This document shows, in pieces, positions 1-64,000 of a stretch of DNA of 64,000 nucleotides. The position numbers were made by a program, and so were the translations under genes. The notes below the pieces were generated by a model that was given only the letters and a program-made list of their open reading frames with translations, was not told the DNA's origin and did not search any database. Where the stretch lies: positions 62,001 through 126,000 of IMG/VR virus record IMGVR_UViG_3300033388_007730; one strand, written 5' to 3'. Numbering within the stretch: the stretch's first letter is position 1; each line of letters opens with the position of its first letter.

Positions 1-94
1 GGCTATAATACGTATATATGATGAAAGATCAATAAGCGTATTGTTAGAAAGTGATTATGATTTTGGTGTGTAATAATATATAAGGAGGCAGAAA

Positions 95-685
95 ATGTCT
101 ATAGAAGAAAAAAAGAAACCATTGGAGTTTATTTTCACTCCAGATAATGTTCCTGGACCTATAGGCTCAGGGGATTATGAAATAGTTTATAATCCAGATT
201 ACCAATCTAGTGGTAGTATTATGGATTTGTATCCACTCAACATAACCAACAGTGGACAAAGTATTTGTTGCCCAATTGAGTTATTTACTGAGGTGATTGA
301 TTTTTTAACAGAGAAAGGAATTATAGAGGGGAAGGTAAAGGAAACGAATCTTGTTCAGACTAAAATTATTTCTACAATTCCATTACCAGTTATAGATGGT
401 GTTGGTGAGACAGTTCTTGGTCAAGAAGGTTCATCTTCTGTACAACCTTTTACATCTTTTGATGAGACTGATACTGAAATGAATGATATATTGACACCTG
501 ATGATGAGTCTGTTAAAGATGTAGCATCTATAAAAGTTGGAGATAAAGAAGCAGCTTCTGAAGAAATTGTTTCTAGACCAGTAATACGAACTAGAGTTGG
601 TGATAGTGAAGATCCTCAACAGGCAGAGAAAGATGCTGCTGTTATGAGGGGTAATGCAGAAAGTAATTTTAGAAGGACTGATTAA
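95..685 (+). CDS. hypothetical acidic protein
   Basis: 196-aa ORF; strong SD AAGGAGG upstream; no motif recognised. Confidence 0.7.
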   Translation: MSIEEKKKPLEFIFTPDNVPGPIGSGDYEIVYNPDYQSSGSIMDLYPLNITNSGQSICCPIELFTEVIDFLTEKGIIEGKVKETNLVQTKIISTIPLPVIDGVGETVLGQEGSSSVQPFTSFDETDTEMNDILTPDDESVKDVASIKVGDKEAASEEIVSRPVIRTRVGDSEDPQQAEKDAAVMRGNAESNFRRTD

Positions 686-900
686 TGGAGTACAAATGTA
701 CGACAGTTCCTATTAATAAACTTATTTCTACGCCATCTGGCTTTGTAATGCCAATGTGTCAAGAATGTAAAACAATTGATTGTGATAATCCAATAGAGTC
801 TAAGAATATTAGTGTACTAGGCGTTAATAAAAATATAAAAGTGTTCGTAAGAGGAACCCAAATTTCTTTTGTTGTTAATTGTAATGGATACACAAAATGA
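685..900 (+). CDS. small Cys-containing hypothetical protein
   Basis: overlaps previous stop (TAATG); CQECKTIDC motif. Confidence 0.55.
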   Translation: MEYKCTTVPINKLISTPSGFVMPMCQECKTIDCDNPIESKNISVLGVNKNIKVFVRGTQISFVVNCNGYTK

Positions 901-1703
901 GTGCAAGAATTAGTAAAGCTAGACAAACAAGTAGAATTGGAAAGCAAAGAGAAAAAAAACAAGATGAATTCTCTAAGCATCAAAAAAGTATGGCTAAAAT
1001 TAAAGCGAGTCCTAATACTCAAAAGATAAGTTATCCCATATATAAGGAGGCTTATGAATATGTGGATAATTTGTTTCCAGGTTCTGAAGTAAAGAAAGTT
1101 GGTATCTATAAAGTGAGTCCTACTTATCTCACTAAATTGGGATATGGTGGTTGCGGTGGTTTTTATTGTAGGTACTCGAAGGTGATTGTAATTTCATCCT
1201 GGTTTCCAGTGGATAAAAGAAGATATCCATCTAGATATAATTTTAGTATCAAAGCTAAAATAACTAAAGATGAAGTGATAGCACATGAATTGCTTCATTA
1301 TTGTTTTGTAGAAGAGGGTGGCAATTCTAATAGTAGAGAAATAAATGAAGAGTTTGCTTATGGTTGGTCAATTGGATATTTAAGATTTAAAGGACATTCA
1401 GACGATTTTATTATAACAAAGAATTTTTATCCATTCTTGGTAGAGATTATGTCTAAACAGGCTTTAGATTATGTTTTACATTTGGATGGTAGTACCAGAG
1501 CTGAATATAATAAATTTTCTAAATTCAAGCAAAGGGAATTTTTTAGAAAATATGGAATAAAATGGCATAATAAAAGAAAAGAATTAGCATATGAATATGG
1601 GGAAGATCTCATTGAGTTATATGATAGAAAAGCATCAGAGGGAACTCACTGCACTAAAGAAGTTACAAAAACTGACCGATTTGATCTAATGGATCTAGAT
1701 TAG
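897..1703 (+). CDS. putative zincin-like metallopeptidase-domain protein with C-terminal tag
   Basis: VIAHELLHY (HExxH) with downstream EEFAY; ends TDRFDLMDLD. Confidence 0.55.
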   Translation: MSARISKARQTSRIGKQREKKQDEFSKHQKSMAKIKASPNTQKISYPIYKEAYEYVDNLFPGSEVKKVGIYKVSPTYLTKLGYGGCGGFYCRYSKVIVISSWFPVDKRRYPSRYNFSIKAKITKDEVIAHELLHYCFVEEGGNSNSREINEEFAYGWSIGYLRFKGHSDDFIITKNFYPFLVEIMSKQALDYVLHLDGSTRAEYNKFSKFKQREFFRKYGIKWHNKRKELAYEYGEDLIELYDRKASEGTHCTKEVTKTDRFDLMDLD

Positions 1704-1727
1704 AAGGTCTTCATATCGGAGACAACT

Positions 1728-2243
1728 ATGAGCTACGAACATAATTTTGATGAAAAAATTGTGGTATTTCCAGATGAAGAAAATTATCTAAAATGTAAAT
1801 TAGCATATTTAGAATATGAAAAGGGATTTGAAGAGAGTGAGACTCATTTTTCTTTTTTGGAATATATACAAGGTTCTTGGCAGAGTAATTTAATGGGTTG
1901 GGTGGTAGAAGAGATTAAAGATAATGATACAGCTTTTCAAACTTACACTTTTTCTGTAGATTGGTCAGATTCAGCAAATGATAGTTGGAGTAGCTCTTCA
2001 TACACAAATACTACTACAGAAAGTTCTCAATCTGTTGTTGGAGATGATGGAACTATTGTTGGATTTAATGGAGAAACTTTATATACTACTTTAGTACTAG
2101 GCTCTACCAACACTACAGATTTACATAATGGATGGATAAGAACAGATTCTACTCATCGTTATTCTACTGATACTCCAGAAGAACAAGAGAAAAAGAGAAA
2201 AAAGAATGAGTTTGATAGGTTTGATATTTTAGATTTTGATTAG
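1728..2243 (+). CDS. hypothetical protein with C-terminal tag
   Basis: SD GGAG; Ser/Thr-rich middle; ends FDRFDILDFD. Confidence 0.65.
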   Translation: MSYEHNFDEKIVVFPDEENYLKCKLAYLEYEKGFEESETHFSFLEYIQGSWQSNLMGWVVEEIKDNDTAFQTYTFSVDWSDSANDSWSSSSYTNTTTESSQSVVGDDGTIVGFNGETLYTTLVLGSTNTTDLHNGWIRTDSTHRYSTDTPEEQEKKRKKNEFDRFDILDFD

Positions 2244-2250
2244 AATTTTA

Positions 2251-2279
2251 TAGAAAAGTGAAAAGCAATATATTATAAT
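2251..2279 (+). promoter_or_regulatory. sigma70-like promoter
   Basis: TAGAAA-17 nt-TATAAT. Confidence 0.55.
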
Positions 2280-2290
2280 GGGGGAATACA

Positions 2291-2578
2291 ATGATTAAAT
2301 TTTTTTGGTATGAACATCCTAAAACAGGAGAAATATTTTCAGATCAAAGAATGGAAGGGTATGAGGAAAAACCGTTAGTCAAAGGGGGAGTTAAGTGTGA
2401 GTTGGTTAGAGATTATGTTCCTCCTGTAGAAGAAAGAGATGATATTAATTTGGCAATTATCAACAAGAATAGAGAAGTTTTTCAGGCTGATGCTGATTGG
2501 GTGAAAAGATGTAAACCGAAATATGTTAAGTTTCAGGATGGTCATAGAGAGCGTTATGACCCAACTAAACATAACTAG
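2291..2578 (+). CDS. hypothetical protein
   Basis: 95-aa ORF directly downstream of the promoter. Confidence 0.6.
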   Translation: MIKFFWYEHPKTGEIFSDQRMEGYEEKPLVKGGVKCELVRDYVPPVEERDDINLAIINKNREVFQADADWVKRCKPKYVKFQDGHRERYDPTKHN

Positions 2579-2599
2579 AACAAAGATGTAGGAGAAAGA

Positions 2600-2809
2600 A
2601 TGGATGAAAAGAAAAAATGTGATTGGAGTGGTCATTCTAATCGCTACACACTAGCTGATAAATTCTTATTCAATAAACTATTACCAACTTTATTGAGTAA
2701 AGTGGCAAGAGATGAACCTTGGGCGAGAAAAGAGCATAAAGAGATGATGAAAAGATTTGAGAACAATTTTGGTGGAGAGCCTCTAGAAATTAGTGAGGAA
2801 AATAAATGA
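2600..2809 (+). CDS. hypothetical protein
   Basis: SD AGGAG; ATGA overlap with next gene. Confidence 0.55.
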   Translation: MDEKKKCDWSGHSNRYTLADKFLFNKLLPTLLSKVARDEPWARKEHKEMMKRFENNFGGEPLEISEENK

Positions 2810-3171
2810 GATATGTTAGAAAAGAACATATTGTAACCACTATATGTAATGAAGATGTGACAGAGGATGATATTATAAGTAGTGTTTTGGCTAGTCTAAA
2901 AAACAATATGATAGAATTTTCTTTAAACACCAAAAAATATTTTCCAAGTTGTTTTGATTATAAATATACTCATTATAATAAAGTTAAAGTTGAAAGTGTG
3001 GGAGAGAATGTCGTTGATTTTATAATTTTTGACAAGTTTTCTACTACTCATTTAAGAGGCATTCATTTCTCTGACATAGTAGAGATTAGTGCCATTACGA
3101 CAGTAGATAAAATTTTAAAAACCAAACCTAATGCTACCAGGTGGGATTTTTTAGATATAAGAGAGGAATAA
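2806..3171 (+). CDS. hypothetical protein with tag variant
   Basis: ends ATRWDFLDIREE. Confidence 0.6.
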   Translation: MRYVRKEHIVTTICNEDVTEDDIISSVLASLKNNMIEFSLNTKKYFPSCFDYKYTHYNKVKVESVGENVVDFIIFDKFSTTHLRGIHFSDIVEISAITTVDKILKTKPNATRWDFLDIREE

Positions 3172-3173
3172 TT

Positions 3174-3374
3174 ATGGCATATTTAATTAGAGCAATAGGC
3201 GAAAAAATTGGCACTACAGAATATGAGAAAATTGATGATGCAAAAAGTTTTGCAACAACTCATATTGAGAATTACAAAGAGGGATTTGAGATAGTGGATA
3301 AAGGGAGTGGAAGAATTGAGTACACGGATAAAAGAGAAGAAGTGAGCAGAACAGATTTAATAGATTGGGATTAA
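3174..3374 (+). CDS. hypothetical protein with tag variant
   Basis: start moved to ATG 3174 (SD GAGG); ends VSRTDLIDWD. Confidence 0.55.
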   Translation: MAYLIRAIGEKIGTTEYEKIDDAKSFATTHIENYKEGFEIVDKGSGRIEYTDKREEVSRTDLIDWD

Positions 3375-3375
3375 T

Positions 3376-3957
3376 ATGACAGAATGTTATTATATAGGAA
3401 GTAGAAAGTGCAGAGTTCGTACAATAACCCCTAAACAATTGGCAGAAGCAACAGAAGCAGGGATTACAAGAAGAGATTATCATCGTAGTGTCGGCTCTAC
3501 AGGACATTATTATGATCCGGAACAAGGAGAATATAAAAATGAAATATATGGATGTTTGGGAGAGATAGTATTTAGAGATATCGTAAAAAAAAATGGTCTT
3601 GGATCTGTTTCTCATTTTTATCCGTTTTATTCAATTGGCAGGGAAGAGATAGCAAAAAAGGCAAATCATGATGCGGAGATATGTTCAAAGACAATAGAAG
3701 TAAAAACAGTTATTCCTCCAAGCGGGCATAAAAAAAGAATATTAGTTAAATTAAGAGAGTATAAAAAAGGAATTAATTTTTATGTTGTTGTTAAATTTAT
3801 TAATGATAATGAATATGTCTTTGCTGGATTTTGTACTGATGAAGAGTTGAAAATAAATACACCACGTAGTTTTGGGCAGGGAGGAAAATGTTATTGGAGA
3901 TTGTTGGAAGATTTGCATCACATGAAAAAAGATTGGTGGGAATTTGAGGAGAAGTAA
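3376..3957 (+). CDS. putative PD-(D/E)XK restriction-endonuclease-fold protein
   Basis: GCLGE...HDAEI...IEVKT pattern. Confidence 0.45.
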   Translation: MTECYYIGSRKCRVRTITPKQLAEATEAGITRRDYHRSVGSTGHYYDPEQGEYKNEIYGCLGEIVFRDIVKKNGLGSVSHFYPFYSIGREEIAKKANHDAEICSKTIEVKTVIPPSGHKKRILVKLREYKKGINFYVVVKFINDNEYVFAGFCTDEELKINTPRSFGQGGKCYWRLLEDLHHMKKDWWEFEEK

Positions 3958-3958
3958 A

Positions 3959-4255
3959 ATGGAAGAACACAGTCCATATTTTAATTATATTACATGGAAA
4001 CAAATGGCAGAGATTTCAACTTCTGTGACAGAGAATGGTGTAGTAGATGACATGTTATTTGCATTAAAGTTGCTCTCTATAATATATTGTATCGAAGAAG
4101 ATATATTAAAGGATATGAAGATGAGTGACATTATGAGATTGAAAAATGCTGTTGAGAAAGGAACACCAGAGGATGTTAAAAGAGAGAAAAAATGGGTGAT
4201 AAGTTATATTAAAGATAAATATGAAGTTGATAGATTTGAGTTGATGGACTTGTAA
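3959..4255 (+). CDS. hypothetical protein with C-terminal tag
   Basis: SD GAGGAG before ATG 3959; ends VDRFELMDL. Confidence 0.6.
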   Translation: MEEHSPYFNYITWKQMAEISTSVTENGVVDDMLFALKLLSIIYCIEEDILKDMKMSDIMRLKNAVEKGTPEDVKREKKWVISYIKDKYEVDRFELMDL

Positions 4256-4317
4256 GATGGATATTGATATTAGTTTTTTGTCGAAAGAACAATTAAGAAA
4301 ATAAATTAATTCCTATT

Positions 4318-4500
4318 ATGGGTAAGCTAAAAGCTAAAGAGTTTCAGTATGAAGAATTATTTTCGGAAGTTAAAGAGATAAAAGAGAAAAACAAGGAAAA
4401 TGAATCTAAAATTGAAGAATTAGAAAAAAGCAATAAAGAGTTAGAAGAAAGCAATAAGAAGTTGAATAAATATACCAAATTTGAGGCGATGGACATTTGA
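4318..4500 (+). CDS. small coiled-coil protein with C-terminal tag
   Basis: heptad-like ELEKSNKELEESNK; ends YTKFEAMDI. Confidence 0.55.
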   Translation: MGKLKAKEFQYEELFSEVKEIKEKNKENESKIEELEKSNKELEESNKKLNKYTKFEAMDI

Positions 4501-4516
4501 AAAGACTTGAAGCCAC

Positions 4517-4611
4517 ATTCTACTATATTAATTCTACTATATTATAAATATACTATATTAAAAAATATTGTCACTGGCATTGTCACAAATGTCATCCTTG
4601 TGGAGAAGGAT
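4517..4611. repeat. intergenic direct repeats and hairpin upstream of dnaE
   Basis: ATTCTACTATATTA at 4517 and 4531, variant at 4547; TGTCA at 4569, 4581, 4590; ATCCTT-6 nt-AAGGAT inverted repeat at 4594-4611. Confidence 0.7.
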
Positions 4612-4665
4612 TGGAAAAGTTGTTCAAAATGGTAGATAAAATGAAAAAAAAGGAATCAAAAAAAG

Positions 4666-6066
4666 ATGAAATTCAGTAATAAAGAGTTTGTGCATTGGCA
4701 TGTTCATAGCGAAAATTCGAAATTTGACGGATTGGCGAAATTAGATGAGTTAGTAATGAGAGCAAGAGAGATGGGGTTCCCAGCTCTTGCACTTACTGAC
4801 CATGGAAATATTCAGGGCTGGATTCAGTTCTTGAAATTAGCGAGAGCTACTAAAGATAAAAAAGGTAATGATATTCCTTATGCTCCTATTAAACCTATTC
4901 TTGGTTGCGAGTTTTATCTTTCCCGAAAAATGGATATAGGTCAATATGATGAAAAGATGAAGAAGAAGGGTGAGCCTGTAAGACAACAACCGGATAAGAG
5001 GAAAGGAAATAGACATTTAAATCTTTACGCAATGAACTTTAAGGGATATAAGAATATTTGCAGATTATCTCAAGCTTCATTCACAAGAGGATTTTACTCA
5101 GATCCAAGAATTGATATAACTACTTTAGCGGAGCATAGTGAAGGTGTTATGATAGGTTCTGCTTGCTTATCTAGTCTGATTAATGTTAATCTTATGTATG
5201 GAAGATACAATGAAGCTAAACAAGTTTGCACTACTTTAAAAGATATATTTGGAGAGAATTTTTTCCTAGAAATAATGTATCATGGAATTCCTGAAGAAAG
5301 AGAAATATTACCTTACATATTTCAACTATCAAAAGAATTAGAGATACCAGTAGTCGCTACTAATGATTCTCATTATATACATAAGGAACAAGGAAGATCA
5401 CAAGAGTTATTAATGTGCATGTCTCAGCAGAGGTGTATAAAAGATTCTAAAAGATTAAACTTTAGACATATGGAATTTTATTTGAAAAGTGCTGATGAGA
5501 TGTACAAATTATTTAAGGGTCATCCAGAAGCTCTTGTAAATTCAAGAGTATTGGCAGAGAGAATTAATACAAAAGATATTGAAGAGAATTTGTTTGGAGG
5601 TATGAGACTTCCTATTTTTGATATCCCATCAGAGCATAAAGATCCATTTGAGTATATGGAAAAATTAGCCTGGGAAGGAATGAAAAAGATTGGATGGGAT
5701 AAGAGTCAACCACACATAGACGCATTGAAAATGGAGATAAATGATGTGTTAGTGGCAAGAGATAATAATAATTATGATTTTGCTACATATTTCTTAATAG
5801 TAAAAGATTATATTGAGAATGCAAGAGATAATGGTGTGTTAGTAGGTTGCGGAAGAGGAAGTGGATATGCCAGTGTGTTGTTAAGGTGTCTTGGAATTAC
5901 TTATGGAGCTGATCCTTTAGAGTATGGACTTTTATGGGAAAGATTTTTAGGGTTCTCAGATTCTAGGTTCATTAAAGAAAATGATTTTGGCTTTGAAACG
6001 GATATAATTCAACAAACATTAGATATGGATGTTGGTGGTGATGTAGAGGAAGATTTTAATGGATGA
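4666..6066 (+). CDS. dnaE: DNA polymerase III alpha, piece 1 (PHP domain plus start of palm)
   Basis: HWHVHSENSKFDG, ALALTDHGN, GCEFY, VVATNDSHY, GCGRGSG, LGITYGADPLEYGLLWERFL. Confidence 0.9.
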   Translation: MKFSNKEFVHWHVHSENSKFDGLAKLDELVMRAREMGFPALALTDHGNIQGWIQFLKLARATKDKKGNDIPYAPIKPILGCEFYLSRKMDIGQYDEKMKKKGEPVRQQPDKRKGNRHLNLYAMNFKGYKNICRLSQASFTRGFYSDPRIDITTLAEHSEGVMIGSACLSSLINVNLMYGRYNEAKQVCTTLKDIFGENFFLEIMYHGIPEEREILPYIFQLSKELEIPVVATNDSHYIHKEQGRSQELLMCMSQQRCIKDSKRLNFRHMEFYLKSADEMYKLFKGHPEALVNSRVLAERINTKDIEENLFGGMRLPIFDIPSEHKDPFEYMEKLAWEGMKKIGWDKSQPHIDALKMEINDVLVARDNNNYDFATYFLIVKDYIENARDNGVLVGCGRGSGYASVLLRCLGITYGADPLEYGLLWERFLGFSDSRFIKENDFGFETDIIQQTLDMDVGGDVEEDFNG

Positions 6067-6244
6067 ACAGAAAGAATTACTATGTAGATTTTGGGAAAAG
6101 AAATTGGGTCTAGAGTATATGTAATATCTTAGAGATCGAAAAAATGATTACCTTATGAGTATTTTAGAAGAAGATTAGAATAAATTTGATATTATAGACA
6201 TAGATAAAGAAGAAGAAAAAGAAGATGATATATGTTCCACTTAG
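6059..6244 (+). pseudogene. small tagged ORF interrupted by two in-frame stops
   Basis: SD GAGGA, ATG 6059; TAA 6122 and TAG 6176 in frame; readthrough gives ...NKFDIIDIDKEEE. Confidence 0.4.
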
Positions 6245-6404
6245 TGATGAAGAAAAAGGACAATTAAAACAGTACTGGCTGACAATGCGTCCAAAAGAAT
6301 ATGTTGATGTTCTATTTGATGATCTTCCTGTCCCTCATTATTGTTGTGATTATATGGTAAATATTACAGAGACACAAAAAAGATTTGAGTTAATGGATAT
6401 ATGA
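6225..6404 (+). CDS. 59-aa hypothetical protein with C-terminal tag (absent from ORF track)
   Basis: hand translation MIYVPLSDEEKG...TETQKRFELMDI*. Confidence 0.65.
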   Translation: MIYVPLSDEEKGQLKQYWLTMRPKEYVDVLFDDLPVPHYCCDYMVNITETQKRFELMDI

Positions 6405-6422
6405 GTATAAGAATAAAGAAAC

Positions 6423-6662
6423 TTGATGATAGAGGTAATTTATTTTAAATATGATAATGGATACGAGGTCTGGAGAGATTTTGATGAGGAAAATAATTGT
6501 ATTCATTGGAAAGATTTTAGTGGAGTAGAACATTGGTGGGAGCATAGAGTAGAAACTTCAGTGATGTGTATAAAAATTACAAAAGAAGAATTTGAGGAAA
6601 TAGAAGCAAAGAAAAAAGGAAAGAAAAATATTTATACAAGATTTGAGATAATGGATATGTGA
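6423..6662 (+). CDS. short aromatic-repeat protein with C-terminal tag; true start probably 6401 with a frameshift near 6440
   Basis: repeat units YFKYDNGYEVWRDF / IHWKDFSGVEHWWEH; ends YTRFEIMDM; upstream frame MSIRIKKLDDRGNL fits the repeat. Confidence 0.55.
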   Translation: MMIEVIYFKYDNGYEVWRDFDEENNCIHWKDFSGVEHWWEHRVETSVMCIKITKEEFEEIEAKKKGKKNIYTRFEIMDM

Positions 6663-6673
6663 AAGAAGATTAA

Positions 6674-7723
6674 ATGCCTGATTTAGAAATAATTAGAAAA
6701 GAAATTATAGAGGAAATAAGCAATAGATTGAAAGGTGATCCTAGATTGCCAAAAGCTGTTTCTAAAGCAAATGAAGAGTTAGATGTTATGAGCAATACTA
6801 ACGGATTAGAACAGAAAAACAATTTAGAAACATTTTATTCTATATGGAAGAAGAATCAAGGGAAAGTTGGACATAAAAATGAGATAAACAGTTGGACAGC
6901 TTTCTTTTTAGGAATGACAGAAACTAAACCTGAAAAAGGTAGTGAGTTCGTTCCCATAAGAAGGTGTTTCGCAAGAGCTGGGTTCCCAGACATAGATACA
7001 GATTTTGATGATGAGAAGAGAGATAGTGTTTATGACTACATCATTGCAAAATATGGAAGAGAAAATGTTGGTAATATTGGTACTCATGGAAAGCTGAAAT
7101 TTAAGAGCTGTGTGACAAGAGTTGTTAAGGCATTAGATGTGGCAGGATCTTTCCTTAAAAGTCCAGAGGCTTATATTTCTGATAATGCTCAAAAGGTTAC
7201 AGAGATATTAGAGCCATTTCCTAAAAAGGGATTAATGAAAGTTACTGATGAAGATGGCAATGAGCATTTGATAAAGAATTTTAAAGATGCTTATAGATAT
7301 TGTCCTGATTTTGCTAAGTCTATAGACAAACATCCAGAGATAAAAATACACGCCGAACATATAGAAGGAACATTTGCAAATTTTGGTTGTTTAGCAGCTA
7401 ATACTCCGATTTTAACTGAAAAAGGTTGGATAAGAATAGATCAATTAACTACTAAATATAAAATAGCTTATGTTGATAAAGATGAAAAAATTAAATATAC
7501 TGATGAGTTCAAGAAGTTTAAAACAGGTATAAAAAAGACATACCGAATGAGATTATCTAGCGGTTCATTCATTGATGTGACAGATGAACATTTAATTTTT
7601 ACAGATAAGGGATGTGTTAAGTTTGAAGAAATTAGAAAAAATCAAAAAAAATATAAAATATATGAAGTTAAAGAATATATCAAAGAACGACGAGCCAAGC
7701 TTTGTGATATATTAGATAATTAA
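6674..7723 (+). CDS. dnaE: DNA polymerase III alpha, piece 2, fused to N-terminal half of a split intein
   Basis: FPDIDTDFDD catalytic motif, YIIAKYGRENV, IEGTFANFG then intein block A CLAANTPILT. Confidence 0.88.
   Translation: MPDLEIIRKEIIEEISNRLKGDPRLPKAVSKANEELDVMSNTNGLEQKNNLETFYSIWKKNQGKVGHKNEINSWTAFFLGMTETKPEKGSEFVPIRRCFARAGFPDIDTDFDDEKRDSVYDYIIAKYGRENVGNIGTHGKLKFKSCVTRVVKALDVAGSFLKSPEAYISDNAQKVTEILEPFPKKGLMKVTDEDGNEHLIKNFKDAYRYCPDFAKSIDKHPEIKIHAEHIEGTFANFGCLAANTPILTEKGWIRIDQLTTKYKIAYVDKDEKIKYTDEFKKFKTGIKKTYRMRLSSGSFIDVTDEHLIFTDKGCVKFEEIRKNQKKYKIYEVKEYIKERRAKLCDILDN
7388..7723 (+). mobile_element. split intein N-fragment (IntN, 111 aa)
   Basis: starts Cys CLAANTPILTEKG; block B IDVTDEHLIFT; stop follows with no endonuclease. 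Confidence 0.85.
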
Positions 7724-7751
7724 TTACCTAATCATAAGGTTATGGAGGGAA

Positions 7752-7895
7752 ATGATGAATAATTGTGAGTTATTTGAAATAGTATCAATAGAAGAATTAG
7801 ATTTTGAAGATGTTTATGATATCTCTATGAATGAGGGTCCAGAATTTTTTCAAAATGAGCATAATTATGTGGCTAGCAATATAGTTGTTCATAAT
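7752..7895 (+). mobile_element. split intein C-fragment (IntC, about 48 aa)
   Basis: block F VYDISM...HNYVASNI and block G VVHN followed by +1 Cys. Confidence 0.85.
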
Positions 7896-9152
7896 TGTCA
7901 CGCTGCTGGAGTTGTGGTATCGGATGTCCCACTTGATGAGATTGCTCCGTTGAGAACAGCAAGGAAAGGTATGTTAGCAACTCAGTTCCCTAATGAAGAT
8001 TTAGAGACTTTGGGTTTGATAAAATTTGATATATTAGCTATCGCTACTTTGTCTGTTATAAAAAATACTGTGGAAATGATTAGAAAGAATTATGATATAA
8101 CAATAGATATAGAGAATTTACCGTTAGATGATCAAATGACTTTTGAGATGTATAGAACCGGAAATCTTGGAGGTGTCTTCCAATGTGAGAATTGGGGTAT
8201 GCAAAGGACAATGAGAGATATTAAGGTTGACAGTTTTGGAGATATAGTTGCTGGTTTAGCATTATACAGACCTGGACCTATGGATTCTATCCCTAAATAT
8301 TGTGCTAGAAAAAATGGAGAAGAGGACGTTAGTTATTTTCATCCTTCAATTGAACCTCACGTTAAGAAGTATCTTGAAAAAACTTATGGAATTTTATGTT
8401 ATCAAGAACAGGTTATGCAGATTTGTAATTCATTAGCTGGATTTACTATTACTGATGGTTATATTATGATTAAAGCTATTGGTAAGAAAAAAGATTATTT
8501 GATGAATAAATTTAAAGAACAATTCATAGGTGGATGTGTTAAGAATGGTGTAGATGAGTATGTCGCTATAGAATACTGGACTAAATTTATAACTCCATTT
8601 GCAAGTTATGGGTTTAATTTGGCGCACAGTGCTTGTTACGGTTATAATTCTTATACTACTGCTTATTTAAAAGCACATTATCCTGAAGAGTTTATGTGTT
8701 CATTCTTAAATGTTATAACTCATGGATCTGGAGATAAATATGATAAGATAGAAGCATTTGAGAGAGAATTTAAGAGGAAAATGAATGTTAAGTTTCTTCC
8801 AAGAGATATTAATCGGTCGAAGGTGGAGTATATCGTTGAAAAGCCTGGAGATAGATGCGGAGTAACAAAGATAGAGATGAGACCTAGTTTAATATGCAAA
8901 GGAGTTGGATTTAAAGCTGCTGAGGACATAGAGCAAAATCAACCATTCAAAGATTTGGAAGAGTTTGTTGAGAAGATAAATACTTCTACTGTAGATACTA
9001 GAGTTATTGAAGCATTGGCAATAGGCGGATATTGGGGCAAGAAATATGTCAAGGATCCACTTAGTTTAGTCAAAAAGTTCACTATGATACGCGATGATAG
9101 AAAAAAATCTTTTCAAAAAGGATATGAACCAGGAGCAGATATTTTTGGATAA
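7752..9152 (+). CDS. dnaE: split intein C-fragment fused to DNA polymerase III alpha piece 3
   Basis: own SD GGAGG at 7744; ...NIVVHN|CHAAGVVVSD, KFDIL, GVFQCE, ALYRPGPMD, FASYGFNLAHSACY, YLKAHYP; no OB-fold or tau-binding tail. Confidence 0.9.
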   Translation: MMNNCELFEIVSIEELDFEDVYDISMNEGPEFFQNEHNYVASNIVVHNCHAAGVVVSDVPLDEIAPLRTARKGMLATQFPNEDLETLGLIKFDILAIATLSVIKNTVEMIRKNYDITIDIENLPLDDQMTFEMYRTGNLGGVFQCENWGMQRTMRDIKVDSFGDIVAGLALYRPGPMDSIPKYCARKNGEEDVSYFHPSIEPHVKKYLEKTYGILCYQEQVMQICNSLAGFTITDGYIMIKAIGKKKDYLMNKFKEQFIGGCVKNGVDEYVAIEYWTKFITPFASYGFNLAHSACYGYNSYTTAYLKAHYPEEFMCSFLNVITHGSGDKYDKIEAFEREFKRKMNVKFLPRDINRSKVEYIVEKPGDRCGVTKIEMRPSLICKGVGFKAAEDIEQNQPFKDLEEFVEKINTSTVDTRVIEALAIGGYWGKKYVKDPLSLVKKFTMIRDDRKKSFQKGYEPGADIFG

Positions 9153-9158
9153 TTTTCT

Positions 9159-9186
9159 TTCAAAGTGATTAATAATATCATATAAT
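9159..9186 (+). promoter_or_regulatory. sigma70-like promoter
   Basis: TTCAAA-16 nt (starting GTGA)-TATAAT. Confidence 0.45.
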
Positions 9187-9212
9187 GTCGATATATTGAT
9201 GGAGAAATAGTT

Positions 9213-9386
9213 GTGATTGATGTAAGATGCCCCCAGTGTAATAGCAATGATTTGGAGATCATTGATACCCAAGGTCATATCAAAGATGCCTATATTTCAG
9301 AGAAAACTGGATGTTTGAAATGTGGTCATGTATTTGATGTAGAAGCAAAAATATTTTATAAAAAAATAGGAGAAAAAAATGGCTAA
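9213..9386 (+). CDS. 57-aa zinc-ribbon protein (absent from ORF track)
   Basis: GTG start after SD GGAG; CPQCNSNDLEIIDT...CLKCGHVF. Confidence 0.6.
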   Translation: MIDVRCPQCNSNDLEIIDTQGHIKDAYISEKTGCLKCGHVFDVEAKIFYKKIGEKNG

Positions 9387-9663
9387 ATCTATTGTGAAAA
9401 AGACTATTAGAAGAAAAATCCAAACTGCAAAATTCGAGGCTCTTGATATTGAATTAGAAGTGGAAGAGCAGATTATATGGGATACAGAAGAAGAAAGAAT
9501 AGCGGCTACTGCTAAACTTTCTAAGAGATTGTTGGATGATTTTACTAAGACCTACAATGAAGTAGTCGAGAGAACTGGTGTTGATAGATGTATTGGTGTT
9601 GTTACTGTTAAGAAAGACAACAATAAATCTAATGGATCTGAAGTTGATTTTGATTTTAGTTAA
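9379..9663 (+). CDS. hypothetical protein
   Basis: SD AGGAG; acidic-aromatic end EVDFDFS. Confidence 0.65.
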   Translation: MAKSIVKKTIRRKIQTAKFEALDIELEVEEQIIWDTEEERIAATAKLSKRLLDDFTKTYNEVVERTGVDRCIGVVTVKKDNNKSNGSEVDFDFS

Positions 9664-9674
9664 GAGAGTGAAAT

Positions 9675-10733
9675 ATGACAGATAGAAGTGATGCTTTAGT
9701 AGCTTTTGAAGAAATGTTCAATGGCGTGTCTGAGGGTAGAGGTAAAGACAACACTGATCAGGCAGAAGAGTATGGTGATAGTTCTTTATCGGAAGAATCA
9801 TTTAACGATGTAGCAAAAAAAGTTGTTAATGATTTAAATGAGTGTGAGAGTGGGCATTCTTTGACAGATGTGAATAAGGTTCTTGGAGATATGGAGGAAG
9901 AAGAAATTCTTAAAGAAGCTCCTAGAGTAGAAATTGTAGAAGTTGTAAAAGATGATTCTGATGATGATTTTGATGCTTTGCCAGAGGAACCTAAAGATCT
10001 TCCAGAGCCTAGTGCAAGATTTGAGGAGATTGTAGAAAAGGCTACAAAAGAATTGGCTGAAGTAACAGAAGTTGTAGAGCATAAGGGTGGTTGTGTCGTT
10101 ATTTCGAATGAAAAAATTAAATGGAATTTAGATAGTCCGACAGCTCTATATAATAATTTTTACAGGAAGAAAAAAGAGTTGGTAGAAATTTATACTGGTA
10201 AACAACTTGATTTTTATGCTCTTAATATAGAACTTCGCAATGCATCAGTAGATATATCTTATGTTGTTTTTGATCAGGAAGTAGTTCTTCAACAGATGCA
10301 GGAAATTCAACAGCATAGAGAAAGAATAAAGAACATATCTTTAGAATGTAATATTCAGTATTTTGTGTGGAAAAGATGGATAGAAAAAGATATGATGAAG
10401 GGTTATCTTGCTATGGTAGAATATATTAAACCAGCTATTAAACAAGAAGGACTCGTTTTAGAACATATGAGAGATTTAGAATATTATTATGCACAGTTAG
10501 AAGCTCTTCATAATAATTGTCAAAAAGTAGAGAAGACTTTAGAAGCAGCATATGATACTTTGAGTAGAAGAGTTTCTATTTGTATGGAACTAAAAACTGG
10601 TATCAGGTATGCCAGGAGCGATAGTAGAGAAACTCCTTCAAAACAAGAGATTGTGAGAGAAGATGATTTTGATGATGTTCCAATGGGAGAAACTGCTACA
10701 AAAAAGAAAAGTGGTTTTATTGGATGGGCTTAA
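9675..10733 (+). CDS. hypothetical protein, acidic N-terminus plus helical/coiled-coil domain
   Basis: 352-aa ORF in the replication module immediately before SSB. Confidence 0.6.
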   Translation: MTDRSDALVAFEEMFNGVSEGRGKDNTDQAEEYGDSSLSEESFNDVAKKVVNDLNECESGHSLTDVNKVLGDMEEEEILKEAPRVEIVEVVKDDSDDDFDALPEEPKDLPEPSARFEEIVEKATKELAEVTEVVEHKGGCVVISNEKIKWNLDSPTALYNNFYRKKKELVEIYTGKQLDFYALNIELRNASVDISYVVFDQEVVLQQMQEIQQHRERIKNISLECNIQYFVWKRWIEKDMMKGYLAMVEYIKPAIKQEGLVLEHMRDLEYYYAQLEALHNNCQKVEKTLEAAYDTLSRRVSICMELKTGIRYARSDSRETPSKQEIVREDDFDDVPMGETATKKKSGFIGWA

Positions 10734-10742
10734 AATATTATG

Positions 10743-10771
10743 TTGAAAAGTGATTGTTAAAATTGTATAAT
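10743..10771 (+). promoter_or_regulatory. sigma70-like promoter for SSB-recA operon
   Basis: TTGAAA-17 nt-TATAAT. Confidence 0.65.
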
Positions 10772-10819
10772 TATATGAAGTAAAAATTTTTATTAACCCA
10801 CTTTTATAGGAGAAATATC

Positions 10820-11497
10820 ATGAGTGGATTTGTACAGTGGAATGAAGTACCAAGTGGTGGAGAAAGAACGAATTTTTTGGCTTTGAAGAGTGGTAATACT
10901 TATAAAATAAGACCTCTTCTTCAACCCCTTAATTTTCACAAGTATTTCCACAAAGTAGATGGCAAAATGAGAACTGCTGTCGTGTCGGAAGAAGTAGTAG
11001 CTCAAATGGCAGCTAAATATCCTGACTTAGGCAAACCAGCTAATCGTTATGCTATGTATGTTTTAGATAGAAATGACAATAACCAAATTAAAGTTATGGA
11101 ATTTCCTATCTCTGTTTACAAGCAATTTAGTAATAGTTTCCAGGCGACTAATAATGAGCCAGGAAGCAAGGTGAATGGTAGCGACTGGATGATTAAGATT
11201 TCAGGAACTGGTTTCAATACTACTTATGAAACAACATTTATCGCCAACACTCCTTTGACGGAAGAAGAAATTAATGTTGTGAAAACTGAGCTTGCTGGAG
11301 ACTCAGAAAAGTTAGCAACAATATTCCCTTTTAATGAGGTTCCTCAGGCGGAGAAAAGATTGTTTAATCCAGATGAGAAGGGTAATGGTGGTCAGGCTAG
11401 TTCGCCTGCTGTTAGTGCGCCTGCTGTTAGTTCGCCTGCTGTTAGCGGGATTGTTCCTTCAACTGGTTCAGATGAGGATTTTAATCCAGATTGGTAA
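10820..11497 (+). CDS. phage gp32-like single-stranded DNA-binding protein
   Basis: FLALKSGNTYKIRPL, YVLDRND..IKVMEF, DWMIKISGTGFNTTY; flexible linker and acidic tail DEDFNPDW; adjacent to recA. Confidence 0.7.
   Translation: MSGFVQWNEVPSGGERTNFLALKSGNTYKIRPLLQPLNFHKYFHKVDGKMRTAVVSEEVVAQMAAKYPDLGKPANRYAMYVLDRNDNNQIKVMEFPISVYKQFSNSFQATNNEPGSKVNGSDWMIKISGTGFNTTYETTFIANTPLTEEEINVVKTELAGDSEKLATIFPFNEVPQAEKRLFNPDEKGNGGQASSPAVSAPAVSSPAVSGIVPSTGSDEDFNPDW
11401..11445 (+). repeat. 15-bp tandem repeat x3 in the SSB linker
   Basis: (T/G)CGCCTGCTGTTAG units encoding SPAVS/APAVS. Confidence 0.75.
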
Positions 11498-11509
11498 TAG
11501 GAGATTGAT

Positions 11510-12712
11510 ATGGCTAAGTCTAAAAAAAGTAGTGACGACAAGGGCAAGGGCAAGAAAAAGAAAAGATCAGATATCGAAGTAGCTTTTGATAATTTGAAAG
11601 GTTTTTGTCAAATAGGGGCTAGAGTTTCAAGCCCTGGTAATGTTCCAACTGGTCATTTTAAGTTAGATTTTGCAATTCAATATGGAATGGATATCACTAA
11701 AACTGATTTGAGCAAAGTTGAAAAGAATGGGAACCAATACGATCCAAGTAAAACTCTTGGCATACCTCTTGGTAAGTTAGTCGAAATATACGGTGAAGAG
11801 GGAAGCGGGAAATCTTCCCTCGCCTACCGTATAATCGGTTATGCTCAAAAGTTAGGATATTTGACAGCTTGGATTGATGCAGAGCATTCTTATCAGGAAA
11901 ATTTAGCGAAACTGAATGGATGCGATACTAATAATTTGCTTTATGCTAATATGGTTAATCATGAAGATGCGGAAAAGGTTTTTTACGCAGAAGATATCAT
12001 GGATAAAATGATCATAATGATGAAGAACAAAGTAAAAGTAATAGTATTAGATTCAGTAGCAGCTATGGTTCCTGAGACTTTATATGAAGCAAAATCCAAG
12101 CAGCAGTTTATGGGTTTATTGCCAAGATTCTTAAGCAATAATTTGGGTAAACTTGTAGCTCATGCCGAACAGAATGGCACTCTTCTAATTTTTATTAATC
12201 AGCTTAGAGAAAAGATTGGTCAAATGTATGGAGATCCTAAAACTAGTCCTGGTGGGCACTGTCTACATCACAATGCGTCTCTTAGATTGCGCATGATGAA
12301 GAAAAATAGTAAAGATGCGGAACTTATTGTCCCGAATCCTGATACAGGAGAGGATATGTTGATAGGAAAGCATTCTATTGTTAGATTAATTAAGAATAGA
12401 TTTGCTCAACCTTATACCGAGTCTCTAGATATTCCTATTTATTATCAATCCTATTTTCCGGATATAGAAGAAATAGCTTTTGACACCGGAAGACAGATTA
12501 AATTGATTTCAGTTAGAAAAGGTATTTTTAATTGGGATGGATTAAAGATAGAAGGAAGAGCAGAGTTTATAGATCATGTTAAGAGTAAGGATTTGATTGA
12601 TGATCTTATTGAAGCGATTAAACTCAAGGCAGAGGAAAATAATGTTCTGCTTCCACCAGAAATTATTCAGTATTCTGGTATTAGTAGCGAGTGCTCCACG
12701 CAGGCGGAATAA
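11510..12712 (+). CDS. recA: RecA recombinase
   Basis: Walker A GEEGSGKS, WIDAEHS, Walker B VIVLDSVAAM, FINQLREKIGQMYGDPKTSPGG. Confidence 0.92.
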   Translation: MAKSKKSSDDKGKGKKKKRSDIEVAFDNLKGFCQIGARVSSPGNVPTGHFKLDFAIQYGMDITKTDLSKVEKNGNQYDPSKTLGIPLGKLVEIYGEEGSGKSSLAYRIIGYAQKLGYLTAWIDAEHSYQENLAKLNGCDTNNLLYANMVNHEDAEKVFYAEDIMDKMIIMMKNKVKVIVLDSVAAMVPETLYEAKSKQQFMGLLPRFLSNNLGKLVAHAEQNGTLLIFINQLREKIGQMYGDPKTSPGGHCLHHNASLRLRMMKKNSKDAELIVPNPDTGEDMLIGKHSIVRLIKNRFAQPYTESLDIPIYYQSYFPDIEEIAFDTGRQIKLISVRKGIFNWDGLKIEGRAEFIDHVKSKDLIDDLIEAIKLKAEENNVLLPPEIIQYSGISSECSTQAE

Positions 12713-12714
12713 GG

Positions 12715-13425
12715 ATGTATTATGAAAAATGGGTCGATAGGTTTCCTGAATCAGAAAGAAAATCTATAGTCAAAGCAGCCAAAATAACAATTGATAAACC
12801 AGAGGGTGCTAAAGCTTTAGATTATTTGATTAATACCAGGAAATTATCGAAGAAGATTATAGACGATTTTGATGTAGGATATTGTCCTAAATCTGTTAAT
12901 CATCAAGTTTGTGGCAGAATAATTACGCCTTTATATGATGCTTATAAAAATTTGGTAATTATATCTACCCGTCTTCCATATGCAGCTCCTCTTCGATTCT
13001 GGCATGAGCAGTTTGATAAAGGTTCTTACTTATATGGTCTTCATCGTGCCAAGAAATCAATAATCAAGAGTAACAAGGTTATTCTAGTTGAAGGAGAATT
13101 TGATGTGCTTGCGATGCATACTAATGGGTTCACTCAAACAGTTGGAATCTGTGGTAGTGCTTTAACTTTATTCCAAGTAGCATTATTATCAAAATATGCC
13201 TCTTTCTTTTATCTTTTATTTGATGGTGATGGACCTGGACAGAATGCAATAAATAGAGCTATGAAAATGTACAAGGAACATTTTTTAAGAGGTTATGGCA
13301 TATATTTTATTCCTGTTAGGGTTCCTAACCAGTTAGATCCAGATGATTTTATAAAACAAAATGGTAGAGTAGAAATGAAAAAAATATTAGTTGATGCATA
13401 TGAAGAGTATAAAATATTAATTTAA
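12715..13425 (+). CDS. dnaG: DnaG-type primase catalytic core (TOPRIM), no zinc-binding domain
   Basis: LYGL, VILVEGEFDVLAM, GSALT, LFDGDGPG, DPDDFI. Confidence 0.82.
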   Translation: MYYEKWVDRFPESERKSIVKAAKITIDKPEGAKALDYLINTRKLSKKIIDDFDVGYCPKSVNHQVCGRIITPLYDAYKNLVIISTRLPYAAPLRFWHEQFDKGSYLYGLHRAKKSIIKSNKVILVEGEFDVLAMHTNGFTQTVGICGSALTLFQVALLSKYASFFYLLFDGDGPGQNAINRAMKMYKEHFLRGYGIYFIPVRVPNQLDPDDFIKQNGRVEMKKILVDAYEEYKILI

Positions 13426-13440
13426 TGAGGTAACATAAGT

Positions 13441-14451
13441 ATGGCATATGAAGATTATACACCAAAGGAAGTTTCATCTTTAATGGGTTTGATTGATACA
13501 TATAGAAGATGGGGACATTATAAAGAAAGAAATGATAGAAAATATGTACACTATCATCCATCTGAGTGGGGCAAGTGTCTAAGACTACAACAATATAAAC
13601 ATTATGTTGAACTAGGATATATCAAATCAGAGTTTTCTCCATTCAGTAGTAAATTATTGAGGCTCTTTGATAAGGGTCATAATATGCATAATAGATGGAC
13701 TAACTATTTTGATGATATCGGAAATATATTGTTGGGTAGATGGAGATGTAAAAATCCTCTTTGTTCTTTATTCGATTCTAATGGAGAAATGAAGAGTACC
13801 TCTTCAGAAGAATTAAGTGAAGTGTATAAGAATGGCAAGAGAAGGATATATGGCAATAAAAAGCCTATCTTTAAACCAGAAAAATGTGTTTGTGGTTGTA
13901 CTGAATTCAATTATGAAGAAACCATTGTTGAAGACACGACATTGAACTTTAAAGGTCGTGCTGATATGATAATAAACTGTGAGAATTTGGATGTTGAAAG
14001 ATTCAAAGATGTAGACATTACATTTGATACTAGGTTTTTGCCATCTAAAGGAATGAAAGTAGTTGGTGATTTTAAAACTATTAATGCCAGGTCTATGACT
14101 AACCAATTAGATAAGAAGGGACCGCATAAATCATATTTGATTCAGTTGACAATTTATACTCATATTCTTGGTTGTGATTATGGATTATTGATGTATGAGT
14201 GTAAGGATAATTCAGAAATGAGATGGTACATGGTCCCAAGGAATGAAGAGTGGTGGGAGATTATAAAATATCAGGCTAAGAAAATGATTGATATTGCGTC
14301 TTCTAAACAGCTTCCTCCTCCAAGACCGATGAAGAGTGACTGTTATGAATGTATGAATTGTAGCTTCAGAAGTATGTGTAAAAAATCTTCAATTTGGGAA
14401 AAAGAAAATCTAAATGAGATCAGAAGAAAGTTTTATAAAGACCTACTGTAA
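13441..14451 (+). CDS. Cas4-like PD-(D/E)XK exonuclease with probable Fe-S cluster
   Basis: HPSEWGKCLR, GRADMI, DFKT, QLTIY, C-terminal CMNCSFRSMC. Confidence 0.75.
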   Translation: MAYEDYTPKEVSSLMGLIDTYRRWGHYKERNDRKYVHYHPSEWGKCLRLQQYKHYVELGYIKSEFSPFSSKLLRLFDKGHNMHNRWTNYFDDIGNILLGRWRCKNPLCSLFDSNGEMKSTSSEELSEVYKNGKRRIYGNKKPIFKPEKCVCGCTEFNYEETIVEDTTLNFKGRADMIINCENLDVERFKDVDITFDTRFLPSKGMKVVGDFKTINARSMTNQLDKKGPHKSYLIQLTIYTHILGCDYGLLMYECKDNSEMRWYMVPRNEEWWEIIKYQAKKMIDIASSKQLPPPRPMKSDCYECMNCSFRSMCKKSSIWEKENLNEIRRKFYKDLL

Positions 14452-14523
14452 AGATTTTTAACCATATATTCCGATTATATGTTGTTAATGTAATAATATG
14501 TAATCTAATTAGGAGAAAATGTT

Positions 14524-14847
14524 ATGGCAACAGATGGCAACAGAAATGATGAAGCTAGGGACGAAACACTCTTGCTTGTACGTGGCAGTCAAAATGATAA
14601 GATGAAGGATAAGGAATATGTAAAAAAATTAGCGAATGCTATATTGCAGGTTTATTCTAAACATGAATCTGCTAAGTTGAGGTGTGTCGGAGCTGCTGCT
14701 TTAAATAACGCAATAAAATCAATAATTATAGCAAAAGGTGAACTAGATAAAAAAGGAACAGATATTTTAGTAAGTCCTAGTTTCACGACAGTTAATTTTA
14801 AGGGAGAAGATAAGACGGGGATAGTTCTTGAAGTAGTTCAAGGATAA
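14524..14847 (+). CDS. spoVS: SpoVS family (Alba-like) protein
   Basis: LANAI...CVGAAALNNAIKSIIIAKG...SPSFTTV...EDKTGI follows the SpoVS pattern. Confidence 0.75.
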   Translation: MATDGNRNDEARDETLLLVRGSQNDKMKDKEYVKKLANAILQVYSKHESAKLRCVGAAALNNAIKSIIIAKGELDKKGTDILVSPSFTTVNFKGEDKTGIVLEVVQG

Positions 14848-14881
14848 GTTGTAAATAATGTATTTTTAATGAGGTGATATT

Positions 14882-15541
14882 ATGTCTGATTACGAACAAA
14901 TTTTTCACAAACAGGAATTGTATGATATGTTTTCTAAGGGAGAAGTTAAGGCACTTGAAGATCTTTACGGAATTGAAGATGTTGTTTTGAGTTCTAAAGA
15001 AGTAGAAAAAAAGATTGAGTTTTACAAAGGTCTCAAGAGGAAAAAGGTTAAGGATATAAATGATGCTATCAAAGTTCTTGAGAACAAGCTATCTTTCTTT
15101 AAGAGGGTTGTTCTGGTTACTCTTCAAGAGAATAAAGAGAAAAGTGTTGATTTTCCTGGTTCTTGTAGAGCGTCCTCTCGTCGTCAAAGAGCTAATTGGA
15201 CTATAGCCGATGAAGAAGAGTTTATCAAGATTATGGAAAAGGCAGAAGAAGACGGTGAGAAGGTAGATGGAGTTATAGAAGAAGTTAAAGAGTATGTTGT
15301 TAGAAAGAAATTTGCTAATAAACTTCTTGATAATTGGGAAAAGAATGGAAACTTTGAAAAATATATCCTCTTGGATGAAGATGATGATGGTATTCAATGT
15401 GTGGTGAAAGAGCCTGCCAAAACAGGCGTAACATTTACTTACCCTAAGAAAGAAGAAGAGGATGATGAGGTGATAGATGAAACTGTGCCAGTCAAGGAAG
15501 ATATTCCTGAGCCTGTCATTGATGGATTCGACACATTATAA
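14882..15541 (+). CDS. Gam/Gp157-like DNA end-binding or nuclease-inhibitor protein
   Basis: coiled coil, then KSVDFPG..R..RANWTIADEEEF. Confidence 0.45.
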   Translation: MSDYEQIFHKQELYDMFSKGEVKALEDLYGIEDVVLSSKEVEKKIEFYKGLKRKKVKDINDAIKVLENKLSFFKRVVLVTLQENKEKSVDFPGSCRASSRRQRANWTIADEEEFIKIMEKAEEDGEKVDGVIEEVKEYVVRKKFANKLLDNWEKNGNFEKYILLDEDDDGIQCVVKEPAKTGVTFTYPKKEEEDDEVIDETVPVKEDIPEPVIDGFDTL

Positions 15542-15545
15542 CATT

Positions 15546-16307
15546 ATGAAAGATTTTTACCAAAGAATTAGAATAAATAACTCTAAAGTTAAAAAGAATT
15601 TTTCTTCGTTACATAATCTATACAATAAAATTCCTGATACTAAAGGTTGTTTAGAGAATATCGATAAGAATGAATGTTGCGGTGGTTGGTGTTGTAAAAT
15701 ACAAACCCCGCAACTTCTTTATTGTGAGTTCTTATTGATATGGAGATATCTAAGTAAGAATCTTTCAGATGATGAGATGTGTGAATTATTCAGAAAGTGC
15801 ATGCTGAATGCTACTAAAGATATCCCATCTAAAGGATGTGTTTTTTTTGATGGCAAAAAAAAGTTGTGTAAGATACATAAGGTTAGACCTTATAACTGTA
15901 GAATATATGGAATTACACCGGATGAAGAATTTAATAAAAGGTATAAGAAGTTAAAAGAACAATATAAGAATGTTCCAGGTGCGAAGATAGAAAAGCAGTG
16001 CTCATTAGTCTCTGTAGAAGATGGATCTAAGATTACATCTGAAGATACTGATAAATGGTGGAAGGATCTTAGTAAGATAGAGAGATCTATTGGGATCAGG
16101 GAAGTTAATATCTCTGATAAGGCAGGAGGAAGTTATAGATCGCCTCACGACCATGTTTTATTATATAATATGCCAGATAATATCTTATCAGGTATTTCAG
16201 GAATTCGATTATATGATAGCTATGTAGATAAAATAAAAGCTATTGATGAGATTATTAATAATATAAAGAAACATTTTAAAAATGGAAAAGAAACTAATAA
16301 AAGTTAA
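15546..16307 (+). CDS. YkgJ family cysteine-cluster protein
   Basis: CCGGWCC...CVFFD...CKIHKVRPYNCRIYG. Confidence 0.75.
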   Translation: MKDFYQRIRINNSKVKKNFSSLHNLYNKIPDTKGCLENIDKNECCGGWCCKIQTPQLLYCEFLLIWRYLSKNLSDDEMCELFRKCMLNATKDIPSKGCVFFDGKKKLCKIHKVRPYNCRIYGITPDEEFNKRYKKLKEQYKNVPGAKIEKQCSLVSVEDGSKITSEDTDKWWKDLSKIERSIGIREVNISDKAGGSYRSPHDHVLLYNMPDNILSGISGIRLYDSYVDKIKAIDEIINNIKKHFKNGKETNKS

Positions 16308-16647
16308 AATATTAGATATGGAGTATGAGAAAGAAGATTATACTTTGATCATGGATATTTTAGATATAGACAAGAATGAAAAAGTTAGTCTTATTATGAG
16401 AGCAGAAGATTTTAAAATTCCAAGGAAGGTTAAAATGCCTAATGGAGAAATAGGTGACATTCCTATAGATGTGATGGAGAACTTTTGTGAAGAAATGAAG
16501 GGTAAAGAGAAAAATCTTTTTGTAGAGCAAGATATTTATAAAGGATATAGTGATGAACCTTCGGAAACAGAGATGTTAGCACTTCAAGAAGATATGGATA
16601 GGTATCCATATAAGGAGTTAATAAGAAAAAAGCTTAATGAGGGTTAG
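16282..16647 (+). CDS. hypothetical protein
   Basis: 121-aa ORF within operon. Confidence 0.55.
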   Translation: MEKKLIKVKILDMEYEKEDYTLIMDILDIDKNEKVSLIMRAEDFKIPRKVKMPNGEIGDIPIDVMENFCEEMKGKEKNLFVEQDIYKGYSDEPSETEMLALQEDMDRYPYKELIRKKLNEG

Positions 16648-16909
16648 TGTTATGTTTGTCAGATTTTTTGGAGGCTCCAATTGCAGAGAATGTTTGGAGC
16701 TTTTTGTAATTTTAAATAAATTAAATGTAGATTTTGAATATGTAGATGCTTTTGATGATGATACTCAAGATTTTTGTGATGAACATAATGTAGATAAATT
16801 GCCACATATTCAATTTGTAGAAGATGAAGATGTAATAATTGAACATGCGGGATCTATTAACGAGGATGAGTTTACTCAATATCTTATTTCATATTTTCCA
16901 AATTACTAA
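16637..16909 (+). CDS. thioredoxin/glutaredoxin-fold protein
   Basis: CREC motif, YVDA, VDKLPHIQF cis-Pro region. Confidence 0.7.
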   Translation: MRVSVMFVRFFGGSNCRECLELFVILNKLNVDFEYVDAFDDDTQDFCDEHNVDKLPHIQFVEDEDVIIEHAGSINEDEFTQYLISYFPNY

Positions 16910-16920
16910 GATTTTTGTCA

Positions 16921-16948
16921 TTGAAAGTGATTATTTTTGTGGTATAAT
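16921..16948 (+). promoter_or_regulatory. sigma70-like promoter for uvrD
   Basis: TTGAAA-16 nt-TATAAT with extended -10 TG. Confidence 0.6.
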
Positions 16949-16983
16949 CATTTCTGTTAATAAGTTAGATGAGGTGGGAATTT

Positions 16984-19962
16984 ATGAAGACGTTGCAATC
17001 AAATGAGTATCAAAAAGAGGCTATTTCGCATAAAGATGGTCCGTGTCTAGTAACATCATGTCCTGGTTCAGGAAAAACATTCACTTTAGTAGAGAGGATT
17101 GTTGCTCTTATTAAAAGTGGAGTAGAACCAAAAAATCTTCTTTGTATCACATTTACAAATAAAGCTGCTAATGAAATGAGAGAAAGGATTTGCGATAGAC
17201 TTGGAATTAAGAAGCCAGGATTCTTTATTGGAACTTTCCACTCTTTATGCGCTAAGATGTTGAGAAAGATTGGTCCAGGTAGAGGATATATTGCTAATTT
17301 TACAATCTTAGCAGATAGAGAACAAATGGATATGGTGATGCAAGTTTCCAGGCATTTGGGATATGATATAAAAATAGGAGATGCTAGAAGAATAGCTCAT
17401 GCTGTTAACTATTATAGAGATCAGATGGAAGATTTTATCTGGGTAGAAGAAAGATTAAAAACACTACCTATGATTGAAATAGGAAGAACTTATTTAGAGA
17501 GATGTAAAAATAATTCTATGATAGATTTTAGTGGGCTTATCTCAGAAGCTATTAGAATTATTGAAGAGAACCAAGATATTAGAGAAAAAATACAAGATAC
17601 TTTTAAGTATATTTTAGTTGATGAGACTCAAGACACTAATAAATCACAATTCCATTTGGTTAATTTGTTAGGAGCAAAATGGAAAAATATTATGTTGATA
17701 GGCGATATCGATCAATGTCTTGTTGATGGAACAAAAATAGAGACTAGAGATGGTATAAAAAATATAGAAGATGTAATAGAAGGAGAAGAAGTTAGAGTTG
17801 CTACTGGAGGTGATAAAACATTTTTTACTAAGGTGAATAAAAAATATAGAAAAAAAATTAAAAATGATAAAAAAATTGTTAAAATTAAAACACGATTAGG
17901 GAAAGAAATAATAGCAACAAATGAGCATGTATTTTTTGCTGATTTTGTTGTTCCTTCTGAATTAAATAAGTATTTTGTTTATCTAATGTATAAAAAAGAT
18001 ATAGGATATAGAATAGGATTGACTAGCACCTGTGTTAAACGTGAGGGGAAAAGTAAATTTGGATTTTTAGGAAGGTTAAGAGGGGAAAAAGCGGATAGAA
18101 TTTGGATAATAGAAACTTGTAAGACATATCGGGAAGCAGCTTATTATGAACAATATTATTCATCAGAATATGGTTTGCCCACATGGACTTTTGTAGATAG
18201 AGCTTATCTCAGTAAAAATGCGTATACTAAAGAAGATATAACAAAATTATTTGGATCTGTTAACACTACTAAAAAGGCTAAAAAATTGATGGAAGATAAA
18301 AACATTGAATTTCAATACTTTTATCATTTTCCATCTGCTTCTAATAAAAAAATGAGAGATAATTTTACAATTACTATGTGTGGAGATTCTAGATATGCTT
18401 CTTTACATAGATATTGTTATTCTTTTTCGGGGAATAATAAAAAAGAAAAATTAATAGAAGCTGGATTAAATGTTAGAAAATCTAAAAAGAAGTATTGGAG
18501 GATAGAAAGCGCTAATCAAAATTTGAAGAATGTCTATGACATTTATGATAGAATACAAAGTGTAATTCCAGATATAAATATAGTAGAAAAAGCTAATTTT
18601 GCTGGTCATTCTTTGCTTTTGATGCCATCATCACATCTTAAGATGGGTATTAATATTGCTATTTTTCATGATGGGAATATTGTATTGGACGAAGTTGTAG
18701 AAGTGAAAAATGATGTATTAGAAAATGGGTGGGTTAATGATCTAGATATAAATAGGTATCATAATTATATAGCAAATGGTATAGTAAGTCATAACTCAAT
18801 TTATGGTTGGAGAGGAGCTAGGTATCAGAATATTCAGGAATTTATGGATATGTACCCTGAGTGTAATGTAATATCATTATCTAAGAATTACAGATCTACG
18901 CCAGAAATAATTGCTGTTGCTGATAAACTCATTAAGAGGAATAGCAGTCATGTTAAAATAAAATTTGAGACAGATAACAAAAGTGGGCAACCAGTAAAAT
19001 GTTATAGTTTTGGAGATCAAAATAAAGAAGCTGAATGGATTGGTAAAATGGTTAAGAAACTCATGGAAGATGGTGGCTGGGATCCAGAAGATATGGCTGT
19101 TCTATATAGAGTTAATAAGATGTCTGAACCTGTTGAGCAATCTTTGGCGACAGCAGGTATTCCATACGAGGTTGTAGGATCATGGAATTTTTATGATAGA
19201 AAAGAAGCGAGAGATTGTATTGCTATGTTAAAGCTTATAGCCAATAATAAGGATGCTATATCTTTTCATAGAGTTATCAGTATGATGAAAGGCATGGGGA
19301 ATATAACAATAGGAAAAATAGAGATGAAAGCTGCTAATAAGAACATACCTTTGTTGGATGCTGCATTGCTTATAAAAGCTGAGTCTAATTCTGTTTCTAT
19401 AAAGAAAGCATGTCAAGAAATTTATGATAAATATAATCAGAAGTGGGATTTTTCTAATCCTGCTAAGTGTTTATCTATGGTAGTTGATGGATTAGGATAT
19501 CCTGATTATCTTCATAAGAAATATGGAGGAGATGCAGCCGAAAGATTAGAAAATGTAGAACAGATTGTAGATGCTTGTGGAGAGTTCGCAGGTCATGAAA
19601 ATGGTCTTAATCAGTACTTGCAACAGATAGCATTAGTTACTTCTGCTGACAAAGAAGATGAGGGTGGAAAAGTTTCTTTAATGAGTTTACATGCTGCTAA
19701 AGGATTAGAGTTTCCTATTGTATTTATGATAGGTGTTGAGAACGGAATTCTGCCGCATCAGCAAGCTGTGGTTGATGATCCTGCTAGTGGATTGGAAGAA
19801 GAGAGAAGATTATGTTATGTGGGGATGACAAGAGCAAAGAAAGTTTTGTATGTTACTTGGTGTAGAAATAGAAAAAGATTTGGCAAGTTTGGGGTAATGT
19901 CATATAAGGGCACTAAACCAAGTGAATTCTTAAAAGAGTGTGGATTGATGAGGGACGAATAA
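16984..19962 (+). CDS. uvrD: UvrD/PcrA SF1 helicase containing an intein
   Basis: CPGSGKT, ITFTNKAANEM, LVDETQDTN, GDIDQ|intein|SIYGWRGA, NYRS, HAAKGLEF, EERRLCYVGMTRA. Confidence 0.92.
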   Translation: MKTLQSNEYQKEAISHKDGPCLVTSCPGSGKTFTLVERIVALIKSGVEPKNLLCITFTNKAANEMRERICDRLGIKKPGFFIGTFHSLCAKMLRKIGPGRGYIANFTILADREQMDMVMQVSRHLGYDIKIGDARRIAHAVNYYRDQMEDFIWVEERLKTLPMIEIGRTYLERCKNNSMIDFSGLISEAIRIIEENQDIREKIQDTFKYILVDETQDTNKSQFHLVNLLGAKWKNIMLIGDIDQCLVDGTKIETRDGIKNIEDVIEGEEVRVATGGDKTFFTKVNKKYRKKIKNDKKIVKIKTRLGKEIIATNEHVFFADFVVPSELNKYFVYLMYKKDIGYRIGLTSTCVKREGKSKFGFLGRLRGEKADRIWIIETCKTYREAAYYEQYYSSEYGLPTWTFVDRAYLSKNAYTKEDITKLFGSVNTTKKAKKLMEDKNIEFQYFYHFPSASNKKMRDNFTITMCGDSRYASLHRYCYSFSGNNKKEKLIEAGLNVRKSKKKYWRIESANQNLKNVYDIYDRIQSVIPDINIVEKANFAGHSLLLMPSSHLKMGINIAIFHDGNIVLDEVVEVKNDVLENGWVNDLDINRYHNYIANGIVSHNSIYGWRGARYQNIQEFMDMYPECNVISLSKNYRSTPEIIAVADKLIKRNSSHVKIKFETDNKSGQPVKCYSFGDQNKEAEWIGKMVKKLMEDGGWDPEDMAVLYRVNKMSEPVEQSLATAGIPYEVVGSWNFYDRKEARDCIAMLKLIANNKDAISFHRVISMMKGMGNITIGKIEMKAANKNIPLLDAALLIKAESNSVSIKKACQEIYDKYNQKWDFSNPAKCLSMVVDGLGYPDYLHKKYGGDAAERLENVEQIVDACGEFAGHENGLNQYLQQIALVTSADKEDEGGKVSLMSLHAAKGLEFPIVFMIGVENGILPHQQAVVDDPASGLEEERRLCYVGMTRAKKVLYVTWCRNRKRFGKFGVMSYKGTKPSEFLKECGLMRDE
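17716..18795 (+). mobile_element. intein (360 aa) in helicase motif III
   Basis: CLVDGTKI...ATNEHVFF...DLDINRYHNYIANGIVSHN followed by +1 Ser. Confidence 0.9.
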
Positions 19963-19963
19963 G

Positions 19964-20491
19964 ATGAAAAAAGAAATTGAAAGAAAATTTTTAGTTCAGA
20001 AAGAAGATTTAGTTTCTCTGTTAATGTTTATGCCTCATTGCTCTTATGACATCTGGCAATATTATATTAGTGAAGATGTTAGATTAAGAACTGAAACTCA
20101 TAGTGATGGTGTAGAAAAAGCTAATTTTACAATTAAGATTAGTAATGATTCGTTATTGGAGAGAGATGAGTGGGAGTCATCGATTTCTGTATCTGACGCA
20201 GAGAGTCTGAGAAAAAATTTGATAAAAAGCAGGGTAGGGTTGGGGAGTGTTAGAAAAACACGTCATGTTTTGAGGGGGAGAGAAGGTATGAACTGGGAGA
20301 TAGATATATTTCATGGTAGTAATGAAGGTCTTATTATTGCAGAGATAGAATTGCCAAATAAAGATTATAAATTAGAACTTAATAAATGTCCGTGGATTGG
20401 GGAAGAAGTGACAAATAATGAAAAATATTACAATAGTTATTTAGCAGCTAATTCTTATTTGGAGTGGAAAGATGAAGGGCGACAAACATAA
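19964..20491 (+). CDS. CYTH / triphosphate tunnel metalloenzyme
   Basis: EIERKFLV, WEIDIF, AEIEL, WIGEEVT...YYNSYL. Confidence 0.85.
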   Translation: MKKEIERKFLVQKEDLVSLLMFMPHCSYDIWQYYISEDVRLRTETHSDGVEKANFTIKISNDSLLERDEWESSISVSDAESLRKNLIKSRVGLGSVRKTRHVLRGREGMNWEIDIFHGSNEGLIIAEIELPNKDYKLELNKCPWIGEEVTNNEKYYNSYLAANSYLEWKDEGRQT

Positions 20492-20636
20492 GCCACAATC
20501 AAGATTTGGAAGATGGATAGATGTTTTTAATGATGGGTTGAATATCCCTGATGAAGATCATTACAGAGTTCCATCTTTAGTGAATGAAAAGAGGCACGAA
20601 AGGCGATGGAGAAGGCGTGTAAAAAAACAAATTTAA
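20472..20636 (+). CDS. 54-aa basic hypothetical protein (absent from ORF track)
   Basis: SD GGAG; MKGDKHKPQSRFGRW...RRWRRRVKKQI. Confidence 0.4.
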   Translation: MKGDKHKPQSRFGRWIDVFNDGLNIPDEDHYRVPSLVNEKRHERRWRRRVKKQI

Positions 20637-20660
20637 GAAAAGAAATCGAGGAGAATAAAG

Positions 20661-20936
20661 ATGAATAGAGCAGAAGTAGAAACTAAGGTGGTAGAAGTGG
20701 TTGCACTTCAATTCGGAATGAAAATAAAAGATATAGAACCAGAGACAAACTTTTTAACAGATTTGAATGCAGATAGTTTAGATGCTGTAGAAGTTATTAT
20801 GTGTATTGAGGATAGATTTGATTTGGTCATTCCTGATGAGGAGTCTGAAAAAATGGTAACTGTAAAAATGGTTACTGATTATGTAGAAAAAGAACTTAAA
20901 AAAAGAGAGAATGATGCCGACGAGAGTAGTAAATAG
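20661..20936 (+). CDS. acpP: acyl carrier protein
   Basis: DLNADSLDAVEVIM phosphopantetheine site; FDLVIPDEESEK. Confidence 0.9.
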   Translation: MNRAEVETKVVEVVALQFGMKIKDIEPETNFLTDLNADSLDAVEVIMCIEDRFDLVIPDEESEKMVTVKMVTDYVEKELKKRENDADESSK

Positions 20937-20977
20937 ACGTAATTCATCTTTTGATGTATTAGAAAAAGGGAAAGTGA

Positions 20978-21172
20978 ATGAATAAGATACACGAAAAATT
21001 TATTAAAACATATACTATGAATAAGATTGATGATTTGTGTGGAATTTTAGATAATTTGTCAGATGAGAAAAGAGAGGTATTTTTAGATCCGTTGTATATT
21101 CAAATAGTTGGTATGAGTGGAGATTTTTTTAATCCCCAAAATGAGAATAAGACTTTGGGGGAGATAAATTAG
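20978..21172 (+). CDS. hypothetical protein
   Basis: 64-aa ORF. Confidence 0.4.
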   Translation: MNKIHEKFIKTYTMNKIDDLCGILDNLSDEKREVFLDPLYIQIVGMSGDFFNPQNENKTLGEIN

Positions 21173-21223
21173 ATAGATCATACTTATAATAATTTTAAAC
21201 TAAAAATAAATCAAATCCACGAT

Positions 21224-21511
21224 ATGTCTATTTGTGAAATTTTTATAGTAAGATCTTTAGTGGAGTATGCTCTTATATACTATTATTGTTACAGAGATGA
21301 TACCGTAGAGGGATATTATGAATCTCTAGATAAGTATGGAAAATTTCAAGAGGATTGTAGAAAAAAGGGAGATCCAGAGAGGTATAAAGACCTTAAAGAG
21401 ATGATGGATAATTATTTTGATACGAGAAAAGAACAGAAAGAAAAGTACGATATGATATGTGATGAAATAGTTTCACCTTTATTGCAGATAGATCCATTTA
21501 AGAATCTTTAA
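21224..21511 (+). CDS. hypothetical protein
   Basis: 95-aa ORF. Confidence 0.45.
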   Translation: MSICEIFIVRSLVEYALIYYYCYRDDTVEGYYESLDKYGKFQEDCRKKGDPERYKDLKEMMDNYFDTRKEQKEKYDMICDEIVSPLLQIDPFKNL

Positions 21512-21587
21512 AATTTTTTAGAAAAAAGAGGATTTTTGAAAATAATTTGTAATTATAATGTTATGATGTTAAGAATGTGAGGATGTT

Positions 21588-21758
21588 ATGGGAGATACCG
21601 TTCCAATAACTATTAGAATAAGAAAAGAAGTTTTAGAAAAAATTAAAAAGATTGCTAGAGAAAAATCTTTTAATGAAGACAAGGATTATAGTTATAGCGA
21701 TATAGTAAGAGAGTGTTTAGATAAGGTTATTAAGTATGAAAAGAATAGAAATATCTAA
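21588..21758 (+). CDS. ribbon-helix-helix DNA-binding protein (absent from ORF track)
   Basis: MGDTVPITIRIRKEVLEKIKKIAREK...SYSDIVRECLDK; SD GAGG. Confidence 0.65.
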   Translation: MGDTVPITIRIRKEVLEKIKKIAREKSFNEDKDYSYSDIVRECLDKVIKYEKNRNI

Positions 21759-22749
21759 ATCATCATTAGAGCAGTTATACATTATTGATGGAAAAACTAG
21801 AAAAGAAGTTGCTAAGATATATGGATGCTCAGTTGACACAATAAAAGATAGATTATTAAGATTTAATTTAAAGAAAAATATAAAATCTAAAAATCTTTTA
21901 AGAGAAATAATTGATGGATATGTAAAAGAAGGTAAGACTATAAAAGAAATGGCTTTAAGTTATAGATGCTCAATATTTGTAATGAAAAGAAAATTAAAAG
22001 AATATGGTATAAGATTACAGAAGAAATGCGATATTGATGACAAATATTTTTCAAAATGGTCGTCTAATCTGTCTTATTTAGTCGGTGTTATTTTTACAGA
22101 TGGATGTGTTAGGGATAATAGGAATGAGTTAACGCTCGTCTCTAAAGATGAAGAGTTAATAATTTTTTTCAAGAATGAATTAAAGACTAATTATAAGACT
22201 ATTCTTGTAAAATCTAAAGTTAATAATAACATATATAATTTTGTTTATGTTTATTCTAAACATATTATTAAAGATTTGTTAAAGATTGGAATAGTTCCAA
22301 GAAAGAGTAGAATATTATCTTTATCAAAAATTCCTTCTGAGTATATGGATATTTATTTTTGGGATATTATGAGAGGAATCGTAGACGGAGATGGATATAT
22401 ATATCAGCCAAAGAATAGGTCTATTAGATTTGGGATATGCTCTGGTAGCAGAATATTTTTAGAAGAAATATTAGATAATTTAGTTTGTAAGATAAAATGT
22501 CCTAGATATCAAATAGTAAAAGTTAAAAATAAAGAGTCATATTATTTAAATATAAATGGGGAATATGCTTATCTATGTTTAAAAAAAATGTATGACAATA
22601 ATAAATTTTCCATAAAAAGAAAAAGATGTATAGCCTTAGAATCTATGAGGGCGTTTGAAAATAAGAAGAATTGTATTTCTTGTGGAAGTGAAATGAAATT
22701 TTTTAATTTTGCTAGAAAATATTGCGATGATTGTAGAGGTAGATATTAA
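21736..22749 (+). mobile_element. free-standing LAGLIDADG homing endonuclease with N-terminal HTH repeats
   Basis: YLVGVIFTDGCV and IMRGIVDGDGYI; HTH RKEVAKIYGCSVDTI. Confidence 0.8.
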
Positions 22750-23020
22750 GACTAGTGTAATAAATATTAGATCTGATAAGTGTAGAGAAAATTTTGTTTA
22801 CATTGGAAGAGGAAGTAAATGGGGGAATCCTTTCTTTATTGGTAAGGATGGAACTAGGGAAGAAGTAATAGAGAAGTACAGAGACTGGATAAAAACTCAA
22901 CCAGAACTTCTCAATTCTCTACATGAGTTAAAAAATAAGAGGTTGGGATGCTATTGTTATCCCATGCACTGCCACGGTGATGTGTTGATAGAGCTATTAG
23001 AGGAAGAAGATAATGGCTAG
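22727..23020 (+). CDS. DUF4326 family protein
   Basis: VYIGRGSKWGNPF...LGCYCYPMHCHGDVL. Confidence 0.85.
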   Translation: MIVEVDIKTSVINIRSDKCRENFVYIGRGSKWGNPFFIGKDGTREEVIEKYRDWIKTQPELLNSLHELKNKRLGCYCYPMHCHGDVLIELLEEEDNG

Positions 23021-23420
23021 TTTATATGATTATATCCCAAAATACCCTATGTCAATATCTTTTGGAGGGAAAGAGATAAATGTTAGTGGCATTCAAAAAT
23101 TTGAAATAGAAGTGGATAGATGTTTTGCTCACTACTTCGTTTGGGTTGATACTGTTCAAATAGCTCCTCTATTACCATCTGGGAAGAAAAGCACTGTAGT
23201 TTTAACTCCAACCGAGTTAAGTTATGGTAGTCTTTTTAATATATCCAATATAACTTTAGTATGTAAAATTCTGAGTTTAGCATATCAGTCTAGGAGACAT
23301 AGATATATAGTTGAATTAAAATGCATCTTAAATCCAAAATTTTTAACCAAGTTTAAATACATAGAACCAGGAAAAGAAAAAAAAGAAGAAATAGATAAAT
23401 TTGATTTGATGGACTTATGA
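23013..23420 (+). CDS. hypothetical protein with C-terminal tag
   Basis: ends KEKKEEIDKFDLMDL. Confidence 0.6.
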   Translation: MASLYDYIPKYPMSISFGGKEINVSGIQKFEIEVDRCFAHYFVWVDTVQIAPLLPSGKKSTVVLTPTELSYGSLFNISNITLVCKILSLAYQSRRHRYIVELKCILNPKFLTKFKYIEPGKEKKEEIDKFDLMDL

Positions 23421-23635
23421 GTAGAAGAGATTACAGTGAGTATGTTTCAAGAATGAGTTATGGAGATCTTGTTCTACATATAGAAGAAATAGGAAAAGAA
23501 AAATTCAGAGGTCCTTTATCGGATAATTATTTATTGATGTCAGCTCTATGTTGTGAGAAGTACAAAAGAGATCAAGTAGAAAAAGAATTTTTGAGTAGAA
23601 AAAAGATATCAAGATTTAAGTTGATGGAATTATGA
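23417..23635 (+). CDS. hypothetical protein with C-terminal tag
   Basis: ends KKISRFKLMEL. Confidence 0.55.
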   Translation: MSRRDYSEYVSRMSYGDLVLHIEEIGKEKFRGPLSDNYLLMSALCCEKYKRDQVEKEFLSRKKISRFKLMEL

Positions 23636-24345
23636 AATCATATGAAGAATTAATTGGAAAGCACGAAGGAAAAAATGCCTTTATTTTAGGAGCTGGACCA
23701 TCTCTTTGGTTCAATATGCATAATCCATTATTTACATATCTTCCTTTATACGGAATTACTATTACTGTTAATTCTGCTGTGCTAGCAGATCCAGGATTTG
23801 ATTATTGGATTTCTAATGACGCACTTTGCAAGAGATGGAGCTGGTGGAAATTAGTTAAGAAGAATAAAGGAAAAAAAGTTGTAAGAGATAGCTGGTTAAA
23901 ATATAAAGATGAGATAAAAGATTTTTATATTTTTAAGCAAAGACCTACTTCTGAAGATATTATAAATCCAGAGGATAAAGGTTTAGCATATTGTAGTTCC
24001 GTTCCTTCAGCAATAGATCTTGCTCTTCAAATGGGTTGTAAGAATGTATTTGTACTTGGATTAGATCATGCGAAGTGGAAAAGAAAACACCACTTTTGGG
24101 AATATATGAAAAGGAAACCTACTGCTGTTTATCCTGCCCAGGGTCCATTTTCTCAGCAGAAAAAAGTTTTTCCAATCAATGAAAAAGCATTTTCGGCATT
24201 AAAGAAATTTGCAGATCATAAGAAAGCAAAAATATACAATATCAGTTATATGATAGAAGATAAAGAACTAAAATGGATGACTAAGGTTGATAATTTTGAA
24301 ATTATTTATTTGAATCAGATAGAAAAAATATTGGGAAAAGTATAA
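23632..24345 (+). CDS. Maf/MptE-like (DUF115) sialyltransferase-fold protein
   Basis: AFILGAGPSL, ITVN, SSVPSAIDLALQMGCKNVFVLGLDH. Confidence 0.7.
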   Translation: MKSYEELIGKHEGKNAFILGAGPSLWFNMHNPLFTYLPLYGITITVNSAVLADPGFDYWISNDALCKRWSWWKLVKKNKGKKVVRDSWLKYKDEIKDFYIFKQRPTSEDIINPEDKGLAYCSSVPSAIDLALQMGCKNVFVLGLDHAKWKRKHHFWEYMKRKPTAVYPAQGPFSQQKKVFPINEKAFSALKKFADHKKAKIYNISYMIEDKELKWMTKVDNFEIIYLNQIEKILGKV

Positions 24346-24542
24346 TGAAAGCAAGAGAATTAATACAAGAATTGGTAAAATTGATTGATAGGGATGGGGA
24401 TAGTGATGTAGAAATAACTCCAAGAATGGACAAATGGGTTTATGGGAGTAGACCTATTGAAAGTATTGGTGGAGATGGAGAAGGTGACAGAGGCGATGGA
24501 TGTATTTATATTCAATGTGAGATATATGAGGAAGAGAAATGA
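24345..24542 (+). CDS. hypothetical protein
   Basis: translationally coupled small ORF. Confidence 0.5.
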   Translation: MKARELIQELVKLIDRDGDSDVEITPRMDKWVYGSRPIESIGGDGEGDRGDGCIYIQCEIYEEEK

Positions 24543-24772
24543 AGTTCTTAAAAAAATTATTCAAAAGAGAGAAAAAGTATAAGCTCACTCTAACAGAAGA
24601 TGATATATTTTATACTGTAGTCCCTGCTGTTTATACGTGGTATGAAGAAGTAAGAAAGGACGGAGAGGAAAATGATTATAATGACGACAATAAAGAAATT
24701 CTTGAAAAAACAATGAAAAACTGTGTAGAAGTAATTGTTAAAATTAGGAAAGCAAGGGGGATAATTAAGTGA
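24539..24772 (+). CDS. hypothetical protein
   Basis: translationally coupled small ORF. Confidence 0.5.
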   Translation: MKFLKKLFKREKKYKLTLTEDDIFYTVVPAVYTWYEEVRKDGEENDYNDDNKEILEKTMKNCVEVIVKIRKARGIIK

Positions 24773-25152
24773 ATAAAGAAAAGTTGAAAAAAGAACTCGT
24801 TGAAATATCTGAGATGGAAGATAATTGGGATGGTTATGAAGCACCGTCTTTCACAAAAGAAATAATTGATAAAATTGATATTATCATTGATTGTTTAGAT
24901 GATAAATATCCAACGCCAGATCTTGTTCCTAGCCCTATTGGAATACAACTTGAATGGGATAGATCAAAGAAGAAAGGTGAGCTTAATTATTTAGAGATAA
25001 GTGTAGATGATGATAAGATATTATATATACAAGGCTTTGGAATGGGTATACAAGGCTTTGGAATGGGTATGCATGATTTTGATGATAAGAATATATCTGA
25101 TCTTAGTGAGATAAATGAGTTGTTAGAATCTTTTTATGGAGAAGAAAAATGA
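24769..25152 (+). CDS. hypothetical protein (NWDGY motif)
   Basis: EDNWDGYEAP...GIQLEW; 21-bp tandem duplication at 25027-25068. Confidence 0.55.
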   Translation: MNKEKLKKELVEISEMEDNWDGYEAPSFTKEIIDKIDIIIDCLDDKYPTPDLVPSPIGIQLEWDRSKKKGELNYLEISVDDDKILYIQGFGMGIQGFGMGMHDFDDKNISDLSEINELLESFYGEEK

Positions 25153-25556
25153 AGATGGTAGAAAAAATTTGGGGAAGTGAAAAATGGATTGTGAATAATG
25201 ATCTTTATTGTGGTAAAGTACTCACACTAAAAAAGATGTTCAGATGCAGTATCCATCATCACAAAAAGAAGACAGAAACCTTCTATGTCACAAAAGGAGA
25301 AGTATTATTAGAGGTTGATGATAATGCTTATATACTCTTGCCAGGAGATGCTATCGATGTATTTATAGGACAAGATCATAGATTTACAGGATTAGAAAAA
25401 AGTGAGATAATGGAATTTTCTACTCACCATGAAGACGAAGATAGTTATAGAAAGGTAGATAGTGGAGAGGTTAGAACTAACGATATAGATGATGTTAATA
25501 AAAAAATACATTTAACTAGAGATAATAATGAAGCAATAAGGAGAAATGATGATTGA
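25149..25556 (+). CDS. cupin (sugar-isomerase-like)
   Basis: VEKIWGSEKW, SIHHHKKKTETFYV, HRFTG, EFST. Confidence 0.8.
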   Translation: MKMVEKIWGSEKWIVNNDLYCGKVLTLKKMFRCSIHHHKKKTETFYVTKGEVLLEVDDNAYILLPGDAIDVFIGQDHRFTGLEKSEIMEFSTHHEDEDSYRKVDSGEVRTNDIDDVNKKIHLTRDNNEAIRRNDD

Positions 25557-25890
25557 TAGAAGAGAATTGTTTGAGAGCATGACTAGGGTTGATGTTCATC
25601 AGAGAAGTATCGATGATGTTATTAATACATTGGAAGAGTTGAAAAAAGAGTGTAAAAGTGATGAAGAATTGAAAAAATATTATAATACAAGATTATTATT
25701 TGAGTTGGATGGAGAGGATAGAATATGTTTGGAACTCTATGGGTATAGGATGGAAAGTGATGAAGAGTTTGAAACAAGAAAAAAAGAAAGGGAATCATAC
25801 GAAAGAGAGTATTCAGAAGAACTATTGGAAAAAGATAAACAAGATTATGCCAGGTTAATAGAAAAATATCCAGATGGTATTCCAAAATAA
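25546..25890 (+). CDS. hypothetical protein
   Basis: translationally coupled ORF. Confidence 0.55.
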   Translation: MMIDRRELFESMTRVDVHQRSIDDVINTLEELKKECKSDEELKKYYNTRLLFELDGEDRICLELYGYRMESDEEFETRKKERESYEREYSEELLEKDKQDYARLIEKYPDGIPK

Positions 25891-26606
25891 TGAAACAGTT
25901 CAAAGATATTCATAAAGATAAGATGTGTTTTATCTATGGAGCAGGAACTTCATTACATTTCATAGATTGTGAGCCTCTTAAAAAATATGTCACTATTGCT
26001 GTTAATTCTGGAGTAGTAAAAGCAAAATGGTGTGATTACTTCCTTTCAGATGATATAGGAATGAAGAATTGGAGCTATTATACTGAATTACTACCAACAT
26101 TAAATTGCAAAAAATTATTGTATAAAGATAAGTTAAAACATCATCACTCTCATTTAGATGATGTTTTTTTATATGAGCATACCTGGTGGTTCTCGCCAGA
26201 AGGTAGAAAATATAATTATGATGGATTGAAGTTGAATAAGACTGGTCCTATTATCGGTGCTAGAACTTCAATGGCTTCTGCTGTTCATTTCGCATATATT
26301 TTTGGTTGTAATCCGATAATATTATTAGGTAATGATTGTTGTTTCAAAGATGGCAAGAGGTATTTCTGGCAGTATAAGGGAGAGGATGCACCTCACAGAA
26401 CTAATAACCAGAGATTTAACAGTAGAACTCAAAACTTCGGATTTAGCCAAAGTGATTTTGTGGAGTACTGGACTTGCTTTGAGCAGATGAACAGAGATGT
26501 TATTGGGAAAGAGGTTGAGATTATAGATGCTTCTGAAAGTGTATTAGATTGTTTTCCAAAAATGAAAATTAATGAGGTATTAGAGAAATATGGCAGATTG
26601 GTATGA
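25890..26606 (+). CDS. Maf/MptE-like (DUF115) sialyltransferase-fold protein, paralog of 23632
   Basis: CFIYGAGTSL, TIAVN, TSMASAVHFAYIFGCNPIILLGND. Confidence 0.7.
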   Translation: MKQFKDIHKDKMCFIYGAGTSLHFIDCEPLKKYVTIAVNSGVVKAKWCDYFLSDDIGMKNWSYYTELLPTLNCKKLLYKDKLKHHHSHLDDVFLYEHTWWFSPEGRKYNYDGLKLNKTGPIIGARTSMASAVHFAYIFGCNPIILLGNDCCFKDGKRYFWQYKGEDAPHRTNNQRFNSRTQNFGFSQSDFVEYWTCFEQMNRDVIGKEVEIIDASESVLDCFPKMKINEVLEKYGRLV

Positions 26607-26880
26607 AGAAAATATAGAAGAGGGAGTTCGTTTCCCAGTTAAACTCTTAAGGGAGAATGGTATTAATACTGAGTGCTCTTGTGAACATGAAGGATATATT
26701 CAGTGCCAATATATTAATGATGGACATATAAGGCATGTTGATTATACTTTGTTTAATGCTGGCTTTAGGAATTATACTATTGAACTTTATTTAACTAGAG
26801 ATAATGGTCATTTGAGAAGCTTTATAAATATTAAATTTAGAGATTTGGAGGAATATAAAAAAAATGGGATTGAGAAATGA
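26590..26880 (+). CDS. hypothetical protein
   Basis: LRENGINTECSCEH motif. Confidence 0.5.
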   Translation: MADWYEENIEEGVRFPVKLLRENGINTECSCEHEGYIQCQYINDGHIRHVDYTLFNAGFRNYTIELYLTRDNGHLRSFINIKFRDLEEYKKNGIEK

Positions 26881-27046
26881 AGATGCTTTTATTCATCTAG
26901 GGATTCCTTGCAGGGGGATGACATCAGGAGAAATAGATTTTGCGATAGAAAGTAGAACACATGAAATTTGTAAAGATAAATTGAGAAAAAAAGAAATTAT
27001 AGAAATGTTAGATACTCTTAAAAGAGTAATAGAGGAGAATTATTAA
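26864..27046 (+). CDS. hypothetical protein
   Basis: 60-aa coupled ORF. Confidence 0.4.
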   Translation: MGLRNEDAFIHLGIPCRGMTSGEIDFAIESRTHEICKDKLRKKEIIEMLDTLKRVIEENY

Positions 27047-27192
27047 TGGATAAAAAAAAGAAAAAAGGTTTAATGACAATATTGTGGGAGTCGATGCTTG
27101 GGACTGGTGGATGTTGCGGTTCAGGAGGATCATGTTGTTGCGGAGATAAGAAAGAAGAAGAGAAAAAAGAAGAAGATTCAACAAAAGAATAA
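27046..27192 (+). CDS. 48-aa Cys/Gly-rich putative metal-binding microprotein (absent from ORF track)
   Basis: SD GAGGAG; MDKKKKKGLMTILWESMLGTGGCCGSGGSCCCGDKK. Confidence 0.55.
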   Translation: MDKKKKKGLMTILWESMLGTGGCCGSGGSCCCGDKKEEEKKEEDSTKE

Positions 27193-27294
27193 TTTTTTAA
27201 TCTTCTCAAATAATATATCAATCTTTTTTTTAGACATTGGTGCTCCAAATGCTAGTGCCAATAATGCTTCTAATATTTTGTCTTTTTCAGTCAT
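27178..27294 (-). CDS. 38-aa hypothetical protein (absent from ORF track)
   Basis: SD-like GAAAGGG; MTEKDKILEALLALAFGAPMSKKKIDILFEKIKKLFFC. Confidence 0.35.
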   Translation of the reverse strand: MTEKDKILEALLALAFGAPMSKKKIDILFEKIKKLFFC

Positions 27295-27434
27295 AATTTT
27301 CCCTTTCTATATCTATACTCGCATAAAAATGGGATAGGGACCAAAAAAATTTAAAAATAAAAAAGAGGATATTTAAGATAGATATAGAAATAAGTTAATT
27401 AGTAAGTTATTTATTTATTTGGAGAAATTAAAAA

Positions 27435-27773
27435 ATGGCTAAAAAGAAAGAAAAGAAAACACAACAAGTTGTTGTGGGAGATGGAACAAAAGTGGTTGCA
27501 AGAAAGAGAAATGATATCCTCGATACTTCTGCTGGTCCTTTAGTATTAGACCTTACTGTTAAAGATGAAGAGAAGATAGTTGAAGGTGTGCTGAATTTGA
27601 ATGCTCAAGGAACAAGGAATAATATTACAGTGTCTTTTAGAATTAAAGATGATGTTTTTAAGTGGGCTAAGAAAATTGCTCTTGAATTATCTTTAAAGAG
27701 TGATGAAGATATTAATTGGCAGAAATTAATGACATCAACTTTTTTAGAAAAATTTCCAATGGAGAAAAAATAA
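27435..27773 (+). CDS. protein with C-terminal ribbon-helix-helix-like domain
   Basis: ITVSFRIKDDVFKWAKKIALE resembles the 21588 product. Confidence 0.5.
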   Translation: MAKKKEKKTQQVVVGDGTKVVARKRNDILDTSAGPLVLDLTVKDEEKIVEGVLNLNAQGTRNNITVSFRIKDDVFKWAKKIALELSLKSDEDINWQKLMTSTFLEKFPMEKK

Positions 27774-27878
27774 TGATTGATATTAAAAAATCATCACAGT
27801 ATCGAAAAGATGCTTTTGTAAAAGAATATCAGCTCTGTTCTCATTATAATTCAAAACATATGGTTAGAGCAAAATAAT

Positions 27879-28652
27879 ATGATAGATAATAAAAAAATAT
27901 TATGTGTTATTACGGCAAGGGGTGGTTCTAAGGGAATTCCAATGAAAAATGTCAGACATTTAATGAATGAACCTTTGTTTATGTGGTCTGTATATGCTTC
28001 TCTTCAATCTCAGTATATTGATAAAACAGTAATCTCATCTAACTGTCCAGAAGTAGAAAAGATTTATGCAAATCGGATGTGCAAGGACTGTGGGTGGGAT
28101 TCTGTTAATATTTCCAATCTTACATTTATAAAAAGACCTGAAGATATATCGGGTGATTTGTCAAAAAATGAAGAAGCACTGATACACGCTTATAATTGGA
28201 TGAAGGAAATAGATGAAGAATATGATGTAATAATAAATCTTCAACCCACTTCTCCTTGTAGAATTGGTGATCTCTTAGATAGATGTATTGAGGAATGTCA
28301 TAGAGGGGGGTATGATAGTTTGCTCACAGCAAAAAAAGATACCCCCTTTATATGGCAAAAAAAAGATGGAAAATGGGAATATACAGTAGATAAAAATGAT
28401 TGTTGTAATAGGAAAATGAGGCAGGAATTCGACGAGTCTGAGATGTTATTACATGATTGTGGCAATATTTATATTACTAATACAGATATTTTGCTTGACA
28501 GAGACTGTAGAATAGGTTATAATCCATGTGTATTTGAAGTTGATGGAATAAACTCTATTCAAATAGATAAAGAATTTGATTTTCAGATTATTGAGAAGTT
28601 GGCAGAATCAATGGGATTAGAAACTTTAGTAGATTATTGGACAGAGTTATGA
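27879..28652 (+). CDS. neuA: acylneuraminate (nonulosonate) cytidylyltransferase
   Basis: ITARGGSKGIPMKN, LQPTSPCR, GNIY, IDKEFDF. Confidence 0.88.
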   Translation: MIDNKKILCVITARGGSKGIPMKNVRHLMNEPLFMWSVYASLQSQYIDKTVISSNCPEVEKIYANRMCKDCGWDSVNISNLTFIKRPEDISGDLSKNEEALIHAYNWMKEIDEEYDVIINLQPTSPCRIGDLLDRCIEECHRGGYDSLLTAKKDTPFIWQKKDGKWEYTVDKNDCCNRKMRQEFDESEMLLHDCGNIYITNTDILLDRDCRIGYNPCVFEVDGINSIQIDKEFDFQIIEKLAESMGLETLVDYWTEL

Positions 28653-28665
28653 AAGGAATTTTGTA

Positions 28666-28914
28666 ATGAGTGAAGAAAGTGTATCAAGAGTAATGATTTT
28701 GGCTGTTTATATTAGGAATCTCTCTAGGAATCTCTGCAATAGTTCAAAATGGATAGAGGATAGGATAGATGCTTTGATAAGCGAACAAACAGGGACTTCT
28801 AAGACAGATGATGTTAAACTTGGTGTCAAAGTGGCTTTTGAAGCTGCTAAAAAAGATTTATGTAATATAGAAGCGGTGTTAAAAGAGTTAAAGATAATAG
28901 ACCAAGAGGAATAG
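28666..28914 (+). CDS. hypothetical protein
   Basis: SD AAGGA; 82 aa. Confidence 0.5.
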   Translation: MSEESVSRVMILAVYIRNLSRNLCNSSKWIEDRIDALISEQTGTSKTDDVKLGVKVAFEAAKKDLCNIEAVLKELKIIDQEE

Positions 28915-28926
28915 GAAGATGATCCT

Positions 28927-29472
28927 ATGGTTAAAAAGAGAAAATTAGTTTTTTATGGTGATGGACAAAAGAAGAAGAAAAAAGATAAACCTGTTGTAGT
29001 GGTAGGAACAGGTGGAAGCGAAAATATTTGGTATAGTTTAAAATTGCAGCAAGAAATATCTTTTCTCATAATGAATAATGATTTAAGATGTTCTATCATG
29101 CAGTTTGAGTATGTGATTGATTGGAGAACTCTTTGTTCTCAGGGAAGATTTTCTGAAGAATTATTAGATGTATTTTCAGATAAGGTTCATTGGGACATTG
29201 TTTCTTCTCGTAAAAAATTATCAGAAAAGATCATGAATAAACATGCTGATAAATTGAATTGGATGGCTGTCAGTCGTAATCAGAATTTGGGGAAAGAATT
29301 TATTTTTGAACATTTTAATGAGTTAGATATAGATACATTAATTAAGAGAAAACTTATAACGGTTGATGATTTAGATAAAAGAGAAGTAGAATTAAAGGAA
29401 AAGAAGATAGCAGAAAAAAGAGATGAAGAAGATATCGTCAACCGTTTCAATATCATGGAGATGGATGAATGA
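28927..29472 (+). CDS. tryptophan-repeat protein with C-terminal tag
   Basis: repeats IDW..L / VHW..VS / LNW..VS followed by SE-type motifs; ends VNRFNIMEMDE. Confidence 0.6.
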   Translation: MVKKRKLVFYGDGQKKKKKDKPVVVVGTGGSENIWYSLKLQQEISFLIMNNDLRCSIMQFEYVIDWRTLCSQGRFSEELLDVFSDKVHWDIVSSRKKLSEKIMNKHADKLNWMAVSRNQNLGKEFIFEHFNELDIDTLIKRKLITVDDLDKREVELKEKKIAEKRDEEDIVNRFNIMEMDE

Positions 29473-29699
29473 AGTGTGTAGATTGCAAAATGACTTTAAT
29501 GGGTAGCATGCCAGGTTCTTTTTACGCAAATGGAAGATGTTGTAAATGTAATAAAATATATGAAACAAAAATAGCTTTGAAGGAAGAAGCAGACAAACTG
29601 ATAGAAGAAGCAGATAAACTGATAGAAGAAATTAATAAAAAAGAGACAGCAGAAAAAGAAGAAAAAATGGGATGTTTTGATATGATAGATTTTGATTAG
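29469..29699 (+). CDS. small Zn-finger protein with tag variant
   Basis: CVDC...CCKC; EEADKLI twice; ends GCFDMIDFD. Confidence 0.55.
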   Translation: MKCVDCKMTLMGSMPGSFYANGRCCKCNKIYETKIALKEEADKLIEEADKLIEEINKKETAEKEEKMGCFDMIDFD

Positions 29700-29715
29700 A
29701 AGGAGAAGATAGAAT

Positions 29716-30228
29716 ATGAGTAATGATAATTATTATGAGACAGATAAATTCATATTTTTTTATGGTTCGTTTTATTCACAATGGGCTATAAGAGATATGG
29801 AGATAGACGATATTACATTCAATTGTTGTGAGCAGTATATGATGGTTTGTAAGGCTCGTCTTTTTAATGATATAGAAGCTGTGGCAGATATTATGCATCA
29901 TGCCAATCCTAGAAAACAAAAAGAAGTAGGAAGGAAAGTAAAGAATTTTAATAAAGATAAATGGGAAGAAATAGCAAGAGATGTTGTTTATAAAGCTAAC
30001 TATGCTAAATTTACTCAGCATGAAGATTTGAAGGAAAAGTTGTTAGCAACTGGTGACAAAATTATTGTAGAAGCTAGTCCTTGGGATCATATTTGGGGAA
30101 TAGGCATGAGAGTATCTGATCCAGGAATTACAAATCCTAAAAATTGGGAAGGGACTAATTGGCTAGGAGAAGCTATCATGGCGGTAAGAAAAGTTTTAAG
30201 GGAAGAAATAGAAGATGCTGAAAGATAA
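29716..30228 (+). CDS. NADAR (YbiA/RibX) family protein
   Basis: FYSQW, EQYMM..KA.LF, KFTQH, VEASPWDHIWGIG, GTNWLG. Confidence 0.9.
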   Translation: MSNDNYYETDKFIFFYGSFYSQWAIRDMEIDDITFNCCEQYMMVCKARLFNDIEAVADIMHHANPRKQKEVGRKVKNFNKDKWEEIARDVVYKANYAKFTQHEDLKEKLLATGDKIIVEASPWDHIWGIGMRVSDPGITNPKNWEGTNWLGEAIMAVRKVLREEIEDAER

Positions 30229-30306
30229 CTAAAAGAAACTTGTAAAGATTCAAATTATACTTTTGGAAAGTAATGGTGAATAGCAAGAAGAAATAAGGAG
30301 TTAATT

Positions 30307-30597
30307 ATGGCACATAAAGGTTATGAGATATTTATTACTGATCCAAACGCTGCTACTGAAATGACGTGTAAAATTTGTCATACAAATTGCGATGTAATTC
30401 GTGGGACTTATGGTCCAACTAGTTTTGGTGGAGCTATGGTCAAGCATAGTCGTTTACATGATTATTTTAAATGTCCTAATTGTGAAGAAGAGTGGCATAA
30501 GCAAGCTTTAGCACTTTATTTAGATATTGAGAAATGTAATAGTCCATCTCTCAGAGAAATAATGCAAAATGATTTAAGTAATATGATAGGTGAATAG
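30307..30597 (+). CDS. Cys/His-rich hypothetical protein
   Basis: SD AAGGAG; CKICHTNC, HDYFKCPNC. Confidence 0.6.
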   Translation: MAHKGYEIFITDPNAATEMTCKICHTNCDVIRGTYGPTSFGGAMVKHSRLHDYFKCPNCEEEWHKQALALYLDIEKCNSPSLREIMQNDLSNMIGE

Positions 30598-30608
30598 GTA
30601 ATATTTTT

Positions 30609-30824
30609 ATGTCAAAAAAAAATAAAGCAAAGAAGCTAAGAAATAGGATTAAGAAGAGAAGAGAAAAATCTTTGATAGATGTTGATTTGGAAGATGCTCC
30701 TGATCCAGAGAGAAGAAGAGCATATTTAAAAGCATCTATGGAGAGATTAGATGAATATGCTATAAATATTAAAAGAGATAGAGACGACCCATTATGGGAG
30801 TCTTCTTCTCAAGAGGTGTATTAA
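30609..30824 (+). CDS. hypothetical protein
   Basis: 71-aa ORF with basic N-terminus. Confidence 0.5.
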   Translation: MSKKNKAKKLRNRIKKRREKSLIDVDLEDAPDPERRRAYLKASMERLDEYAINIKRDRDDPLWESSSQEVY

Positions 30825-31192
30825 TGAGAATATTAATACTAGAAGATGATAGAGAGAGAAGCAAATGGTTTTTAGAGACATTTGCTGATTGTGATTTAAC
30901 TTTCACAAAGAGAGTTCCCCAGGCTCTATCTTGTATTAGAGGGTCTAGCTATGATATTATATTTTTGGACAGAGATTTGGGTCAGCTAAAAGAGAATGGT
31001 GAAGAAGTAGTCTGGGGAATGAAAGAGGAAAAATTAGCTTCTGATTCAACAGTGGTAATTCATTCTGTTAATACTTGTGGTCAAAGTGCCATGAAAAGGT
31101 ATTTAGAGAGTTATCATTCTGATGTTCATGTTATTCCTTTTCCAAAATTAATGAAAATGAAGAGAGATGATTTTAAATTAATCGGGTCTTAG
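30824..31192 (+). CDS. stand-alone receiver domain (cyclic-phosphate-processing receiver type)
   Basis: MRILILEDD, IFLDRDLG, VIHSVN. Confidence 0.7.
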   Translation: MRILILEDDRERSKWFLETFADCDLTFTKRVPQALSCIRGSSYDIIFLDRDLGQLKENGEEVVWGMKEEKLASDSTVVIHSVNTCGQSAMKRYLESYHSDVHVIPFPKLMKMKRDDFKLIGS

Positions 31193-32020
31193 TTTTCTTC
31201 TCTGTTCCATTTCCATTTCATCACATTGATAAGGTTTAAATTTGAGTGCTAAGGAAACAGCTTTTATGTCTCTTATCATTTTAGATAGACCCTGGAATTC
31301 TAATGATGCGGCAGAATCCGTATGGCGGAAAAGGCGGTCATCTATAACATGTCGCTCAAAATATCTTGCTCCTAAAGCGTAGGCAACTGGTTCTGTGGCA
31401 ATGCCATAACCGTGATTACTATATCCTACTTTTGGGAAGTTCTTTGACAAATTCATAATTTCTTTTAAGTATAACTTATCAAATGGAACTGGGTATCCAC
31501 TGGTACAATGATAAATTACTATTCTGTTTCTTTTGTGTGGTGATAATTTTCTGTATAAATCTTTTCTTTCAGATTCGTTAGTCATGCCAGTTGATATATG
31601 AACTTCTCCATCGTAGTCATTGATTAAAAGATCAAGTATATCTTCATCATCGTTACATGCAGATGGTATTTTAATAAATTTAGGATTTAGATTTATTACT
31701 TCTTTGGCACTTGTCATATCCCAAACAGATGTTGAATATTCTATATTTATTGACTCGCAATATTCTTTTAATTCTTTATGTCGCTCAATGGACATTTCCA
31801 GGTTATTTCTATGATCTAAATATGTTCTTCCATATGAAAACATCTCATTTGGATGAGGCTCATGCCATAATTCTTTTCTCACACACTCTTTGGGATTTCT
31901 TTTTTGAGTTTTTAATACATCTGCTCCAGCTAATTTGGCTAATTTAGCTAATTTTTTTGCTCTACTAATAGATCCGATATGAGTGCCACCTATTTCTGCA
32001 ATTACGGTAAAATTTTTCAT
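31178..32020 (-). CDS. neuB: N-acetylneuraminate(-9-phosphate) synthase family, no SAF domain
   Basis: IAEIGGTH, KTQKR, IKIPSA, ISTGM, YHCTSGYP, GYSNHG, ERH; SD AAGGAG. Confidence 0.88.
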   Translation of the reverse strand: MKNFTVIAEIGGTHIGSISRAKKLAKLAKLAGADVLKTQKRNPKECVRKELWHEPHPNEMFSYGRTYLDHRNNLEMSIERHKELKEYCESINIEYSTSVWDMTSAKEVINLNPKFIKIPSACNDDEDILDLLINDYDGEVHISTGMTNESERKDLYRKLSPHKRNRIVIYHCTSGYPVPFDKLYLKEIMNLSKNFPKVGYSNHGYGIATEPVAYALGARYFERHVIDDRLFRHTDSAASLEFQGLSKMIRDIKAVSLALKFKPYQCDEMEMEQRRKLRPD

Positions 32021-32078
32021 TTATTATCTCCTTAATTGTCGATATTAATATATCGTCAAAAAAATAAAAAAATAATAC

Positions 32079-32107
32079 TTGCAAGTGAAAAAGAATTGTG
32101 GTATAAT
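32079..32107 (+). promoter_or_regulatory. sigma70-like promoter, probably leaderless
   Basis: TTGCAA-17 nt-TATAAT, 6 nt before ATG 32114. Confidence 0.65.
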
Positions 32108-32113
32108 GCGGTT

Positions 32114-32650
32114 ATGATAGATTATGAGAAAATTAAAGTACTGTCTATCGATGTCGATGGGACTCTTACAGATGGTCTTTATCAGATAGATAAAGATGGA
32201 AATGTTGTTAAGAGTTTTTATACAAGAGATTTTTGTGGAATTCAAATGTTACTTGAGGCTGGTATTAGAGTTGTAATAATAACTCAATCTCATGATACGG
32301 TTATTAGAGCACAAGTTAATAGAATAGCTTCTCATTCAAACATATGGAGAGATGCTTTGCTCGCAGAAGAAGTATATTTTGATAATAGAATGATAATTAA
32401 AATTGCTAGTAATAATAAAAAAGAATTTGTAGAGAATTATTTATCGCATTATAATTTGACTCTTGAGAATTTGGCTCATATCGGTGATGCAGAAAATGAT
32501 ATGGAACTTCTTGAGGTAGCAGGATATACAGCTTGTCCAGCAGATGCTATAGAAGATATCACAGATGTTAATTACAGGTGTGAGAATAAAGGTGGGAGAG
32601 GTGCTGTTCACGAATTTTGCAGACATTTATTAGCGAAAAGAGGAAAATAA
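32114..32650 (+). CDS. KdsC-like HAD phosphatase (KDO-8-P or nonulosonate-9-P)
   Basis: IDVDGTLTDG, HIGDAEND, ACPADA, GGRGAVHEF. Confidence 0.85.
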   Translation: MIDYEKIKVLSIDVDGTLTDGLYQIDKDGNVVKSFYTRDFCGIQMLLEAGIRVVIITQSHDTVIRAQVNRIASHSNIWRDALLAEEVYFDNRMIIKIASNNKKEFVENYLSHYNLTLENLAHIGDAENDMELLEVAGYTACPADAIEDITDVNYRCENKGGRGAVHEFCRHLLAKRGK

Positions 32651-33024
32651 TGGTAGAATCAGAATATAATATATTAAGACCTAATACAGGTAATGATACA
32701 CAAGCTATTTATAAGAATCATGTTTTTGTGGCTATTACTGATTATGGGTTAGTATTGTTGTTAAGAGAAATAAGAGTAAAATATGGAGAAGTAAATCCAG
32801 GGTGGATTTGGATTAAGATGAAAGAAAATGATTGTTTAACAATTGGATCTGGAGAAAAAGAATATAATTCTTTTGATCTCGCTATTAATAAATTAGTGAA
32901 TGATCCTTATCTTACTGTATATGACTTTAATTCTTATAATAAAATGATACAAGCTTGGGCAGAAGGAAAATTAAAGTATGAAGACAATATAAAAACTATT
33001 TATGAAGGCAAAATTGAAAGGTAA
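32650..33024 (+). CDS. hypothetical protein
   Basis: TAATG overlap start. Confidence 0.5.
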   Translation: MVESEYNILRPNTGNDTQAIYKNHVFVAITDYGLVLLLREIRVKYGEVNPGWIWIKMKENDCLTIGSGEKEYNSFDLAINKLVNDPYLTVYDFNSYNKMIQAWAEGKLKYEDNIKTIYEGKIER

Positions 33025-33028
33025 TCAA

Positions 33029-33430
33029 ATGGCAGAGTATCATGTAGTAGAGACAGAATTTCAAGATCAGGAGTGTTTATTAGATGCTCTTAAGGAAATG
33101 GGTTATACTCCTACAGTCCATGAAACTACTAAGCAGCTTGAAGGGTATCAAGGGGATCAAAGACAGCAAAAAGCACACATCATCATCCCAAGAAGACAGG
33201 TTGGTGGTTCAAGCAATGATGTTGGATTTGAGAAAGTTAAGGGGAAGTACATATGTCATGCATCTGAATATGATAGAGCTTGGAGAACAGGTAAGAAGAT
33301 AAATAATCTGAAAAAGGGTTATGCAGAAAAAGTGATTATGAAAACTGTTAGAAAGCATTCTAGGTATTCTTTTAAGTCAAGAAAAGTTGATGAAGATGGG
33401 AATATTAAAATAAAAGTGAGAAGATTATAA
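33029..33430 (+). CDS. DUF1257 (Ycf35-like) protein
   Basis: CLLDALKEMG, LEGYQGDQR..AHIII, SNDVGF. Confidence 0.75.
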   Translation: MAEYHVVETEFQDQECLLDALKEMGYTPTVHETTKQLEGYQGDQRQQKAHIIIPRRQVGGSSNDVGFEKVKGKYICHASEYDRAWRTGKKINNLKKGYAEKVIMKTVRKHSRYSFKSRKVDEDGNIKIKVRRL

Positions 33431-33447
33431 AAAAAGATATTTTTTTC

Positions 33448-33476
33448 TTGACATTGGAGAGGTAATGTGTTATAAT
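33448..33476 (+). promoter_or_regulatory. consensus sigma70 promoter
   Basis: TTGACA-17 nt-TATAAT with TG extension. Confidence 0.8.
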
Positions 33477-33537
33477 GCTATTTATCGTTAAGGTAGTAAA
33501 TAATTGTTAATTTGTTAGAAGAATTGAGAGGTGTATT

Positions 33538-33948
33538 ATTTCAGAATTTCATGTTGTAGAAACCGAATTTATCGACGAAGAATGCCTTCTTGGGGCATTG
33601 AAAGAAATGGGCTTTAATGCAGAGGTTCATGAGGAACAGGTTAAGCTCAATGGTTACAGTGGTAGAGGGGCACAACCAAAAGCACATATTGTAGTTCGTA
33701 AGAACCAATTCAATGGTTATGGCGATGCTGGCTTTGAGAGGGTTAAAGAGGGTGGATTTAGACTTCATGTAGATGATTATGATCATGGTCGTAGAAGCGA
33801 CAAGCTTAAGATGGCTAAGATCAAGCAAGTATATTCTGCGAATATCATTGAAAAGACTGTTAGAAAAACGAGTAAGTTTACTCTTCTTTCCCGAAGGAAA
33901 AATAAGAACGGTGAAATCAAAATCCGTGTAAGACGTATGGGGAATTAA
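33538..33948 (+). CDS. DUF1257 paralog, apparent ATT start
   Basis: ATT-SEFHVVETEFIDEECLLGALKEMG aligns with MAEYHVVETEFQDQECLLDALKEMG of 33029; SD GAGGTG. Confidence 0.7.
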   Translation: MSEFHVVETEFIDEECLLGALKEMGFNAEVHEEQVKLNGYSGRGAQPKAHIVVRKNQFNGYGDAGFERVKEGGFRLHVDDYDHGRRSDKLKMAKIKQVYSANIIEKTVRKTSKFTLLSRRKNKNGEIKIRVRRMGN

Positions 33949-33953
33949 TTTAT

Positions 33954-34595
33954 ATGGGTAGATTAAAAGGTAAAAAGAAATCTAAGGCTCGTAATAAAAA
34001 GAGATTAGATTCTCAGAAGAAGAGTGCGAGTTATAGGAAGAAAATTCTTGGTAAGATTTTAAAGTGGGCTGATCCTGCTCTTTCTGAGAAGTGTATAGCT
34101 ATAGAAAAAGATGAAGATATTAAAAGTCTCATAAAAGATATGGGTAGAGTTCTCTTTTTTTCTAAAAACGGTGTAGGATTAGCAGCTTCTCAAATAGGAG
34201 TTGCTAAGAGAGTTATTGCTACTATGTTGGACAAGAAGATAACGATTTTTATTAATCCAGAGATATTGATCTACAATGGAGATGTGATTAAGAGTAGGGA
34301 AATGTGTCTTTCTTATCCAGGATTTGAAGCTGTAGTAGATAGGAACGACACTATCACTATGAGATATGAAGACGAGAGCAGAGTATCTTATACTAAAGAG
34401 TTTAAAGGATTTAGAGCTATAGTTTTACAACATGAAGTTGATCATCTGAGAGAAGGATTATGCGAGATAGGAAAAGAGTGGAAAAGACAAAACACTCCTC
34501 CTCCAGTTGAAGAAGAGGTAGAAGTAGAACCAGAAGAATATGATGAACCTGTGAAAGTGGCTTCTGTGAGTAGTGAGGTTAATAAAGAGGAATGA
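33954..34595 (+). CDS. def: peptide deformylase
   Basis: GVGLAASQIG, EMCLSYPG, QHEVDHL. Confidence 0.88.
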   Translation: MGRLKGKKKSKARNKKRLDSQKKSASYRKKILGKILKWADPALSEKCIAIEKDEDIKSLIKDMGRVLFFSKNGVGLAASQIGVAKRVIATMLDKKITIFINPEILIYNGDVIKSREMCLSYPGFEAVVDRNDTITMRYEDESRVSYTKEFKGFRAIVLQHEVDHLREGLCEIGKEWKRQNTPPPVEEEVEVEPEEYDEPVKVASVSSEVNKEE

Positions 34596-34627
34596 GCCTT
34601 TGTAAAAAGGAGCTATATATTAGCAAT

Positions 34628-34656
34628 AAGAGTGTGAGAAATCACATTCTTTTTTT
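34628..34656 (+). terminator. intrinsic terminator
   Basis: AAGAGTGTGA-GAAA-TCACATTCTT stem followed by T-run. Confidence 0.7.
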
Positions 34657-34695
34657 ATGAAAAAAAGTTTTGATTGCTTTTTTAATAGAAAGTGC

Positions 34696-34723
34696 TTGAC
34701 AAAATGTCATTTTCTGTTATAAT
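34696..34723 (+). promoter_or_regulatory. sigma70 promoter, probably leaderless
   Basis: TTGACA-16 nt-TATAAT, 6 nt before ATG 34730. Confidence 0.7.
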
Positions 34724-34729
34724 ACTCTT

Positions 34730-35554
34730 ATGATTAAATTACAAATGAAATTAAATGACGAGTTGATGTGTTCTCTTTGTCCTAATTTTTGTGTATTGGG
34801 AGAGGGAGAGACAGGAGAATGTGGTGTAAGAACTTGTCGTGATGGTAAAATAGAGCTTGATACTTATGGTATTGTTAGTGCTATGGCGGTCGAACCGATA
34901 GAGAAGAAACCTTTCACTGATTTCCTACCAGGAACAAAAACTCTTTCTTTTGGTGGATTTGGTTGTTCATATTCATGCCATTTTTGTGAAAACAATAAAA
35001 TCTCACAAGAGAAAACATTAAAAGGTAATTTTTATTCTCCTGAAAAAATTATTCAGTTGGCTAAGCAGTATAATTGTGCTTCTATTTGTGCTACATATAA
35101 TGAACCTACCATTTCTTATGAATTCCTTATGGATATTGCAGAAGAGGTTCATTTAAATGGGTTAAAATTTATAATTAAGACAAATGGGTATGTGAATAAA
35201 AAACCATGGAAGAGCATTTGTGATGTAGTTGATGCTATGAATTTAGATTTTAAAGGTAATGCTGATTCTTATTTATCAGTAGCTGGGGCTAAACATTATG
35301 TTATACTTGACAGGATTAAAGAAGCTTATGAAAATGGGGTACATATCGAAATTAGTATTCCATTACACGATCAAATGAGAGATGAGCATTTGGAGGAGTT
35401 TGGACAATTTATTTCTGATATTTCGAGTGATATCCCTTGTCATTTATTAAAAATTCAGTCAGCTTATAAACATTCTAACACTACTTCTGATGACCGTATC
35501 GTTGTTGCTAAAAATATTTTAGAGAAGTATAGTAGTACGATATCGGTTCATTAG
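34730..35554 (+). CDS. radical SAM enzyme, AmmeMemoRadiSam (AmrS)/PflA-like
   Basis: CSLCPNFC, EPIEKKP, GCSYSCHFCEN (CxxxCxxC), TYNEP, TNGY. Confidence 0.8.
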   Translation: MIKLQMKLNDELMCSLCPNFCVLGEGETGECGVRTCRDGKIELDTYGIVSAMAVEPIEKKPFTDFLPGTKTLSFGGFGCSYSCHFCENNKISQEKTLKGNFYSPEKIIQLAKQYNCASICATYNEPTISYEFLMDIAEEVHLNGLKFIIKTNGYVNKKPWKSICDVVDAMNLDFKGNADSYLSVAGAKHYVILDRIKEAYENGVHIEISIPLHDQMRDEHLEEFGQFISDISSDIPCHLLKIQSAYKHSNTTSDDRIVVAKNILEKYSSTISVH

Positions 35555-35666
35555 TTCCCATTTTTACGTTTATTCTAATATAATTATTTTTTAAAAATAA
35601 AAAGGGTATTATTAATATATATTGGAAGTATATGTATAATGTATACATATTTATATAGGTGCTAAA

Positions 35667-35810
35667 ATGATTAGAACTCAAATATATTTCACAAAAAGAC
35701 AAAAAAAGTTTTTCAGGAAAGAGGCTAAACGGCTTCAAACCACAGTATCTTCTTTAATTAGATCTGTTTTGGATAAGCATATGGATCAGGGGAATAAAAA
35801 TGAAAAATAA
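35667..35810 (+). CDS. CopG/RHH DNA-binding protein (absent from ORF track)
   Basis: MIRTQIYFTKRQKKFFRKEAKRLQTTVSSLIRSVLDKH. Confidence 0.7.
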   Translation: MIRTQIYFTKRQKKFFRKEAKRLQTTVSSLIRSVLDKHMDQGNKNEK

Positions 35811-36528
35811 AGAATGTAAAATTTGTGGTGTGGAAAAGTTATTAATAGATTTCTATTACCGTAAGGATAGTGGAAGATATAGGACAGAGTGTAAGGAATG
35901 TTACAATGAAAGAAATAAAAAACAGAAAAAAGAGTATAATGAGGAAAATAAAGAAAAAATTAAAGAATATCATGCACAATATTACATTGAAAACAAAGAG
36001 ATAATAAATAAGAAAAATAAAAAGTGGCAAAAAGATAATAAAAAGATAGTTAATGAAAATAAAAAAGAGTGGAGAAAAAATAATAAAGAAAAAGTAAAAC
36101 AATATTTGAAAAGATGGAAAGAAAATAATGAAGCATATTTTAAACGACCAGAATTTAAAGAAAAAGAAAGAATACGTAATTGCAAAAGAAGAGAAGATCC
36201 AATTTTTAGATTAAATCAAAATATATCAAGAAATATGAATCATTCTTTAAGAAACAATAATTTGAGTAAGAATGGAAGGAGTTGGGAATATTTAGTAGGA
36301 TATACAACACAAGATTTAAAAAAACACATTGAAAAACAATTCCAACCTGGAATGAGTTGGGATAATTACGGAGACTGGCACATCGATCACAGAATTCCCC
36401 GATCTTTTTTTGTATATACAAGTGTCAATGATGTAGAGTTTAAGTATTGTTGGGGTCTGGGCAATCTTCAGCCTCTTTGGGCGTTTGATAATTTAAGTAA
36501 AGCAGATAAAATTGAGAGGTATAAATAA
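35800..36528 (+). mobile_element. HNH homing endonuclease
   Basis: N-terminal CKIC..CKEC, K/E-rich helix, MSWDNYGDWHIDHRIP...NLQPLWAFDNLSK. Confidence 0.8.
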
Positions 36529-36529
36529 T

Positions 36530-38449
36530 ATGGTTACTATTGTGCATGTGATAGATAACGCTAGCATGGGAGGAGCGCAAACCATGATGTGTGAGTTATA
36601 CCTTGCTTTTCAAAGATATTATCCAGAATATGATCAGTCAGTATTAACATTAGCCAATCGTCCAACTGACAAACAACTAATTTCTTCTTATGGTGTCGAA
36701 TATCGAGAAATAAAACAATCCAACACTCTTATCGATAAAATAGCAATTTTCAAAAAGCCAGTGGTAATATTTCATAAATTAGCTTCTTCTAGACTTGATA
36801 TAGTACAGGGTCTTAAAAATAAAAGCATACCAGTAATTGTGTTAAATCATACTCTGTATAATTCCAGGAATTGGGCAAAAGCTGATGGAAGTTGTTGCAA
36901 TGCTATGGTCGCTGTTAGTAATCATATGGAAAAATGTGTTAGGAATTGGTTTCCTAGGATAAAAAGATATACTTATATTCATAATGGTGTAAATCAATTT
37001 AGGTACGAAGACATTAAGGGACAGAAAAGGGAAAAAGATACATTAGTTACTGGACGTATTAACCGAATTTGCGGCTGGAAACATTCTGAGCATTGGATTA
37101 ATTGGGTTAAAGATGTTAATTTGCCTATGAAGATGATTCATGATTATATGGGGGCAGGACTTAATCATCGTCCTGGAGCTAGAGGAAGAGAGAGAGTTAT
37201 TAATGGTAAAAAAAACATAGTAAGAATGATTGGAAATATTAGTGATTTTGATACAAAAGTGTCTATTATAAAAGGATGGGATTTATTTTTGTATGAGACT
37301 AATAGAGAAGAAGGGATAAGTATGGCTATTCTTGAAGCTCTTGCGTGTGGTGTCCCTGTTATTTGTAGTAATCATTTTGGCAACAAAGAGGTTATTGAAC
37401 AGGGTGTGAATGGATATATTTTTAGAGACAGAACAGAAGCAAAAAAGATATTAACCAGGTTGTGTAAGAATCCTGGAGGATTAGCTAAATTGAAAGAATC
37501 AACTAAAGATCATTTCTTAAGAAAATTAGATGCTAGGCATACCGCTAGCAGGTATATAAAAATAATAGATCAAATGTCTTTATCATCATTGAATAATAAT
37601 GTTTCTGAGTTATCTGTTGATACCAATGAAAAGGAAAAAAAAGAAGTGGTTGTTTTAAAGAATAGAGAAATTTCTAAAAAATTCACTATACTTAGTTCTT
37701 GTTTTAATAAAGGGAAATACTTTAATGATTGGGCTAATTCTATTTTAGAGCAAAAGTATAGACCTCTTGAGGTGGTAGTGGCTAATGATGCTTCTACTGA
37801 TAATAGTATGAAACTGTTGGAAGGGTTTGCTGATAAATTTAAATCTGAGGGAATAGAATATAGGTTAATAAATAATTTTGATAGATTGCATTGTGGATCA
37901 TCTTATAGAAATTTAGTTCAATATGTTACTGGTTCTTATGTTGGGGTACTTGACTCTGATGATATGTTGACTAATGATGCTGTGAAATATGTGATGGGAG
38001 TATATGATAGGAATCAAGATATAGATTGGATATATACCCAATTCGAGATATGTGATATGAATATGAAGACTAAGAGAAGGGGATTCTGTAATTATCCTAA
38101 GAATGGTGAATCATTGTTAGAGATGGGTGATAAGAGAATTCATGGATACGGTCATTGGAGAACATTTAGTCATAAAATAAAAAAACCTGCGAAATTATTC
38201 GGTAGGAGTTTAATATGTTCAGTTGATAAGCATATGGGATATAGATTAGAAGAGATGGGACCAGGATTATTTGTTGATAGAGTTTGTTATAGGTATAGGC
38301 AGCATCCAGTGGGATCGCCAGAATCTGTATCTTCTACTAAAAAAGCTATTGAAGTTTGGGCTAAAGTTAGGAAAGATGCTCATAAAAGAAGACATAAAAG
38401 TAAAAAGAAGGGCAACATATCATATTATTCAATTACTAAAGGAAAATAA
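36530..38449 (+). CDS. bifunctional glycosyltransferase, GT4 plus GT2
   Basis: MGGAQ, IHNGV, EGISMAILEALACGVPVI; second half ANDASTD, LDSDD. Confidence 0.85.
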   Translation: MVTIVHVIDNASMGGAQTMMCELYLAFQRYYPEYDQSVLTLANRPTDKQLISSYGVEYREIKQSNTLIDKIAIFKKPVVIFHKLASSRLDIVQGLKNKSIPVIVLNHTLYNSRNWAKADGSCCNAMVAVSNHMEKCVRNWFPRIKRYTYIHNGVNQFRYEDIKGQKREKDTLVTGRINRICGWKHSEHWINWVKDVNLPMKMIHDYMGAGLNHRPGARGRERVINGKKNIVRMIGNISDFDTKVSIIKGWDLFLYETNREEGISMAILEALACGVPVICSNHFGNKEVIEQGVNGYIFRDRTEAKKILTRLCKNPGGLAKLKESTKDHFLRKLDARHTASRYIKIIDQMSLSSLNNNVSELSVDTNEKEKKEVVVLKNREISKKFTILSSCFNKGKYFNDWANSILEQKYRPLEVVVANDASTDNSMKLLEGFADKFKSEGIEYRLINNFDRLHCGSSYRNLVQYVTGSYVGVLDSDDMLTNDAVKYVMGVYDRNQDIDWIYTQFEICDMNMKTKRRGFCNYPKNGESLLEMGDKRIHGYGHWRTFSHKIKKPAKLFGRSLICSVDKHMGYRLEEMGPGLFVDRVCYRYRQHPVGSPESVSSTKKAIEVWAKVRKDAHKRRHKSKKKGNISYYSITKGK

Positions 38450-39129
38450 TGAAAAATATTAATGATATTTTTTTCTTTGTTCAAGCTAGAATGGGATCTA
38501 CCAGAGTTCCTGGTAAGATGTTAAGACCATTTGCTGGAACTACTCTTATGGATATTATAGTTGAAAAGATTTTAAAATCAAAAGTAATTCCAAAAGATAA
38601 TTTCTATTTATCAGTATATGAATCTGAGTTGAAAGAGATCGGAAAGAAGTATGGAGTTAATGTTTTTGATAGGAGTTATAAATCTGCTTATGCCGAAGGA
38701 GTATTGACAGATATATATGAGTGGCACGATAAAGTTGATTATAAATATGCTATAAAAATAAATGGTTGCTCTCCATTTTTATCGATAGAGACTATAGATA
38801 GGTTTGTTAAAAAATATGTTGAAATGGATGGAGATGGTCTATTTGGTGTTATAAAGAAGAATAATTATTTTTGGAACAAAAATCATAAATTAGTAACACC
38901 ATGGCCAGAGGGATATCAATTTATGAATACCAAGATGGTAGAAGAAACATTTGAAGCAGCACATTGCTTATACGGTGGTAGAACAGATATTATTAAGGAT
39001 GGCATATGGATGGGAGATTTTCAAAAGGCAGGTAGTATAGAACTTTTTGAGATGAGTGAAGAAGAAGTTCTTGATATAGATGAAGAATGGCAATTTAAGC
39101 TTTATGAAATTTTGTACAAGGGGATTTAA
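38449..39129 (+). CDS. second nonulosonate cytidylyltransferase (NeuA/PseF/SpsF-like)
   Basis: QARMGSTRVPGKMLRPF, CSPFL, LDIDEEWQF. Confidence 0.82.
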   Translation: MKNINDIFFFVQARMGSTRVPGKMLRPFAGTTLMDIIVEKILKSKVIPKDNFYLSVYESELKEIGKKYGVNVFDRSYKSAYAEGVLTDIYEWHDKVDYKYAIKINGCSPFLSIETIDRFVKKYVEMDGDGLFGVIKKNNYFWNKNHKLVTPWPEGYQFMNTKMVEETFEAAHCLYGGRTDIIKDGIWMGDFQKAGSIELFEMSEEEVLDIDEEWQFKLYEILYKGI

Positions 39130-39131
39130 TT

Positions 39132-40598
39132 ATGTTTTACATATTTGAAATGGCTAATAATCATATGGGGAGTGTTTTTCATGGAAAATTAATAATTGAT
39201 AGATTTTCTGAAATAGCGAGAAGATATGACATAGATGCTGGAATGAAATTTCAGTTCAGACAACTTGACACATTTATTCATAGAGATTTCATAGATTCTG
39301 ATTTAAAATATGTTAAAAGATTTAAAGAAACAGAGTTATCTAAAGACCAATTTAGAGAATTGATTGATTATTCTAAAGAAAAGGGATTAAAAACTGTTGC
39401 CACTCCATTTGACAATGAATCTATTTCTTGGTTAGAAGATTTGGATGTGGAGATAGTTAAGATAGCAAGTTGCTCTGTTGATGATTGGCTATTATTGAAA
39501 GATGTATGTGAGATAAATAAAAAAATTATAATATCTACTGGAGGAGCAGAAATGGATACGCTTCATAAGGTTTATAATATTTTTAAGAGTAGAGATAGAG
39601 ATTTTGCTTTTATGCATTGTGTTGGAGAATATCCCACTAAGTACAAACACGCTAATCTAAACAGGATTAATATATTGAGACAAGAATTTCCTGATATTCA
39701 AATAGGATTTTCTACTCATGAGGTGAATGGATGGGGCAAATTATCATTAGTTCCATATGCTATTGCTATGGGATGTTCTATAGTGGAGAAACATGTCGGA
39801 GTTGTATATAATGATATTAAGTTGAATGATTATTCTTGCTCTCCTAGAGATATGGAAACAATTTTACATAAGGTAAAGGCATATAATAATTGTTGCAACA
39901 CACCATCTGATACAGAAAAAGATACTCTTAATAAATTGAAGAGAGGAATATATGCAAAACGAGATTTGAAGTTTGGAGAGGTAATTAGTAAGAATGATAT
40001 TTATCTAGCTATGCCAGTAGCTGACGGTCAAATGGATGGATCTATGTTGCATGACTGTATTGGCAAATATTTGTTAAATGATGTTAATAAAGATTTTGAA
40101 ATAAGAATAGAAGATTGTGATTTTGATTCTAATAATGATATTATTTCGAAGATTAAAATGAAAGCTTTAGATATATTAGATCAAGCCAACATATCAGTAT
40201 CTAGAGATGATGATATAGAGATATCTTGTCACTATGGCATAGATAATTTTTTTAAAGCTGGCGTTTTGATAATGTCGAGAATAAATAGAGAATATTGTAA
40301 AAAAATATTAATTGTTTTTGATGGTCAAAATCATCCTACTCATAAGCATTTTAAAAAAGAAGAATCGTTTGAGTTGTTATATGGAGATTGTAAATTGATA
40401 GTTTCTGGTATATGTCATCAGATGGTAAAGGGAGAGTCAATTTTGATACCTAGAAATGCAGAACATTCTTTTTCTAGTGAAGATGGTTGTGTGATAGAGG
40501 AAGTATCGACAACGCATTATGTTGGTGATTCTATTTATAATGACTTTAATATAAACAAATTAGACATTTCAGAAAGAAAAATAAATATTAATTTTTAG
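39132..40598 (+). CDS. NeuB-family synthase with SAF domain fused to a C-terminal cupin
   Basis: IFEMANNHMG, KFQFR, KIASCS, MHCVGEYPT, GFSTHE, VEKHV; cupin HPTHKHFKKEESF...HSF..EEVST. Confidence 0.85.
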   Translation: MFYIFEMANNHMGSVFHGKLIIDRFSEIARRYDIDAGMKFQFRQLDTFIHRDFIDSDLKYVKRFKETELSKDQFRELIDYSKEKGLKTVATPFDNESISWLEDLDVEIVKIASCSVDDWLLLKDVCEINKKIIISTGGAEMDTLHKVYNIFKSRDRDFAFMHCVGEYPTKYKHANLNRINILRQEFPDIQIGFSTHEVNGWGKLSLVPYAIAMGCSIVEKHVGVVYNDIKLNDYSCSPRDMETILHKVKAYNNCCNTPSDTEKDTLNKLKRGIYAKRDLKFGEVISKNDIYLAMPVADGQMDGSMLHDCIGKYLLNDVNKDFEIRIEDCDFDSNNDIISKIKMKALDILDQANISVSRDDDIEISCHYGIDNFFKAGVLIMSRINREYCKKILIVFDGQNHPTHKHFKKEESFELLYGDCKLIVSGICHQMVKGESILIPRNAEHSFSSEDGCVIEEVSTTHYVGDSIYNDFNINKLDISERKININF

Positions 40599-40605
40599 GT
40601 AAAAG

Positions 40606-41493
40606 ATGGCTCATAAAATTTCATATCAACCAGGCAGTGTTCCTTTGAACAGAGTATGTTATGATTACAGAGACGACATAGCTTTTAGAATTTATGTTAT
40701 GATGAGTAATGATTGGGATTCTATGAAAAAGTGGAAAAGGTTGAAGCATAGTAGAAAATCAGAAAGACATGGAAGTTACAAGCCTAAATATCTCCAAGAT
40801 TTGCTTCAATTAGTTAAAGACACTCCTGTAGGGGATACTAAATTTGCTTGGAAAAAAGTTCCTAAAAAAGGTAAAATTTTAGATAGGGTTCATTTTGCAT
40901 TTGATAAAAAAACTGATATATATTATCCCGCTGGTGGAGGTAGTAGAGTAGCTATTGCATATTTTTTATGTCATTCTCATGTGCCAGCTTTATTGGTTTC
41001 GACTAAGGAAGGCTCGGCATGGGCAAAAAATTTTGGAGTAGGAACAAGGCATTTTAATGGTATGCCAGATGATATTATTAAAAAAATGTTGTTTAGAAGA
41101 GAAATTAATAATTTGTTTGTTGATGGTATATTGAAGAAAAAAATTAGCAGTGAGTTTCTTTACAAAATTCCAGATCTAGGATTTAGGGGTAAATTTGATG
41201 TAAATAACTTATTAAATGACAAAGAGTTATTAACCCAAATAAGAGGGAAAGAAGTACTTAATACAATACAGGATAATGGTTATTTAGAGGTCAGTATTTC
41301 CGAATACTGTTCATCTGTAACGACTGTAGGCGAATCTTCTCATAGAATTAAAATATCTAATAAGATATCTAACTATTATAAGAAGAGCAATATCAAACAT
41401 ATTAAAAATGTTCTATCATATTCAGAATATGATGTTATTTTGTCTAAAGGTAAAAATGGAAAAGTGTCATTAGATAATTGTAAAAAGGTTTAG
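40606..41493 (+). CDS. hypothetical protein with ParB/Srx-like motif
   Basis: AGGGSRVAIAYFL..HVPALLV. Confidence 0.4.
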   Translation: MAHKISYQPGSVPLNRVCYDYRDDIAFRIYVMMSNDWDSMKKWKRLKHSRKSERHGSYKPKYLQDLLQLVKDTPVGDTKFAWKKVPKKGKILDRVHFAFDKKTDIYYPAGGGSRVAIAYFLCHSHVPALLVSTKEGSAWAKNFGVGTRHFNGMPDDIIKKMLFRREINNLFVDGILKKKISSEFLYKIPDLGFRGKFDVNNLLNDKELLTQIRGKEVLNTIQDNGYLEVSISEYCSSVTTVGESSHRIKISNKISNYYKKSNIKHIKNVLSYSEYDVILSKGKNGKVSLDNCKKV

Positions 41494-41494
41494 G

Positions 41495-42256
41495 ATGAAT
41501 AATAAATTTACAATTTTAACAGCATCATCTAATAAGTATTTATATTTAAAAGACTGGATGGATTCTATTATTGCTCAAAAATATAGACCTTTAGAAGTTG
41601 TTATGGTGGATGATTGCTCTAGTGATGAAACTAAAAAATTCGTAAAAAGATTGAGAAAAAGATTTAAAGAAAATGATATAGAGTTTAAGTATTTGAGAAA
41701 TAATAATAGATTGCATTGTAGTAGCTCTTATAAAGTTGCTATAAAAAATGCGACAGGTGATTTTATGGGGGTATTAGATGCAGATGATATTTTAGTTAAT
41801 GATGCAGTAGAATATATTATGAGCAAATATAATGATCACGAAGATATAGCTTGGATATATACTCAGTTCGCAATTTATAATGTCAATATGAGGTATATAA
41901 AAGATGGGTGGTGCAGGATGCCAACAAAATGGGGATCTATGCTGGCTTCTGGAGAAAGAAGAAAAAGTATTTATTCTCATTGGAGGACTTTCTCGAAAAG
42001 ATGTAATGATTTAAATAATGTATTGCCTGAAGGACTCAAGTGTGCTGTTGATAAATACATGGGGTATAAATTAGAAGAACTTGGTAAAGGAATGTTTATT
42101 AACAGAGTATGTTACAAGTATAGGCAGGGTGTAAAGAGGGGCATAGTTTCAAAAGAAAGTACAAAAGCAACATGGAAGAAATTAGTTCAAGAGCTAGTTA
42201 TAGAGAGAAAAAAGAATGGTATAAAACCATATCCTATTATAGAAGGAGAAGCATGA
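41495..42256 (+). CDS. GT2 glycosyltransferase, paralog of the C-half of 36530
   Basis: QKYRPLEVV, VDDCSSD, LDADD, WIYTQF, HWRTFS. Confidence 0.85.
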   Translation: MNNKFTILTASSNKYLYLKDWMDSIIAQKYRPLEVVMVDDCSSDETKKFVKRLRKRFKENDIEFKYLRNNNRLHCSSSYKVAIKNATGDFMGVLDADDILVNDAVEYIMSKYNDHEDIAWIYTQFAIYNVNMRYIKDGWCRMPTKWGSMLASGERRKSIYSHWRTFSKRCNDLNNVLPEGLKCAVDKYMGYKLEELGKGMFINRVCYKYRQGVKRGIVSKESTKATWKKLVQELVIERKKNGIKPYPIIEGEA

Positions 42257-42933
42257 TGGAAAGAACAAAAAAACAATGGCATAGATATTTTGTTGAAGAA
42301 ATTTCTAATATAGTTGCTAGTCATGTTGATAAGGATAAAGATGTTTTTGTTGAATGTGGAGTTAAGCAGGGATCTTCTTCTGTTAGAATGGGAGTAAGGC
42401 TTGGTATAAGTGGATATTTATTTGATACTTGGCATGGTTTTCCGAATTTCTCTGATTTAGATGTTCATCATGATAAAGATAGGAAACGAATGGAGATGAG
42501 AATAAGAAACTCTAATAGTACTTATAGAGATTGTGTCAATGCTTTAAAGAAGCATGGATTATTTGAAATTTGTAGCATGGTTGAGGGTGATATTCTAAAA
42601 ACAGTCCCATCATTTATGGAGGATATTACAAATGATTTGTCTATTGCTATGATGCATATAGATACTGATTTGTATGAGCCTGCTAAGGTTTCTTTAGAAT
42701 CATTTTGGCCGCACGTTAAAGAAGGTGGAGTAGTTTATTTTCATGATTATGGAGATAAAAAATGGAGAGGTATTAAAAAGGTTGTCGATGATTTAGTAGA
42801 TAATGATGATGATTTATTATTTCATGTTTTTGATAAAAATAAATTATTTTCAGCAGTTATCATAAAAAACAGTAGTGTAATAAGCGAATCTATACTGCAT
42901 AGCATTGCTGAATTAGATACTAGAGTTAGATGA
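42253..42933 (+). CDS. TylF/MycF-type sugar O-methyltransferase
   Basis: VECGVKQGSS, FDTWHGFP, HIDTDLYEP, FHDYG. Confidence 0.85.
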   Translation: MMERTKKQWHRYFVEEISNIVASHVDKDKDVFVECGVKQGSSSVRMGVRLGISGYLFDTWHGFPNFSDLDVHHDKDRKRMEMRIRNSNSTYRDCVNALKKHGLFEICSMVEGDILKTVPSFMEDITNDLSIAMMHIDTDLYEPAKVSLESFWPHVKEGGVVYFHDYGDKKWRGIKKVVDDLVDNDDDLLFHVFDKNKLFSAVIIKNSSVISESILHSIAELDTRVR

Positions 42934-43736
42934 ATAGAAAAAAGATAGTGAAGAAGTTAAGAGGGCAGGAAGTTTTTATTATAACTCATATTCCCAAAAC
43001 TAGTGGGAGTTCTATAGGTCACATATTAAGGGAGTAGAAGTCTAATGTTTTCTGGCCGCACTATGAGAAGACAGATGATGCTCCTAAATATATATCAGGT
43101 CATATATGTTATGGCATTCATAAGTTATGGGGGCTTGATGAGAAAAAGGTAAAATATTTGGTTATCTTAAGAGATCCAATAAGAAGATGGAAGTCAATTT
43201 TTAATTATTCTTTAATGAGATATCATGAAGGAGCTATTCGAAAAGGTGTCCCTATTGAAACGTTTTATAATGATTGCGATGGTAATTTGGAGCGATTTTT
43301 AGATCGATGTATTAAACATGGTGTTAATCAAAATGTTATGACTAAAATTGTGTCAGGAGAAGAGGACGTTAATAATATAGAAGGTTATGAAAAGCACTAT
43401 AAGAAAAAAGGAAGATTGTATTTTAGCCAGGTTTCACAGACAGCATGGGGAGATAGATATGATTCTATATCTGATGATAAAATGGATATCATGTTGAATG
43501 TGGCTAAATCTAATTTGTTAGATAAGTATTATTTTGTTGGTTTTGTGGAAGATGAAAATAATCAGCAAAAAATGTGTGATGCATTAAAGTTGAAATTTAA
43601 TGGCAAAAACCTTGTCAAAAGAAAGTCATTGCAAAGAAAAGGGATTGATTGGGAAAATAGCAATATACACGACATGTTAGTTGAGTTGAATAAATATGAT
43701 ATTAAATTATATAATTTTGCAAAAGGATCACTATGA
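42930..43736 (+). pseudogene. sulfotransferase family protein with in-frame TAG at 43035
   Basis: PAPS-binding HIPKTSGSS upstream of the stop is in frame with SGH, LRDPIRRWKS and LNKYDIKLY. Confidence 0.75.
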
Positions 43737-44677
43737 AATTATTAATAGTAATGAGAAAATTTAGTGGTGGTCCTAAGGTATTTAGAAAAAGACTTTCTGA
43801 TGTTTTAGAAAAAAGAGCAAAAGAAATTGGTATAGAGATAGTTCATGATCCTAATGGGAAATTTGATGCAGAGTTAGTTTTTGTGAGAAATTTAACACAA
43901 CATAAAAAGCCTACTATTTTAAGAGTAGATGGTTGTTATCTAGGAGGTGGCTATGAGGGTAAGAATCTTCTCTACAAAGAGTCAGCTAAAAAATCTAAAT
44001 TTATAATTTATCAATCAGAATTCTCTCGAATAATGTGCGAAAGTATCTGGGGAATTAAGAAACAAAGTACAGTTATCAGTAATGGTATTAGTTTTGATAA
44101 AATAAGACACATAGAGAAGGATGCTACTGTTCCAGAAGGATCTTTTGTTGCTTCAGCGATATGGAGGAAAAATAAAAGACCTGTTTCTATGATTCAAGGT
44201 TTTATAGATGCTGGGATAAAAAATCATTTTTATGTTATAGGTGATACGTGGGGGATACCTGATAAATTTTTAAGCAGATTTAAAAAGCATAAAAATATTC
44301 ATTTTCTTGGTTTTTGTGATTTTGAAAGATTGATATCTATTTTTAAAGCATGTGATTATCAATTACATCTTTCTCAAATAGAATCTTGTCCTAATGCAGT
44401 TATTGAGGGTTTAGCATGTGGTCTCAAAATTTTATATAGTAATTTACAGGGGACTAAAGAAATAGTACCTCCTGGTAGTGGTATAAAAATTAAAACAGAT
44501 AAATGGGATTTTAACCCAATAAGTCTTAGTCAGCATGATAGAATAAAACCAGAGTTAGTAGCCGATGGTATTCATAGATTAATGGCGTTAAAAGGAGAGA
44601 GAAAAATGTATCCTCCAGAAATTGATATTAATTTAGTTGTAGATAAATATATAAAGGTAATAAAAGAACATGCCTAA
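43733..44677 (+). CDS. GT4 glycosyltransferase
   Basis: GGPKVF, LRVDG, YQSEFS, ESCPNAVIEGLACG. Confidence 0.82.
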   Translation: MKLLIVMRKFSGGPKVFRKRLSDVLEKRAKEIGIEIVHDPNGKFDAELVFVRNLTQHKKPTILRVDGCYLGGGYEGKNLLYKESAKKSKFIIYQSEFSRIMCESIWGIKKQSTVISNGISFDKIRHIEKDATVPEGSFVASAIWRKNKRPVSMIQGFIDAGIKNHFYVIGDTWGIPDKFLSRFKKHKNIHFLGFCDFERLISIFKACDYQLHLSQIESCPNAVIEGLACGLKILYSNLQGTKEIVPPGSGIKIKTDKWDFNPISLSQHDRIKPELVADGIHRLMALKGERKMYPPEIDINLVVDKYIKVIKEHA

Positions 44678-45401
44678 GGTATCGGTAATAACAACTTTAT
44701 ATAATTATAAGGACTATATAGTAGACTGTATCGAATCATTTCTCAATCAAAATTTTAAAGATTCAGAGATGATTATAGTTGATGACGCTTCAAATGATAA
44801 TCCTTATGAAGTTATAAAGAAATATTTATCTGATAGAGTTAAGTATATTAAACTTAATAAAAACATGGGGTATTCTCATGCTAAGAATGTTGGCATTAAA
44901 GCGGCAAGTTCAGATATTTTAGTAATGTTAGATGCTGATGATATGACTACAGAGAATGGTATATTATTAAGATATGAGAAGTTAAAAGAAGGTTTTGATT
45001 TTGTTCATGGTCCTGTTTTAGATTTTACAGTTAAGAGCGGAGAGATGAGAACGAAAGAATCTCGATTATGGGCAAAGTGGAAAAAGAGCAAGAAAGATGT
45101 TTCTTGTTATAAATTAATTCATGCTCAAAGTGTGATGTTGAGGAAAGATATACATAAGAAGATTGGTTTATATGATGAGTCTTTGAGAAGTAAGAGTGAT
45201 AGAGAGATGTGGGCAAGAATTTTAAATCATGGTTATAAAACGTCTTATGTGGAAGACTATGTAGGTCTATATAGAAGACATAGCAAACAAATGCATAGAT
45301 CTCCTGAAAAATTAAAAATTAATAATAAATTACAAAAGATAGTTTTATCTTTAATAGAGAAAAGAAAGAAAGATCTTACAGGTCTTATTATGTTAAAATA
45401 G
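44670..45401 (+). CDS. GT2 glycosyltransferase
   Basis: VSVITTLYNY, VDDASND, AKNVG, LDADD, DREMW. Confidence 0.88.
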   Translation: MPKVSVITTLYNYKDYIVDCIESFLNQNFKDSEMIIVDDASNDNPYEVIKKYLSDRVKYIKLNKNMGYSHAKNVGIKAASSDILVMLDADDMTTENGILLRYEKLKEGFDFVHGPVLDFTVKSGEMRTKESRLWAKWKKSKKDVSCYKLIHAQSVMLRKDIHKKIGLYDESLRSKSDREMWARILNHGYKTSYVEDYVGLYRRHSKQMHRSPEKLKINNKLQKIVLSLIEKRKKDLTGLIMLK

Positions 45402-45410
45402 GATTTTATT

Positions 45411-45761
45411 ATGGACAAGCAAGGAAAAATCTGGGGTTTTACTTCGACAATATTTAGTAAGAATAATGTCGAAGTTCATCGAATAGAGGGTAATGCTAAT
45501 AGTCATTGCTCTAAGCATAAGCATGAGCATAAGTATAATATGTTTTTTGTTGAAAGTGGGATGATGATTATTAGGAGATGGAAGAATGATTATGATCTTG
45601 TTGATACTACTGTTTTAAATGCTGGTCAATCATGTGTAGTTCCTCCAGGAGAATTTCATCAATTTTTAGTTCAAAATAATTGTGTTGCTTATGAATTTTA
45701 TTGGGTTGAAATAAGTTCAAAAGACATTGTTAGAGAAAGTGTGGGTGGCGTAGATGAGTAA
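45411..45761 (+). CDS. cupin (sugar-isomerase-like)
   Basis: GKIWG, CSKHKHEHKYNMFFVESG, PGEFHQF. Confidence 0.75.
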   Translation: MDKQGKIWGFTSTIFSKNNVEVHRIEGNANSHCSKHKHEHKYNMFFVESGMMIIRRWKNDYDLVDTTVLNAGQSCVVPPGEFHQFLVQNNCVAYEFYWVEISSKDIVRESVGGVDE

Positions 45762-46495
45762 AAAAGTTGTTTTAGTTCAAACTTCAGCATTTTTTTTTGA
45801 AGTAGTTCCAATGTTTTATAAAGAGGCAAAAAAGTTGGGATTTTTTGATAAGTTTTATGTAGTCAGTGATTATGATGGAGACATTTCTTTTGCGGGAGAT
45901 GATTTTCAATTGATAAAATTGAAAAAGATTTGCAGTTTGCTTCCAATATAGCATATGCATTAGATTTTGTGGAGGAGGACATATTAACTTTGTGTTGTGA
46001 AGATAGTATATTGAATGATAAAAATGATTTAAATAGATGGAATGACTATTTCGATTATTTTTTATCTCATCCTGATATGGGTTTTTTGAGACTATCCAAT
46101 ACTAAAAAGAAAGTTATGGTTCAAGAAGGTAATAAATATGAAGATATCTTTCCAATATCTACTAGATATAGATATCATATATCTTTGCAGGTAGCTTTTT
46201 GGAGAAAAGAATATTTAAAGATAGCTTTAAGTCCAGGAAATGATGCGGCAGATTTTGAAAGAAGGGGTGCTAAATTAACTAGAAGAGCTTTAGGGATGGT
46301 AGAACTTCCATGAGATCTTATAGCGTTAAGGACTGTGTTGCTCGCAGAACTAATTTTTATAAAGATGGCAGATATTATCGTGGTCAGTTTGTAGATTATG
46401 CTTTACGAAATAACATGGAATTTAATAAAAATAAAAAAATAAAAACTAGGAGTGGTGTTCTATCATTAGAAGAATATCTAAAAAGCAAAGGGTAA
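45754..46495 (+). pseudogene. GT-A-like protein broken by two apparent 1-nt deletions
   Basis: ORFs 45754, 45930 and 46310 join at A5 (45922-45926) and CC (46308-46309) into one GT-A-like frame with CCEDS and ISLQVAFWRKEYL. Confidence 0.55.
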
Positions 46496-46499
46496 GTTA

Positions 46500-47036
46500 A
46501 TGTCATTAAAGTTGCATCTTGGTTGTGGTAATAAACATATTGAGGGTTATGTTAATATTGATATTAGACCAATGGAAGAAGTTGACAAGGTAGATAATAT
46601 AAAATATTTACGTTCTTTTAAAGAAAATAGTGTTGATGTTATTTATTCAGCGTCTGTCTTAGAACATTTTATAAGATGGGAATATAAAAACGCTTTAAGA
46701 AGGTGGTATGAAATATTGAAACCTGGAGGAGTATTAAGAGTTAGAGTTCCTGATTTTGAAGCTATTGTAAAATACTATCAAAAGACAAATGATATAGATG
46801 CAGTAATGGGACTATTGTATGGCGGTTAAGATTATGAGCAAAATTTTCATTATGTTTGTTGGGATTTTAAAAGAATGGAAAAAGATTTAAAAGAAGTCGG
46901 TTTTAAAGATATAAGAAGATACGATTGGAGAGAAACTGAGCATTCGGATATAGATGATTTTAGTCAATGCTACCTTCCTCATATGGATAAAGAAAATGGT
47001 ATGTTAATGCATCTTAATATTGAGGCAATTAAATAA
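46500..47036 (+). pseudogene. class I SAM methyltransferase with in-frame TAA at 46827
   Basis: LHLGCG, VLEHF, LKPGG.LRVRVPDF; frame continues LYGG*DYEQNFHY...YLPHMDKENG..LNIEAIK to a TAATG overlap. Confidence 0.75.
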
Positions 47037-48034
47037 TGAATATTCCTCCTGATAAGTTTAAAAATTTAATGGCTATTACAAAGAAAAATAAGTTGATAAG
47101 AATACCAAATAAAGTAATGAGAAAACAGAAATGGATAAAAGAACAGGATATTAGCTTAACTCCTAATTCTATTTGTATCGTTTGTAATTTTTCTTATTAT
47201 TATAAAGATAGAGGTTGGTCTAATAACGTAAAAGCAATTTGTCATCCTTTTAGAGAATATCAACAGTCAGTAAGAAATAGGAAGTTACATTTGTTTTCTG
47301 AATCAGATTATTGCGATACGATGTGGATGGAAGATATCTCGTTATTATCTGCTAAATCTAAGTACAAGTATGATTTCTTTTGTTATACTATAGATTCATC
47401 TCAAGGTGTAAGGTGTAAGGGATCATATTCTTTGCCATTAATTGCAGAAGTTGCTAAAGAGCTTGGGATGACAGGTTTAATATTAGATTATTATCCAAAA
47501 CGAAGACCTGCTTGTGATTCTGGTGAGGGGTGGGACATACTAGTTCAGGAAGTTAGAAAAGGTTTGCAAAAAGCTAATAATATAAAAATTCATAGAGGTC
47601 GTGTTAGCCAGAGTAAAATTAATCAATTAATGCAAGATTGTAAATTCGTCATTTTTCCTAATACTAGAGACGCTAGTCCGAGAACTATACCTGAAACTTT
47701 GTTAAGAGGAAAATCTATCATGGTTAATCAGAATATTCTTGGAGGGTGGAAATACGTTAATGATGTTAATGGTATTTTATATGATGGAGCGTTTAATGCG
47801 GAAGAGTTGAATAATAACAAATCATATTATCGAGAAAAGATTAAAGAAGCGTTAATAAAAATGAGTCAAAGAAAAGATAATTTCAAGAGTATAAAAAAAG
47901 ATTTTTTAAGTAAATATGGTTTTATTAATACCGCAAAAAGAATGGCATCTATTATTAATGAGATAGAAGGTCATAAGAAATATAAATATGTGGCATACAC
48001 TGATTTTAAGAGATATCTGGGAGTCATAAAATAG
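47036..48034 (+). CDS. GT-B fold glycosyltransferase-like protein
   Basis: FPNTRDASPRTIPETL...ILGGWKYV. Confidence 0.6.
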   Translation: MNIPPDKFKNLMAITKKNKLIRIPNKVMRKQKWIKEQDISLTPNSICIVCNFSYYYKDRGWSNNVKAICHPFREYQQSVRNRKLHLFSESDYCDTMWMEDISLLSAKSKYKYDFFCYTIDSSQGVRCKGSYSLPLIAEVAKELGMTGLILDYYPKRRPACDSGEGWDILVQEVRKGLQKANNIKIHRGRVSQSKINQLMQDCKFVIFPNTRDASPRTIPETLLRGKSIMVNQNILGGWKYVNDVNGILYDGAFNAEELNNNKSYYREKIKEALIKMSQRKDNFKSIKKDFLSKYGFINTAKRMASIINEIEGHKKYKYVAYTDFKRYLGVIK

Positions 48035-48043
48035 GAGATAATT

Positions 48044-48547
48044 ATGGGGAAAGGTTTTAATTGTTGTGATGAAATAATAGAATGGATTAAAAATAATATT
48101 CCTAAAGGAAGTACAATTTTAGAACTTGGTAGCGGGAAGGGGAGCACTCAGTATCTATGTGATGACTATGATCTCTATTCTATTGAGCATGAGAAAAGAT
48201 GGTTAAATAAATTTGATTCTACTTACATCTATGCTCCTATCAAAGATGGATTCTACAATACTGATATTCTGAAAAAAGAACTTCCAGAAGAATATGCCCT
48301 GATATTAGTTGATGGTCCTCCTAGAAAAATAGACGGGAAGAAGGTCGGCAGAAAAGGTTTCGGTGAGAACTTAGATTTGTTTAATACAAATTGTGTAATA
48401 ATGTTTGATGATAGTGACAGGGGGAGAGAGAAGAAATTGATAGCTTCTGTGTGCGAGCAGCTTGGAAGGGAAGTTGTCCAATATAAGGGTCACGACCATA
48501 GAGGTAAGGGAACTTATTTTGCAGTAATGGTTAAAGAAGAGGAGTAG
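48044..48547 (+). CDS. class I SAM methyltransferase
   Basis: ILELGSG, SIEH, LVDGPP, FDD. Confidence 0.75.
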   Translation: MGKGFNCCDEIIEWIKNNIPKGSTILELGSGKGSTQYLCDDYDLYSIEHEKRWLNKFDSTYIYAPIKDGFYNTDILKKELPEEYALILVDGPPRKIDGKKVGRKGFGENLDLFNTNCVIMFDDSDRGREKKLIASVCEQLGREVVQYKGHDHRGKGTYFAVMVKEEE

Positions 48548-48548
48548 A

Positions 48549-49355
48549 ATGGAATATAAATTAGAATTTAATGAGTTGTTTGATTTGTGTTCAAAAAAGA
48601 TAATGTCCAAAGTTCCAACAAAACCAGGTCCTGTAAAAGGAGCTTTCAATGGAGGAGATTATTTGGGTAGACCAGGGAAGGATGTTTTTTTCGCTCTTCC
48701 TGATTTAACTGATGAGCAGATGGAAAAATTAGCGGATGTACTTAGTGACCAATACCCATTTATATCTCCTAATAATCATGTTGGGTATGCTGGATGTATT
48801 CGTTATATATATGGGCAGTTTGAAAAACAAGGAATACTTAGATCAGATGAAGATTTGAAAAGAATGAAAAAAGAAGGTGTAGAATGGGATATTTCAAGAA
48901 AATTTATGCTAATTTTAAAAGATAAATTTCATGAGAAGAAAAATTATTATGGGTTATGTTTATATTATGAAATGGAAGCACATAGGTTAGGTGATGAGGG
49001 GTTCTTGAATAGAGATAAGGATAAGATAAAAGAGATGGAAAAGTATTATCAAGAATCAGTTAGATATGCCATAAAATGTAAAAGTATTAAGCAGATGTTC
49101 ACGCCATATTATTGGGCGTGTATGTATTTTGCAAAGCTTAAAGATCATGAAAAGGGAGAGTACTATGGTGAAAAAACAATGATACAAATGGATCAATTTT
49201 GTCCAAGTGCTAAACAAGGATATTTAGTTAAGGCTGTTGATACTGCTAAGTATTTGAAAAAATCACATCCTTCGAGCTGGAAACCATTGAGAAATTGGCT
49301 TGTTCAGAATAGTGAAAATGATTGTATCAGAAAAATGTTAAAGAAAGTGAAATAA
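48549..49355 (+). CDS. helical (TPR-like) hypothetical protein
   Basis: 268-aa ORF with helical-repeat character. Confidence 0.45.
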   Translation: MEYKLEFNELFDLCSKKIMSKVPTKPGPVKGAFNGGDYLGRPGKDVFFALPDLTDEQMEKLADVLSDQYPFISPNNHVGYAGCIRYIYGQFEKQGILRSDEDLKRMKKEGVEWDISRKFMLILKDKFHEKKNYYGLCLYYEMEAHRLGDEGFLNRDKDKIKEMEKYYQESVRYAIKCKSIKQMFTPYYWACMYFAKLKDHEKGEYYGEKTMIQMDQFCPSAKQGYLVKAVDTAKYLKKSHPSSWKPLRNWLVQNSENDCIRKMLKKVK

Positions 49356-49357
49356 TT

Positions 49358-49969
49358 ATGGAAAGATTCAATATAGATAAAAATATGAAAGATGAACTTA
49401 TAAAGAATACTCATTTCGGTAGAGTTAAAAATCAACCTTATCAAACTATTGGAGAGTTACATGGTTCCAGAGATATGAAGTATAGGTATGAATTTATGGG
49501 TTTGCCCAAGAGCATGGAAGGAAAAACTATTCTAGATATAGGTTGTAATATGGGGATGATTTGCATGGAGTCTAAAAATAGAGGAGCATCTAGAGTGGTT
49601 GGTATAGATTATAATGGGAAAATTATTAATACAGCAAAAAAGTTTTTTAAAGAAAATAATTGCGATGGTGAATTGTATCAATTTAATGTTAACGATGGGC
49701 TTCAAGCTCTTCAAAAGTTAATAGGAGATGATCAGTTCGATTATGTTTTTGCTCTTGCTATATGGGGCACTGTTAAAAAGTTTATTCTATGGAGTATGAT
49801 TAATTATTATTGTACAGACATATGTTGGATGGAAGGACATAATAAAGAAAAGGGCAAAGAAGAAAAGATAAAGAAAGAATTAACTGAAAATTTGATATTT
49901 TCTGATTTATCTTTTTTAGGCAATACTAAAGATAGGGGTATCAGACCCACATTTAGAATGGTAAAGTAA
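49358..49969 (+). CDS. class I SAM methyltransferase
   Basis: GKTILDIGCNMG, VVGID, FDYVF. Confidence 0.8.
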   Translation: MERFNIDKNMKDELIKNTHFGRVKNQPYQTIGELHGSRDMKYRYEFMGLPKSMEGKTILDIGCNMGMICMESKNRGASRVVGIDYNGKIINTAKKFFKENNCDGELYQFNVNDGLQALQKLIGDDQFDYVFALAIWGTVKKFILWSMINYYCTDICWMEGHNKEKGKEEKIKKELTENLIFSDLSFLGNTKDRGIRPTFRMVK

Positions 49970-50610
49970 TGAAAAATTATGATCTAAATCTTACTTCAAA
50001 TAAATATTATAGGGACAGGAAGCATGTAGTGAAAGATTTCGCTAATGTTCTGCCTATAGATTTTAACGGGGAAATTTATAATGGAGATAGGAACAATAAT
50101 AATTATGTAAAAGGAAGATTTTCGTTATTTTTAAAGCCTATTATCGGGGATAAGGGATATAAAATTTTCGTAGGATTTAGAGATAAAGATAGAAAAGATG
50201 ATTTCGTTAAAGCGTTTTCTGAAGACGATATTTTAGTTATTAAAAAAGTTTACGATATTTTGAGTAAGTATGACTTGTGTCCAAAAGTTTATAGTATTTT
50301 CTCAGTCAATGTTAACGTGTATGGATGTTCGTATACTTCTTATGGATTAGAAATGCAGAATATAATAAAAAATGGGAAAGGTTCTAAAAGTCAATTTAAA
50401 GATTTTAAGAGTAAATTGAAAAGAGCTTGTGAAGCAAATGGATTGAAGAGGCTTGATAGGAGAGATAGGAGGACTATACTTCAAGGAGGAGAGGTATCGG
50501 GGTCAATAGAGAATATCATGTATGAGTCATCTATTAAAGCAGATAATGTTGTTTTTGATGGGAAGAATTATATATTATTGGATATAGATCCAATGTGGGT
50601 GATGTTATGA
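49969..50610 (+). CDS. kinase-like fold protein (possible sugar kinase)
   Basis: GYKIF, LCPKVY, GLEM, IKADNV, LLDID; degenerate motifs. Confidence 0.4.
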   Translation: MKNYDLNLTSNKYYRDRKHVVKDFANVLPIDFNGEIYNGDRNNNNYVKGRFSLFLKPIIGDKGYKIFVGFRDKDRKDDFVKAFSEDDILVIKKVYDILSKYDLCPKVYSIFSVNVNVYGCSYTSYGLEMQNIIKNGKGSKSQFKDFKSKLKRACEANGLKRLDRRDRRTILQGGEVSGSIENIMYESSIKADNVVFDGKNYILLDIDPMWVML

Positions 50611-51512
50611 AAATATGTATCTCTGAAGACATAAATAGAGTTGATTCCGGTAAGCATAAATTTCTGAACAGATTATCTACAGAGTTAAAAAAGAGTGGTT
50701 GTGAGTTCGTAGATAATGATGCTGATATATTGCTTCATATAGGAAGAAATATAACTGGGAAAAGAGCGAAAAAGATTATAATGAGGGTTGATGGTTTAAT
50801 ACTTAATAAATCCCAGCCCTATGAGAAAAATAATAGGAAGATATTAAAATATATTAATAAAAGTGATGCTGTTATTTATCAAGGTGATTTTTGCAAGCAA
50901 GCATATGAAAAATTCCTAGGGGTTAATAAGAAGAATATATGCATCAATAACGGAGCAGATCCTTCAGAGTTCTTAAAAAGAGATGTGAAGAATTATTTTT
51001 TTACTTATTGTAGATGGAGACCTCATAAGAGGCATAGAAATATATGTGAAGGTTTTGCGAAGTCTGTAGAGAGGGGGCTAGATTCGGTTCTTTATATAGG
51101 AGGCGAGGTAGATCAGAAAGAAAGAATAGATCATCCTAAGATAAACTATTTGGGGTGGATGCCTCTTGATGAGATAAAAGCATGTCTGGGTCATGCTATA
51201 GCTACTATTCATTTATCATGGTTAGATTGGTGTCCTAATTCTATGGTCGAATCAATTACGGCAGGATGTCCTATTATATACTCTGATTCGGGAGGATCTA
51301 AAGAGATAGGCAAATTTGGAGGTATTTCTATTCGTGATACGCAGTGGGATTTTACTCCCACGTTTTTATATGATCCTCCATGGATTAACTCAAATACTAT
51401 AGCTGATGCTTTGATTAAGATAAAAGGTAAAAAAATCAATGTGAATAGAGAAGCATTAAACATTAAAAAAATTTCAGAAGAGTATCTTAATTTTTTCAGA
51501 AAGGTTTTATAG
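50607..51512 (+). CDS. GT4 glycosyltransferase, paralog of 43733
   Basis: MRVDG, INNGAD, DWCPNSMVESITAG. Confidence 0.8.
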   Translation: MKICISEDINRVDSGKHKFLNRLSTELKKSGCEFVDNDADILLHIGRNITGKRAKKIIMRVDGLILNKSQPYEKNNRKILKYINKSDAVIYQGDFCKQAYEKFLGVNKKNICINNGADPSEFLKRDVKNYFFTYCRWRPHKRHRNICEGFAKSVERGLDSVLYIGGEVDQKERIDHPKINYLGWMPLDEIKACLGHAIATIHLSWLDWCPNSMVESITAGCPIIYSDSGGSKEIGKFGGISIRDTQWDFTPTFLYDPPWINSNTIADALIKIKGKKINVNREALNIKKISEEYLNFFRKVL

Positions 51513-51991
51513 TGTCAAAAATTATTACAATATCAACAAGTGATTTGTTTTTTCCGTATCTAGAGTACTTGGAACATTTTTATCAAAATTATTGGAGAAA
51601 AGATGGTAATTATTTATGGTTCGGAAATCATCCTCTTGCCCAATTTGCAGAGGACTATATTAAATATGGCAAAAAAGTTTTAGACGATTTAGATAATCAT
51701 ATATTTATTAAATATGAGTACGATAGATACTCCGAGTCTCCTACTGTTATTAATGATACTCACAAATATAAAGCTTCTCAAAGAATAATGACTATGGTTG
51801 ATTCTATTAGAAAATATGGCTACTGTCAGAATAAGTATGATAAATCAAAATATTTGATAAGGGTATTTAGAGCTACTGACTATAGATATATTCCAGGAAA
51901 AGAAGTTTATGTTTTAAAGAGTAGAAAACATAGGGCATCAGCTTGTTGTAGCTTGGGGATAAAAGAAATTAAAGTGAAGGTTATAAATTAA
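51512..51991 (+). CDS. ParB/Srx-like protein
   Basis: VDSIRKYGY...SRKHRASAC.SLGIKEIKV. Confidence 0.45.
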   Translation: MSKIITISTSDLFFPYLEYLEHFYQNYWRKDGNYLWFGNHPLAQFAEDYIKYGKKVLDDLDNHIFIKYEYDRYSESPTVINDTHKYKASQRIMTMVDSIRKYGYCQNKYDKSKYLIRVFRATDYRYIPGKEVYVLKSRKHRASACCSLGIKEIKVKVIN

Positions 51992-52635
51992 TGAAAAAGA
52001 GAACATTAATAACTGTTCTGACTTGGAATAGATTAAATCTTACTAGAGATACTATTAAGTCATTGTATAAACATAACACTGATGATTTTGATTTATTATT
52101 TATAGACAATGGATCAACAGATGGGACTATTGAGTATCTGGAGAAAAGATACGAAGTGATAAAAAACAAAACAAATGAGGGTATTTTCAATGCTTCTGTA
52201 AAGGTGTGGAAAGAAGGAGTTAAGAGAGGATATGATTTTATTCTCAATCTACAGAATGATTTTCCATGTGTTCGTAAAATACCTTTTAAAGAGTTGGAAG
52301 CATATATGGATAAGAATAAGAATGTTTGTTACATAAGATTGAATAAAAAGAAGGACAAAAAAATTAACTTAGTAACTAAAAAACCGATTAGATATGGAGT
52401 TCCAGAACTATTAGGAAATTATAATATAAAGAAGTGTAATTATCACATTGGTTTTAATCCCGCATTAATTAGATCATCTATTATTGATGAATTTTCTAAT
52501 TATGATGGAGATAATCCTAGAGAGAGAATTCTTATGAATAATTTTGAAAGAATTGGTAAACAATGTGCTAAGTTATTTCCTGATGTTTTTGATACTCTTA
52601 AACAGGGAAGCCATAAAGGAGATTGGAAACATTAA
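51991..52635 (+). CDS. GT2 glycosyltransferase
   Basis: LTWNR, IDNGSTDGT, LQND. Confidence 0.8.
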   Translation: MKKRTLITVLTWNRLNLTRDTIKSLYKHNTDDFDLLFIDNGSTDGTIEYLEKRYEVIKNKTNEGIFNASVKVWKEGVKRGYDFILNLQNDFPCVRKIPFKELEAYMDKNKNVCYIRLNKKKDKKINLVTKKPIRYGVPELLGNYNIKKCNYHIGFNPALIRSSIIDEFSNYDGDNPRERILMNNFERIGKQCAKLFPDVFDTLKQGSHKGDWKH

Positions 52636-52682
52636 TGAATTTAAAAAAAAGTATATATGGATTTTTGCATGAGGAATTATAA

Positions 52683-53423
52683 ATGAGTCTTATATCAGAA
52701 CAAGAGATGAAAGATCTAAAAAAATCTAATACAGTTGTTATATGGGGCTGTGGCTCTTCTCTTAACGATTTTCCAGATTGGAGTTTTGATAATTTGAAAA
52801 AATTTGACAGTATTTCTTTCAATTGGTTCTGTTTCTCTTGTCACTCAATTACTTATTATTTAGTTAGGGAACAGGCTAATTTAGAAAAAAGAACTAACGG
52901 AGAGGAAAACATAGATAACTTTTATGATATAATGAATTATTCTTATATAAATAGTTGTTTAGTCGTGCATGACCTGTCATTACATTCTCCACATGCATAT
53001 GATTATTCTTCAGAAAAAAATATAGCAAAATTTAATAGCAAGTATGTAGTGGTAAAAGATACTAAGTTGAAAGATAATGATCCAGGTGTTAAATTGTGGA
53101 GAGATAAAAGTATTTTTAAAAGTGGGATATATCATGGAAAAACAACTTTGACAAATGCTTTGCATCTTGCTGTGTGGCTGGGATATAAGAAAATAATTTT
53201 TGCGGGAGTTGATTTATATGATTCAAGATACTTTTGGTTGAATAACAATGATACGAGATATTCTGTTTCTGATAAGAAGAAAGACAGAACTGCTAAACAT
53301 GCCACAGTTAGTGCTGTAATGAAATTAGTAAAAGATGTAAAGAAGTATTATCCAAAAATAAAGATGTATACCTATAATCCTAAGTCATTATTAAAAAATG
53401 TTATTCCGGTGTGGAAGAAATGA
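52683..53423 (+). CDS. Maf/sialyltransferase-fold protein
   Basis: VVIWGCGSSL, ISFN, ALHLAVWLGYKKIIFAGVD. Confidence 0.65.
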   Translation: MSLISEQEMKDLKKSNTVVIWGCGSSLNDFPDWSFDNLKKFDSISFNWFCFSCHSITYYLVREQANLEKRTNGEENIDNFYDIMNYSYINSCLVVHDLSLHSPHAYDYSSEKNIAKFNSKYVVVKDTKLKDNDPGVKLWRDKSIFKSGIYHGKTTLTNALHLAVWLGYKKIIFAGVDLYDSRYFWLNNNDTRYSVSDKKKDRTAKHATVSAVMKLVKDVKKYYPKIKMYTYNPKSLLKNVIPVWKK

Positions 53424-54292
53424 AAAGCATATTATGTGTAACTGACAAGAAGGGTTGGTGTTTGTATAATATTATGAACATCTTAAAGGGATATATGCCT
53501 CAATATAACATAGATGTAATATCTTTGAAAGATAAATTCAAACCTGATAAATATGATTTGGTCTATTATACTCACTTTGCTCTGTATAAAAAAAGATCAT
53601 ATAGCGGTAAAAAAATAGCAACTGTAACAAGTCATAAATGTCTCAATGATATGAAAAAAACTCTCAAGATACTGAGAGAGTTTGATGCTGTATCTGTCAA
53701 TAGTATGATATTGCATGATATATTCAAAGATCATATCAAAAATCTATCTTACACTCCAAGCGGAGTTGATACAAAAAATTTTAGATTTAAGGATAAAACT
53801 AGAAATGATAAAATAGTTTTAGGTTGGGTTGGTAACAGAGATAGAAGTGTTAAAAATTATGACACTATATTCAAACCTCTGAAGAAGGTTATTCGACATG
53901 TAGAGTTTAAGGAAATAGCTACAAGAAAAGGAGATACTCATAAAAAGTTTCTTAACGCTAAGGGAATGGCTGAGTTCTACCATCAGTTAGACTTTTTTAT
54001 CATAACAAGTGATGCTGAGGGGACACCAAATCCTGGCTTGGAAGCTATGTCTTGTGGTGTTCCAATCATATCTACTAGAGTGGGCAATATGGTGGAGATA
54101 GTGGAGGATAAAGTTGACGGATTCTTTTGTGACAATGATATAAGGTCATTCGCTAAGAGGATAGAGAGAGAAAAAAGTATCTCTCATAATGATTATTACC
54201 TAATGAGCAGTAATATCAGAATTAAGATGGTTGAGTGGGATTGGTCGATAATATATAAGAAGTATGAAGATTTTTTTGGAAGTGTAATTTAG
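53420..54292 (+). CDS. GT4 glycosyltransferase
   Basis: SGVDT, GWVGN, EGTPNPGLEAMSCGVPIISTRVG. Confidence 0.85.
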   Translation: MKSILCVTDKKGWCLYNIMNILKGYMPQYNIDVISLKDKFKPDKYDLVYYTHFALYKKRSYSGKKIATVTSHKCLNDMKKTLKILREFDAVSVNSMILHDIFKDHIKNLSYTPSGVDTKNFRFKDKTRNDKIVLGWVGNRDRSVKNYDTIFKPLKKVIRHVEFKEIATRKGDTHKKFLNAKGMAEFYHQLDFFIITSDAEGTPNPGLEAMSCGVPIISTRVGNMVEIVEDKVDGFFCDNDIRSFAKRIEREKSISHNDYYLMSSNIRIKMVEWDWSIIYKKYEDFFGSVI

Positions 54293-54789
54293 TGAGAATT
54301 AAGATACCAGCGATAGGGATCCCACATTATTGGTGGAATAAGAGGGCGTGTAAATATGCTAAGAAATATCCTAATTTAGTTAAGATGGCTGTGTCAGATT
54401 TAGTATTTGGATGTAATCCTCATATTAACTTTTTAAAATATATAGACGATCTTTCAAAAAATGTTAAGGAATCAGAATATTGGGAATACCAGAAGAGGAA
54501 TAAAAAAGAAGAAGTAATTTGGAATAAAATAAAAAAATATAAACAAACTTATAGAAGCATTAAAGATAATGGATTCAATGCTTTAGGTGATAAATATAAT
54601 TCTTCTATTATTGTGACAGATGATGGGTGTAGATTAGATGGGTCTCATAGAGTAGCTATATTGTTTCATCTGGGTATTTTAGAAGTTGATGTTAATGTGG
54701 TAGTTTATGAAAAAGTTTTTTCAAAAAAAGAATCTGAAAAGATTAGAAAAGAAAATTTAGAATATCGAAAAGAGACATATGGATTGTGA
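54292..54789 (+). CDS. ParB/Srx-like protein
   Basis: YRSIKDNGF...IIV...LDGSHRVAIL..LG. Confidence 0.6.
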   Translation: MRIKIPAIGIPHYWWNKRACKYAKKYPNLVKMAVSDLVFGCNPHINFLKYIDDLSKNVKESEYWEYQKRNKKEEVIWNKIKKYKQTYRSIKDNGFNALGDKYNSSIIVTDDGCRLDGSHRVAILFHLGILEVDVNVVVYEKVFSKKESEKIRKENLEYRKETYGL

Positions 54790-55528
54790 AATAGAAAAGA
54801 AAATATTGATATCTGTTTTAATGACATCGAGAAATAGGTTTAATATGTTGTATAAAAATTGCAAGCAGATGTTTTCTTTAGCTGCTAATTCAGAAAATAT
54901 AGAATTAATTTTATATATTGATAGAGATGACTATGAGACTATTTCTATTTATGAAAAAATGAGAAATGAGAATAGTAATGTTAGGGCTATAATAGGAAAA
55001 AAATTATCGCATTATGGTCATGCTTATAACATATTATGTAAAGAAGCAGGTGGAGATATATATTTTTTTATAGCAGATGATTGTTTGATTAGCAATGAAA
55101 ATTGGGACGAAATTGTTTTGAATGAATTTAATAAAGTAAATGATAAAATATTATTAGTTTACGGGGATGATGGTAATCAAGGTAAAAAAACTGCGACAAT
55201 TGGTTTTGTTCACAAAAACTGGGTAGAAACGATAGGATATTTATTTCCTTTAGATATGATGGTTAAGGTTGGGGATAGCTGGTTAACAAAAGTTGCTCGA
55301 ATTATAGGAAGAGATGTTTTTATAGATGACTTAAAAATTAAACATCTTATAGAAGAAACAAAAAGAAATCCTGTTAAAGATGAGGAGTGGAATAAGAATA
55401 GAGATATTCGTAAAAAAATTAAAAAGTTATTTAGAGAAAGTAAAAAAGTAAAAAATTTGATAAATATGGATGCTATTAAATTGGAACAATTTATAGAAAA
55501 AAATAAAAAAGGAAGCAAAAATGAGTAA
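54779..55528 (+). CDS. GT2-like glycosyltransferase
   Basis: ISVLMTSRNR, YIDRDD, IADD, VYGDD. Confidence 0.7.
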   Translation: MDCEIEKKILISVLMTSRNRFNMLYKNCKQMFSLAANSENIELILYIDRDDYETISIYEKMRNENSNVRAIIGKKLSHYGHAYNILCKEAGGDIYFFIADDCLISNENWDEIVLNEFNKVNDKILLVYGDDGNQGKKTATIGFVHKNWVETIGYLFPLDMMVKVGDSWLTKVARIIGRDVFIDDLKIKHLIEETKRNPVKDEEWNKNRDIRKKIKKLFRESKKVKNLINMDAIKLEQFIEKNKKGSKNE

Positions 55529-56282
55529 ACCATTATTTAGTTTAATAGCTCCTGCTATTAGACCTAAATTTTATGAGAGAGTATATAATTCCATTTCTTT
55601 TGATAACAATATTCCATTTGAAATTATTTTTGTTGGACATAAAAAGCCAGATAAAAAAATGCCAGATAATTTTCATTATATATTCACAAAAGTTAAACCA
55701 TCTCAAAGTCTAGAAATAGCTGCTAGGAATGCTAGTGGGGATTATTTAATACCTGTATCAGATGATCTGCTTTTTTCTGATGGGTTTTTAAAAAACACTC
55801 TTAAATATATAGAAGAGAAAGGAAAGGATGTATTTATTACTTATCGTTTGGCAATTGATGGAGAAATGAAGGATGACTGGATATATCTTTTGTCAGTTAA
55901 AAAACATAAAAAATCACCGATAAGATATACCCGATTAGGAGCATCGGGGGCTTTTGATAGAAAAATATGGCATGAACTTGGTGGAGTAGATAAAAGATTT
56001 TATTATGCTTTCACTGATAGTGATATACAGTTTAGATATAGGGAGACGAGAGACTTTTTCATAACTCCAGATTGTTGGATTAATGAAAGCAGAGATGCCC
56101 ATAAAGGGAGCGCGAGGGCTAGTAAGATTATTAATATTCAGCATGAAAGAAGTTTATTTAATAAATTATGGGTTAAAGATGATAAGTTTGTGGGGAAAAG
56201 ATTGGAAAAAGTTATTCCTTTTGATGATAAAGATATTTTGATAAAGAATCAAGGAAGGAATTCTAAAGGTGGGTGGGACTGA
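55521..56282 (+). CDS. GT2-like glycosyltransferase
   Basis: FEIIFVG, ASGDY..VSDD, LGGVDKRF. Confidence 0.7.
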   Translation: MSKPLFSLIAPAIRPKFYERVYNSISFDNNIPFEIIFVGHKKPDKKMPDNFHYIFTKVKPSQSLEIAARNASGDYLIPVSDDLLFSDGFLKNTLKYIEEKGKDVFITYRLAIDGEMKDDWIYLLSVKKHKKSPIRYTRLGASGAFDRKIWHELGGVDKRFYYAFTDSDIQFRYRETRDFFITPDCWINESRDAHKGSARASKIINIQHERSLFNKLWVKDDKFVGKRLEKVIPFDDKDILIKNQGRNSKGGWD

Positions 56283-56283
56283 A

Positions 56284-57192
56284 ATGAAGATTCTTCTTTT
56301 AATCGATAAGCCTAACTGGGCATATCATCATATAGCAAAAGGTTTGATAAAGTATAATAATAGCGGTATAGAATTTGTTTGTCAGCCAATAAAAAAACAA
56401 GATAAGTATATAAAAAAAATATATAAAAAATATGATTTATTTTATGTATTTGGGTACAAGACGTATGGGAAGATTAATTTTTTACCAAAAAATAAAACAA
56501 TGGTTGGAGTTCATTCTTGTAAAGAGTGGGATGATGATAAAACAACACCAACAAATGTGGCCACACCTCAAAAGGATACAATTAAATATCTTAATTCTTT
56601 TTTGAGAGTCGGTGTAGTTTCTCAATATATTTATGATGTGTTAAAAAAATCGGGAGTAAATAATTTATATTATACTCCTAATGGTGTTGATTCTAATTTA
56701 TTTGTTCCACAAAATAAAATTCATAAAGAGTTTACTATAGGATATGCAGGAGTAAAGTCTCATGACTGGTTGAAGGGTATAACGGAGTTTATTATTCCAG
56801 CTTCTAAAAGATCTAAGGTTCAAACTCATTTAGCGCTAAGATTAACGAAATCTCAATTAATGTATGATCAGATGCCTAATTTCTATAATATGTTAGATGC
56901 CTATGTGTGTGCATCTACATCAGAGGGATTTTCATTAAGTGTCCTTGAGGCTGCTTCATGTGGTATTCCCATTATATCCACAAGAGTATCTGGATGTAAG
57001 GAGTTGATAAGACATGGTGAAAATGGTTTTTTTGTCGATAGAAGTGTAGAAGATATTTCTAGAAAAATAGATATCATGAAAGACCTGGAATTTAGAAAAT
57101 TTATGAGTGAGAATATGAGAAAAGATATTGTAGAAAATCATTGTTGGAGTGTTAAAATTGATAAATGGATAGATTTTTTTAAAGGTAAATAA
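56284..57192 (+). CDS. GT4 glycosyltransferase, paralog of 53420
   Basis: PNGVD, EGFSLSVLEAASCGIPIISTRV. Confidence 0.85.
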   Translation: MKILLLIDKPNWAYHHIAKGLIKYNNSGIEFVCQPIKKQDKYIKKIYKKYDLFYVFGYKTYGKINFLPKNKTMVGVHSCKEWDDDKTTPTNVATPQKDTIKYLNSFLRVGVVSQYIYDVLKKSGVNNLYYTPNGVDSNLFVPQNKIHKEFTIGYAGVKSHDWLKGITEFIIPASKRSKVQTHLALRLTKSQLMYDQMPNFYNMLDAYVCASTSEGFSLSVLEAASCGIPIISTRVSGCKELIRHGENGFFVDRSVEDISRKIDIMKDLEFRKFMSENMRKDIVENHCWSVKIDKWIDFFKGK

Positions 57193-57194
57193 TT

Positions 57195-57899
57195 TTGGGA
57201 ATAACACTTAATAAATATAATTGTTGCGATTTCGGGAAAGTTGATAGTATAGGAGTTCTATGCAGAGGAAAATCTCTTGGTAGCATAGGTAAATATAAAG
57301 AGAATTTTAAAAATATTTTTCTTGTTGGACAACATTATAGATCTCTTAAATTAATAGGTGAGCATATAGATGGTAGCAACATAGTAAAAATTTGGGGCAG
57401 TACTTTTAATAAACCTAGCAATGGTTATAAGAAACAATATGCAAAATATAATATAAGAGATATGCAAACATATCTTGATCCAAATTTGAGTGATCGTAAA
57501 GCATATAAGTTTAAAAAGATTACAAAAACAAATCATGGTTTGTTAGAAGTCTTTCCAAAACCTACTGATTTTAATGAAAGAAATAAAAGGTTTATTTTAA
57601 AGAGAGATCACAGAAGAGGAGAGAGACTTCATCATCCAACAATAGGGTTATTTGCTGTGGATATGGCTTGTGCTTACAAGCCTAAGCAGGTGAATATAAT
57701 TGGACTGGATTTTTATTGTGCTTCTGATTTTGTAGAAGAAAAGAGACATATTAGTACAAAGAAGAATTTTTGTAGAGGACCTTCGATGATAGAATATTTT
57801 GTATTACTTTGTAAGGAAGAGCCAGATATTCAATTTAATTTGTATACATGCTGTAGGAAAATTAAATCTAACAGAAATTTAAATATTATAAGAGTATAG
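57195..57899 (+). CDS. sialyltransferase-like (GT29/Maf fold) protein
   Basis: IGVLCRGKSL, PTIGLFA, VNIIGLDFY. Confidence 0.5.
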   Translation: MGITLNKYNCCDFGKVDSIGVLCRGKSLGSIGKYKENFKNIFLVGQHYRSLKLIGEHIDGSNIVKIWGSTFNKPSNGYKKQYAKYNIRDMQTYLDPNLSDRKAYKFKKITKTNHGLLEVFPKPTDFNERNKRFILKRDHRRGERLHHPTIGLFAVDMACAYKPKQVNIIGLDFYCASDFVEEKRHISTKKNFCRGPSMIEYFVLLCKEEPDIQFNLYTCCRKIKSNRNLNIIRV

Positions 57900-57900
57900 C

Positions 57901-58329
57901 ATGGTTGATGGTATATATAATTATGTAGTAGATTGTTTGCATAATCTTAATATATATGATGGAGATATAGTCAATCTAAGCGATTCAAATAGGAATGATA
58001 TATTATCAGAAAGAGGTTTTGATAATATATTAAAATTTAAAAATAATAATACAAAATTATCTTTTAAAGATAGTTCTGTTGATATTATTATCTGTTTAGG
58101 GGTGTTAGAAAATTTGAATAGAAAAAAATCTGGCATTCTTGCTATGGAAATAAAAAGAGTTTGCCAGCAAGATGGTTGTATTGTAATTATTGTGCCAAAG
58201 AAAAAGGAGAAAGACAATATTCAATATTTATCTAGCGATGATATATTAGATCATTTTTTTCCTCTTGATATAGCTTTTGATGGATCCTTCAATGATAATT
58301 TAATATTGATGTTTATAAATGAAAAATAG
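57901..58329 (+). CDS. degenerate methyltransferase type 11
   Basis: LSFKDSSVDIIICLGVLE...EIKRV; SAM-binding loop degraded. Confidence 0.5.
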   Translation: MVDGIYNYVVDCLHNLNIYDGDIVNLSDSNRNDILSERGFDNILKFKNNNTKLSFKDSSVDIIICLGVLENLNRKKSGILAMEIKRVCQQDGCIVIIVPKKKEKDNIQYLSSDDILDHFFPLDIAFDGSFNDNLILMFINEK

Positions 58330-58996
58330 TATGATAGATCTTAGAGGAACGATAGAAGTTTTTATTATAACTAATGGACGTTCTACTTATAAATATTGTA
58401 AAAAGTCTGTTGATAACCAGAAGGAAGTAAAGTTTGAAACTATTGTTATTCAGGACATGGGATGGCAGGAGGCTCATGAGGAGATCCTTAATACTTGCAA
58501 ATCCAAATTCGTATTAAGAGTAGATGATGATATGTTATTGCATCCTATGGCTTTAAAATTTATGTATCAATGTGTTAAAAAACAAAAGGATAATATAGCG
58601 TTGAGAGGTTGGAGACTATGGGAGCCATGGAGTAATAAAGTTTGTAAGGGGATAAAAGTTTATAACGTTAAGATAGCTAAAAAAATAGGATTTAAATTAG
58701 ATCATCTTGGCAAAATTGATAAGCCATTTACTAAGAATGCCGAAAAAGCAGGTTATAAAATAAAATATACTAGGGATGTAGTTGCTATTCATTCATGTGG
58801 GGATTTTAGTGAGCATTTAAAATATTGGGAGATGAGGGGAGAGGCAAAAAATGGGAAATTTACTAAAAAGAAGATATGGGCAGAGGGGTTGATAAGGTCT
58901 TGCACAATGAATCTTCAAGAACAGTGTGATCTTAATAAAAAATTTATTAGAGATTATAATATAAAGAAAGGAACTGATTTTGGTAAGTTCATCTAA
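58319..58996 (+). CDS. GT-A fold glycosyltransferase-like protein
   Basis: RVDDDMLLHP (DXD motif). Confidence 0.6.
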   Translation: MKNSMIDLRGTIEVFIITNGRSTYKYCKKSVDNQKEVKFETIVIQDMGWQEAHEEILNTCKSKFVLRVDDDMLLHPMALKFMYQCVKKQKDNIALRGWRLWEPWSNKVCKGIKVYNVKIAKKIGFKLDHLGKIDKPFTKNAEKAGYKIKYTRDVVAIHSCGDFSEHLKYWEMRGEAKNGKFTKKKIWAEGLIRSCTMNLQEQCDLNKKFIRDYNIKKGTDFGKFI

Positions 58997-59888
58997 AAAA
59001 ATATTATTCACTATTTTGACCTGTAATAGATTCCACTATTTTAAAAATTGTATAGAGTCTATTATCCAGTGTGTTGATATGAATCGTATTGATATACTAA
59101 TTATGGATAATAATACGATAGAGAAAGGATTTGATGAATATGTTCACAGTTTGTGTGAGAAGTATGGCAACATTATGGTGAAGAAGTTTATAGATCGGAC
59201 AAGAGGTGAGTTGTACAGGGCTATGAATTGGGCTATCGACTACGCTAAGACGAATAGTTATGAGATTATAGACTTTATTCAGGATGATCGACAATATCTA
59301 TATAAGAAGGAAGATCATTTGGACGATATTTTTGATATATTTAACAATTATAGCAATATAGTTCAGATCAATTGCAATCTAGCTTGGCGTAGAAAAATAA
59401 AAGGTATTGGTAAAGTTAAAAATATAAGTATTAATAAAAGTAAGTACGGTATTTTATTAGACAAAAGAGCGTGTGATAATGGATTTACGAGGGTATCTAT
59501 TTATGATCAGATAGGAGAATATCCTACAGATGCTATAAGTTGGGGCATGGAAAAGAATAGATATGTTGGGAAAATTAATGGAGAGATATGGTTCGGTAGA
59601 AGATGTCAGAAAAGAGGGTATAGCAGAGCGTTAGCTTACCAAGCCAATATGGGTATGATTTTTGATTGTGCTTATGTTAGGGGAGAGGAAAGGTATGGCG
59701 ACTACTTCCCTTCTTCAGGGGAGTTTTATTTTAAAATGCTCGATAATATACATATAGATAAAATTAAAAAAAGAGCTAAGAAAAACAAATTTTCTTATAT
59801 GGAAGATTTTTGTATTCCAGATGGATGGACTCCTAAAACCTATGGCAAACATGGTGATATAAATATAAGGAAAAAGATAGATGGGTAA
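58980..59888 (+). CDS. GT2-like glycosyltransferase
   Basis: LTCNRFHYFKNCIESI, MDNN, AMNWA, IQDD. Confidence 0.7.
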   Translation: MVSSSKKILFTILTCNRFHYFKNCIESIIQCVDMNRIDILIMDNNTIEKGFDEYVHSLCEKYGNIMVKKFIDRTRGELYRAMNWAIDYAKTNSYEIIDFIQDDRQYLYKKEDHLDDIFDIFNNYSNIVQINCNLAWRRKIKGIGKVKNISINKSKYGILLDKRACDNGFTRVSIYDQIGEYPTDAISWGMEKNRYVGKINGEIWFGRRCQKRGYSRALAYQANMGMIFDCAYVRGEERYGDYFPSSGEFYFKMLDNIHIDKIKKRAKKNKFSYMEDFCIPDGWTPKTYGKHGDINIRKKIDG

Positions 59889-60702
59889 ATATTATTATTT
59901 CACAGCCGCTTCGGGTGAGAAATTTATTAATAAATATACGAAGTATTCTGTCAAGTCATTAATTAAAGCTGGGATATCTCTTGACGATATACATTTGGCT
60001 GTTAATACAAAAAAAGATAGAAAACTGGTGAAGCAAGTTTTGCCAGAAATAATAAATATATATCTTATCAAAGAGGATCTTAGTACTGTAGTTTGGAAAT
60101 ATTCTAAGGGTAAAAGAAAATACTCTTTGTTTAAAAGTGCTGCTTTGTATAGATCTTTTCCTAAACCTATTGAAGGTAGGTATATGATTTATTTTGATGG
60201 AGATGTTTTGTGGTATAAAGATCCTGCTCCGTTTTTTGATACTAAGTGTGAAAAGACTTGGTTTCATCACGGCAAGTCCTTAAGAGAAAGATGTCCAGCA
60301 GGAAAAGCGGGCAGGACAGTAGATCAGATAGATGTAACTAGTTATGAAGATCTTTCTCAATGGGTTAGTGACCCTCAAGCTCATTTAATGGTTAAATTCG
60401 GAGCTAAGGTAGTGCCAGAGTATGAGGCTGTTGCAGGATTATATTTGCTTCATCCAAGAGATCATGAAGCATTCTTAGAAATGACTTACAAGGGTTGTCT
60501 TGAAAATGCCGATAAATTTAGAGGTCATGAAGGTGGTGGAGATCAAAAACCGACTAATGCATCTTTAAGTATTCTTGAGATAGACTGGCATGGAGGGTCT
60601 CGTTTCTTCTGTCCTGAGCATACAAAGTATTTTGATCATTATTTTGGTAAAGATGATATGAAACAGAAATTTTGGAATAGAGCTAGAAAGTTAGGATTAT
60701 AA
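59881..60702 (+). CDS. GT-A (GT8-like) nucleotide-sugar transferase
   Basis: IYFDGDVLW, AGLY, GDQ. Confidence 0.6.
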   Translation: MGKYYYFTAASGEKFINKYTKYSVKSLIKAGISLDDIHLAVNTKKDRKLVKQVLPEIINIYLIKEDLSTVVWKYSKGKRKYSLFKSAALYRSFPKPIEGRYMIYFDGDVLWYKDPAPFFDTKCEKTWFHHGKSLRERCPAGKAGRTVDQIDVTSYEDLSQWVSDPQAHLMVKFGAKVVPEYEAVAGLYLLHPRDHEAFLEMTYKGCLENADKFRGHEGGGDQKPTNASLSILEIDWHGGSRFFCPEHTKYFDHYFGKDDMKQKFWNRARKLGL

Positions 60703-60703
60703 T

Positions 60704-61342
60704 ATGGATATTAATGAGATTCAAGAAGGTATTAAAAATAAGCACTGGTATTACTATTATAATTTTGATGGTGTAGAAGTTAATAAAAAGAAGAAGAAAG
60801 ATAAAACGCTAGGTATGTATAATTGGGATAGAATCAGACCAGTCATAAAAGAAATTTTTGCTAAGGTTGAGAATCCTCATGTGTTGAATGTAGGATGTAA
60901 TATGGGACTGTATGATCATGAGATGACGAAGATGGGAGCAAAAGTTACGGCTATTGATATTAATACTGATAATATCGAGTTTTATAGAAGATTTGTAGTT
61001 GAAAATAAACAGGAGGATTGGTGTGTCGATGTTAGAAAAATAGATATAACTAAAGAGAGGTTGAAAGATGATTCTATCAACATTATTTTAATGTGTTGTG
61101 TGATATATCATTTAGATCTTTATCAAAATATGGTTATTAAAAATTTAATAGAAGATTGTCCTAATCATAAATTCTTAATTTTACAGGGTAATTTACCAAG
61201 AGTAACAAAAAAGAATCAGACAGAAGCTGGAGTTAATGGTATGAGAAATATTTTGAAGAATAATTCTTATTCTGTTCCAGAAGATTATATTTATGAGTGG
61301 GAAGGATATCAAAAGCCTGTAGTTATAGGAGAAAGAAAATGA
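60704..61342 (+). CDS. class I SAM methyltransferase
   Basis: VLNVGCNMG, VTAID, VIYHL. Confidence 0.75.
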   Translation: MDINEIQEGIKNKHWYYYYNFDGVEVNKKKKKDKTLGMYNWDRIRPVIKEIFAKVENPHVLNVGCNMGLYDHEMTKMGAKVTAIDINTDNIEFYRRFVVENKQEDWCVDVRKIDITKERLKDDSINIILMCCVIYHLDLYQNMVIKNLIEDCPNHKFLILQGNLPRVTKKNQTEAGVNGMRNILKNNSYSVPEDYIYEWEGYQKPVVIGERK

Positions 61343-61938
61343 AAAACAAGAAAAAGAAGTATGGGAAGTGGACTCCAGGACATGAATTAAAATATTGGAA
61401 TAAAAATGGGATACGTGTAGGAACAGATATCTATGATAGATATGCTAAAGCTTTTAAAATGGATCAATATAATTTTGAGGGAAAATTAGTTGCAGATATT
61501 GGATGTGGTCCATTTGGGGGAGTATTTTATAATGATATGAAAGAAAATATATTTCCCATAGATATCTTGGCAGATGATTATAATAAGATGGGTAATTGTG
61601 ATAAAAAAATCATTATGGGAGATCTCTACAGGGGTTTATCGTTTGAAGATAATTATTTTGATTATGTGATATGTACTAATGCTATAGATCATATCCCAGA
61701 TGTCCAATCAGGTTTTAATGAAATTTTCAGAATTCTTAAGTGTGGAGGTATTTCATTTATACATGTCCATTTAAGAAGAGAAGATCAATTAAGTAAAGCT
61801 CATATTCACTCTTTGAGATTAGAGACTGTGAAAAAGATGTGTGAGGAGTTTGAAAGCATATCTATCGTAGAAGATATCGATTGGGTTAATAACATACCAG
61901 ATAGACAGACAGCTTATTTAACTTTGAGAAAGAATTAA
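61339..61938 (+). CDS. methyltransferase type 11
   Basis: ADIGCGP, FDYVICTNAIDH, EIFRILKCGG. Confidence 0.82.
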   Translation: MKNKKKKYGKWTPGHELKYWNKNGIRVGTDIYDRYAKAFKMDQYNFEGKLVADIGCGPFGGVFYNDMKENIFPIDILADDYNKMGNCDKKIIMGDLYRGLSFEDNYFDYVICTNAIDHIPDVQSGFNEIFRILKCGGISFIHVHLRREDQLSKAHIHSLRLETVKKMCEEFESISIVEDIDWVNNIPDRQTAYLTLRKN

Positions 61939-61943
61939 TTTTT

Positions 61944-62498
61944 ATGTTAAAAATAGACATGTATCTTAAAAGATATGGTTTGAAAATTGAAGAAATTAAA
62001 AAAGTAGATTTAACAAAAGTCTATTACCAATATAGACCTGGTGTCGATTATGATAGAATTCTTACTAACTCTCCTCACTTTGAATTAGCTCAACATTACT
62101 ATAATAAGGGATTGAAATGGTTGAATGCAAATTTTAAAAATACAAAATATTTTATATTTCAAAAAGATATACTAAAAATCACTCCCTACGTTCCTGTGAA
62201 GAAAATGAGGTTGTTTGACTCTTTAAAAAAGGGTTATTTAGGGAAGGGATATGAGAATGACCGTATAGTTATTTTAAATGATCCATTTATTTGTACTAGA
62301 TATGCATTAAATTTGTCACTGCCTTCTCCAGAGGTTTTTATGGGGCATCATAGAGCAGGAGCGATGTTGGCTTTAGGGCAAAAAAATGTAGAAGTTATTG
62401 TGGCTGTTGACGATATGATAGGAACTAAGAATTGTTATGGTAGACTCCATGATATTTATAGTTTGGAGAAGGTTCAAAAAATGAGGTATAACTTATGA
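61944..62498 (+). CDS. ParB/Srx-like protein
   Basis: LFDSLKKGY...EVFMGHHRAGAMLALG..VEV. Confidence 0.55.
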   Translation: MLKIDMYLKRYGLKIEEIKKVDLTKVYYQYRPGVDYDRILTNSPHFELAQHYYNKGLKWLNANFKNTKYFIFQKDILKITPYVPVKKMRLFDSLKKGYLGKGYENDRIVILNDPFICTRYALNLSLPSPEVFMGHHRAGAMLALGQKNVEVIVAVDDMIGTKNCYGRLHDIYSLEKVQKMRYNL

Positions 62499-64000
62499 GT
62501 ATTTTGATTACAGGTATAACTGGTTTTGTGGGAAGTCATTTAGCAGATTATCTTTTGGAAGAAACAGATGATATCATTCATGGGTTAACAAGGTGGAGAT
62601 CTCCAAAAGAAAATGTTTTACATCTTATAGATGATAGCTCAATTCGTTTTGAATATGGTGATTTAACAGATTTTTCATCTTTGTATAATATTATTAATCT
62701 TAATCGTCCAAGAGTTATATTTCATTTAGCTGCTCAATCTTATGTTCCATATAGTTTTGATGTACCTGCTGCTACTCTTGATTCTAATGTAATAGGAACT
62801 TGTAATCTACTGGAGGCTGTTAAACTTTTGAAAGACGATAAAGGATATGATCCTATTGTTCATATTTGTTCTTCATCAGAAGTTTACGGACAGGTTTCAG
62901 AAGACAATGTTCCAATCACAGAAGATTGTCCTTTTGCTCCAGCTTCTCCATATGCTGTTTCTAAAGTTGGTGAGGATATGCTGGGGTTTCAGTATTGGAC
63001 ATCTTGGGGTGTAAAAACTATTAGGACTAGAATGTTTACTCATAGTGTAAGTAAATGGACTCCTGTTATTTTAAAAGATACATTAAGTGAATTGATAGAT
63101 ATAAAATATATTTCAGAAATAAGAAAAAAAGGGAAAGAAGGGGGATATTTTTCGGGAAAAATGTTAGAAGATAATACTCAAATATGGGATATGAATAGAT
63201 CTAATTTAGAAGTGTGGAATGATGAAAAATGGACAAAAATAAAACATATATCTTGTCACTCTATTAATAATTGTAAAATGTTAGAAATAATTAGTAGAGG
63301 TGGGGTTATCTGTGCTACAGATAATCATTCTATAATTGATGAAAAATCAAAAGAAATTTTAGCTTCAGATTTAAAATGTGGAGATAAGATAAAGATAACT
63401 TCTTTGCCAAATATTGAGATTACTGATATTTCAGAAGATTTAGCTTGGTTATATGGATTTTTTGTAGCTGAAGGGACAGTAACTGGAGGAAGATTAAAAA
63501 TTTCTAACAAGAATATTGATTTGTTAGAAAAATCAAAAGTTATTTTTTTAAAATATTTGGCAATTGATGGAACTATAGACCAGTATAAAGACATTTATAC
63601 TTTAAGATTAAGAAAGCCATTTTGTATAGCAAAAAGATTTTATGAAGATTGTTATGCAACTGACAAAAATAAAAAAATACCAAAAATTATTTTAAACGCT
63701 AATAAAAAATCAAAAATTTCTTTTTTACGGGGGTATAATTGTGGAGATGGAAACTTAAAAAATAATGTAAAAAGTGATTTTTATAGATTTAAAACAAAAT
63801 CTCCTATTTTAGCTATGGGATTATGTTATTTTATAGAAAGTGTTTTAAATGTAAAGTATAAAATTAATGTTGAACATAGAGATGATAAAAGATATTTTGA
63901 AATAAGATGTTTGTCTCAAAAAAATACAAAAAATGGGGAGTGGTTAAAAAAAGATAACAATGTTATTTTAAAAATAATGAAAATGGAATATGAAGATGAA
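62495..64000 (+). CDS. GDP-mannose 4,6-dehydratase/Rmd-type extended SDR with an intein; runs off window (absent from ORF track)
   Basis: hand translation MSILITGITGFVGSHLADYL, GDLTD, FHLAAQSYV, SSSEVYG, SPYAVSK, RMFTH; frame open to 64000. Confidence 0.88.
   Translation, partial: MSILITGITGFVGSHLADYLLEETDDIIHGLTRWRSPKENVLHLIDDSSIRFEYGDLTDFSSLYNIINLNRPRVIFHLAAQSYVPYSFDVPAATLDSNVIGTCNLLEAVKLLKDDKGYDPIVHICSSSEVYGQVSEDNVPITEDCPFAPASPYAVSKVGEDMLGFQYWTSWGVKTIRTRMFTHSVSKWTPVILKDTLSELIDIKYISEIRKKGKEGGYFSGKMLEDNTQIWDMNRSNLEVWNDEKWTKIKHISCHSINNCKMLEIISRGGVICATDNHSIIDEKSKEILASDLKCGDKIKITSLPNIEITDISEDLAWLYGFFVAEGTVTGGRLKISNKNIDLLEKSKVIFLKYLAIDGTIDQYKDIYTLRLRKPFCIAKRFYEDCYATDKNKKIPKIILNANKKSKISFLRGYNCGDGNLKNNVKSDFYRFKTKSPILAMGLCYFIESVLNVKYKINVEHRDDKRYFEIRCLSQKNTKNGEWLKKDNNVILKIMKMEYEDE
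63044..64000 (+). mobile_element. LAGLIDADG intein, truncated by window end
   Basis: starts Ser SVSKWTPVILK; block B ATDNHSII; LYGFFVAEG and FLRGYNCGDG. Confidence 0.82.

What the first reader, a model, noticed from the sequence alone, without database searches (positions are those of the whole stretch)
62495..64000. Intein in a GDP-sugar dehydratase
This gene is missing from the ORF track. After the conserved RMFTH, where this family normally continues with a Thr/Ser/Glu-Gly/Ser-Pro-Arg type motif, a Ser-initiated intein with a TxxH block and two LAGLIDADG motifs begins. Inteins concentrate in replication and nucleotide-metabolism proteins, so one in a nucleotide-sugar enzyme is uncommon and implies the glycan pathway is conserved and important to this element.
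Basis: partly seen in the sequence, partly recalled or inferred. Interest (0 to 1): 0.6.

Follow-up and report, generated by a model that had tools for sequence, protein, structure and literature searches.

The report
Intein inside a phage GDP-sugar dehydratase
A sugar-modifying enzyme gene of a very large phage is interrupted by a complete self-splicing protein element (an intein with its own homing nuclease); the call is correct, but the same element sits at the same spot in well over a hundred database genes, so it is a sound, fairly ordinary find.

Summary
The ORF at window 62495 runs off the window. Extended in the parent record, it is a 669-aa gene (to 64504). It reads N-extein (aa 1-183, ending RMFTH), then a 341-aa intein (Ser1, TxxH, two LAGLIDADG motifs, block F, His-Asn), then Thr+1 and a 145-aa C-extein (TGPRRG...). 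The two exteins align to contiguous residues (..209 | 210..) of the solved GDP-D-glycero-D-manno-heptose 4,6-dehydratase 7US5. In 77 intein-less genomic homologues the two halves abut directly. The AlphaFold model of the intein (pLDDT 84) matches endonuclease-bearing VMA inteins, PI-PfuI and PI-SceI. The element is not rare. All 120 listed protein clusters (42-75% identity; CPR bacteria, Rokubacteria, Chloroflexota, other viral contigs) carry it at the same site, with every splicing and nuclease residue conserved. Intein and extein trees conflict strongly, and the intein is more AT-rich than its host gene in all 8 loci examined. Both point to horizontal movement by homing. The claim that the intein shows the pathway is important is not supported. 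I found no paper describing this intein. Verdict: a new member of a known kind. The phage fragment carries at least six further intein or split-intein loci.

The parts
62495..64000 (+). Intein-interrupted GDP-sugar 4,6-dehydratase-type SDR gene. It has 669 codons and continues past the window end to window-equivalent 64504 (G000:C1:124495-126504; L002:496-2505).
   Evidence: ORF lists; translation (P0001); Pfam; coordinates.
62495..63043 (+). N-extein, aa 1-183. It holds the Rossmann GxxGxxG motif (GITGFVG, 62513-62533), the catalytic Ser-Ser-Glu (62873-62881), YxxxK (62951-62965), and ends in RMFTH (63029-63043).
   Evidence: PF16363 positions 1-184. 7US5 residues 26-209, E 7e-55, with identical HICSSSEVYG. 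Residue conservation across 120 homologues.
63044..64000 (+). Intein, aa 184-524 (341 aa). The in-window part is aa 184-502. It continues to window-equivalent 64066 (L002:1045-2067), ending GGNIVHN, and is followed by Thr+1.
   Evidence: Boundaries. Profile hits to TliVMA/PhoVMA inteins and PI-PkoII. AF2 model pLDDT 84.4, pTM 0.85. Foldseek top hits are HEN-bearing inteins at E 1.8e-21.
63044..63082 (+). Intein block A with the Ser1 nucleophile (SVSKWTPVILKDT).
   Evidence: Ser in 117 and Cys in 1 of 120 homologues at this position; His at -1 in 118 of 120.
63317..63328 (+). Intein block B, T-D-N-H (TxxH).
   Evidence: Thr and His are invariant in 120 of 120 homologues.
63443..63475 (+). First LAGLIDADG motif (AWLYGFFVAEG) with catalytic Glu326.
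   Evidence: Pfam LAGLIDADG_3. Glu in 119 of 120 and Gly in 120 of 120. I-DmoI sequence and fold matches.
63722..63751 (+). Second LAGLIDADG motif (FLRGYNCGDG) with catalytic Asp418.
   Evidence: Second LAGLIDADG_3 stretch. Asp and Gly are invariant in 120 of 120.

Best explanation
The gene encodes a precursor in which a canonical class-1 intein carrying a LAGLIDADG homing endonuclease is inserted in-frame in a GDP-sugar 4,6-dehydratase of the extended-SDR family. The insertion lies in one of the host family's most conserved motifs (R-x-F-x-H | T/S-G-P-R-R). Inferred mechanism after translation: the Hint domain performs an N-to-O acyl shift at Ser1 (Ser184), assisted by block-B Thr/His. Thr+1 (Thr525) then attacks the ester (transesterification). 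Asn341 (Asn524), aided by the penultimate His, cyclises and releases the intein. An O-to-N shift then joins ...RMFTH to TGPRRG..., giving a 328-aa dehydratase. That enzyme would make a GDP-4-keto-6-deoxy sugar for the downstream tailoring enzymes: a TPP-dependent E1 alpha/beta pair, Fcl-like reductases, an RmlC-like epimerase, a B12-radical-SAM enzyme and other methyltransferases. At the DNA level the nested endonuclease is inferred to cut intein-less alleles at the junction sequence, so the intein is copied in by repair (homing). This explains its patchy, horizontally transferred distribution. The phage most likely acquired the dehydratase-E1alpha-E1beta cassette from bacteria, with the intein already in place or invading later. 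Shown: the architecture, all motifs, the exact insertion point, the predicted fold, the distribution, and the tree and composition conflict. Inferred: splicing and endonuclease activity, and the sugar substrate.
For: Complete ORF with S1...HN|T+1 and no stops. Exteins map to contiguous residues 26-209 and 210-355 of 7US5. In 77 intein-less genomic homologues the N- and C-extein matches abut base-to-base. Sequence and profile hits to solved inteins and I-DmoI. The AF2 model (pLDDT 84) is best matched by HEN-bearing inteins 7QSU/7QSS/7QST, PI-PfuI, PI-PkoII and PI-SceI. All 120 listed clusters share the architecture, and 112 fit the junction pattern FxH|S...HN|[TS]G[PA]RR. Splicing and endonuclease catalytic residues are conserved in 119-120 of 120. 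On intein columns the extein clade is rejected (AU p 4e-85), and on extein columns the intein clade is rejected (p 8e-11). Intein GC is below extein GC in 8 of 8 loci, with GC3 0.29 vs 0.73 in L029. The cassette is syntenic with bacterial contigs. The host enzyme keeps GxxGxxG, S-S-E and YxxxK.
Against: No experiment shows splicing or DNA cleavage. Pfam Intein_splicing scores 28.1 bits, below its 35.8-bit gathering score. The clades tested by AU were named after seeing the trees, and 'quick' trees without the mixture model were used. For the phage's own intein the sister relation to P0039 is not significantly discordant with the extein (p 0.19). The substrate is unknown: the TIGR01472 Gmd equivalog cut-off is far from met, and no NDP-sugar pyrophosphorylase is present in the 219-kb fragment. 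The record is only about 44% complete by CheckV.
Confidence: 0.9

Rival explanations
1. The intein is a fixed, domesticated or decaying passenger. It still splices, but its endonuclease is no longer active, and the element is inherited only vertically with the gene cassette.
For: For the phage copy itself the intein/extein discordance is not significant (AU p 0.19). Identities of intein and extein to most close homologues are similar (about 65-70% each). The homing-cycle model predicts loss of endonuclease function after fixation (PMC1654191, abstract listed).
Against: Both LAGLIDADG acidic residues are kept in 119-120 of 120 homologues down to about 42% identity. Strong tree incongruence exists elsewhere in the family. 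Intein-less alleles are the majority among close genomic homologues, so targets are available. The intein is compositionally foreign in GC-rich hosts.
Confidence: 0.25
2. The intein acts as a conditional post-translational switch. Splicing, and hence dehydratase activity and glycan synthesis, is gated by redox state, temperature or a substrate during infection.
For: The insertion lies in a highly conserved motif of the host enzyme, so the precursor should be inactive until spliced. The intein is as conserved as the enzyme itself.
Against: No specific sensor feature was seen. Insertion at conserved motifs is equally expected for a purely selfish element (PMC7765530). 77 of 80 close homologues work without it.
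Confidence: 0.08
3. The gene is dead: the intein is splicing-defective and the dehydratase is a pseudogene in this phage.
For: There is no direct evidence of splicing. Pfam Intein_splicing is below its gathering threshold.
Against: The 669-codon frame is uninterrupted. Every nucleophile and assisting residue is intact, and the host catalytic residues are intact. It is the only 4,6-dehydratase-type gene at the head of an otherwise intact tailoring cluster.
Confidence: 0.04
4. It is an assembly chimera, or a non-splicing inserted domain that stays in the mature protein.
For: The record is a metagenomic assembly. Only one weak sequencing-run holder was found.
Against: The same architecture with the same junctions occurs in more than 100 independently assembled proteins from NCBI, JGI, ENA and Logan. 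The insert has the full Hint block set and a predicted intein fold.
Confidence: 0.01

Closest known systems
Homing-endonuclease-bearing archaeal VMA inteins (TliVMA, PhoVMA; PDB 7QSU, 7QSS, 7QST), PI-PfuI, PI-PkoII, PI-SceI
   Same: Bipartite architecture: a Hint splicing domain split by a two-motif LAGLIDADG endonuclease. Blocks A, B, C, E, F and G are present, with the His-Asn end. These are the best sequence-profile and fold matches.
   Different: Only 11-20% identity to these matches. It starts with Ser rather than Cys and uses Thr at +1. The host protein is a nucleotide-sugar dehydratase rather than an ATPase, polymerase or RNR. At 341 aa it is compact and lacks the extra DNA-recognition region of PI-SceI.
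GDP-D-glycero-D-manno-heptose 4,6-dehydratase of Campylobacter jejuni (PDB 7US5)
   Same: Closest solved relative of both exteins (E 7e-55 and 3e-25). Identical HICSSSEVYG catalytic stretch, YxxxK, and the TH|SGPRR junction motif.
   Different: 7US5 has no intein. The substrate of the phage enzyme is untested (GDP-mannose or GDP-heptose), and no heptose-pathway or pyrophosphorylase gene was found in the fragment.
Canonical GDP-mannose 4,6-dehydratase Gmd (TIGR01472; 1DB3, 1RPN) and GDP-6-deoxy-D-lyxo-4-hexulose reductase Rmd (2PK3)
   Same: Same Pfam family PF16363 and the same fold class. Databases name the intein-bearing homologues 'GDP-mannose 4,6-dehydratase'.
   Different: TIGR01472 scores 118.9 + 46.9 bits for the two exteins against a cut-off of 415. 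PDB Gmd and Rmd hits are much weaker than 7US5 on the N-extein.
Intein in UDP-glucose dehydrogenase (listed in InBase, cited in PMC2874743)
   Same: A precedent for an intein in a nucleotide-sugar enzyme rather than a replication protein.
   Different: Different enzyme fold and insertion site, and an archaeal host (the last from my own recollection of InBase, not tested here).
Inteins of phage genomes (e.g. Campylobacter phage IBB_35: terminase, PhoH, RNR; actinobacteriophage inteins)
   Same: Phage genomes that accumulate several inteins and homing endonucleases (PMC3322345; bioRxiv 10.1101/2025.01.02.630785, listed).
   Different: Here two of the invaded genes are not DNA or nucleotide-metabolism genes: a sugar dehydratase and a papain-like peptidase.

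Membership tests
Intein (Hint-domain protein-splicing element, class 1) | In-frame insertion in a host protein whose two halves are contiguous in intein-less homologues | tested here: met
   The exteins align to 7US5 residues ..209 and 210... In 77 intein-less loci the tblastn matches abut exactly.
Intein (Hint-domain protein-splicing element, class 1) | N-terminal Cys/Ser nucleophile and block B TxxH | tested here: met
   Ser184 and T275-x-x-H278. They are conserved in 117 (+1 Cys) and 120 of 120 homologues.
Intein (Hint-domain protein-splicing element, class 1) | C-terminal His-Asn followed by Ser/Thr/Cys at +1 | tested here: met
   H523-N524 | T525. His-Asn in 120 of 120; +1 is Thr in 113 and Ser in 7.
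Intein (Hint-domain protein-splicing element, class 1) | Hint fold | tested here: met
   The AF2 model (pLDDT 84.4, pTM 0.85) is best matched by solved inteins (E 1.8e-21 to 4.5e-16, TM 0.57-0.68). This is a predicted structure, not a solved one.
Intein (Hint-domain protein-splicing element, class 1) | Pfam PF14890 Intein_splicing above the gathering score | tested here: not met
   28.1 bits against a cut-off of 35.8. The model spans the endonuclease insert poorly. The profile search against PDB inteins is significant (E 1.9e-14).
Intein (Hint-domain protein-splicing element, class 1) | Protein splicing activity | not testable with these tools
   Needs expression plus SDS-PAGE or mass spectrometry.
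LAGLIDADG homing endonuclease (two-motif, monomeric) | Two LAGLIDADG motifs, each ending in a catalytic acidic residue followed by Gly | tested here: met
   ..VAEG (E326) and ..CGDG (D418). Pfam LAGLIDADG_3 35.7 bits against a cut-off of 22.5, in two stretches. Conserved in 119 and 120 of 120. I-DmoI hits.
LAGLIDADG homing endonuclease (two-motif, monomeric) | Site-specific cleavage of the intein-less allele | not testable with these tools
   Only indirect evidence: tree incongruence and foreign base composition.
GDP-mannose 4,6-dehydratase, canonical Gmd (NCBIfam TIGR01472 equivalog) | Score above the curated equivalog cut-off (415 bits) | tested here: not met
   118.9 bits (N-extein) and 46.9 bits (C-extein), scored apart. 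The spliced sequence was deliberately not built. The sum is still far below 415.
Extended-SDR NDP-sugar 4,6-dehydratase (Pfam PF16363 GDP_Man_Dehyd) | Family HMM match, GxxGxxG, Ser/Thr-x-Glu and YxxxK catalytic residues | tested here: met
   243.7 bits against a cut-off of 27. GITGFVG, S127-S128-E129 and Y153-x-x-x-K157 are identical to 7US5 in these motifs and conserved in homologues.
GDP-D-glycero-D-manno-heptose 4,6-dehydratase (7US5-like) | Heptose substrate specificity and accompanying GDP-heptose pathway genes | tested here: inconclusive
   It is the best solved relative. Substrate is not testable here. No NTP_transferase (PF00483) was found in the 219-kb fragment. GmhA- and HddA-type genes were not searched for.

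The most novel reading that the evidence does not exclude
This is an undescribed, still-mobile intein family specific to the FxH|T/SGPRR motif of GDP-sugar 4,6-dehydratases. AT-rich huge phages like this one may be its reservoir and vehicle between distant bacterial phyla: the intein is compositionally at home here (GC3 0.14 vs 0.16) but foreign in GC-rich hosts (GC3 0.29 vs 0.73). In this reading the phage is an 'intein incubator' whose inteins have spread beyond replication genes into glycan and protease genes.
Probability: 0.2. Interest if true: 0.55.

Novelty: new member of a known kind. Interest (0 to 1): 0.35.

Why it matters
The result adds a well-supported extein family, GDP-sugar 4,6-dehydratases, to the short list of non-replication enzymes invaded by inteins. 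There are hundreds of natural alleles, with and without the intein, that could be used to study homing and extein dependence. For annotation, 660-690-aa 'GDP-mannose dehydratases' should be read as intein precursors. For phage biology, it flags a roughly half-megabase-class phage fragment with an unusually dense set of inteins, including split inteins encoded by adjacent ORFs, and a large glycan-synthesis island. The compact Ser1/Thr+1 intein and the naturally split DnaE and RNA-ligase inteins could interest protein engineers. It does not change any concept of how inteins work.

Tried and rejected
**Searches that found nothing**
- The search for related loci with the single protein found nothing in viral contigs because its patterns were too specific. 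The alignment-based scan worked.
- Literature searches for an intein in GDP-mannose dehydratase, or in epimerase/dehydratase enzymes, gave no relevant paper.
- A search for the 7US5 paper gave nothing useful.
- NCLDV capsid (PF04451) is absent, but the control genomes cannot ring for it, so this is uninformative.
- PHROGs and Pfam gave nothing on the giant 1000-2000-aa ORFs.
- phmmer of the GMD intein against all ORFs of the genome found only itself. It is therefore not a copy of the genome's other inteins.
- No tRNAs were found in the regions scanned. No NTP_transferase was found in the fragment.

**Tests that were weak or inconclusive**
- The AU test did not show that the phage intein's sister relation to P0039 conflicts with the extein tree (p 0.19). 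I do not claim a recent transfer for this particular copy.
- The look-up of sequencing runs gave one weak holder (marine sediment metagenome, share 0.07). That is too weak to name a habitat.

- The large representative search (search of protein representatives) was not run, because the word search already answered the question.
- The exteins were searched apart, by reference. The extein tree was made by dropping the intein columns from the full alignment.
- No alternative genetic code was needed.
Full report
**1. What is in the sequence**

With open-ended ORFs allowed, an ATG ORF starts at window 62495 and is still open at 64000 (502 codons). It overlaps the stop of the upstream gene by 4 bases. 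Pfam places aa 4-184 in GDP_Man_Dehyd (E 4.1e-50) and aa 315-368 in LAGLIDADG_3.

The window is G000:C1:62001-126000 of a 219,188-base virus record that CheckV rates about 44% complete. I fetched the downstream DNA (L002 = G000:C1:124000-136000; L002 position = window position minus 61999).

The ORF closes at L002:2505, which is window-equivalent 64504, and encodes 669 aa (P0001). Its parts are:
- N-extein, aa 1-183, ending RTRMFTH.
- Intein, aa 184-524 (341 aa; window 63044 to 64066), reading SVSKWTPV ... GGNIVHN.
- C-extein, aa 525-669, starting TGPRRGDVF.

On the full protein, Pfam reports GDP_Man_Dehyd in two stretches (E 4.7e-72), LAGLIDADG_3 in two stretches, and Intein_splicing over aa 208-524. 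The last scores 28.1 bits, below its gathering score of 35.8.

All canonical intein blocks can be read directly:
- A: Ser1.
- B: T275-D-N-H278.
- C: AWLYGFFVAEG.
- E: FLRGYNCGDG.
- F: EVWDFETENHWFHAG.
- G: IVHN, then Thr+1.

Blocks F and G begin at the first base beyond the window.

**2. Is it really an intein at a precise site?**

The N-extein (aa 3-183) aligns to residues 26-209 of PDB 7US5, GDP-D-glycero-D-manno-heptose 4,6-dehydratase, at E 7e-55. The C-extein (aa 1-140) aligns to residues 210-355 of the same chain at E 3e-25. The solved enzyme reads ...TRMGTH209|S210GPRRSDVF..., so the insert sits exactly between two adjacent residues of an intein-less relative.

A scan of one genome per prokaryotic species returned 80 best loci. 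In 77 of them the tblastn matches to the N- and C-exteins abut base-to-base with no insert. Three loci carry the intein: L030 (Candidatus Nealsonbacteria), L031 (a Syntrophaceae MAG) and L032 (Rokuibacteriota).

The intein alone hits solved inteins and I-DmoI by sequence (E 4.6e-7). As an 8-sequence profile (A2) it hits them more strongly: E 1.9e-14 to the TliVMA intein and 2e-12 to PI-PkoII.

An AlphaFold2 model built on that alignment has mean pLDDT 84.4 and pTM 0.85. Its best Foldseek matches in the PDB are all endonuclease-bearing inteins: 7QSU, 7QSS, 7QST, PI-PfuI, PI-PkoII and PI-SceI, at E 1.8e-21 to 2e-10. I-DmoI matches the central domain.

**3. The host enzyme**

The exteins keep the Rossmann motif GITGFVG, the Ser-Ser-Glu triad region (HICSSSEVYG, identical in 7US5) and YxxxK. 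A 4,6-dehydratase rather than a pure reductase or epimerase is therefore the best reading.

It is not the canonical Gmd equivalog. TIGR01472 gives 118.9 and 46.9 bits for the two halves, against a cut-off of 415. Whether the substrate is GDP-mannose or GDP-heptose cannot be told here. No NDP-sugar pyrophosphorylase (PF00483) lies in the 219-kb fragment, and the gene is the only dehydratase-type PF16363 member in it.

Downstream lie:
- a PDH-E1 alpha/beta-like TPP enzyme pair;
- a FabG-like SDR;
- two GDP-fucose-synthase-like SDRs;
- a B12-radical-SAM enzyme;
- an RmlC-like 3,5-epimerase;
- an FkbM methyltransferase.

Upstream lie two methyltransferases and many glycosyltransferases.

The triplet dehydratase(intein)-E1alpha-E1beta is syntenic with bacterial contigs. 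These are the contig of P0018, L110 (next to flagellin genes), and L030 (E1beta 61-62% identical). The phage therefore appears to carry a bacterial-type sugar-tailoring cassette.

**4. How common is it?**

The word-index search with the whole precursor found 413 proteins at E <= 1e-3. All 120 listed have the same architecture (445-1040 aa; full-length ones mostly 650-700 aa; GDP_Man_Dehyd, nearly all with LAGLIDADG_3 as well). Their identity to the query is 42-75%.

Sources name Rokubacteria/Methylomirabilota, Limnocylindria, Fervidibacter and unclassified bacteria. One JGI record is already annotated 'GDP-D-mannose dehydratase/intein/homing endonuclease'. Three further IMG/VR contigs carry it (L027-L029).

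112 of the 120 fit the junction pattern FxH|S...HN|[TS]G[PA]RR. The remainder are partial sequences or minor variants, and one starts with Cys.

Residue conservation across the 120 is as follows:

| Position | Conservation |
|---|---|
| Ser1 | 117 of 120 (+1 Cys) |
| Block-B Thr and His | 120 of 120 |
| Block-F Asp | 120 of 120 |
| His-Asn | 120 of 120 |
| +1 residue | Thr 113, Ser 7 |
| LAGLIDADG acidic residues | 119 and 120 of 120 |

Two homologues of about 1040 aa (P0055, P0065) carry a second intein in the catalytic motif (..VCS|C...N|SSE.YG).

**5. Evidence that the intein moves**

Identity of homologues to the phage protein differs between parts. P0039 is 73% identical in the intein but 53% in the exteins. 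P0054, P0057, P0061 and P0065 are 35-41% identical in the intein but 64-66% in the exteins.

Maximum-likelihood trees of intein columns and of extein columns disagree:
- The 22-row extein clade holding the phage gene and those four proteins is rejected on intein data (AU p 4e-85).
- The intein clade of those four plus P0078 is rejected on extein data (p 8e-11).
- A third comparison is marginal (p 0.04).

Caveats apply. The clades were named after the trees were seen. The trees were 'quick' ones without the mixture model. For the phage copy itself the discordance is not significant (p 0.19).

Independently, the intein is more AT-rich than its exteins in all 8 loci examined. GC3 is 0.29 vs 0.73 in L029 and 0.24 vs 0.54 in L031. 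In the phage the two are alike at third positions (0.14 vs 0.16), although overall GC is 25.0% vs 33.5%. Only 0.5% of 1023-bp windows in the genome are that AT-rich.

Taken together with the conserved nuclease residues and the majority of empty sites, this fits a homing element that is or recently was active. An AT-rich origin is possible.

**6. Mechanism (inferred from established intein chemistry)**

This is class-1 splicing. Ser184 undergoes an N-O shift. Thr525 then transesterifies. Asn524 forms a succinimide with the help of His523, and an O-N shift follows. The product is a 328-aa dehydratase plus a free 341-aa intein endonuclease.

The insertion breaks the invariant R179-x-F181-x-H183 | G526-x-R528-R529 motif (alignment A1). 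The precursor is therefore expected to be inactive until spliced.

**7. Comparison and novelty**

Architecture and chemistry are those of classical LAGLIDADG inteins. What differs is the host protein. A nucleotide-sugar precedent exists: UDP-glucose dehydrogenase (PMC2874743). I found no paper on an intein in GDP-sugar dehydratases, although databases hold hundreds.

I rate it a new member of a known kind.

**8. Context**

The record looks like a fragment of a very large phage:
- Nearly all genes lie on one strand and there is strong GC skew.
- PHROG replication families are present.
- Bacterial-type DnaE and DnaX are present.

No capsid or terminase was identified in my limited scans.

The fragment is intein-rich. 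The further loci are listed under 'noticed in passing'. The GMD intein is not detectably related to the others.

Noticed in passing
window 16969-19962 (+): A UvrD-like helicase of 997 aa is interrupted by an intein at about aa 263-609 (Pfam Intein_splicing 53.3 bits, above the cut-off), between the UvrD N- and C-terminal domains.
   Followed up: partly
window 4666-9152 (+): DnaE (Pol III alpha) is in three ORFs. ORF 6674-7723 ends its DnaE part at ..FANFG and continues as an IntN of about 112 aa (CLAANTPILT.. with TDEH), then stops. 29 bp later, ORF 7752-9152 begins with a 48-aa IntC (..NIVVHN|CHAAGVV) and resumes DnaE. This is a naturally split intein encoded by adjacent ORFs with no endonuclease between them. 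Piece 1 (4666-6066) is about 600 bp upstream.
   Followed up: partly
L006:10942-13647 (G000:C1:146942-149647, +): A DnaX (clamp-loader tau/gamma) protein of 901 aa carries a large intein (about aa 60-583) with two LAGLIDADG_3 stretches and a Ros/MucR-like segment.
   Followed up: partly
L008:5196-7568 (G000:C1:181196-183568, +): A papain-like Peptidase_C1 protein of 790 aa has an intein with a LAGLIDADG domain inserted in the catalytic-Cys motif..FQGALG|CHDIRTEILT ... ILISGN|SCVAFAA. It has no penultimate His. This is a second non-replication extein in this genome.
   Followed up: partly
L012:985-2659 (G000:C1:195485-197159, +): RNA ligase is split at its KxDG adenylation motif. ORF 1 ends ..ATEKIDG|CFRYDQ...CTADHLF.. 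(IntN), then stops. About 145 bp later, ORF 2 starts with an IntC (..GAVVHN|SNNRVGF) followed by the RNA_ligase domain. This is a second split intein in adjacent ORFs.
   Followed up: partly
L009:7127-9041 (G000:C1:203127-205041, +): An AAA ATPase ORF begins inside a mini-intein and reads ..NGIVSHN|TGKTTIG, so the junction lies in Walker A. Just upstream is a NUMOD3/TnsA-like endonuclease ORF. This resembles the 'fractured gene' arrangement of PMC2677866. The N-extein partner was not located.
   Followed up: no
proteins P0055 and P0065 (homologues, 1039-1040 aa): Two homologues carry a second intein at another site of the same enzyme, inside the catalytic Ser-Ser-Glu motif (..HVCS|CYDE ... FCGN|SSE.YG), in addition to the FxH|TGPRR intein.
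   Followed up: partly
window about 34000-64000 and L002:1-11900: There is a very large glycan-synthesis island. It holds many GT1/GT2/GT4 glycosyltransferases, NeuB, methyltransferases, the dehydratase, a PDH-E1 alpha/beta-like TPP pair (suggesting a two-carbon branched sugar), Fcl-like SDRs, a B12-radical-SAM enzyme, an RmlC-like epimerase and FkbM. The dehydratase-E1alpha-E1beta core is syntenic with bacterial contigs, one of them next to flagellin genes.
   Followed up: partly
whole record G000 (219,188 bases): 208 of 241 ORFs of at least 100 aa are on the + strand, and GC skew is 0.19-0.46 throughout the window. Several ORFs of 1000-2000 aa at the 5' end have no Pfam or PHROG family. No tRNA genes were found in the regions scanned, and no capsid or terminase was identified.
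   Followed up: partly
L002, L027-L032, L110 (intein vs extein DNA): The intein is more AT-rich than the flanking exteins in all 8 loci, strongly so in GC-rich hosts (GC3 0.29 vs 0.73 in L029). This suggests recent arrival from an AT-rich source.
   Followed up: yes
G000:C1:187610-188116 (-) and 211130-212038 (+): There are free-standing LAGLIDADG-type ORFs, the second fused to an AP2 domain. L028 holds a relative of both.
   Followed up: no
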